From the NCBI GenBank assembly GCA_964536865.1, contig CAZHYN010000001.1, positions 210,001-242,000 on the forward strand: a DNA stretch of 32,000 nucleotides, given 5' to 3'. Every line of letters begins with the position of its first letter. The first letter of the stretch is position 1. The DNA comes from an uncultured Planctomycetia bacterium. Its GTDB lineage: Bacteria; Omnitrophota; Gorgyraeia; Duberdicusellales; 4484-171. Below the pieces are notes generated by a model, which saw nothing but the letters and a program-made list of their open reading frames with translations, did no database searches and was not told the DNA's origin. The position numbers and the translations under genes were made by a program. This document shows positions 1 to 32,000 of the stretch, piece by piece.

Positions 1-693
1 TACTCTATTTTAAGGTACATCTATACTCCAGAAAAAAATATTATTACCGTAGAAGACCCTATAGAGTATCAACTTCTTGGGATAAATCAGGTCAATGTTA
101 ACTATGAGGTAGGGCTCACCTTTGCTAATGCTCTCCGTTCTATACTAAGACAGGATCCCGATGTAATAATGGTAGGAGAGATTAGAGATTTTGATACTGT
201 AGATATTGCTATAAAGGCAGCGTTAACAGGACATCTAGTTATATCTACTCTTCATACCACTACCGCAGTTGGTTCAGTAACTCGTCTTATAAATATGGGA
301 GTTGAACCTTTTCTTTTGTCTTCCACTCTTATCGGTGTTCTTGCTCAGAGGTTAATAAGAAAGTTATGCCCTCATTGTCGAGAGGAAAGCAAGCTTAGCA
401 GTTCCTTGAAAGAGAAGTATAAGATTTCTCCCGATGCTACTATTTACAAACCTAAGGGATGTAAGTTTTGTTTTCACCAGGGATATAGAGGAAGATTAGC
501 TTTAGGAGAGTATTTGCATGTAGATTCTCAAATCAAGAGGTTGATAAGTATTTCTGCTGATGAGCATACTCTTAAGAAAGAGGCAAGAAAAGGAGGGATG
601 AAAACTTTGCGAGATAATGGGATACAAAAAGTAGAAAAAGGATTAACTAGTTTAGAAGAAGTCCTAAAAGCTACTGGAGAAGAGATTGAGTAA
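1..693 (+). CDS. PilB/GspE-family pilus/secretion assembly ATPase, C-terminal part (5' end outside window)
   Basis: Frame 1 is open from base 1 ([24 protein letters not shown]...) into the listed ORF 169..693. Motifs: Asp box VEDPIEY, Walker [11 protein letters not shown], His box [11 protein letters not shown], tetracysteine CPHC...CKFC typical of GspE/PilB C-terminal domains. Confidence 0.9.
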
Positions 694-710
694 GGCCTAA
701 GAGGTAACTT

Positions 711-2399
711 ATGGAGTCTTTAAGAGAAAGAATACTTAAGGATGTTGTAGAAAGAAAAGGGGTAGATAAGAGTATTCTAGATAGGATTAATAAAGAATCA
801 AAGAATATCTATCAACTGAAAGAGAATCTCATTAAGAATAACATAGTCAGCGAAGAAGAGATTTTACTTATTTTCTCTAAGGAGCTTAAGATTCCCTTTT
901 TTGATTTGGGGAAATATAAGGTTTCTTCAGAAAATAAGGAGATAATACCCAAAGAGTTAGCCTTTAAATATAAAGTATTTCCCATATCTAAGATAGGAGA
1001 GGTATTAACCTTAGCTACAGCTAATCCTCTAGATGTTGTAGCCATTGATGATATAAAGATGGTTTGCTCCTTAAACAGAGTGGAGCTAGTATTGGCGAAG
1101 GAGGAGGAGATTATAAGATTCCTAGATGAGCTTTATTCTCAAGAAAAGATTTTTCCTCTTTTAGAGGAGGCTCCGCAAGATGCAGAGGTTCAAGAGGTCT
1201 CTTATAAGGGAGAGGAGAGTTTAGAGAAAGTTATTAAGGAAAGTAATCTCCCCCCTATTATAAGAGTGGTGGATTTGATTATCTACGAAGGATTAAAGAG
1301 GAGGGCTTCCGATATCCATATAGAGCCTACAGAAAAAGATTTATCTATAAGGTATAGGATAGATGGAGTTCTTCATCATGGTTTGAGTCTTCCTAAGATT
1401 AATCAAAATGCTATTTTGGCGAGACTGAAGATTATGTCTTCTTTAAATATTACTGAGTTCAGGGTTCCTCAGGATGGAAGATTTAAAATAAAATTTGAAA
1501 ATAGGGAGATAGATTTTAGAGTTTCGTCTCTTCCCACTGATTTTGGAGAGAAGATAGTGTTAAGGGTTTTAGATAAAGAGAGCCTCTCCTTAGGGCTCAA
1601 AAACTTAGGTTTTTCTCCCAGACCTTTAAAGTTATTTGAAGAAGCCTTAAAAGCCCCCTTTGGCATAATTCTTGTTACTGGCCCTACGGGCAGTGGTAAG
1701 TCTACCACCCTTTACTCAGTAATCACCCAACTAAATACTCCGGACAAAAGTATTATCACTATAGAGGATCCTGTAGAGTATCAAATAGAGGGCATTACTC
1801 AAATTCAAGTAAATCCTGAAATCGGCCTTACCTTTGCTTCCTGTTTAAGGAGTGTATTGCGTCAGTCTCCTGATATAATAATGGTAGGAGAAATTCGAGA
1901 CTCAGAAACTGCTGATATTGCTATTAAAGCTTCTCTTACAGGAGAATTAATATTTTCTACCTTGCATACCAATAACTCTGTGGGAGCAATTACTCGGTTA
2001 GTGGATATGGGAGTGGAGCCATTTTTGGTGGCTTCTTCTTTAATCGCTTCTACTGCTCAGAGGCTAACAAGAAGAGTCTGCCCCAAGTGTAAGGAGGAGT
2101 ATAAACCCGATAAGGAGCTATTAAAGAGAATTAACTTTCCTCCTTTTTCAGGGAAGTTATATAAGGGTAAGGGCTGTGAGTTCTGTCATTATACTGGCTA
2201 TAGGGGGAGGACAGCACTTTTAGAAGTTTTTTCCTTAGATGATAGTTTAAGAGAGATGGTGGCAAAGAGAGCTAGTGAAGAGGAGTTAACTAATTATGCC
2301 CGCAAGCATCGCGATTTTAGCTCACTAAAAGAAGATGGGTTTATAAAATGTATTGAGGGGGTATCGAGTTTAGAGGAAGTTTTAAGGGTAGCAGGTTAG
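711..2399 (+). CDS. pilB: PilB/GspE-family assembly ATPase, full length with T2SSE_N-like N-terminal domain
   Basis: 562 aa. Walker A GPTGSGKST, Asp box IEDPVEY, Walker [11 protein letters not shown], His box variant TGELIFSTLHTN, tetracysteine CPKC...CEFC. N-terminal about 140 aa resembles the GspE/MshE N-domain. SD-like aagagg upstream. Confidence 0.9.
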   Translation: MESLRERILKDVVERKGVDKSILDRINKESKNIYQLKENLIKNNIVSEEEILLIFSKELKIPFFDLGKYKVSSENKEIIPKELAFKYKVFPISKIGEVLTLATANPLDVVAIDDIKMVCSLNRVELVLAKEEEIIRFLDELYSQEKIFPLLEEAPQDAEVQEVSYKGEESLEKVIKESNLPPIIRVVDLIIYEGLKRRASDIHIEPTEKDLSIRYRIDGVLHHGLSLPKINQNAILARLKIMSSLNITEFRVPQDGRFKIKFENREIDFRVSSLPTDFGEKIVLRVLDKESLSLGLKNLGFSPRPLKLFEEALKAPFGIILVTGPTGSGKSTTLYSVITQLNTPDKSIITIEDPVEYQIEGITQIQVNPEIGLTFASCLRSVLRQSPDIIMVGEIRDSETADIAIKASLTGELIFSTLHTNNSVGAITRLVDMGVEPFLVASSLIASTAQRLTRRVCPKCKEEYKPDKELLKRINFPPFSGKLYKGKGCEFCHYTGYRGRTALLEVFSLDDSLREMVAKRASEEELTNYARKHRDFSSLKEDGFIKCIEGVSSLEEVLRVAG

Positions 2400-2406
2400 G
2401 AGGAGT

Positions 2407-3612
2407 ATGGTTTTTTTCTCTTATACAGTAAGGACAAAGGAGGGTAAAACTGTAAGGGGGAGTTTAGAAGCGGAATCTAAAGAGAAGGCTTTAGAATACC
2501 TTCACTCTCAGGGTAATATCATTTTATCCCTTAAAGAAGAAAAGAAAAAAGTTACCCCGAAAAAAAGAGGAGGGAGAGTTAAAGTTGATGAATTGGTGGT
2601 CTTTTCTCGACAGCTTACTACTTTGATAGAGAGCGGTATTCCTGTGGTAGGAGCTTTAGATATTCTTTGGCAACAAACTACTAATCCTTATTTTAAGGCA
2701 GTCTTGGAGGATATTCTGAAGGAGTTAAGGGAGGGAGCGTCCTTAGCTTCCAGTTTAGCAAAACATCCTAAGGTGTTTCCTGAAATTTATGTAAGCATGG
2801 TAGAGGCTGCAGAGACTTCAGGGAACTTACCTCAGATACTGAATAGATTATCTCTGTATTTAGAGAAGGCGAATGCCTTAAGAAAAAAGATTATTTCCAG
2901 TTTAACCTACCCTGCTATTGTAGTAATAATGGCTATAGGGATAAGTAGTTTCCTTATCTTTAAAATTATCCCTACCTTTAAGGGAATATTTGATACTTTA
3001 GGAGGAGATTTACCTCTTCCTACTCAGCTCCTGATTGGTTTTGCTGAGTTAGTGAGAAAAAATGTTCTCTACTTGATAGGAGTTTTTATTATTGCACTGG
3101 TTGCTTTCTACAGATACATCTCTACTCCTAAGGGAAAGAAAATGTATCATAAATTTCTTTTAAATCTTCCTATCTTAGGAGATATAGTAAGAAAGATTAG
3201 TATTGCTAAATTTTCTCGCACCTTTGCTACTCTGATGAAAAGTGGAGTAAATATTACTACTACTCTGAATATCGTAGGCAAAACCAGTGGAAATAAAATT
3301 ATTGAGGAGGCAGTAGCTAATTCTAAAAAAGCGATTCAAGAAGGCATTCCTATTTCTAAACCTCTGGAAGAAAGCGGAGTTTTTCCTCCTATGGTGATAC
3401 GGATGATTGCTGTAGGAGAAAAGAGTGGGAAGTTGGAGGAGATGCTTTCTAAGATTGCTCAGTTCTATGAGGAGCAGACTGATGCGGTAATTTCCGGGCT
3501 TACTAGTTTAATCGAACCTATTGTTATAGCGTTCTTGGGGATAGTTATCGGAGGTATTGTAGTTGCTCTATTTTTACCCATTATAAAGATAACTCAACTT
3601 TTAGGAAGATGA
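2407..3612 (+). CDS. pilC: PilC/GspF-family inner-membrane platform protein
   Basis: 401 aa with duplicated GspF-type domains (FSRQLTTLIESGIPV... and FSRTFATLMKSGVNI...) and three hydrophobic TM segments. Lies 8 nt after the ATPase gene. Confidence 0.9.
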   Translation: MVFFSYTVRTKEGKTVRGSLEAESKEKALEYLHSQGNIILSLKEEKKKVTPKKRGGRVKVDELVVFSRQLTTLIESGIPVVGALDILWQQTTNPYFKAVLEDILKELREGASLASSLAKHPKVFPEIYVSMVEAAETSGNLPQILNRLSLYLEKANALRKKIISSLTYPAIVVIMAIGISSFLIFKIIPTFKGIFDTLGGDLPLPTQLLIGFAELVRKNVLYLIGVFIIALVAFYRYISTPKGKKMYHKFLLNLPILGDIVRKISIAKFSRTFATLMKSGVNITTTLNIVGKTSGNKIIEEAVANSKKAIQEGIPISKPLEESGVFPPMVIRMIAVGEKSGKLEEMLSKIAQFYEEQTDAVISGLTSLIEPIVIAFLGIVIGGIVVALFLPIIKITQLLGR

Positions 3613-3621
3613 CTTTAAAAG

Positions 3622-4062
3622 ATGAAGGATAATTTTACTCTGGTAGAAGTTATGATTGTGGTAGGGATTTTGGTACTTTTAACTGTTCTAGTAGTTCCTA
3701 ATATTTTAAGAGCCCGCATTACTGCTAACGAAGTAGGAGCAATTACTTCCTTAAAAACTGTCTTTTCCTCTGCTCAAATTTATAAAAATATCAACTCTGT
3801 CTACCCTTCCTCTTTAGGAGATTTAGGAGATGCTAATCCCCCTTATATTGAGGAAGAGTTAAGCTGTAATGACCAACCTTGTCCCAAACAAGGGTACAAT
3901 TTCACTCTTACTGGCTCGGAGTACTCTTTCTATGCGGTAGCCTCTCCTCAGATTTTTGGCTTCACCGGGATAAGAAGTTTCTACATAGACGAAAATGGCC
4001 TAGTTAAGTACTGTGATACCGCTGATTGTGATCCTTCCCAGGGGATAATCCTTCAAGAGTAG
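3622..4062 (+). CDS. Type IV pilin-like protein with atypical class III signal (Asn at -1)
   Basis: N-terminus MKDN|FTLVEVMIVVGILVLL...PNILRARITANE is paralogous to the pilin at 4460. Glu+5 is present, but the usual Gly-1 is Asn. Four Cys in the C-terminal half. Confidence 0.75.
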   Translation: MKDNFTLVEVMIVVGILVLLTVLVVPNILRARITANEVGAITSLKTVFSSAQIYKNINSVYPSSLGDLGDANPPYIEEELSCNDQPCPKQGYNFTLTGSEYSFYAVASPQIFGFTGIRSFYIDENGLVKYCDTADCDPSQGIILQE

Positions 4063-4079
4063 AGGAGAATTTCTAGCCA

Positions 4080-4108
4080 TTGAAAAATACCTCCAGGTAT
4101 GCTATATT
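4080..4108 (+). promoter_or_regulatory. Sigma70-type promoter candidate (TTGAAA-17-TATATT)
   Basis: TTGAAA at 4080-4085, 17-nt spacer, TATATT at 4103-4108. The spacer contains the palindrome TACCT-CC-AGGTA (4088-4099). Confidence 0.5.
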
Positions 4109-4114
4109 TTAGGT

Positions 4115-4346
4115 AGACAATCTTGGGAACGAGAAAGGCAAACTCAGGGTAACCTGGGGACCCGCGAAAGCGGCTATTTACCTAACTGGGTAAATAGGCA
4201 AAGCCGTGCGTCCCGCTCTTTCTAAAACCCAGATTAACAGGGGTTTGAAGTTAAAGTGCATAAGGGATGCAGAGGCAGGTAAACTGCAGGATTTAACTAG
4301 AAATATGAAAAGGGCGGGATAGGCAGGTTGCCGAATTCCTAAAAAT
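4115..4346 (+). ncRNA. Candidate structured RNA (riboregulator or sRNA) of unknown class between two pilin genes
   Basis: No ORF. Locally GC-rich in an AT-rich genome. Hairpins: 4143-4148/4153-4158 (GUAA loop), 4162-4165/4170-4173 (GAAA loop), perfect 9 bp 4174-4182/4189-4197, 4225-4230/4241-4246, 4268-4272/4284-4288. Possible long-range pairing 4211-4216/4314-4319. Bounded by a promoter and an intrinsic terminator. Ends are approximate. Confidence 0.5.
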
Positions 4347-4376
4347 ACCCAGGTAGGTTATTACCTGGGTTTTTTA
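4347..4376 (+). terminator. Rho-independent terminator
   Basis: ACCCAGGTA (4347-4355) / TACCTGGGT (4362-4370), 6-nt loop, followed by a T-run through 4375. Confidence 0.7.
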
Positions 4377-4396
4377 ATAGAGAGGGGGGGTAAATA

Positions 4397-4424
4397 TTGA
4401 CATTTCTTCAGATTGTGGTATAGT
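4397..4424 (+). promoter_or_regulatory. Strong sigma70-type promoter with extended -10 for the major pilin
   Basis: TTGACA 4397-4402, 16-nt spacer, TGg-TATAGT (TG 4416-4417, -10 at 4419-4424). About 35 nt upstream of a strong SD (AAGGGGGTGAGG) and ATG 4460. Confidence 0.65.
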
Positions 4425-4459
4425 TAAAAATGGTTTATCAAGAAGAAAGGGGGTGAGGA

Positions 4460-4855
4460 ATGAGGAAAGGTTTTACTTTGGTAGAAATTATGATTGTTGT
4501 AGCAATCATCGCCCTTTTGGCAGCTATTGCTATTCCTAACCTGCTAAGAGCTCGTATCACCGCTAATGAAAGTGCTGCTCAGGCAAACTTAAGAACTATC
4601 TCTACTGCTTTAGAAAATTATGCAGCTGCTAACAACGGAAGTTATGCCACTGACGAGAGTCAACTTACCGATGCTACTCCTCCTTACTTGAATCAATCCT
4701 TCTGTGGCAATACTATTCAAGGGTATACTTACTCTTGTACCCTTGCTGCTACTGGATACACAGTAACCGCTACTCCTGCATCCTGTGGGACGAGTGGAAC
4801 AAAGACTTATACTATAACAACTGGTGGTGTTTTATCTTCAGCGGATTGCTCTTAA
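4460..4855 (+). CDS. pilA: Type IV (pseudo)pilin, probable major subunit
   Basis: MRKG|FTLVEIMIVVAIIALLAAIAIPNLLRARITANE is a canonical class III signal (Gly-1, Phe+1, Glu+5). 131 aa with four Cys, including a C-terminal pair. Has its own promoter, a strong SD and its own terminator. Confidence 0.9.
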   Translation: MRKGFTLVEIMIVVAIIALLAAIAIPNLLRARITANESAAQANLRTISTALENYAAANNGSYATDESQLTDATPPYLNQSFCGNTIQGYTYSCTLAATGYTVTATPASCGTSGTKTYTITTGGVLSSADCS

Positions 4856-4879
4856 CGAATCAAGGTAGGATATCTTTAG

Positions 4880-4915
4880 CCCCCTCTCTTCGAAAAGAGA
4901 GGGGGTATTTTATTT
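4880..4915 (+). terminator. Rho-independent terminator after the major pilin
   Basis: CCCCCTCTCTT (4880-4890) / AAGAGAGGGGG (4895-4905), CGAA loop, then TATTTTATTT. Confidence 0.8.
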
Positions 4916-4925
4916 AAGAGGAAAG

Positions 4926-5276
4926 ATGTTAGTTAAAGCTTATACTCTAGGAGAAGTATTGGTGGCAGGAGCAATTATTTTAATTTGTGTAGCTGGTCTT
5001 CTTTTTCTCTTTGTTACTTGTAGATTTTTAAATGATTTCAACAGTAACCTTGTTACTGCTGCCTCTGATGCGCAAACAGTGCTAGAGCAGATAAAAGATC
5101 TTAGCTATTCTCAGATAGGAAGTTATACTCCTCCTCAGTTTAATCACTTACCTGAGGAAAATGTTACTCTTACAACCTCCTCACAAAATAGATTGACGGA
5201 GGTGACGGTAAATGTCAACTGGACAGAGAGAGGTCAGAAGAGAACTTTCACACTCAAGACATATTTTTCTCCCTAA
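4926..5276 (+). CDS. Minor pseudopilin, GspI/PilV-like, with degenerate prepilin motif
   Basis: MLVKA|YTLGEVLVAGAIILI... has Glu at +5 and a hydrophobic helix. C-terminal beta pattern TEVTVNVNWTERGQKRTFTLKTY resembles GspI/PilV. SD aagagga 4916-4922. Confidence 0.6.
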   Translation: MLVKAYTLGEVLVAGAIILICVAGLLFLFVTCRFLNDFNSNLVTAASDAQTVLEQIKDLSYSQIGSYTPPQFNHLPEENVTLTTSSQNRLTEVTVNVNWTERGQKRTFTLKTYFSP

Positions 5277-5790
5277 ACTAAAGGGGGTTACTCTAGTGGA
5301 AGTTCTCATCGTTACGGCAGTTATGTCAACAATTTTTGCTAGTTTATTTTATGTGCTTACACAGGGGTACCTCTCTAATGAAATTGGGTTAGCAAAGCTA
5401 AAACTTCAAGAGGAAGCAAGGAGGGCGATAGAGGTTATAGGAAAGGATGTTCGTCAGACTACGGTAAGTGAAATCAAAAGTAATAATCCTTCCAGCTCTC
5501 ACCTTAAGTTTCGTATTTATCAAGATTACTCTGGAGGTAATCCTCAATGGAGTAGTAACTATATCGAGTATACTTATGATGCCAATTCTTATAAACTTCA
5601 ACGTACCGATTATAACTCAAATATTACCACCTACTTTTATAACATAGCTAGCCCCCCTTTTGATGTTGAAGAGTTAATTAACAATAACGAAAATAAAATA
5701 AGTATCGATTTAAATATGCAAGAGACAGTGAAAGGTTCTTTACCGATAAATTTTTCTTTAACAGGAGAGGTGACCATACGCAATGAGTAA
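5212..5790 (+). CDS. Minor pilin, PilW/GspJ-like, with long (25-aa) leader
   Basis: Motif ...PKLKG|VTLVEVLIVTAVMSTIF. The only canonical start upstream of the motif is ATG 5212, preceded by GGAGGTGA (5198-5205). Overlaps the previous gene by 65 nt. EEARRAIEVIGKDVRQ resembles PilW/GspJ. Confidence 0.65.
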   Translation: MSTGQREVRRELSHSRHIFLPKLKGVTLVEVLIVTAVMSTIFASLFYVLTQGYLSNEIGLAKLKLQEEARRAIEVIGKDVRQTTVSEIKSNNPSSSHLKFRIYQDYSGGNPQWSSNYIEYTYDANSYKLQRTDYNSNITTYFYNIASPPFDVEELINNNENKISIDLNMQETVKGSLPINFSLTGEVTIRNE

Positions 5791-6685
5791 AAAGGGAGTA
5801 GCTCTTCTTTTAGCCCTTTTGATTCTAGCAGTTCTAGGTATTCTAGGAAGTTCACTTTTTATAAGTAGTTTAACAGAGAGCAACCTAACGAAGAGAGATA
5901 TAAGAGGGAAAAGAGCCTTTTGGGCAGCGGAGTCAGGAATTTCTAAAGGGATAGAAAAGTTAAAAGAATGTGTACAAAGTGGTGATTGCCAGGTAAGCGG
6001 GACTATAGATTATGAAAATGAGAGTTATTCCTATTCTGCTACTATTTCCGTATTAGATAGCCTAAATTATCGTATAGATTCCTCAGGTTCTTTAGGTCAG
6101 ATAACTAAGAATATTTCTGCAGTTGTAAGGTTGAGAGATATCGATGCTAATAATTTTCCTTATGCTATAGAAACTGAGGGTCTTTTGGAGATCGGAGGAA
6201 ATGCTCAGATAACTCCTTCTGATAGCACCAAAGAGCAATCATCTTTAGATTTTAATAGTCTGTTTACTTTTACTAAGGAAGAATTAAAGTCTTACGCTGA
6301 TTACACCTATACGGATCCTCCCAATAATATCACTCCTTGTGAGGGCATCACTTGGGTAGATGTATCTCCTGAGGATGAGTTTAGAATAACTTCAGATAGT
6401 TGGGAAGGTAGTGGTATTCTTGTGATTGAAGGCAATGTTAAAATAACTGGAGGGAGATTCCGAGGGATAATATATATTATTGGGGGGCAGTTAGAGGTAC
6501 CTTTAGAGGTAGCAGCAGGTAACCCCATCATAGAGGGAGCTATCCTAGTGGAATGCATACCCACTAGTACTACTCGCATAAGAGGAGATTTTACTTTGAA
6601 TTATGATCTCGATGCTATCAACGAAGCTTTGGATAATTTAAGATTTATTGCTCCTCGAATAGTAGCGTGGTGGGAAGGTAGTTAA
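5783..6685 (+). CDS. PilX/GspK-like minor pilin (PilX_N-type N-terminus), paralogue 1
   Basis: KKGVALLLALLILAVLGILGSSLF...RAFWAAESGI matches the PilX N-terminal pattern (hydrophobic helix plus A..AAE.G). ATGAGTAA overlap with the upstream gene. Confidence 0.7.
   Translation: MSKKGVALLLALLILAVLGILGSSLFISSLTESNLTKRDIRGKRAFWAAESGISKGIEKLKECVQSGDCQVSGTIDYENESYSYSATISVLDSLNYRIDSSGSLGQITKNISAVVRLRDIDANNFPYAIETEGLLEIGGNAQITPSDSTKEQSSLDFNSLFTFTKEELKSYADYTYTDPPNNITPCEGITWVDVSPEDEFRITSDSWEGSGILVIEGNVKITGGRFRGIIYIIGGQLEVPLEVAAGNPIIEGAILVECIPTSTTRIRGDFTLNYDLDAINEALDNLRFIAPRIVAWWEGS
5911..6171. repeat. 261-bp direct repeat, copy 1 (100% identical to 6833-7093)
   Basis: Base-by-base comparison: identical from AAGAGCCTTTTGGGCAGCGG... 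to ...CCTTATGCTATAGA. The flanking bases differ (5910 a vs 6832 t; 6172 a vs 7094 g). Confidence 0.95.
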
Positions 6686-6707
6686 AAGAGTTTGGGGTGA
6701 ATAAAGG

Positions 6708-7592
6708 ATGAGAAAAGCCATCGCCTTAATTTTTAGCCTTTTAGTAATGGCAGTTCTATTTATAATTGGGCAGTCCTTTTTCACTCAGACCTTAAATGGA
6801 AGTAACTTAGTGAAAAGATATGTAACCTCCTTAAGAGCCTTTTGGGCAGCGGAGTCAGGAATTTCTAAAGGGATAGAAAAGTTAAAAGAATGTGTACAAA
6901 GTGGTGATTGCCAGGTAAGCGGGACTATAGATTATGAAAATGAGAGTTATTCCTATTCTGCTACTATTTCCGTATTAGATAGCCTAAATTATCGTATAGA
7001 TTCCTCAGGTTCTTTAGGTCAGATAACTAAGAATATTTCTGCAGTTGTAAGGTTGAGAGATATCGATGCTAATAATTTTCCTTATGCTATAGAGAGTCAG
7101 GGAGCGATTGAGGTAAAGGGAAGTGCTCAGATAACTCCTTCTGATAGTAAAAAGGAGAATAGCGATTTAGATTTTAAAAGTTTATTTGGTTTTACTAAGG
7201 ATGAACTAAAGAGTTATGCTACCTACTATTACCAGGATCCTCCCAATAATGTGGAGCCGGTTGAGGATATAACTTGGGTGGAGCTCTCTGAAGGAAAAGA
7301 ACTTAGGATTACTTCTAACAATTGGGAAGGTAGTGGCATTCTGATAATTAATGGGGATGCTAAAATAACAGGTGGGGAGTTTGAAGGAATAATTTATGTG
7401 ATTGGAGAGTTGGAAGTGCCTGCAGGCAATCCTACGGTAGAGGGGACCATTTTGGTAGAAGGAGACCCTTCAGAGACTACAAGTTTGAGAGGTAATTTTG
7501 AGTTAGACTACGATACAGAGGCAATAGATGAAGCCTTGAATAACTTAAGATATGTGGCTCCTCAAACTGTAGCTTGGTGGCAAACTTATTAG
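6708..7592 (+). CDS. PilX/GspK-like minor pilin, paralogue 2
   Basis: Same architecture as 5783..6685. The central 87 aa are identical, and the N- and C-terminal parts are roughly 40-65% identical by eye. Confidence 0.7.
   Translation: MRKAIALIFSLLVMAVLFIIGQSFFTQTLNGSNLVKRYVTSLRAFWAAESGISKGIEKLKECVQSGDCQVSGTIDYENESYSYSATISVLDSLNYRIDSSGSLGQITKNISAVVRLRDIDANNFPYAIESQGAIEVKGSAQITPSDSKKENSDLDFKSLFGFTKDELKSYATYYYQDPPNNVEPVEDITWVELSEGKELRITSNNWEGSGILIINGDAKITGGEFEGIIYVIGELEVPAGNPTVEGTILVEGDPSETTSLRGNFELDYDTEAIDEALNNLRYVAPQTVAWWQTY
6833..7093. repeat. 261-bp direct repeat, copy 2
   Basis: See copy 1; offset is 922 bp. Confidence 0.95.
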
Positions 7593-7607
7593 TACCAGGG
7601 GATTAAA

Positions 7608-7635
7608 TTGACTTTTTTCTTAATTAATGTAAGAT
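7608..7635 (+). promoter_or_regulatory. Possible promoter for the pilMNOPQ block
   Basis: TTGACT 7608-7613, 16-nt spacer, TAAGAT 7630-7635. The -10 is weak. Confidence 0.3.
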
Positions 7636-7636
7636 A

Positions 7637-7670
7637 GTTTAAAGGTGAAATTAGTTTAAAGGTGAAATTA
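7637..7670 (+). repeat. Perfect 17-bp tandem duplication (GTTTAAAGGTGAAATTA x2) spanning the pilM start
   Basis: 7637-7653 equals 7654-7670. The GTG in copy 2 (7662) opens pilM. The GTG in copy 1 (7645) reads MKLV-stop. Confidence 0.9.
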
Positions 7671-8672
7671 GCTCAGTTACTAAAAAAGAAAATTAGTGAA
7701 TGGAACGAAAAGACCAAAAGGCTATTTGCCTATGAAGAGAAAGATTTTGTTTCTCTTGACTTAGGAGCTAGGTACTTAAAGGGAGCTTTAGTTAAGGATG
7801 GTAAGATTGGGGAGTTATTTATAGAAAAAAAAGGAGAGTCAGCTTCAGCGATTGACTTTTTGAAGAGCAAAGGAGTCCTTTCTAAAGAAGTTAAATTTGC
7901 CATAAAAGGGCCTGAAACCCTTATAAGATATATTCCCTTCCCTAAAGTAGAGAAAGGTAAGTTAAAAGAGGTTTTTGGCTACGAACTATCAAAGTACATC
8001 CCTTTTTCTCCTGAGGATGTATACTTTGATATTTCTATCCTCGATGAGAATTATTCTAAAGATGAGTTTTTGATACTTCTTGCTGTAGCAAAGAAAGAGT
8101 TTATTGATTCTCTCCTTTCTCCTTTTCGAGAAAGAAAAGTGGAGGTTAAAGAGATTTCTCTGAGTAATTTAGCTCTCTTGAATCTTTTTTTTCACTGTAA
8201 AGAAAAAAAAGCTTCTAACACTGCTATAATAGATTTAGGGTTTTCTTCCACCCTTCTTAATCTAGTAAAGGGAGAAATGCCTTATTTAAGTAGAGAGATT
8301 AAAGTCGGTTGTTTTCACCTTATAGAGAAGATATCTTTAGTTAAGAATTTATCTCATGATAAGGCGGAGGAGTGGTTAGTTACCTCCTCCCAAGTTGACG
8401 AACTTCTTAAGATAGGAGAAGAGCCACTATGGGAACTTTCTCGAGAGGTAAAAAGTTCTCTCGATTACTTTGAGATGAATGTAGGAGAGAATGTAGAGGA
8501 GTTTTATCTTACGGGAGGAGCCTCTTCTGTAGAAAGTGTTAGAGAAGTGATTAGTAAGTCTTTAGGAGTTAAGTTAATTCTTTGGGATGTGGCAAAGACT
8601 TTAGATATAAAAGTTAAGAGCTTCTCTTTTCCTCTTCAAATGTTTTCTCCAGTGATAGGTTTAAGCCTATGA
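7662..8672 (+). CDS. pilM: PilM, actin-like pilus assembly ATPase-fold protein
   Basis: FVSLDLGARYLKGALV and AIIDLGFSSTLLNLV (two DxG phosphate motifs) and FYLTGGAS (adenosine motif). GTG start. ATGA overlap with the next gene. Confidence 0.85.
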   Translation: MKLAQLLKKKISEWNEKTKRLFAYEEKDFVSLDLGARYLKGALVKDGKIGELFIEKKGESASAIDFLKSKGVLSKEVKFAIKGPETLIRYIPFPKVEKGKLKEVFGYELSKYIPFSPEDVYFDISILDENYSKDEFLILLAVAKKEFIDSLLSPFRERKVEVKEISLSNLALLNLFFHCKEKKASNTAIIDLGFSSTLLNLVKGEMPYLSREIKVGCFHLIEKISLVKNLSHDKAEEWLVTSSQVDELLKIGEEPLWELSREVKSSLDYFEMNVGENVEEFYLTGGASSVESVREVISKSLGVKLILWDVAKTLDIKVKSFSFPLQMFSPVIGLSL

Positions 8673-9232
8673 AGAAGATATTTATTAATCTTTGTCCTGA
8701 GGGAGGAAAGAGAGAAAATAAAATACTCCTTTCTGCCCAAAAATACGCCTCTTTTGCCCTTCTGTTATTAATTTTATGTATAGGCATAAATGTTATATTT
8801 TTTGTGTTGGGAGCTTTTCTTCAGCTTCCCTATAGGAAATTAAGTGCTCGTTGGCAGCAACTAACTCCTCAAGTTAACTCTATTCTTTCCCTAAGGAAAG
8901 AAGTGCAAGCTCTAACTAAAGAGAGAGAGGAGTATAAGACTTTATTCCAAGAAAGTATTTCTCTCTCTAGAGTGTTTGCCGAAGTATATGAGTCACTTCC
9001 TAAAAATATTTGGTTTGAGACAATAAAGTTTAAAGGCGATGCTATTGAGTTTGTAGGATATGTAGTAAAGTGGAAAGAAGATTATTTTGATTCTCTAAAT
9101 AAATTTATTAAGAATTTAAAAAATAAGACTTACTTTAGTACTGTCTTTAAGAAAATTAATCTAAAAAACTCTCGCAAAGGCAGGATAGCTAGTAGAGAAA
9201 TTTTAAAATTTGAAGTAGAATGCAAAAAATGA
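8669..9232 (+). CDS. pilN: PilN-like assembly protein
   Basis: N-terminal INLCP (PilN INLLP-type PilM-binding motif), a single TM helix, and position after pilM. Confidence 0.75.
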   Translation: MKKIFINLCPEGGKRENKILLSAQKYASFALLLLILCIGINVIFFVLGAFLQLPYRKLSARWQQLTPQVNSILSLRKEVQALTKEREEYKTLFQESISLSRVFAEVYESLPKNIWFETIKFKGDAIEFVGYVVKWKEDYFDSLNKFIKNLKNKTYFSTVFKKINLKNSRKGRIASREILKFEVECKK

Positions 9233-9765
9233 AGCTTGACAAACGCATTCTTATTGTTATTGTTTACGTTGCACTATTTCTAGAAATAATTTGGTTTACT
9301 CCTTTTCAAATAAAGAAATTTATTCACCTTTCTTCCGAAGTTGGAAGATTGAGAAAGAATATAGTTCAGTTTAGTAACCAAAAAAATTATCAGCAGAACC
9401 TTTTGTCTCGCAAGAAGGAAATAAGTAGGGAGATTATAGAGCTTAAAAGTAAAATCATTGCCCCTCAAGATGTCTCTGTCTTGCAAGCTTACCTTTCTCG
9501 AAAAGCAAAAGAGAATAGGTTAGATATAGAGGAGATAAGTCCTAGCTCACCTCGGGAATATAAGATTACCTCCCAAGGCAAGTTTTTAGCTTTACCTATT
9601 GATATAATTTTAGAGGCTGACTTCCATAGTCTAGCTAGATTTCTCGATGACTTAGAAAAAGGAGACTACTTTTTAGCTCCTAAAGAAATGGAGGTAATAG
9701 GAGCAAAACCTTATCACAGAGTAAATTTAGAACTTTACGCTCTTATCAAGGAGGGAGGGTGGTAA
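9220..9765 (+). CDS. pilO: PilO-like assembly protein
   Basis: Single N-terminal TM, a coiled-coil segment and a C-terminal mixed alpha/beta region; synteny pilM-N-O. An alternative in-frame ATG at 9229 makes an ATGA overlap with pilN. Confidence 0.65.
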   Translation: MQKMKLDKRILIVIVYVALFLEIIWFTPFQIKKFIHLSSEVGRLRKNIVQFSNQKNYQQNLLSRKKEISREIIELKSKIIAPQDVSVLQAYLSRKAKENRLDIEEISPSSPREYKITSQGKFLALPIDIILEADFHSLARFLDDLEKGDYFLAPKEMEVIGAKPYHRVNLELYALIKEGGW

Positions 9766-10097
9766 AAGTAGCAGTGTTTTTTTTAATTCTTATTCTTACC
9801 ATAGGAGCTTATGCTCAGGAGTTTAAATACCCTTATAATCCGCTTACTGAAAGAGATCCCTTGCGTCCTCTTATAGATGAGGAAGGTAACATCTTAATAA
9901 AAGAGAAAAAAGAAGGTAGCTCTTTTATCCTCCAGGGAATAATTTATTCTCCACAAGGCAGTGTAGTAATAATAAATAACGAACTTTTCCATGAAGGAGA
10001 TATACTAATGGAGCAATTTAAGGTAAAGAAAATAGAAAGTAATGGAGTAGTTTTAGAAAAAGATGGGGAAGAATATTTTTTAAAATGGGAGGGATAA
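9759..10097 (+). CDS. Small secreted protein in the PilP position with GspB (T2SSB)-like C-terminal domain
   Basis: GTG start after GGAGGGA. Sec signal MVKVAVFFLILILTIGAYA|QE with no lipobox Cys. C-terminus ILQGIIYSPQGSVVIINNELFHEGDIL...VKKIESNGVVLEKDGEEYFL parallels the C-terminus of ORF 12252..12668. Confidence 0.55.
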   Translation: MVKVAVFFLILILTIGAYAQEFKYPYNPLTERDPLRPLIDEEGNILIKEKKEGSSFILQGIIYSPQGSVVIINNELFHEGDILMEQFKVKKIESNGVVLEKDGEEYFLKWEG

Positions 10098-10098
10098 G

Positions 10099-11451
10099 AT
10101 GAAAAAAGAAGTCATTTTAATTTTTACGATAATGTTTAGTATATTATTTTTAAACCTTTTTGTTTTTGCTCAGGAAGGGAGGATTTCTTCCTTAAAGTTT
10201 AGAGATGCTGATATTCGGGTGGTTCTTCAGGCGATTACCCAGAAAGCAGTAAAGAATGGGGTTAAAGTAAACATTATTATCTCCCCTCAAGTAAAAGGCC
10301 CGGTTACAGTTGACCTAGAGAATGTAGATTGGCAAACTGCTTTAGATGCAGTATTGAAAACCTATGACTATGGATACGAGTGGGTAGGCAAGAACATAAT
10401 TCTAGTAGATACTTTGGATAATTTAGCTAAAAGAAGAAAGAAAGTTCAGGAGGCTCAGGTTGCCGAACCCTTAGCTACCAGAGTTTTTACTCTTAATTTT
10501 GCTAAGGTTGAGGAGATAAAGGATACTCTGGAGAAATTATTAACTCCTAAAGGTAAGTTAACTTATGATAAAAGAACAAATACTTTGGTGGTAACTGATA
10601 CCCAGTCTAGCTTTTACGCCTTAGAAGAGACCATTAAGGCTTTAGATGAAATAACTCCTCAGGTTTTAATTGAGGCAAAGATTTTAGAAACCGATTTAGA
10701 TGTTACTAACAAGTTAGGGATAAACTGGAACATTCAAGGTACTATCTCAGGAAGTAAACGGGTTCACACCTGGCCCTTTACTAAGCATTCAGAGAATAAA
10801 TATTTAAGGGGAGATGATATTCCTAGCGTTTCCAGTGTACACTCAACCCTTTCTGATGTATTTGCTTTCGGTACTTTAGATACTTCTTCATTGTCGGCAG
10901 TATTAGAGATTATTTTTAATGATACCAGTACTAAAATACTGTCTACACCCAAAATTACTACCATGGATAACCATACCGCTACTATTGATGTTATAACCGA
11001 AGACCCTGTACCTAATTATACTTATAACTCTGAAAGAGGAAGCTGGGAGATATCTGGTTACGAATGGGTAAAGTATGGGGTATCTTTAGAGGTGACCCCT
11101 CAGATAAATAAAGAAGGATTCGTTACTTTAGCGATAAAACCCAGGGTGAGTGAGAATCTTGGTGATAAAGAGTTTACTTCTTCTTCTGGAGCTGTGGCTC
11201 AGATACCTAGGCTTTACACTCAGACCACTTCCACGAGAGTAATGATAAAAGATGGAGAGACTTTAGTAATTGGAGGATTGGTCAGAGATAAAGTAGTAGA
11301 TACTGTTAACAAAATTCCCCTCTTAGGGGATATTCCTATTCTTGGGTATTTCTTTAAACACAGAAGTAAAACCACAGAGAAAAAGAATCTTTTGATCTTT
11401 ATTACTCCCAGGATAGTTACTCCTCAGAAAGAGACAGCCAGTGCTAAATAA
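10099..11451 (+). CDS. pilQ: Secretin (PilQ/GspD family), short form
   Basis: Signal peptide ...FLNLFVFA|QE, N0/N1-like domains, and a secretin C-domain ending KIPLLGDIPILGYFFKHRSKTTEKKNLLIFITPRIV. Confidence 0.9.
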   Translation: MKKEVILIFTIMFSILFLNLFVFAQEGRISSLKFRDADIRVVLQAITQKAVKNGVKVNIIISPQVKGPVTVDLENVDWQTALDAVLKTYDYGYEWVGKNIILVDTLDNLAKRRKKVQEAQVAEPLATRVFTLNFAKVEEIKDTLEKLLTPKGKLTYDKRTNTLVVTDTQSSFYALEETIKALDEITPQVLIEAKILETDLDVTNKLGINWNIQGTISGSKRVHTWPFTKHSENKYLRGDDIPSVSSVHSTLSDVFAFGTLDTSSLSAVLEIIFNDTSTKILSTPKITTMDNHTATIDVITEDPVPNYTYNSERGSWEISGYEWVKYGVSLEVTPQINKEGFVTLAIKPRVSENLGDKEFTSSSGAVAQIPRLYTQTTSTRVMIKDGETLVIGGLVRDKVVDTVNKIPLLGDIPILGYFFKHRSKTTEKKNLLIFITPRIVTPQKETASAK

Positions 11452-11457
11452 GATATT

Positions 11458-12255
11458 ATGTATCTTGATTTCTATGGCTTAAAGCAGGTCCCTTTCAGTA
11501 TTACTTCTGATCCTCAATTTTTCTTTGAGAGTTCTTCTCATCGAGAAGCTTTAGCTACTCTCCTTTATGGAATAAGAGAGAAGAAAGGGATAATTTTAAT
11601 TACAGGAGAGGTAGGAACAGGCAAAACCACTCTTTGTAAGGCTCTTCTTGATAAGTTAGATCATAATATAAAAACTTCTTTGATTTTAAATCCTTTCTTC
11701 AGCTCTGTGCAACTCATTCAGGCTATAATTGAGGATTTCGGTATACATCCGGATAAGAAAAGTAAGTTAGCTCTTATAAATAATTTAAATAGTTTTCTTA
11801 TAGATATTACTCTTAAAGGAGGAGGGGCGGTTGTTATAGTTGATGAGGCTCAAAATTTAACTCCCAATCAGCTTGAGCAAATAAGACTACTTTCTAATTT
11901 AGAGACATCTAAAGAAAAACTTTTACAGATAGTTTTGGTAGGTCAACCTGAGATTATAGAAAAACTTAACCAGCCTCGGTTAAGACAGATACGTCAGAGG
12001 ATTTTTGTAAAGTATAGTCTTTCTCCTTTAAGAGAGGAAGAGATAGCTGAGTACGTAAATTTTAGACTCAAAAAAGCAGGGCAGGCAGATGTTAAAATTT
12101 TACCCCAAAGTTATAAAATTATCTATCAGTTCTCAAAAGGAATCCCCCGGCTTATCAATATCCTCTGTGATAGAGCCTTGCTTTTCGGATTTGCTAAAGA
12201 AAAAAAAGTCCTAGATGAAGAGGTGTTCAGAATCTGTGTAGAGGAGCTTATATGA
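11458..12255 (+). CDS. GspA/ExeA/MshM-family AAA+ ATPase
   Basis: N-terminal FYGLKQVPF signature, Walker A GEVGTGKT, Walker B VVIVDEAQ. 265 aa with no TM or peptidoglycan-binding extension. Confidence 0.8.
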   Translation: MYLDFYGLKQVPFSITSDPQFFFESSSHREALATLLYGIREKKGIILITGEVGTGKTTLCKALLDKLDHNIKTSLILNPFFSSVQLIQAIIEDFGIHPDKKSKLALINNLNSFLIDITLKGGGAVVIVDEAQNLTPNQLEQIRLLSNLETSKEKLLQIVLVGQPEIIEKLNQPRLRQIRQRIFVKYSLSPLREEEIAEYVNFRLKKAGQADVKILPQSYKIIYQFSKGIPRLINILCDRALLFGFAKEKKVLDEEVFRICVEELI

Positions 12256-12668
12256 GTATAATCTATGATGCTTTAAAAAAAATAGAAAAGAAGCACTTCC
12301 AGAGTTCTCCTGTAAAGTTCAAAAAAAAGTTAGTTATTTTTCTCTCTGGTTTGGGTGTTGTATGTTTAGTTTTCCTAGCAGTTTATTTAAAGATTAATCA
12401 TTCTAAATTGACTAAGGATTCTGTAAAAAAAATGACAAATAGTAAAACAGTTCTTTCTAGGAAAATTTCCCAAAAAAGAAAAAGGCAGGAGAAAACTTAT
12501 ATTCTGGAAGGTATTATCTATGATGAAAAGGCCCCTCTAGCGATGATTAATGGGAGGATGGTAAAAGAAAAGGATAAGATAGGTAACTTAGAAGTAATGG
12601 AAATCTCTCCAAATTCTGTGAAATTACTTAACTTAGAAGATAAAACTATTTTTACCCTTTCTTTTTAA
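12252..12668 (+). CDS. GspB/ExeB-like membrane protein (T2SSB-like C-terminal domain)
   Basis: ATGA overlap with the AAA+ gene, one TM (LVIFLSGLGVVCLVFLAVYL), and C-terminus ILEGIIYDEKAPLAMINGRMVKEKDKIGNLEVMEISPNSVKLL. Confidence 0.6.
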   Translation: MSIIYDALKKIEKKHFQSSPVKFKKKLVIFLSGLGVVCLVFLAVYLKINHSKLTKDSVKKMTNSKTVLSRKISQKRKRQEKTYILEGIIYDEKAPLAMINGRMVKEKDKIGNLEVMEISPNSVKLLNLEDKTIFTLSF

Positions 12669-12722
12669 TTCAAATCTTAGAATTTTACCTTCTCATTCCT
12701 CAAATAATTTTTGATTTATGTA

Positions 12723-12751
12723 TTGACTTTTTTTCTTGGTAATAGTAAAAT
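12723..12751 (+). promoter_or_regulatory. Promoter candidate (TTGACT-17-TAAAAT) whose -10 lies inside a perfect 14-bp palindrome
   Basis: TTGACT 12723-12728; TAAAAT 12746-12751. The palindrome AGTAAAATTTTACT spans 12744-12757. AAATTTTACTA is repeated at 12748-12758 and 12762-12772. Confidence 0.5.
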
Positions 12752-12847
12752 TTTACTAATTAAATTTTACTATTTTATGGTTAAGATATATAACAATATA
12801 TAAGAGAGGTAAATCTTCATGAAAATGACTGGGGAGGTGTCTAAGAG

Positions 12848-14380
12848 TTGAATATTCACCAAGCTCTGATAGAGCAGGCAAGAGATTATCCTCAAAAGCC
12901 TGCCATTATTTTCAAAGATGAGAAGATAAATTTCTGTCAGTTGAAGGATAACTCTTTTAAGGTAGCGAACTATCTTCGTAGTTTAGGCATAGAAAGTAAT
13001 AAAAAAGTTGCTATTTTTCTTCCTAATGCCCTTGAAGCAGTCTATAGTTATCTTGGTGTTTTAATCCTTGGTGCAGTTTTGGTTCCCTTCGATTTTATGC
13101 TTACTGAGGAGGAGTTAATTCATCTTATTAACCATGCTGAGGCAGAAATTTTAATTACCCAGATTAAAAAGGATATAGATTTAAAAAATGTGAAAAAGAG
13201 TTGCCCTAACCTAAAAAGAATAATTCTTTGTAAAGAAAAAATAGATGGGTTTTACCTCTGGCAAGATATCTTAAAAAAATCTTCTTCCAAAGAGCCCCCT
13301 TTTTTTTATGAACCTGCCCAAACCGCCTGTATTCTGTATACATCTGGCTCAACCGGACACCCTAAGGGAGTAGAACTTACCTTTAATCATTTAAATGTTC
13401 CTCTAAAGACTGTAGATTATTTTTTAAAACTTTCTTCCTCAGATATACTTCTCTGTGGAGGAGTCCCCTTTTCTCACTTAGGAGGGCTGGATTATATACT
13501 TGTTATGGTTGCAAGAGCCTCTACCCTTATTTTAATGGAAAGGTTTAAGCCTTATCAATTTCTTTTAAATGCACAAGAATATAAAGTTACTGCTTTCTGG
13601 GTTGTTCCTTCTATGTATACAGCAATTTTATCTTTAAAAGAATATGAGAAATTTAATTTACCTCATCTAAGGTATGCAGTTGTCTTTGGCGCATCCTCTT
13701 CTCCTCATCTTTTAAAAAAATTTCACAGAATTGCACCAAATGCTTTTCTTTTAAATGGATGGGGAATGACCGAGACCTCAGCTCCTAACTGTGTTGTGCC
13801 TCCCGGGATAGATAAAATTGAAAGTATAGGAAAGTTTTTTAATATGGAGGCAAAAATAGTTGATGAGGAAGGAAGGGCGTTAGGAGCTAATGAGAAAGGT
13901 GAGTTATGGGTAAGGGGTGAAGGGGTTATGAAAGGATATTTTAAAGAACCTCTTCTTACTCAAGAAGTTTTAACTTGCGATGGATGGCTTAAGACAGGAG
14001 ATATTGCTTATTATGATAGCCAAGGCTTTTTTTATATTGTGGGAAGGAAAAAAGATATGATTAAAGTAGGAGGGGAAGTTGTTTTTTCCTCTGAGGTGGA
14101 AGAAAAGATTTTGCTTCATCCTGAAGTAAAAGAGGCAGCAGTAATCGGGGTTCCTGATAGATTAAGGGGTGAGGTTCCCAAAGCATTTGTTGTATTAAAA
14201 AAGAATGAGAAATTGCCTCAAGCAGAATTAAAAGAATTTTTAAAAAAACATTTAGCCCATTTTAAAATCCCTCATTATATTGAATTCAGAAAAAAGCTTC
14301 CTAAGACACGTTCAGGTAAAATTGATAAAAAAAGACTAAAAGATGAAGAAAGTTCATCTCACACCAGAAATTATCTTTAA
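12848..14380 (+). CDS. AMP-dependent synthetase/ligase (acyl-CoA synthetase, FadD-like)
   Basis: TTG start 7 nt after GGGGAGGTG. AMP-binding motif YTSGSTGHPKGV, plus GWGMTET, GDIAYYDSQGFFYIVGRKKDMIKVGG and PKTRSGKIDKK. Confidence 0.9.
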   Translation: MNIHQALIEQARDYPQKPAIIFKDEKINFCQLKDNSFKVANYLRSLGIESNKKVAIFLPNALEAVYSYLGVLILGAVLVPFDFMLTEEELIHLINHAEAEILITQIKKDIDLKNVKKSCPNLKRIILCKEKIDGFYLWQDILKKSSSKEPPFFYEPAQTACILYTSGSTGHPKGVELTFNHLNVPLKTVDYFLKLSSSDILLCGGVPFSHLGGLDYILVMVARASTLILMERFKPYQFLLNAQEYKVTAFWVVPSMYTAILSLKEYEKFNLPHLRYAVVFGASSSPHLLKKFHRIAPNAFLLNGWGMTETSAPNCVVPPGIDKIESIGKFFNMEAKIVDEEGRALGANEKGELWVRGEGVMKGYFKEPLLTQEVLTCDGWLKTGDIAYYDSQGFFYIVGRKKDMIKVGGEVVFSSEVEEKILLHPEVKEAAVIGVPDRLRGEVPKAFVVLKKNEKLPQAELKEFLKKHLAHFKIPHYIEFRKKLPKTRSGKIDKKRLKDEESSSHTRNYL

Positions 14381-15050
14381 ACTTTATAATATAAAGAAAC
14401 CTGAAAAGATAGACTTTGCTTTTAGTTTTGATTATAAAAACTTGGCTTTAAAATCCTTGACTTGTTTTAAAAATCCTGAAAAAATTATAAATTTCTCTGG
14501 ATTGGTCTTCTGGCAGGCAGATTATAAAGATAAAAAAATTATTATCTCTTATGGAGGAAGTTACGCTCCTGATACCGCTATAGGAACTGAACTTTTATGT
14601 TTTTTGGAAGCAGGAAAGATTTTACGTATCGGTTTATGTGGAGGATTAAAAAAGGAGATGGAAATAGGAGATTTAATTGTTGCTGATTCTATTTTAGATT
14701 ATACAGGAGTTACTAAGTTTTATCCGGCAAAATTAAAAATTAGCTTTTCATTAAACGAGAGAATAAAAAAGATTTTTAAAGAATATAAAATTTATTGTGG
14801 AAAAGTCTGCTCTACCGATGCTTTATTTAGAGAGACAAAAGATTTTATAAAAAAAATAAAAGATAAAAGTTGTATAGCGATTGAGATGGCATTATCAAGT
14901 TTTTTTAAAGTAGCTAGTTTCTATAAGAAAGAAGCAAGTTCTCTTTTGGTGATAAGTGATAATTTAATTACACAAAATTTAGGATTTAGAGAAAAAAAAC
15001 TTTTTGAAAGATTAAATATAGTTATAAAAAAGATACCCCAGTTTCTATGA
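14343..15050 (+). CDS. Nucleoside phosphorylase superfamily (PNP_UDP_1-like) protein
   Basis: GGSYAPDTA..., RIGLCGGL...IGDLIVADS and CIAIEMALSS...LLVISDN fit the PNP/UDP/MTAN fold pattern. Overlaps the ligase gene by 38 nt. Specificity unknown. Confidence 0.6.
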   Translation: MKKVHLTPEIIFKLYNIKKPEKIDFAFSFDYKNLALKSLTCFKNPEKIINFSGLVFWQADYKDKKIIISYGGSYAPDTAIGTELLCFLEAGKILRIGLCGGLKKEMEIGDLIVADSILDYTGVTKFYPAKLKISFSLNERIKKIFKEYKIYCGKVCSTDALFRETKDFIKKIKDKSCIAIEMALSSFFKVASFYKKEASSLLVISDNLITQNLGFREKKLFERLNIVIKKIPQFL

Positions 15051-15622
15051 GTTTTAAGAAAGAAAAAGACCAGATAATTTTTTGGGCTCACCAGCTTTAT
15101 GAGAAGAATTTAACAAAAGCTAAAAGTGGAAATATTTCTTTAAAAGTAGAAAAAGACAAAATTCTTATTACTGCTCATGATACTTTTTTAGGATATTTAG
15201 AAAAACAGGATATTATTTTGATGGATTTGGAGGGAAATATTTTAGAAGGAGAAAAAGAGGTAACCAGTGAGAAACCAGTTCATTTAAGTATTCATAAAAA
15301 ATTTCCTCAAAAAAAAGCAGTGCTTCATGCCCATCCTTCCTTTGCGGTAGCCTTTTTTCATTATTTTAAAAAATTAGATAATATTTTTTTGGAAAGCAAA
15401 TACTATTTAAAAAATATAAAAGTTATTACTCAAAAGACAATTAATATTACAAAAATTGGCCCGGTTTTATCTGCTTTAGCTGAATCCAGTATAGTGATGA
15501 TAAAAGACCATGGGGTAATTAGTATAGGAGATAATTTCAAGGAAGCTTTTGGTTTGATAGAGTTACTTGAGGAGCAGGCAAAAATAAATTTTTTTATGAA
15601 ATTGCTAAATAAAGATGGATAA
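15047..15622 (+). CDS. Class II aldolase/adducin-family protein (FucA/MtnB-like)
   Basis: KSGNISLK, TSEKPVHLSIH, VLHAHPSFAVAF and KDHGVISIG match the Zn-binding and active-site motifs of class II aldolases. ATGA overlap upstream. Confidence 0.75.
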   Translation: MSFKKEKDQIIFWAHQLYEKNLTKAKSGNISLKVEKDKILITAHDTFLGYLEKQDIILMDLEGNILEGEKEVTSEKPVHLSIHKKFPQKKAVLHAHPSFAVAFFHYFKKLDNIFLESKYYLKNIKVITQKTINITKIGPVLSALAESSIVMIKDHGVISIGDNFKEAFGLIELLEEQAKINFFMKLLNKDG

Positions 15623-17963
15623 AGAGTCTCGCGTTTTTAAATTAGCACGCACAATTATTCACTTAAGAATTTATGTCATACTTTCAGGAATAATTATCTC
15701 TCTTTTTTTCATTAATGTTTTAAAAGATATAAAAATTGAGACTCATCTTGAAGATTTCTTACCACAAAGACATCCTTTTATTAAAGTTCAGTATAGATTG
15801 ACCCAGATTTTTGGAGGGCTTAATCAGGTCAGTATTGCTTTAAAGACAAAAAAAGGAGATATCTTTAATAAAGATTTTTTGGAAAAAGTTATCTTTTTAA
15901 CCGAGGACCTTTATCTTTTAGAAGATGTAAATCCTTCAAGAGTTATTTCTTTAGCTTCCCGACATATAAAACATGTAACCGCAAATGAGGAAGGTTTTTT
16001 TGTAGAAAGGCTTTTAAGAGATGTTCCCTCAAAAGATAAGATAGAAGAGCTTAAAGAAAGAATTTTAAATAACCCCAATATTTATGGAAAGATAGTATCC
16101 AAAGACTTAAAAAGCACATTGATTCAGGTAGATTTTACATCTTCCGCAAGCACCTCCTATATCTTTAATACTTTGATGAAACTGAAAAAGAAATATGAGG
16201 ATGAAAACACAAAGATTTATATCGCCGGACGAGCTATCTTAGAGGGCTGGCTTAATTTTTATCTTCCTCAAATGTTTAAAATTTTAATCATCAGTTTCCT
16301 GGTAATTGGTTTTATTCTTTATCTTACTTTTCGCTCAAAAAGAGGGGTGATTCTGCCTCTATTAGATTCTTCTATGGCGACAATCTGGGGAATGGGAGCG
16401 ATGAAGCTTTTAGGGTTAAGACTTGATCCTTCCACAATTTTAGTTCCTTTTATCGTTCTTTCCTTAGGGATTAGCCATTCTGTTCATACTTTAAAGCGTT
16501 ATTATGAGGAGATGAGGAATCCCAAAATGAAAAGTAAACATGCAATTATAAATACGATAGCACATTTGTTTATTCCTGGGTTAGCATCTTGTCTAACTGA
16601 TGGATTTGGATTTTTATCTTTGCTTTTAGTTCCTCTTCCCACAATAAAGAGTATGGCTTTAGCCAGTGGTTTAGGTATACTGGCTAATTTTTTAACCTCA
16701 TTTATGTTTACTCCTGCCCTTTTATCTTTTATGAAGAGACCTAAAATCTTAGAGATAGAGAAAGAAGAAAGACATAAATGGGTAGATAAGTATCTTAAAC
16801 AATTAAGTATATTTTCCTTAAATAAAAAAGCAGGAACAATTGTAGTAAGTGTATTTATTATTTTGTGTTTATTCTCATTTTTAGGGATAGGAAAGATAAC
16901 TGTAGGAGAAAATACTTCCGGCACAAGTTATTTATATCCAGAAAGCCCTTTTAACAAAGCAGAAAGATTTATTAACAAAAACTTTGGGGGGACAAATACT
17001 TATTATATTCTTGCAGAATCAGAAGATAGCCTTCTTAAGGTTAGTAAATTAAAAGCAATACAGGAACTTCAGGGTTTTATTTTAAAAAATGTCTCCTCCT
17101 GTGGTTCAGCAAGCTCTTTTGTAGATGCAATTAAGGCTCTTAATATGTTTATGTTTGGTGGAAAAAGAAGTTATTTTAAGCTGCCTCTACAGGATAAATT
17201 AGTTTATCAATATTGGTTTTTATATACGATGAGTGGATTTCCTTCAGACTATGGCCATCTTATCTCAAAAGATAAGCGTTTTGCTAATATAAAATTTGAT
17301 TTTAAGAATCATAAAACTTCCACAGTAGAGGAGGCAGTAAGAAAAACAGAGGAATTTTTAAAACTTCATGAGTTTAAAGATATTAAATTCAGTTATGCGG
17401 GAGGAGATATCGGAATTAGTTTTGCTGTAAATGAGATTATAAAAAAGACGATTCTTCCCAACATACTTTTTATCTCCTTTTTAATCTTTCTATATGTAAG
17501 CTTTGTTTATAAATCTTTTACCTCAGCAGGAATTTTACTCATTCCTCTTCTTATAAGCAATATTGTTGTTTTCTCTTTATTTGGATTTCTTAAAACATCC
17601 CTTACTACTGAGACTTTGCCTTTGGCTTCTTTAAGTGAAGGATTAGGGATAAATTATGGGATTTATATACTTTCTCGGTTATATGAAGAGATAAAAAAGA
17701 AAAAAAAGACTTATAGAAAAATCCTTTATGATACTCTTACAAGCAGCGGAAAAGCAGTTTTTTTCAGTGGAGTTATAGTTTCTTTGGGAATTTTTGTCTG
17801 GATATTTTCCCCTATACGTTTTCAGGCACATTTAGGAATGAACTTATGCTTGGCTTTAATTTTAAATATGTTGATTTCTTTAATTATGATTCCGGTGATG
17901 ATTTGGTGGATAAAACCAAGATTTCTTTTTAGAGGAATTAAGGGAAGATTAAAGAGGAGGTGA
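15615..17963 (+). CDS. RND-superfamily (MMPL/HpnN-like) transporter
   Basis: 782 aa with two blocks of about 5-6 TM helices, each preceded by a large soluble loop (RND topology). 8-nt overlap upstream. Confidence 0.75.
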   Translation: MDKESRVFKLARTIIHLRIYVILSGIIISLFFINVLKDIKIETHLEDFLPQRHPFIKVQYRLTQIFGGLNQVSIALKTKKGDIFNKDFLEKVIFLTEDLYLLEDVNPSRVISLASRHIKHVTANEEGFFVERLLRDVPSKDKIEELKERILNNPNIYGKIVSKDLKSTLIQVDFTSSASTSYIFNTLMKLKKKYEDENTKIYIAGRAILEGWLNFYLPQMFKILIISFLVIGFILYLTFRSKRGVILPLLDSSMATIWGMGAMKLLGLRLDPSTILVPFIVLSLGISHSVHTLKRYYEEMRNPKMKSKHAIINTIAHLFIPGLASCLTDGFGFLSLLLVPLPTIKSMALASGLGILANFLTSFMFTPALLSFMKRPKILEIEKEERHKWVDKYLKQLSIFSLNKKAGTIVVSVFIILCLFSFLGIGKITVGENTSGTSYLYPESPFNKAERFINKNFGGTNTYYILAESEDSLLKVSKLKAIQELQGFILKNVSSCGSASSFVDAIKALNMFMFGGKRSYFKLPLQDKLVYQYWFLYTMSGFPSDYGHLISKDKRFANIKFDFKNHKTSTVEEAVRKTEEFLKLHEFKDIKFSYAGGDIGISFAVNEIIKKTILPNILFISFLIFLYVSFVYKSFTSAGILLIPLLISNIVVFSLFGFLKTSLTTETLPLASLSEGLGINYGIYILSRLYEEIKKKKKTYRKILYDTLTSSGKAVFFSGVIVSLGIFVWIFSPIRFQAHLGMNLCLALILNMLISLIMIPVMIWWIKPRFLFRGIKGRLKRR

Positions 17964-18835
17964 AGATGCGATTTTTTTTAACTCTTTTATTTTTTTGGAA
18001 TATAGCTGGATTCGCACAAACACTTGAAATAGGAAAACTCTATCATTTAAAAGAAGGAATGAGTGCGGATGAGATTATGAGAATTGTGTATCATAATAAA
18101 TATTCTTTGTTTTGTAAAGATATTACTTTTAAGGGGGAAGTGATTTATGTTGATTCTCCCACATTGATGCGCAAAAGAAAATATATAAAACATAGAATAA
18201 TTTTAGGCAAAGATGATTTCTCTTATAAAGAATTAACTGCAATTACTTATCCTACAGAGGTAAAGGGGCTGGCAATTCTTGTCTGGAGTTATCTTTCGCC
18301 CCAAAAAGATCAGCAAGTCTGGCTGTGGCTTCCTACTTTAAAAAAGGTGAGGAAAATTTCTGCCTCCCAGGACGACGATGCTTTTATGGGTTCAGATTTT
18401 ACAGTTGAGGAGGTCTCAACCCGCCGATTTGAAGATGAAACTTATAGATTAATTGGGGAAAAGCTTTTCTCCGGTTATAAATTCAAATATAAAGATGAGA
18501 TTTTATTTAAAGGAAGAGATTGTTTTGTGATTGAGGCTCATCCTAAAAAAGCACACTGGTATTATGATAAAAGGATAATTTGGGTAGATAAAAAGACAGG
18601 AGGACACATTTATGAAGAGTATTTTGATAAGAAAGGAAGATTATTTAAAAAAATTTTCAGAAATTGGAAACTTATAAAAGTGAGCGATAAACTTTATCCT
18701 ACCCAGATTGCTTTAGAGGCGGAGGATTTACGCACCCATCATCGCACAGTAATTTTAATGAAGGATATAAAATATGACCAGGATTTATTGGAAAGTTTAT
18801 TTACAGTTAAGACTTTGATGAGGTCAAGATGGTAA
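17960..18835 (+). CDS. LolA-like outer-membrane lipoprotein-sorting family protein
   Basis: DQQVWLWLPTLKKVRKISASQDDDAFMGSDFTVEEV matches the family signature (..W.YLP.L.rvRRI....sFmGSDFtyeD). Signal peptide MRFFLTLLFFWNIAGFA. The likelier start is ATG 17966, 5 nt after AGAGGAGG. Confidence 0.7.
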   Translation: MKMRFFLTLLFFWNIAGFAQTLEIGKLYHLKEGMSADEIMRIVYHNKYSLFCKDITFKGEVIYVDSPTLMRKRKYIKHRIILGKDDFSYKELTAITYPTEVKGLAILVWSYLSPQKDQQVWLWLPTLKKVRKISASQDDDAFMGSDFTVEEVSTRRFEDETYRLIGEKLFSGYKFKYKDEILFKGRDCFVIEAHPKKAHWYYDKRIIWVDKKTGGHIYEEYFDKKGRLFKKIFRNWKLIKVSDKLYPTQIALEAEDLRTHHRTVILMKDIKYDQDLLESLFTVKTLMRSRW

Positions 18836-18856
18836 AAAAGAGGAGGTGAGAAAAAA

Positions 18857-20242
18857 ATGAGCAAGGCTTTAATTATTTTTTTAGTTGTATTTCCTATTAG
18901 TGTATTTTGTGCTCAAATTGAAAATAACTTAGAGTATGCTGGGTATATAAAGAGCGAAACGTGGGTCAAAACTAATAACGATAATTCTCATTTATTTCTT
19001 TCTGCTTTCAAGAATACTTTTGATTTAGAGGTAGAGTATAAATTATCTAATGAATGGACCTTGTTTGTTCACCCTCGCTACTTCTATGATTTTGCTTACG
19101 ATATAAGAGATGAAGCCAATTTCGATAAAAATCAGTTTAAAATGGGACATACCCAAAGGACAGAATGGCTAAGAGACTGCTACTTAGATTTTACCTCTGA
19201 TAAGTTAGATATCAGGATCGGTAAACAACAGGTTGTCTGGGGACAAGCCGATGGACTTCCTTTTTTAGATAGGGTTATGCCTTTTGATTTGACTTACTAT
19301 TGGTTGCCGGATTTTGCTGATATAAGGATTCCTTTATGGATGGTAAAGATTGAGTATTCTCCTTGGCTAAATTCTACTCTGCAGTTTCTCCTTATTCCTG
19401 ATTTTGAAGCATCACGCTCTGCACCTGCCCATGCTCCCTTTGCTTTTAAGGCAAATACTGCTTGGGAGGATTTTAAAGCTATCAATGCTTCCTCGGGAGG
19501 AACAGCTTCAACCACTATTTACCGACCTCCTAAGGAGTTTGAGAATTCAAGGGTAGGATTAAGATGGCGTTCAATGATGGGTGATATGGAGTATACTCTA
19601 AACTGGTTGTATGGTTACTCTAATAGCGCTTACACCTATACCGATTCTTTTACTCCTATCATTGGTGCTATCGGCCATTACAAGGTGTCTCGGCGACATA
19701 AGCTAATGCATTTGGTAGGTTTCTCTTTTAACAAATCTTTTCTTAATCCAGGTCCTTTAGAGGGATGGACCATTCGGGGTGAATTTGCTTATCTCCATAA
19801 TGAACCAACCTATTATGGAACCGATGGTTCTAGAAAGCTTACTGAGAGGACAGATAAGTATGCCTATGTATTAGGATTTGATAAGAGCTTCTTTACTAAC
19901 TGGGCCTTTTCCTTACAATTTTGTCAATTTATTCATGATAAAAAAACATTTAAAGGGTATCAAGTTATAAATGCCTACACTTACGGATTGATGGAAAAAA
20001 TTGAGAATACTTTAACTTTGAAAGTTGCTACTGATTTCATGCACCAGCGCCTCAAACCAGAAGTTTTAATTATCTATGGAGACGATAACGACGGAAGAAT
20101 CTCTTTTAAAACAAAGTATGAATTGAAAGATAACGTTTGGTTTACTTTTGGCTACTATCATTTTTGGGGTCCTCCTCGGGGCTCTAACGGCCAATTTAGA
20201 AATAACGATCATTTCTTTTGCGAAGTGAAGTATACTTTTTAA
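18857..20242 (+). CDS. Outer-membrane beta-barrel protein, DUF1302-like
   Basis: Signal peptide. LRDCYLDF...IRIGKQQVVWGQADG resembles the DUF1302 signature. Alternating beta-strand pattern with a terminal aromatic residue (YTF). Strong SD. Confidence 0.6.
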   Translation: MSKALIIFLVVFPISVFCAQIENNLEYAGYIKSETWVKTNNDNSHLFLSAFKNTFDLEVEYKLSNEWTLFVHPRYFYDFAYDIRDEANFDKNQFKMGHTQRTEWLRDCYLDFTSDKLDIRIGKQQVVWGQADGLPFLDRVMPFDLTYYWLPDFADIRIPLWMVKIEYSPWLNSTLQFLLIPDFEASRSAPAHAPFAFKANTAWEDFKAINASSGGTASTTIYRPPKEFENSRVGLRWRSMMGDMEYTLNWLYGYSNSAYTYTDSFTPIIGAIGHYKVSRRHKLMHLVGFSFNKSFLNPGPLEGWTIRGEFAYLHNEPTYYGTDGSRKLTERTDKYAYVLGFDKSFFTNWAFSLQFCQFIHDKKTFKGYQVINAYTYGLMEKIENTLTLKVATDFMHQRLKPEVLIIYGDDNDGRISFKTKYELKDNVWFTFGYYHFWGPPRGSNGQFRNNDHFFCEVKYTF

Positions 20243-20306
20243 ATTTATAAGGATAGAGCTTTCTGCCCAGTGTGAGACCGATAAGCACCCCACCTTTTAC
20301 TTTCAG

Positions 20307-21008
20307 ATGGTTCAACCTTTGTATCAGTCGCAGGATAGAATTAATACCCTTTTTTACCAACCTCGTATCTCTCTAACAGGAGGAGATTTAACTTATAGTT
20401 TAGGGGTGGGTTATAGGAAGATTTTGCACAGTAGTCTTATCTTAGGAGTTAATTTGTTCGGAGATTACCAAGATCTACATGAGCATGGACGGTTGGGTTT
20501 AGAATTTGAGGCTTTAGAAGAAATTTTAGAGGCACGTTTTAACAGCTATTTCGGTGTCACTACCAAGAGGATAGTAGAGAATTCTCCTAGCTCTACAACT
20601 TACGAGAGAGTGGCTGATGGTTTAGATTTTGAGGTAGGCGCACCTCTCCCCTATCTTCCTTGGCTTAAGATATATACTGCAGGATTTTGGTACGATTTCG
20701 ATAAGTTTAATGATAAGTACGGATGGAAAATGCGCCTTACGGTTAAACTTAACAATACTTTTACTCTGGAAGTTTACACTTGGGATGACAATAAAGGAGA
20801 GCAGGAGTACGGAGGAAAACTAGAATGTCGTATCCCTTTTGAAACGATCCCTGATTTTAGAGAAATTTTTGTATTGAGTAAAGAGCCTTTCCCCAGGGAG
20901 GATATAAGAAAGAAAGTGCTTATTCCTGTAGAAAGAAATTTTGATATAGTAGTGGAGAAGTGGATAGAAACGGCATCTATGACAATAGAAATTGGGAGAG
21001 GAAATTAA
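20307..21008 (+). CDS. Inverse-autotransporter (intimin/invasin-type) beta-domain-like ORF, lacking signal peptide, SD and passenger; possibly a gene remnant
   Basis: TLFYQP...LGVGYRK, LGVNLFGDY...HGRLGLEFE, ARFNSYF, ADGLDFEVGAPLPYLP and PVERNFDIVVEK parallel the intimin beta-domain blocks recalled from memory. The frame is open only from 20229, with no start before ATG 20307. Confidence 0.45.
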   Translation: MVQPLYQSQDRINTLFYQPRISLTGGDLTYSLGVGYRKILHSSLILGVNLFGDYQDLHEHGRLGLEFEALEEILEARFNSYFGVTTKRIVENSPSSTTYERVADGLDFEVGAPLPYLPWLKIYTAGFWYDFDKFNDKYGWKMRLTVKLNNTFTLEVYTWDDNKGEQEYGGKLECRIPFETIPDFREIFVLSKEPFPREDIRKKVLIPVERNFDIVVEKWIETASMTIEIGRGN

Positions 21009-21028
21009 TAAGTTAAGGGGGTAGAGAT

Positions 21029-21676
21029 ATGAGAAATAATATTTTATTCTTAATTTGTATTATTCTTTTTTCTCTAAGCTACAGCGTCTATGGAGCAACC
21101 GGTTATGGTACTCCGGAAATTTATAGAATCACTATTAGTAAAGTAGAGTTATATAATAGTACAACCTCTTCTTGGGTGACAGTAGGAGAGGGGGAGCTCA
21201 CCTTTAATATTGCCAGTGTAAATGCAGGAGAGATAGTAGGTTCCTACGTAAGTAGTAAATCTATTCCTGAGGGTGTGTATACTAAGGATAGAGTGACTGT
21301 TTCTCGGACAATATCCATAAAATCTACAGGAACTATAGGAGCCACTACTTATTATACTACAGCAACTACAGTATCAGGGCCTGATGGTACTCAAGCAGTA
21401 TTAGCATCTACTAATTCAAGTGATTATGGAGAGGGGACATTGAAATCTCCTGAAACTTCCCAGGGCGAGCATTATAATGTGATAGGAGAGTATTTTACTG
21501 ACACTAGTACTTTTTCTCAACCTTTAGTAGTAAAAAAGGGTACGACTAAGAAGATAAGAATAAAATTTGATGTTACTAATGCTGTAACCTTTGATGATAC
21601 AGATGGTATTTCAGGAAACGGAAACGATATCTGTTATCCCAATGCTCCTACGGTTACAGTAGAGGTAGTAGATTAA
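21029..21676 (+). CDS. Secreted Thr/Ser-rich protein of unknown function (DUF4382-like beta-sandwich pattern)
   Basis: SD AAGGGGG. Signal peptide MRNNILFLICIILFSLSYSVYG|A. Contains ...VELYNSTTSSWVTVGEGELTFNIASV...IPEGVYTKDRVTVS. Confidence 0.5.
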   Translation: MRNNILFLICIILFSLSYSVYGATGYGTPEIYRITISKVELYNSTTSSWVTVGEGELTFNIASVNAGEIVGSYVSSKSIPEGVYTKDRVTVSRTISIKSTGTIGATTYYTTATTVSGPDGTQAVLASTNSSDYGEGTLKSPETSQGEHYNVIGEYFTDTSTFSQPLVVKKGTTKKIRIKFDVTNAVTFDDTDGISGNGNDICYPNAPTVTVEVVD

Positions 21677-21720
21677 TCACCTTTCCTAACCTATCATATC
21701 AGAACCAACCTTCTTATTTC

Positions 21721-21759
21721 TTCTGCAACATTTGTGTTTCAAACAAAAATGTTGCAGAA
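21721..21759. repeat. Palindromic hairpin element, left flank of the RAYT gene
   Basis: TTCTGCAACATTT (21721-21733) is the reverse complement of AAATGTTGCAGAA (21747-21759). The 13-nt centre, GTGTTTCAAACAA, contains GTTT-C-AAAC. Confidence 0.9.
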
Positions 21760-22681
21760 GAGGAACGAATGTAGTAAATTATTGTTAAATATGGATATAT
21801 TAGAATTGATAGAGAAAAAGAAAATTAATCGTTATCTGGGAGTTAATAAGAAGATTATTTTAGAAAATAATTTTTATCATGTTACCCAAAGAGCACCGGG
21901 AAAAGAACAGTTATTTTTAGAAGAAAATGATTATCTTTATTTTCTTTATCTTCTCAAAAATACTTCTAATGATTTTGGTTTAGAGATTTACTCTTTTGTG
22001 TTAATGCCTAATCATCTTCATCTTTTATTATATTTGACTCAAAGAAATTTAGATAAGGCGATGAAAAAACTTTTTCAGAGATACGCTACTTATTTTAATA
22101 GAAAGTACCAAAGAAAGGGACATGTGTTTTGTGGAGTATATAGGTGCGCTCTCTGTAGAGAAGAAATTTACCTTTTAGCAATTTCTTTATATATCCATTT
22201 AAATCCTTTAAAGGCAAGATTATGTAAAGATTTATGTGATTATAAATGGAGTTCTATCCAACTATATCTCGACCCTTCTAAGACCTCTTTTGTAAAAAAT
22301 GATTTTATCTTAAATATTCTTCATTGTGACAGAAAAAAGGCAATTGCAGAATATAAGCGACTTTTAGAAGAGTGCGCAAGAATAAAGTATACACCACTCT
22401 TAGAGAATTTGAGGGGTTTAGAAAAAATATGTAAGAAAGTTTCTGTACAAGCGAGCTCTTTCCTTATTAAAAAGAAAGAAAAAGCAAATAAAAAGGATTT
22501 TTTAGAAGAAAAGATTCGCCAATTTAAGGATAAAAGGAGGATAGTTAAGCCTGAAGAGAAGCAAGCATTGATTTATGTTATAGAGCAGTTGAAAAGTAGA
22601 GGCTTTAGAGTTAAAGAGATATCGGGTATCTTAGGTATAAGTCGTCATAAAATCTATCGCTTATGCAACATTTCTGTTTGA
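21734..22681 (+). CDS. Y1/HUH transposase, REP-associated (RAYT) / IS200-like, with C-terminal HTH extension
   Basis: FYHVTQRAP...VLMPNHLHLLL (HUH), GHVFCGVYR, YIHLNPLKARL (catalytic Tyr region), YKWSS. The C-terminal ...IYVIEQLKSRGFRVKEISGILGISRHKIYRL is HTH-like. Start is uncertain (GTG 21734, ATG 21749 or ATG 21791), and none has a clear SD. Confidence 0.8.
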   Translation: MFQTKMLQKRNECSKLLLNMDILELIEKKKINRYLGVNKKIILENNFYHVTQRAPGKEQLFLEENDYLYFLYLLKNTSNDFGLEIYSFVLMPNHLHLLLYLTQRNLDKAMKKLFQRYATYFNRKYQRKGHVFCGVYRCALCREEIYLLAISLYIHLNPLKARLCKDLCDYKWSSIQLYLDPSKTSFVKNDFILNILHCDRKKAIAEYKRLLEECARIKYTPLLENLRGLEKICKKVSVQASSFLIKKKEKANKKDFLEEKIRQFKDKRRIVKPEEKQALIYVIEQLKSRGFRVKEISGILGISRHKIYRLCNISV

Positions 22682-22699
22682 AACTCAAATGTTGCAGAT
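22661..22699. repeat. Palindromic hairpin element, right flank of the RAYT gene
   Basis: TGCAACATTT (22664-22673) pairs with AAATGTTGCA (22687-22696); the centre is CTGTTTGAAACTC. By hand count it matches 35/39 to the reverse complement of the left element and 33/39 in direct orientation. Confidence 0.85.
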
Positions 22700-23717
22700 G
22701 GAGGATATTAAGAGCTATACTTTAAAGGAGTTAGAGGATTTACTTAGAGAAAAAGCGTATCCAAAATTCTACGCCCATCAGATTTTTAATTGGATTTATA
22801 AAAAAAGGATAGAGAATTTTGATTTAATGACCAACCTCTCTAAGGAAGCAAGGGGGTTTCTGAAGAATAACTTTTATTTCTCTCACCTTAAATTAATAGA
22901 AAGGGAAACCTCTGAAGATGGAACAGAAAAATTCTTATTTGAGTTAGATGATGGCCATAGGATAGAAACAGTTCTTATCCCTGAAGGAAAGAGAATTACT
23001 CTCTGTGTCTCTACTCAGGTAGGATGTAAATTTAAATGTAGATTCTGTGTAAGTGGAATCTCTGGATTTAAGAGGAATTTGAGGACATCAGAGATTATTT
23101 CTCAGTATCTAGAGGTGGCCAAAAGAATAGGGAGAATTACCAATATAGTATTTATGGGCATAGGAGAACCTTTAGATAATTTTGACAATGTTGTAAAAAG
23201 TATAGAAATTTTAAAAGAACCCCATGGCATTTCCTTTGGTAGAAGACGGATATGTATTTCTACCTTAGGGATTATTCCTAAGATAGAAAAATTAAGAGAG
23301 CTGAATTTAGGAATAAAACTTTCCATTTCTCTTCATTCTCCTGATTCTAAAGTTCGTACATTCCTTATGCCCGCGACAAAAAGATACCCCCTTAAAGAGT
23401 TAATGAAAGCTGTAAAAGCGTTTGCTAAATACGGAAGATACCCCATAACTTTTGAATATATTATGATAAGGAATTTAAATACAAAAAAGGAGGATGCCTT
23501 AAAACTGGTAAAGTTAGTTAAAGGAATTAATTGCAAGATAAACCTTATACCCTATAATCCTTCTCCCTACTTTGAATGGGAAGCCCCTTCCATCCAAGAG
23601 ATAGAAGTATTCAAAAATACATTAAAAAAATGTAAAATATTTTTTACATTGAGGAGACCCAGGGGAGAGGATATAAAGGCTGCTTGCGGCCAACTTAAAG
23701 TCACATTTAAAAATTAA
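22689..23717 (+). CDS. rlmN: 23S rRNA/tRNA adenine-C2 methyltransferase RlmN (radical SAM)
   Basis: FYAHQIFNWIYKK, radical SAM cluster CKFKCRFCVSG, GIGEPL, and C-terminal ACGQL catalytic Cys. ATG 22698 is an alternative start. Confidence 0.9.
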   Translation: MLQMEDIKSYTLKELEDLLREKAYPKFYAHQIFNWIYKKRIENFDLMTNLSKEARGFLKNNFYFSHLKLIERETSEDGTEKFLFELDDGHRIETVLIPEGKRITLCVSTQVGCKFKCRFCVSGISGFKRNLRTSEIISQYLEVAKRIGRITNIVFMGIGEPLDNFDNVVKSIEILKEPHGISFGRRRICISTLGIIPKIEKLRELNLGIKLSISLHSPDSKVRTFLMPATKRYPLKELMKAVKAFAKYGRYPITFEYIMIRNLNTKKEDALKLVKLVKGINCKINLIPYNPSPYFEWEAPSIQEIEVFKNTLKKCKIFFTLRRPRGEDIKAACGQLKVTFKN

Positions 23718-24613
23718 TGGAACCCTCCTATTTACAACTTTATCGCAAAGGAAAGTTAGAAGAGATAGAAAACAAACTCACTCAAAGTTTAAAGAACTGT
23801 AATCTCTGTCCTCGTAACTGTGGAGTGAATAGATTAAGAGGGGAAGTTGGATTCTGTAAGACTACTCGCCTTGCCAAAGTGGATAGTTTTTTTCTCCATT
23901 TTGGAGAGGAGCCAGAACTTGTGGGAAGAGGTGGCTCGGGAACGATATTTTTTTCCTGGTGTAATTTAGGATGCATTTACTGTCAAAACTACCCTATATC
24001 TCATTTAGGCGAAGGAAGAGAAGTCTCTAAGGAAGAGCTAGCAGAGATGATGATTACTCTTCAAGATAACGGAGCAGAGAACATTAACTTTGTTACTCCT
24101 ACTCATGTAGTTGCTCAAATAGTAGAAGCCTTACCTCTTGCTATTCAAAAAGGTCTTTCTTTACCTTTGGTGTATAACTGTGGAGGGTATGAAAGTGTAG
24201 AGACTTTAAAGATTATAGAGGGAATCTTCGATATCTATATGCCTGATGTAAAATACTCAGATAGCAGTGTGGCTAGTAGACTTTCTTCAGCCCCCAATTA
24301 CTGGGAAGTAGTTAAAGAAGTTTTAAAAGAGATGTATAGGCAGGTAGGAGGTTTAGTAGTAACTAGAGGTATCGCTAAGAAAGGACTTCTTATACGCCAT
24401 CTAGTGTTGCCTTCCAGACTCGCTGGTTCTTTCAAAATTTTAGATTTTATAAAAGAAGAAATTTCTGTTAATACTTATATCAATATAATGGAGCAGTATC
24501 ATCCTTGTTTTAAAGCTCATTATATAAAAGAGCTATCTCGTAGGCCAACTATTGAGGAGTTTAAGGAGGTAGTTGAGTATGCTAAAAAGCTAGGCTTTTA
24601 CCGAGGTTTCTAA
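23717..24613 (+). CDS. Radical SAM protein, PflX-like (COG1313-type, PFL-activase-related)
   Basis: N-terminal CNLCPRNCGVNRLRGEVGFC and radical SAM motif CNLGCIYCQN. TAATG overlap with rlmN. Confidence 0.7.
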   Translation: MEPSYLQLYRKGKLEEIENKLTQSLKNCNLCPRNCGVNRLRGEVGFCKTTRLAKVDSFFLHFGEEPELVGRGGSGTIFFSWCNLGCIYCQNYPISHLGEGREVSKEELAEMMITLQDNGAENINFVTPTHVVAQIVEALPLAIQKGLSLPLVYNCGGYESVETLKIIEGIFDIYMPDVKYSDSSVASRLSSAPNYWEVVKEVLKEMYRQVGGLVVTRGIAKKGLLIRHLVLPSRLAGSFKILDFIKEEISVNTYINIMEQYHPCFKAHYIKELSRRPTIEEFKEVVEYAKKLGFYRGF

Positions 24614-24653
24614 CTTTATATAGCACTGATTAGTGAGAAAGAAAGGAGGGAGT

Positions 24654-25205
24654 ATGAAGGTAGAGGTTAAAAAAAGCGTGGCTAATAGATTAATTAACTG
24701 TGGAGAAGTGATTTTAGTAAGTTGTGCTTACAAGGATAAGAAAAACGTTGCTACCTGTGCCTGGCATATGCCTTTTTCTAAAAATCCTCCTTTGTTGGGT
24801 GTTGCTTTAGCAGGAAAACATTTTTCTTCTGAGATTATAAGAAAGAGTGAAGAGTTTGTTGTAAATGTTCCTGAGTGGAGTATTATCGATAAGGTGATTT
24901 GCTGCGGGAAACTAACTGGTTGGAGTGTAGATAAGTTTAAAGAGTGTGGTTTAACTCCCCAAGAACCTCATTCATTAACTAAAACTTGTAAAGTTGCTGA
25001 ATGTATAGGACATCTTGAGTGTTCTTTAGTTGATGTCAGAGAGATAGGAGATCATTATCTATTCATAGGAGAGATAATCTATGCCGAAGCAGATGATGAA
25101 TACTTTAAGGGAGATTTTTGGAATACCGAGGAAGTAAAGCTAATTTTTTATTTAGGTTCAACTTTTTTCTTTAAATCCACTAAATTTGTAGAATTTAAAA
25201 GGTGA
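24654..25205 (+). CDS. Flavin reductase-like domain protein
   Basis: VILVSCAYKDKKNVATCAWHMPFSKNPPLLGVAL...FVVNVP fits the Flavin_Reduct domain pattern. ATG 24654 follows AAGGAGGG (24643-24650) and is preferred over the GTG at 24633 in the ORF track. Confidence 0.7.
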   Translation: MKVEVKKSVANRLINCGEVILVSCAYKDKKNVATCAWHMPFSKNPPLLGVALAGKHFSSEIIRKSEEFVVNVPEWSIIDKVICCGKLTGWSVDKFKECGLTPQEPHSLTKTCKVAECIGHLECSLVDVREIGDHYLFIGEIIYAEADDEYFKGDFWNTEEVKLIFYLGSTFFFKSTKFVEFKR

Positions 25206-26146
25206 AGCGAGTAATTTTTCAACTTCCTTCTCCCTTTATAGAAAAGATTAAGAGAATTTACCCTTCTAGTTATCCTCGAATTTTAGAAAGTTTTTGCCAG
25301 AAGAAACTTCATACATTTAGAATAAATTATCTAAAGATAGATCTAAGTAAGCTAAGAAAGGAACTACAGAAAGAAAAGATTAGATATAGAGAACTTTCTT
25401 GGCCTAAAGGGAGTTTTGTGCTTCACTCCAACCTCAGAGAGTTACAAAGAAGCTATATTTATCAGAAGGGGTTTATTTATGTTCAAAACATTTCTAGTAT
25501 GATTCCTCCTATTTTGCTTTCTCCTCAGAAAGGAGAAAAAATATTAGATATGTGTGCTGCTCCTGGAGCAAAGACTACGCAAATTGCTTCTTTGGTAGCT
25601 GATAATGCTCAAATTGTAGCTGTTGAGAAAATAAGAACCAGATTCTATAAACTTTTAGCAAATTTAAAAATTCAAGGAACAAATTGTGTAAAACCTCTTC
25701 TTATAGATGGAATACGTATAAGAAACAAATTTCCTGATTATTTTGACAAAATTCTTTTAGATGCTCCCTGTTCCTGTGAGGGTCTTTTCTATGTAAATAA
25801 CCCTCATTCCTTTAAGTACTGGAAGGAAAGAAAAGTAAAAGAGATGGTTCATAAACAGAAAAAGCTGCTTTCATCGGCAATATATGCTTTAAAAGAAGGG
25901 GGTATTTTAGTTTATTCTACCTGCACTTTTTCTCCTGAAGAGAATGAGGAAGTAATCGATTGGGCACTGAAGAAGTTTGAGGGGAATATAAGAGTAGTTC
26001 CTATAAGTATACCTTTAAAGAATGTAAGAAGAGGATTAGAAAGATGGAGAGATAAGTATTTTTCTCCACAGCTGGAGTTATGTTTACGTATAATCCCTAA
26101 TAGATTTATGGAAGGTTTCTTTATTGCTAAGTTGATGAAAGAATAG
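25202..26146 (+). CDS. NOL1/NOP2/Sun-family RNA cytosine-C5 methyltransferase (RsmB/RsmF-like)
   Basis: SAM motif DMCAAPGAKTT and catalytic Cys motifs DAPCSCEG and YSTCTFSPEENE. GTGA overlap upstream. Confidence 0.8.
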   Translation: MKRVIFQLPSPFIEKIKRIYPSSYPRILESFCQKKLHTFRINYLKIDLSKLRKELQKEKIRYRELSWPKGSFVLHSNLRELQRSYIYQKGFIYVQNISSMIPPILLSPQKGEKILDMCAAPGAKTTQIASLVADNAQIVAVEKIRTRFYKLLANLKIQGTNCVKPLLIDGIRIRNKFPDYFDKILLDAPCSCEGLFYVNNPHSFKYWKERKVKEMVHKQKKLLSSAIYALKEGGILVYSTCTFSPEENEEVIDWALKKFEGNIRVVPISIPLKNVRRGLERWRDKYFSPQLELCLRIIPNRFMEGFFIAKLMKE

Positions 26147-26152
26147 AATTTA

Positions 26153-27859
26153 ATGAAAAGAGTTTTACTTATTCTTCCTCCCGTACGGGACTTTTATTTT
26201 ACTTTCTCAAGAAATTATCCTTTAGGGCTTCTCTACTTAGCTACATTCCTAACCAGGGAAGGGTTTAAAGTGAAAATTATTAATGCTCTGGAGCGGAGAA
26301 GTAAAGTTACTCTTAAAGTTCCTCAAGCTTTTTCTTATCTTAACCGCTATTACCGCTCTAATAAATCTCCTTTTAGACTCTTCAATAATTTTTATCATTT
26401 TGGACTAACTTTTGAGGAGATTCAGGGTCTCATTGAAGATTTTAGACCTCATATTGTGGGTATCTCTGCTAATTTTTCATGTTACTTTGACAGTGTTATT
26501 CAGGTTACCGAGACTGTTAAAAGAATAGATAAAAGGATTATCACTGTAGTAGGGGGTAGGTTTGCTACTTCTCAACCGGAGGTACCTCTTAAAAACCCAA
26601 ATATAGATTTTGTGATTCGTGGAGAGGCAGAGTATACTTTTTTAGAGTTATGTAAAAAAGTAGATAAAGGAATAGAGCACATTGCTGGTCTTTGTTATAG
26701 AACGGGCGATAAGCTCTTTATTTCTCCTCAAATTCCTATCGTAGAAGATTTAGATAAAATACCCTATCCTGAACGGACACTTATAAACTACTATGAGTAC
26801 AAAATAGATGGAAATGTGTATACTTCGTTGATTACTTCTCGAGGGTGTAACTTGGGTTGTAGGTTTTGCGCAATAAGAGAGCCCTTTCGTTATCGGAAGG
26901 CAGAAAATGTATTTGGAGAGATAGAAATTTGTTATAGCCTAGGAATAAGGCACTTTAATTTTGAAGACGATAATATAAATCTTAATCCTCAGTTCGAGAG
27001 ACTTCTAGATCTAATTATCGACAGTTTAGTAGACAAAGGAAAGAGTATAAGAATTTCCTTTATGAATGGTTTGATGAGTAAAAATTTAAATTTCTCTATT
27101 TTAAATAAACTTAAAAAATGTGGTCTTACCCATGTTGATTTTTCTCTAGTGACCAGAAAGAAGAGTCTTATGAAATATCTTAATCGCTGCCAAGAGAAGA
27201 AAATTCTTCCCTTCTCCAGCTACCTTGCTGATAGAGATATTTATCCCTTTATCCATTTTATCGTAGGGTTACCTCGTCAGAAATTTGAAGAATGTCTTAA
27301 AGATGTAAGTTTCTTAGCAGGCAAAAGAGTTTTTTTAGGGCCAAGTATCTTCTATCTTGTTCCGGAAAGTGAGCTATTTAAGGAACTCTTTCCTATCTCC
27401 CGAATTAGGGAAGAGGATTATATTTATTTTAGGAGTAGTTGTGCTTATTTCGAAAAGGATATGAAGAGGGATGAAATATTTTTTATCTTTTACATTTGCA
27501 GGATAATTAATTTTATAAAAGAAGTTATAGATAAATTTATGCTGAGTAACTATGATTTCCTTTCTTGGATAGAAAGGGTTACATCCACAGTAAAGGTCTT
27601 TAGAGACAAAATAGTTTCCTATGAAAAATTAGATAAGTATACCCTTGGAGCAATAATTATAAAAGAGTTGCTTACTCAAGAGACTTTATTTAGAATTGTA
27701 CTCGAGAAGAAAAAAGAAATGTACATCTATAAATTAATAAAAGAAGAATTTATTCCCTCTCAGTTTATAAGGACTTTCTTGCAGAAGGTTAGAAGTATTT
27801 GCGGGGTAAAGAATCCTTTTTCTGTCCAACTGCAAGGGGCATATAGCCCCTTGCAGTAA
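26153..27859 (+). CDS. B12-binding-domain radical SAM protein (class B rSAM), substrate unknown
   Basis: N-terminal Rossmann-like B12-binding pattern (LLILPP...YPLGLLYLATFL...HIVGISA) and radical SAM CNLGCRFCA. 568 aa with a long C-terminal extension. Confidence 0.7.
   Translation: MKRVLLILPPVRDFYFTFSRNYPLGLLYLATFLTREGFKVKIINALERRSKVTLKVPQAFSYLNRYYRSNKSPFRLFNNFYHFGLTFEEIQGLIEDFRPHIVGISANFSCYFDSVIQVTETVKRIDKRIITVVGGRFATSQPEVPLKNPNIDFVIRGEAEYTFLELCKKVDKGIEHIAGLCYRTGDKLFISPQIPIVEDLDKIPYPERTLINYYEYKIDGNVYTSLITSRGCNLGCRFCAIREPFRYRKAENVFGEIEICYSLGIRHFNFEDDNINLNPQFERLLDLIIDSLVDKGKSIRISFMNGLMSKNLNFSILNKLKKCGLTHVDFSLVTRKKSLMKYLNRCQEKKILPFSSYLADRDIYPFIHFIVGLPRQKFEECLKDVSFLAGKRVFLGPSIFYLVPESELFKELFPISRIREEDYIYFRSSCAYFEKDMKRDEIFFIFYICRIINFIKEVIDKFMLSNYDFLSWIERVTSTVKVFRDKIVSYEKLDKYTLGAIIIKELLTQETLFRIVLEKKKEMYIYKLIKEEFIPSQFIRTFLQKVRSICGVKNPFSVQLQGAYSPLQ
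27830..27856. terminator. Hairpin terminator between convergent genes (overlaps the last codons of the rSAM gene)
   Basis: CTGCAAGGGGC (27830-27840) / GCCCCTTGCAG (27846-27856), ATATA loop, followed by TAATTTTCTTTTT. Confidence 0.6.
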
Positions 27860-27867
27860 TTTTCTTT

Positions 27868-28134
27868 TTAAAGGATAGCTTTTAACTCCTTGGAAGCTCT
27901 AAATCCTACGGTTTTCTTCGCAGGAATTTGGATGGTTTCTCCTGTTTTAGGGTTTCTTCCTGTTCTTGCTTTCCTTTCCTTTACCTTAAATGTTCCAAAA
28001 CCGGCAATAGTTACAGATTCTTTCTTTTTTAAAGAATTCTTGATTGCTTCCAATAGGGCCTCTACTGCCATTTGTGCTTCTTTTTTGGTGCAGGTTTTCT
28101 TAGCTACTACTTCAATTAACTGGGCTTTATTCAT
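27868..28134 (-). CDS. hup: HU/IHF-family nucleoid-associated DNA-binding protein
   Basis: 88 aa: MNKAQLIEVVAKK...GFGTFKVKERKARTGRNPKTGETIQIPAKKTVGFRASKELK. SD AAGGAGGTG upstream. Confidence 0.9.
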   Translation of the reverse strand: MNKAQLIEVVAKKTCTKKEAQMAVEALLEAIKNSLKKKESVTIAGFGTFKVKERKARTGRNPKTGETIQIPAKKTVGFRASKELKAIL

Positions 28135-28192
28135 CTACACACCTCCTTTTTTAATTAGTTATTGATATTTTTAAAAATTAACTTTAAACTAT

Positions 28193-28220
28193 TTTATAAT
28201 CCTCTAAAGCTAGTTGTCAA
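28193..28220 (-). promoter_or_regulatory. Possible hup promoter (minus strand TTGACA-16-TATAAA)
   Basis: The reverse complement of 28215-28220 is TTGACA, and the reverse complement of 28193-28198 is TATAAA. Confidence 0.35.
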
Positions 28221-29065
28221 GCATTTTTATTGATTTTACAATGGATTTCGTAGTTATTACTAAGAGGGAATTTGATGGTATTTTAAGAAATAGAGAAAAA
28301 GGTTTTTTTTCTTTGAGGGTAGATTTTGGACTTAAAGAAGTTAAGGTGGAGATAAGGGAAGAAAAAGCTATTCTGGATGGGAGGTTCGTTTTAGATTTAA
28401 GAAACAGATTAAAACCTCATTTTTGCTATCTTTTAAAGAAAAATAAAATCTTGCCTATAGCTTTTTTCTCCAAAGATACTAACAGATTCTATAAGCTTAT
28501 TCCTACCAAGGACTGGCCAAGCTTAGCTATTGGCTCAGTTCCTATGCATAAAGTGAAGCTATCTTCTCCTTACCAGGATACTAAGGAAAAAATTGAGCTC
28601 CTTCGTCCTTGGGGGAGAGTTCTAGATACGTGCATGGGACTGGGTTACACAGCAATTTTAGCTTCTCCTTACAGTAAGGAAGTAATAACCTTTGAAAAGG
28701 ATAAAAACGTTTTATTCTTAACGAAAATTAACCCTCTCTCTTACCAGATCTTTTTAGACCCTAAGATAAAAGTAAAAAAAGCAGATATAACTAAATATAT
28801 TCACCGATTTCCTTTAGGTTACTTTGACTGTGTAATCTGCGATCCTCCTACATTCAAGTTAGCACCTTCCTTATATAGCGTGGATTTCTACTACCAACTT
28901 TATCGAGTTTTGCGAAAGAAAGGAAGGCTCTATCACTATCTTCCTTTGTATAGGATCACTCAAGGTTACAATTTTCCTTCAAAAATTAAAAGGAAATTAG
29001 AAGAAGTAGGATTCAGAACTAAAAGATTTTTACCTTCAAAAGGTCATCTTTTATGTATCAAATAA
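28214..29065 (+). CDS. Class I SAM-dependent methyltransferase with DPPTF motif (COG2521-like)
   Basis: VLDTCMGLGYTAI (motif I) and VICDPPTF (motif IV, D/N-PP-F/Y). The start is uncertain (TTG 28214 or ATG 28241), and neither has an SD. Confidence 0.6.
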   Translation: MSSIFIDFTMDFVVITKREFDGILRNREKGFFSLRVDFGLKEVKVEIREEKAILDGRFVLDLRNRLKPHFCYLLKKNKILPIAFFSKDTNRFYKLIPTKDWPSLAIGSVPMHKVKLSSPYQDTKEKIELLRPWGRVLDTCMGLGYTAILASPYSKEVITFEKDKNVLFLTKINPLSYQIFLDPKIKVKKADITKYIHRFPLGYFDCVICDPPTFKLAPSLYSVDFYYQLYRVLRKKGRLYHYLPLYRITQGYNFPSKIKRKLEEVGFRTKRFLPSKGHLLCIK

Positions 29066-29655
29066 ATTTAGAGAAAGAAAGGGAAAAATTGGATAGAGAG
29101 ATAACTTTTTTCCACTTAAAGAGAGCTAAAAGAATTGCTTTGCGTGCTTTGAAAGAAGCAAGAAGAAGAAAAGATTGGTTCTTTATTTACTACTTTACTG
29201 CCCAGAAGTATATTTTGAGTGAGAGATTCAGGGAAGCAAAAAGATACTTGGAGAAAGCATTGAGATTAAGGCCTAAAGATGCACTAAGTTACAATGACAA
29301 AGCTATATGTTTGGCAGAACTCGGAGATTATGAGGATGCTCTTTCTTGCTTCAATGAAGGAATTAAGAAGAATAAGGATTGCCCCACCTTATTCCACAAT
29401 AAAGGATGGTTTCTTAACTTTCTCAATAGACACAAGGAGGCATTAGTATGTTTTCATAAGGCTTTAGAGTTTGATCCCTCTCGTGCTGAGTCTCTTTACA
29501 GTTTGGCAGATTCTTACTTCTCTTTAGGAAAATTTAAAGAGGCAAAGAAATATTTCCAAAAGGCTGCTCAGGTAGTTAGAGGAAAAAGTAGTTTTGTTTA
29601 CCGGGAGGCTAAGCGGCGTTTTAAAGAAATTCTTTCCTTGGAGAAGGATACTTAA
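29053..29655 (+). CDS. TPR-repeat protein
   Basis: Repeated A..Y...A......Y..A...F..A pattern (e.g. AKRYLEKALRLRPKDALSYNDKAICLAELGDYEDALSCFNEGIK). 13-nt overlap upstream. Confidence 0.7.
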   Translation: MYQINLEKEREKLDREITFFHLKRAKRIALRALKEARRRKDWFFIYYFTAQKYILSERFREAKRYLEKALRLRPKDALSYNDKAICLAELGDYEDALSCFNEGIKKNKDCPTLFHNKGWFLNFLNRHKEALVCFHKALEFDPSRAESLYSLADSYFSLGKFKEAKKYFQKAAQVVRGKSSFVYREAKRRFKEILSLEKDT

Positions 29656-29751
29656 TTTAAAAGTTCCCTTTTCTGCATATTATATCAACGTAAGCTTAAA
29701 TCCTTAGCGATTATACTTTCTATAACTATAATAGATGATGAGAAAGATAGT

Positions 29752-31995
29752 TTAACCCAGGAGAAGTTTTATTACGCATACATTGCCAGGAGGCAAAGAA
29801 GAGATAACCTCTTTAGGTATTTTTACAATTTCTTCCTCTAATTTTTTGGAGAGCCCATTTATTATTACCTGTTTAGGCTTATAGAATTTTTTGGTATTTG
29901 TCTTTTGGTAGATTACCTTGATCTTTCTTCCTTGAAATTTTAATTCCATCTCAATACTCTTTTTAAAAAAGTTACTATTAGTGAGTTTAGGTTGAAGTAA
30001 CAAGTCTCCTTGAGAAAATTTTATTCCCATAACCTCTTCGAAAATAGTATAAATATACCAACTTGCTGAGCCAGTCAGATAGAAGTAGAGCCCTCTTCCT
30101 TCTAGATTGAAGTACTCAGGAATCATAGGATAGATTTTACTAAACTTAGATGTGGACATCTTGTAGATAGAATATAAAGCCTTAAACCCTTCTTCTATAA
30201 ATCCTCTTTTATATAATCCGTAAGCGAATAGAACCACCATGTGATTGAAGAATGCGCCATTTTCTTTATCTCCGTAGCTGAACCCGAAAGCCCTGCCCAG
30301 TTCAAGGTAGGGAGTTTCAAAGTTGGTGTTAAGGCGTAGGCCTTTCAGTTTTTTATCCTTAAGATAGCGGTTAACAGAGATAATAATCTTTCTAATTTGA
30401 TTAGAAGTGGCCACTCCACTAATTATAGGAAATACCTGTGATTGAAGCAGGAGTCGGACTTTCCCTTTTTTCTTTCCCTCTACCCGTCTTCCCCGGTTAT
30501 CATAGTAACCGTTGAAAAATCCTTCTTTTAGCCACTCCTTTTTTCTTATATAGTTGTAAATCCACTCTCCCTTTTCTTTTAAGTCTCTAGCTAGCAAGGA
30601 AGTTTTTATCTTCATCCTTTTACCACTCACCTTGTATTTAGTTTTTTCTAAATAGCAGGATAAAATTTCTTTTTTTCTATTTGCATTATTATAATCTATA
30701 GGATGATTTAATCGATTCAAAAGGAAGCTAATTTCCTTTAGAAGTTCTATTTTTTTTCTTCTTTTAGCAATTTCTTCCAAAATATCTCCTAATCTCTTAA
30801 GATTGTAACCATACATACAGTAAAAAGGCACACTTTCTCCTTTGTCAGGAGCACAGTCTAACCCATCATTCCAATCCGCATTTTCTAACCTTAAGATATT
30901 GTGGTCTCCTACGTTGAAGAATTGTACAAGATTCTGTATAAGGAGATGCTCTAAAACACTCCCTTTATAAAGTTGGTTCCTTTCTGTTCTTAGAAAGAAA
31001 TCCTCTCCCTTAAACTTTAGATCAATCTCTTTAGCTCTCTTAAGTTGATGATCTCTAAAGTAGGGTATCTTTTTAAAAAGAAGATTCCAATTTCCCGAGT
31101 AATTTAGGTAAAGCTCAACAGCAAGGAGGGGCCAAACACCATGGTCTGTCCAAACTCGGGAGATTCGGTTTCTGTCAGATATAAATTTCCCCTCTCTAGT
31201 AATTATAGTGGCGTTAGAACCATCAATCCTTATTCCTTTAAGATTATTAAGAATTAATTTATCTATGTTTTTCTCTCCTCGTAAGATAAGAGAAAGTATG
31301 TCTTGCCAGAGATCTCGCCAGCCTCTGCCTCCTTTTCCATAATCAAAATGAGGTAAAAATGAGCACCCCCATAGTTTCCTTAAAGTAGGTTGAAAATACA
31401 CCCACAGAAGCCAGTTATTGAATAATTTATTCTTAAAATCAAATCTTAAAGAGGAGAGGTGTTTTTGCCAGTAGCTTTTTGTTTTCTCTAAGTAAAGTTT
31501 TATTTTTTTCTGAGAGTTAAGTTTTCTAAAGGTCTCATACATATACTGTTTATCCTCAGCTATCCCCATAATTACAAAGAAATTTACCTCTTCCCCTTTT
31601 CTAATAGTTAGTTCTCTAAATCTAAATGCTGCACAACTCTCTTTCCCATCAAAGTTTTTCTGTTTTCTCTTGAAAGGCTTTAGATTTCTATATACTGCTT
31701 GGGGTTTTTCTAAATTTCCTTCTTCTCCACAGAAAGTTAAGAGAGTAGGAAATTGCCCTAAGGGCGGCAAAGAGTTCTGATGCGCAAAGGCAAAGTAAAG
31801 AGTGGTGTTTTCTCTATGCTTGCGCTCATCAAAAATCATCGTAGGTTTAAGAATAATCTCATACCTTTTAAGTTCTACTCTATTTAGGAGAGAGGTAACG
31901 TGACGGTGATCTCTTAGGCTTTTTTCTCCTCTTCCATAAAGAGGAAGAAAAGAGGTGGGGGTAATTTTTATCTTTTTTTTGCCTCTGATTTTCAC
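29752..31995 (-). CDS. GH94-like glycoside phosphorylase (cellobiose/chitobiose/beta-glucan phosphorylase family); N-terminus may lie beyond the window
   Basis: GGRGWRDLWQD, ENADWNDGLD, ENGAFFNHMVV and TGSASWYIYT resemble GH94 catalytic-domain motifs. The listed start is a GTG 5 nt from the window edge, and the frame stays open to the edge. Confidence 0.55.
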   Translation of the reverse strand: MKIRGKKKIKITPTSFLPLYGRGEKSLRDHRHVTSLLNRVELKRYEIILKPTMIFDERKHRENTTLYFAFAHQNSLPPLGQFPTLLTFCGEEGNLEKPQAVYRNLKPFKRKQKNFDGKESCAAFRFRELTIRKGEEVNFFVIMGIAEDKQYMYETFRKLNSQKKIKLYLEKTKSYWQKHLSSLRFDFKNKLFNNWLLWVYFQPTLRKLWGCSFLPHFDYGKGGRGWRDLWQDILSLILRGEKNIDKLILNNLKGIRIDGSNATIITREGKFISDRNRISRVWTDHGVWPLLAVELYLNYSGNWNLLFKKIPYFRDHQLKRAKEIDLKFKGEDFFLRTERNQLYKGSVLEHLLIQNLVQFFNVGDHNILRLENADWNDGLDCAPDKGESVPFYCMYGYNLKRLGDILEEIAKRRKKIELLKEISFLLNRLNHPIDYNNANRKKEILSCYLEKTKYKVSGKRMKIKTSLLARDLKEKGEWIYNYIRKKEWLKEGFFNGYYDNRGRRVEGKKKGKVRLLLQSQVFPIISGVATSNQIRKIIISVNRYLKDKKLKGLRLNTNFETPYLELGRAFGFSYGDKENGAFFNHMVVLFAYGLYKRGFIEEGFKALYSIYKMSTSKFSKIYPMIPEYFNLEGRGLYFYLTGSASWYIYTIFEEVMGIKFSQGDLLLQPKLTNSNFFKKSIEMELKFQGRKIKVIYQKTNTKKFYKPKQVIINGLSKKLEEEIVKIPKEVISSLPPGNVCVIKLLLG

Positions 31996-32000
31996 CCACA

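Follow-up and report, generated by a model that had tools for sequence, protein, structure and literature searches.

The window, a stretch of 32,000 nucleotides from Candidatus Omnitrophota, carries a type IV pilus operon with PilB (which has an MshEN domain), PilC, pilins and a secretin. Between two genes of the pilin type, positions 4080-4376 comprise a promoter, then a strongly structured RNA of about 260 nt, and at the end a clean intrinsic terminator (Table 1). The upstream pilin-like gene had no Pfam match, and no terminator was found between its stop codon and the promoter of the RNA. The features that the original prediction, made from the letters alone, had listed in this region were all present where it had placed them. 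The stems 4143-48/4153-58 (GUAA loop), 4162-65/4170-73 (GAAA loop) and 4174-82/4189-97 (9 bp) are complementary, as are 4225-30/4241-46, 4268-72/4284-88 and 4211-16/4314-19, and the string ACCTGGG occurs twice, at 4152-58 and 4363-69. The rise in G+C that it described exists but is only modest (0.45-0.50 versus 0.32-0.44 in the flanks), and its statement that the gap holds no ORF was inexact: a trivial 38-aa ORF runs through 4206-4322. Folding of the plus strand at 4110-4380 gave a minimum free energy (MFE) of -98.3 kcal/mol, compared to -70.7 ± 4.7 kcal/mol for 200 dinucleotide shuffles (z = -5.9, 0/200). An RNA on the antisense strand was considered and rejected, as this strand folds less strongly (z = -4.75 versus -5.91) and has no family match. 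Near-identical copies in independent assemblies (ENA, JGI and Logan) rule out an assembly artefact.

Table 1. Features of the pilin intergenic region and its neighbouring genes, in window coordinates.
Feature	Position	Strand	Basis or remark
Upstream pilin-like gene, 146 aa, prepilin-type N-terminus	3622..4062	+	ORF list; called as gene in sister contigs
Promoter 1, TTGAAA-17-TATATT, extended -10 TG	4080..4108	+	Promoter scan, 10/12
P1 5' strand, GGAA and CG	4126..4131	+	Pairs with 4336-39 and 4332-33; AA 4334-35 bulged
J1/2 and core string AGAAAGGCAAA	4132..4142	+	Rfam alignments, sequence
P2 hairpin, 6 bp, GUAA (GNRA) tetraloop	4143..4158	+	Sequence; covariation
GAC; C4161 equivalent to Vc2 C44 (tertiary partner of G83)	4159..4161	+	RF01051 and RF03167 alignments
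Accessory hairpin A, CCGC-GAAA-GCGG; first half of insertion between C44 and G45	4162..4173	+	Model R1
Accessory hairpin B, 9-10 bp, loop UAACUG	4174..4197	+	Covariation; anti-terminator folds, duplex statistics
GCAAAGCC: G45-C46 closing pairs, A4200 equivalent to A47, start of P3	4198..4205	+	Invariant in alignment A1
P3 5' strand, AGCC, UGC, UCCCGC	4202..4216	+	Pairs with 4314-4329; constrained fold
Distal P3 branch	4217..4313	+	Comparison with L206-L208
P3 3' strand, GCGGGA, UAG bulge, GCA, GGUU; then G4330, C4331	4314..4331	+	Sequence; RF01051 and RF03167 alignments of relatives
P1 3' strand, CG, AA bulge, UUCC	4332..4339	+	Constrained fold
Intrinsic terminator, 10-bp stem then U6 tract	4347..4376	+	Terminator scan, MFE fold
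Promoter 2, TTGACA-16-TATAGT with TG; pilin gene's own	4397..4424	+	Promoter scan, 11/12
Pilin gene, 131 aa, N_methyl motif; presumed regulated gene	4460..4855	+	ORF list, Pfam PF07963, homologues

The original prediction remarked on a resemblance to the class I c-di-GMP (GEMM-I) aptamer and suggested a cmscan against Rfam. The whole window gave no match to Rfam at the gathering score: the copy lies below this score for every family, and its best sub-threshold match is to RF03167 at 4128-4186 (26.4 bits versus 59, E = 4e-4). The resemblance itself was confirmed by relatives that pass GEMM-I gathering scores. Locus L002 (PilC 77% identical) shares both promoters, the core and the terminator with the window copy but has neither of the insertions described below, and scores 66.2 bits with RF03167 of the GEMM-I clan (gathering score 59). 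The sister alleles L206-L208 (pilin 94-96% identical), which carry both accessory hairpins, score 35.5-37.7 with RF01051 (gathering score 35); L214 reaches 58 bits, also versus 35. The two hairpins and the insertion of about 90 nt in P3 together explain why Rfam missed the window copy. In the RF03167 match, cmscan took hairpin A (CCGCGAAAGCGG) for the G45-C46-47 junction and truncated P3. This register was rejected because L002, L206-L208 and model R1 support the one that contains the insertion; RF01051 places GCAAAGCC in the sister alleles in the same register as at 4198-4205 here. With regard to distribution, when the region was compared by nhmmer with 80 loci anchored on PilC in GTDB genomes, L002 alone matched; a core regular expression detected the riboswitch in 1/80 of the PilC-anchored loci, and Rfam run on L002-L018 again matched L002 only. 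The close relatives L209, L210 and L212 have no riboswitch at all, and related riboswitches precede pilin genes in L002, L091, L169, L182 and L214.

The aptamer core could be read nucleotide by nucleotide. G4137 aligns with G20 of Vc2 and G4138-C4139 with G21-C22, G4322 in the UAG bulge is the G83 equivalent, and C4331 is the C92 equivalent. According to the alignment with L002, L206 and the Rfam consensus, the positions G20, A47 and C92, which we take to be the ligand-contacting residues in the Vc2 structures, are occupied by G4137, A4200 and C4331. The core strings AAAGGCAAAC, GGAC, GCAAAGCC and GGCAGGUUGCCGAA are present, in blocks at 4134-4143, 4158-4161, 4198-4205 and 4323-4335 (the 3' block being GgcUGCCGAA-like) that agree with the Rfam consensus lines. 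The pairing of C44 with G83 has been described previously (PMC11705072). All three helices vary in a compensatory manner: P1 is GGAA/UUCC in the window and GGAG/CUCC in L002, five of the six P2 pairs covary among 22 sequences, with a strain variant (T4144C) that converts the U.G pair of P2 to C-G, and U4211-A4319 of P3 is C-G in L206-L208. The last of these changes supports the helix 4211-16/4314-19, which had been proposed as possibly domain-closing and belongs to P3. When the P1/P2/P3 fold was imposed, it was feasible at -92.6 kcal/mol. The GUAA tetraloop of P2 finds no receptor at the canonical distance, and a receptor-like UCUAAA...UAUGA lies about 10 bp farther out, inside the P3 insertion. 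These alignments and helices identify the architecture as that of GEMM-I with a GNRA-capped P2, and the RNA as a member, by comparative criteria, of the class I c-di-GMP riboswitch family. It would be expected to bind c-di-GMP. Neither Rfam at the gathering score nor sub-threshold cmscan revealed a tRNA, a tmRNA or an RNA of another family; the original prediction had likewise seen no tRNA or tmRNA.

Two hairpins (4162-4197) are inserted between GGAC and GCAAAGCC, so that the internal loop of P2 becomes a four-way junction. This insertion had been thought to break the fit to GEMM-I; it proved instead to be a conserved, covarying module, present in at least 22 distinct environmental GEMM-I sequences that were gathered by a pattern with the flanking core strings fixed. 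In the set of 22, double-sided changes were found at 6/6 pairs of hairpin A and 7/7 pairs of hairpin B, that is 13/13 together, and 94.5% of the cells pair (91-93% for hairpins A and B). The covariation score was 0.872; shuffles gave 0.207 (0/500), and sliding the partners gave no more than 0.22. Model R1 matched the window with 56.2 bits (E ~1e-11), and P1, P2 and both hairpins are identical between the window and L206-L208. The covariation check that had been proposed for the helices was positive for P2 and hairpins A and B; 4225-46 and 4268-88 sit in a lineage-specific insertion. By this comparison the accessory hairpins are conserved, and they appear to mark a GEMM-I subclass of which we found no description in the literature on two-hairpin insertions, GEMM-I insertions or Omnitrophota riboswitches. 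The insertion directly adjoins G45, C46 and A47, and cGAMP-binding GEMM-I variants exist, so one could imagine that the hairpins remodel the pocket for another ligand, for example 3'3'-cGAMP. This we consider highly improbable: the equivalents of G20, A47 and C92 all carry the base expected for c-di-GMP, cGAMP-selective GEMM-Ib RNAs mostly have A at position 20, and the genetic context is a classic c-di-GMP target. We also considered whether the GAAA loop of hairpin A docks to the UCUAAA/UAUGA of the P3 extension. Neither geometry nor comparison supports this docking, since the sister alleles retain hairpin A yet are without the receptor-like motif.

The second enlargement, at about 4221-4313, is a lineage-specific insertion of about 90 nt in the P3 apical loop. 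L206-L208 are without it, and their P3 loop reads CUCUAACUU. Judged by these alleles, the distal "domain" at 4217-4313 arose by recent insertion into the P3 loop, a point that the original prediction had missed. The hairpins 4225-46 and 4268-88 are complementary as predicted, but they lie inside this insertion, which folds like its shuffles (z = -1.18); an independent structured domain was for this reason rejected. A repeat or mobile element was rejected as well, because neither the window nor any of the loci yielded a second copy. The idea that the extension is a nested aptamer copy in decay is weak: its global alignment was matched by 35/1000 shuffles, and local alignments were not significant. 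An insertion that is confined to one lineage and folds no better than random sequence might have disabled the aptamer, leaving an inactive promoter and terminator remnant before a self-sufficient pilin promoter. The absence of the riboswitch from L209, L210 and L212 and the score below the Rfam gathering threshold would fit such decay. Still, relatives tolerate 29-141 nt in the P3 apical loop, the site of the insertion, all core nucleotides and helices are intact and identical to those of the sister alleles, and the insertion-bearing allele recurs in several independent assemblies. An inactive riboswitch is thus quite improbable.

Promoters 1 and 2 are the two best consensus matches on the plus strand within 3 kb. 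Transcription from promoter 1 is predicted to start at about 4115, some 10 nt 5' of P1. Its hexamers are kept in L002 and L206-L208, and its homologue directly drives the pilin gene in the riboswitch-less relatives L209 and L210. The second promoter that had been noted after the terminator was borne out by its score and by its conservation: in L002 the hexamers are kept and the spacer has diverged, in L206-L208 it is conserved too, and analogous promoters lie 3' of the riboswitch terminator in L091, L169 and L214. Consensus scans and conservation together establish a predicted dual-promoter layout. As the pilin gene has its own conserved promoter 2, pilin expression would be independent of read-through, and the riboswitch unit can be seen as an upstream add-on.

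A predicted promoter and terminator of its own, followed by a gene with an independent promoter, is also the layout of a stand-alone sRNA. The same aptamer would then belong to a constitutively terminated RNA of about 260 nt, with ligand-dependent stability or activity in trans (c-di-GMP buffering, for example), and the pilin would be transcribed from promoter 2 only. In the full-length MFE structure the strong terminator coexists with the folded aptamer, the promoter past it is near-consensus and conserved in L002 and L206-L208, and the same pilin promoter is found with a riboswitch upstream (L091, L214) or without one (L213, L215-217). There are precedents: in Vc2, c-di-GMP binding governs the stability of sRNAs that end just past the riboswitch (bioRxiv 10.1101/617340), and Bc1 of B. 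thuringiensis has a long platform, separate terminators and little or no downstream response to c-di-GMP (PMC11218506). The window RNA resembles both in that GEMM-I output may go beyond simple gating of the downstream gene. The 3' end of the Vc2 sRNA does not come from termination, whereas in the window copy the aptamer leads into a canonical intrinsic terminator and then a conserved promoter. We nevertheless regard a stand-alone sRNA as unlikely. The unit in this lineage always lies directly upstream of a pilin gene and co-oriented with it, the homologues of promoter 1 drive that gene directly where the riboswitch is missing, and the enriched complementarity between the platform and the 5' half of the aptamer would be needless for a constitutive terminator.

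This complementarity concerns the terminator, whose stem (4347-4370) has 5 G-C pairs and is followed by T6 in the DNA. It is kept in L206-L208 with one change from U-A to U.G, and is separate from the aptamer, having its own 5' arm and no overlap with P1 or P3. The original prediction proposed mutually exclusive folds, with the terminator 5' arm captured by the 3' arm of the first hairpin. This arm of P2 can indeed pair there, but the stronger partner is hairpin B, whose loop and 3' arm (4181-4192) are 11/12 complementary to the terminator 5' arm. For nascent RNA ending before the terminator 3' arm, the MFE fold pairs hairpin B with the terminator 5' arm (-83.4 kcal/mol, versus -76.8 with the aptamer enforced). 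The duplex of aptamer and terminator 5' arm reached -17.9 kcal/mol versus -12.4 ± 2.1 for shuffles (13/1000), and a second count of complementarity between the two gave 26/500 for the window copy. The expression platform is likewise enriched in complementarity to the 5' half of the aptamer in L002 (0/500), L206 (15/500) and L112 (13/500), and the core and the terminator loop or 3' arm change together, as AGGCAAAC:GUUUGCCU in L002 and L123 and as GGGUAAAC:GUUUACCC in L214. On the other side, the full-length MFE structure holds the aptamer helices and the terminator at once, so the two are not intrinsically exclusive, and the proposed anti-terminator could form only if a stable local hairpin, some 160 nt upstream, were opened. 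Statistical support for the anti-terminator in this lineage amounts to only p ~0.01-0.05; the pairing is invariant among the available strains and hence without covariation support, and its sequence is not common to L091, where the anti-terminator is P1-based. The complementarity that the 5' arm of the terminator shows to both hairpin B and the 3' arm of P2 favours an OFF switch: an anti-terminator would form between the terminator arm and aptamer elements, and c-di-GMP would promote termination.

The opposite direction, an ON switch in which c-di-GMP blocks termination and raises pilin transcription, has a counterpart. The C. difficile pilA1 c-di-GMP-II riboswitch (Cdi2_4) lies upstream of a type IV pilin gene and acts via a terminator, and c-di-GMP up-regulates type IV pili in several bacteria. 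The terminators of other two-hairpin members (L202, L103 and L153) overlap the 3' side of the aptamer, and in these and in L109 the aptamer's own 3' strand serves as the terminator 5' arm, which is ON-type logic. The window terminator, however, has its separate 5' arm, the only enriched alternative pairings join the terminator region to aptamer elements that must be folded in the bound state, and L091 and L002 show OFF-type alternatives. An ON switch therefore seems doubtful to us, though worth keeping in view. Cdi2_4 shares with the window RNA a cyclic-di-GMP ligand class, a type IV pilin gene downstream and a terminator; it is an ON switch of the other aptamer class (GEMM-II), and we know of no second promoter reported between its terminator and the pilin gene. 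The riboswitch landscape of C. difficile is the subject of a review (PMC11477304).

Taken together, we put at roughly 80% the probability that 4116-4376 is a GEMM-I riboswitch of a Candidatus Omnitrophota type IV pilus operon, with a doubly enlarged aptamer and the OFF termination mechanism proposed here. RNA synthesis would begin at promoter 1, around 4115. As long as c-di-GMP is absent, the terminator 5' arm would be paired with hairpin B (loop and 3' arm), with the P2 3' arm, or with both, and the polymerase would pass promoter 2 and continue into the pilin gene. Bound c-di-GMP would lock the aptamer, the terminator would form and the RNA would end at about 260 nt. Promoter 2 would also serve the pilin gene, so that the riboswitch would modulate rather than gate pilin transcription. 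It is tempting to go further and to speculate that hairpins A and B define an unrecognised GEMM-I subclass with a four-way junction at the ligand pocket, that hairpin B here pairs with the terminator 5' arm under ligand control, making the insertion part of the switch, and that the unit, added on before a self-sufficient pilin promoter, is a transcription booster repressed by c-di-GMP (or an sRNA that binds c-di-GMP and acts autonomously). This extended proposal is tentative, and we would not expect all of it to hold.

Compared with RF01051 and Vibrio cholerae Vc2, the window RNA shares the three-helix aptamer with its GNRA-capped P2, the core strings GGCAAAC, GGAC, GCAAAGCC and GGUUGCCGAA, the equivalents of G20, A47, C92 and the C44-G83 pair, an intrinsic terminator after the aptamer and a surface or motility gene downstream. 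It differs in the two covarying hairpins between C44 and G45 with the resulting four-way junction, the branch of about 90 nt in the P3 loop, the score below the gathering threshold, a GUAA tetraloop with no receptor at the canonical distance, and a regulated gene with its own promoter past the terminator. As far as the alignments tell, it belongs to a known kind of regulator, and the accessory hairpins and the insertion are what sets it apart.

Omnitrophota are ultrasmall, possibly host-dependent bacteria whose regulation is almost unknown. The locus would tie c-di-GMP signalling to transcription of the major pilin in this phylum, through an unusual layout of riboswitch, terminator and independent promoter. 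It holds an Omnitrophota c-di-GMP sensor that is invisible at the gathering score, with sister alleles that pass only marginally; lineage-specific insertions can thus push genuine riboswitches of uncultivated phyla under curated Rfam thresholds. The two covarying hairpins adjoin the ligand-intercalating adenosine and may represent a new four-way-junction form of GEMM-I, which, if confirmed, could inform pocket pre-organisation and biosensor design.

Within the clan, the c-di-GMP-I-GGC family (RF03167) provides the best Rfam model for both the window fragment and L002 (26.4 and 66.2 bits), and shares with the window RNA a short P3 without the 11-nt receptor. A 2017 publication on 224 candidate structured RNAs gives no description of this GGC variant in its main text. 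The RF03167 consensus has G after GACGC (GACGCGAAgC), whereas the window, L002 and L206-L208 have A at this position (GCAAAGCC), as does RF01051.

The 397-bp gap between the two pilin genes is organised as the original prediction described it: promoter, terminator and helices were all found in place, each listed helix being complementary in a sequence check. The + strand of 4110-4380 folds with -98.3 kcal/mol, compared to -70.7 +/- 4.7 in shuffles (z = -5.9), and the antisense strand less strongly (z = -4.75). The elevated G+C is real, yet modest (0.45-0.50 versus 0.32-0.44).

Intergenic features, aptamer positions equivalent to the Vibrio cholerae prototype Vc2, and riboswitch-free intervals (window coordinates unless a locus is named)
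Feature	Position	Detail
Pilin-like gene	3622-4062	5' border of the 397-bp gap
Promoter 1	4080-4108	TTGAAA-17-TATATT with TG; promoter scan
Vc2 G20	G4137	
Vc2 G21-C22	G4138-C4139	
Vc2 C44	C4161	
Vc2 G45-C46	G4198-C4199	
Vc2 A47	A4200	
Vc2 G83	G4322	inside UAG bulge
Vc2 C92	C4331	
Intrinsic terminator	4347-4370, then T6	scan
Promoter 2	4397-4424	TTGACA-16-TATAGT with TG; promoter scan
Pilin gene	4460-4855	3' border of the 397-bp gap
PilC-pilin interval without riboswitch	L209 1428-1503	
PilC-pilin interval without riboswitch	L210 406-481	
PilC-pilin interval without riboswitch	L212 1439-1503	

Rfam gave no match for the window at gathering score, but in E-value mode 4128-4186 matched c-di-GMP-I-GGC (RF03167) below threshold, with 26.4 bits and P3 truncated in the alignment. 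The comparative evidence was decisive. The compact relative L002 has the order TTGAAA-17-TATATT promoter (the same as promoter 1), AAAGGCAAAC-P2(GUGA)-GGACGCAAAGCC-P3-GGGUAGGCAGGUUACCGAGC, terminator, TTGACA-16-TATAGT promoter and pilin gene, and its aptamer scores 66.2 bits in Rfam against a gathering score of 59. The window RNA is the L002 RNA with two insertions, one at 4162-4197 between GGAC and GCAAAGCC, the other within the P3 loop. In the sister alleles L206-L208 (pilin 94-96% identical to that of the window), P1, P2, accessory hairpins A and B, the terminator and both promoters are identical to the window, P3 is short (GCCGUGCGCCCCG-CUCUAACUU-CGGGGUAGGCAGGUU), and the RF01051 gathering score is exceeded (35.5-37.7 versus 35). 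The P3 insertion and the two hairpins together thus place the window copy below the Rfam threshold. The predicted resemblance to the c-di-GMP-I aptamer, and with it the overall interpretation, was upheld: the element is very probably (about 0.9) a c-di-GMP-I riboswitch, thus of a known kind, in expanded form.

G20, A47 and C92 have roles in the ligand pocket of Vc2; a rival reading would have the ligand specificity altered. Each of the three helices is supported by compensatory changes: P1 pairs GGAA with UUCC in the window and GGAG with CUCC in L002, P2 differs from that of L002 in several pairs, and for P3 the U4211-A4319 pair of the window corresponds to C-G in L206. The C44-G83 pair and tetraloop contact of this aptamer class have been described (PMC11705072).

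The two-hairpin insertion that the prediction saw as breaking the fit is present at 4162-4197, and it is a recurrent, covarying module. Metagenome contigs scanned with the pattern AAAGGCAAAC-N10-22-GGAC-N12-42-GCAAAGCC gave at least 119 stretches, a sampling biased by the core strings that the pattern fixed. Among the matches listed (of 119), at least about 35 carry the 3' GC..GG(U/C)(U/C)(A/G)CC block and are true GEMM-I elements; at least about 20 have the exact window layout of P2(GNRA), GGAC, hairpin A, hairpin B and GCAAAGCC with zero linker nucleotides, and a second group carries two hairpins 5' of the GNRA hairpin. Many of these GEMM-I elements are only marginal in Rfam (37-47 bits versus 35) and several are missed. 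R1, a covariance model restricted to the 5' half and built from 21 of these elements, gave the window 56.2 bits. In the 22-sequence alignment 94.5% of the cells pair, both sides change in 6/6 pairs of hairpin A and 7/7 of hairpin B, and the covariation score is 0.872, versus 0.207 in shuffles (0/500) and at most 0.22 with partners slid. Both hairpins are thus structure kept by selection rather than noise. No description of the two-hairpin GEMM-I architecture was found in the searchable literature, a limited selection, and the hairpins apparently mark an undescribed but widespread c-di-GMP-I subclass.

Two loci hold tandem GEMM-I pairs on a single transcript (L147 699-822 and 910-995, - strand; L139 11091-11207 and 11321-11442); in both, a canonical copy (88 bits in L147) is paired with one that has the two-hairpin insertion. 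The type with two hairpins 5' of the GNRA hairpin occurs at L112 1253-1364, L123 1613-1733 (- strand) and L088 330-489, upstream of IS200-like Y1_Tnp ORFs (MPRLPRIY...; Pfam match for that of L123), and AAAAGTGCCAGGCATAA motifs recur between terminator and ORF. CCGCCA-N5-7-UGGCGG is common to many inserted hairpins (L126, L175, L189, L112, L123, L172, L088), in L088 both in the 5' insertion and within P3, so that a module put to repeated use, or a binding site, seems likelier than an arbitrary helix.

The P3 branch of the window is a recent insertion. Since P3 of L206-L208 is short and the rest of the element identical, a stretch of about 90 nt in the apical loop of P3 (~4221-4313) is a lineage-specific insertion. 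No further copy exists in the window or comparison loci, and the isolated insertion is no more stably folded than its shuffles (z = -1.18); a rival reading is that it disabled the riboswitch. It contains UCUAAA...UAUGA (4221-4226 and 4303-4307), the letters of the RF01051 consensus tetraloop-receptor part (uCUAAg...uAuGa), about 10 bp farther from the junction than in the consensus and absent from the sister alleles; the window tetraloops are GUAA in P2 and GAAA in hairpin A. It also resembles the host aptamer weakly and in collinear order (4217-4313 versus 4126-4345; AAACCCAGAUUAAC with AAACUCAGGGUAAC, GAGGCAGGU with UAGGCAGGU): 35/1000 shuffles reach the global alignment score, and local alignments between the two were not significant; the insertion may be a decayed internal duplication.

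The terminator has zero overlap with P1 or P3. Mutually exclusive folds, as predicted, are favoured in nascent RNA ending before the terminator 3' arm, but the full-length minimum free energy fold holds aptamer helices and terminator together. In the nascent RNA the minimum (-83.4) pairs the hairpin B loop and 3' arm (4181-4192, CCUAACUGGGUA) with the terminator 5' arm (4346-4357, UACCCAGGUAGG; 11/12 complementary), versus -76.8 with the aptamer enforced; the predicted P2-arm pairing is possible (-81.7), though the hairpin-B fold is lower. The aptamer-to-terminator-5'-arm duplex (-17.9) is reached by 13/1000 shuffles. The 5' half of the aptamer is complementary to the expression platform as a whole beyond the level of shuffles in the window (26/500), L206 (15/500), L112 (13/500) and L214 (37/500), and most strongly so in L002 (-35.1 versus -18.9 +/- 3.3, 0/500). 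The core AGGCAAAC of L002 and L123 has its complement, GUUUGCCU, in the loop and 3' arm of the terminator, and in L214 both partners are altered, to GGGUAAAC and GUUUACCC; L091 has a classical anti-terminator overlapping the P1 3' strand.

Free RNA would adopt the anti-aptamer/anti-terminator fold and permit read-through, and ligand binding would release the terminator. The alternative-fold results fit such an OFF switch, which we infer with moderate support and at even odds. The hairpin-B pairing is invariant among the strains available and could form only by displacing a stable hairpin. An ON switch is a rival, as the subclass members L202, L103 and L153 use clearly ON-type platforms. A terminator-based mechanism in cis is the probable one; its main rival is a stand-alone c-di-GMP-binding sRNA, favoured by the conservation of promoter 2 and by precedents in Vc2 and Bc1.

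The window PilC (2407-3612) is 99% identical to that of a Candidatus Omnitrophota MAG from Guaymas, and L002, the next relative (77%), lies on a complete Omnitrophota chromosome. ENA, JGI and Logan contigs encode the exact same pilin with nearly matching intergenic regions, which rules out an assembly artefact; a variant among them, T4144C, turns a P2 U.G pair into C-G. The PilC encoded by L014 (JAIWAR010000006.1), a contig titled 'Methanosarcinales archaeon', shares 62% identity with the Omnitrophota query, which probably reflects contamination during binning; several titles reading 'uncultured Planctomycetia' seem to be wrong in a similar way.

The window holds a type IV pilus operon (PilT-like fragment, PilB with MshEN and T2SSE domains, PilC, pilins, minor pilins, secretin). 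The order promoter-riboswitch-terminator-second promoter-pilin recurs in L002, L206-L208, L091, L169 and L214. The pilin promoter cTTGACA...gaaaggaggtg.TATAAA occurs with the riboswitch (L091, L214) and without it (L213, L215-217). The close relatives L209, L210 and L212 (pilin 78-90% identical) have no riboswitch and one promoter directly before the pilin gene, which in L209 and L210 resembles promoter 1. What stays constant is thus the pilin promoter; the riboswitch unit is a dispensable upstream add-on, polymorphic in presence within the lineage.

The conserved Omnitrophota pilin promoter, cTTGACAaaaa-N-GAAAGGAGGTG-N-TATAAA (L091 11370-11400, - strand; L213, L214, L215), has a Shine-Dalgarno-like string in its spacer and is followed by a 160-200-nt 5' UTR. 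The PilB ATPase (711-2399) matches the MshEN domain with 70 bits; c-di-GMP receptors are known in this family, so the operon may detect c-di-GMP through RNA and protein alike. The tandem ORFs 5783-6685 (weak PilX_N match) and 6708-7592 (300 and 294 aa) are identical over a long internal stretch (RAFWAAESGISKGIEKLKECVQSGDCQ...NNFPYAIE); a minor-pilin-like gene seems to have been duplicated in tandem, or to have undergone gene conversion, in the recent past.
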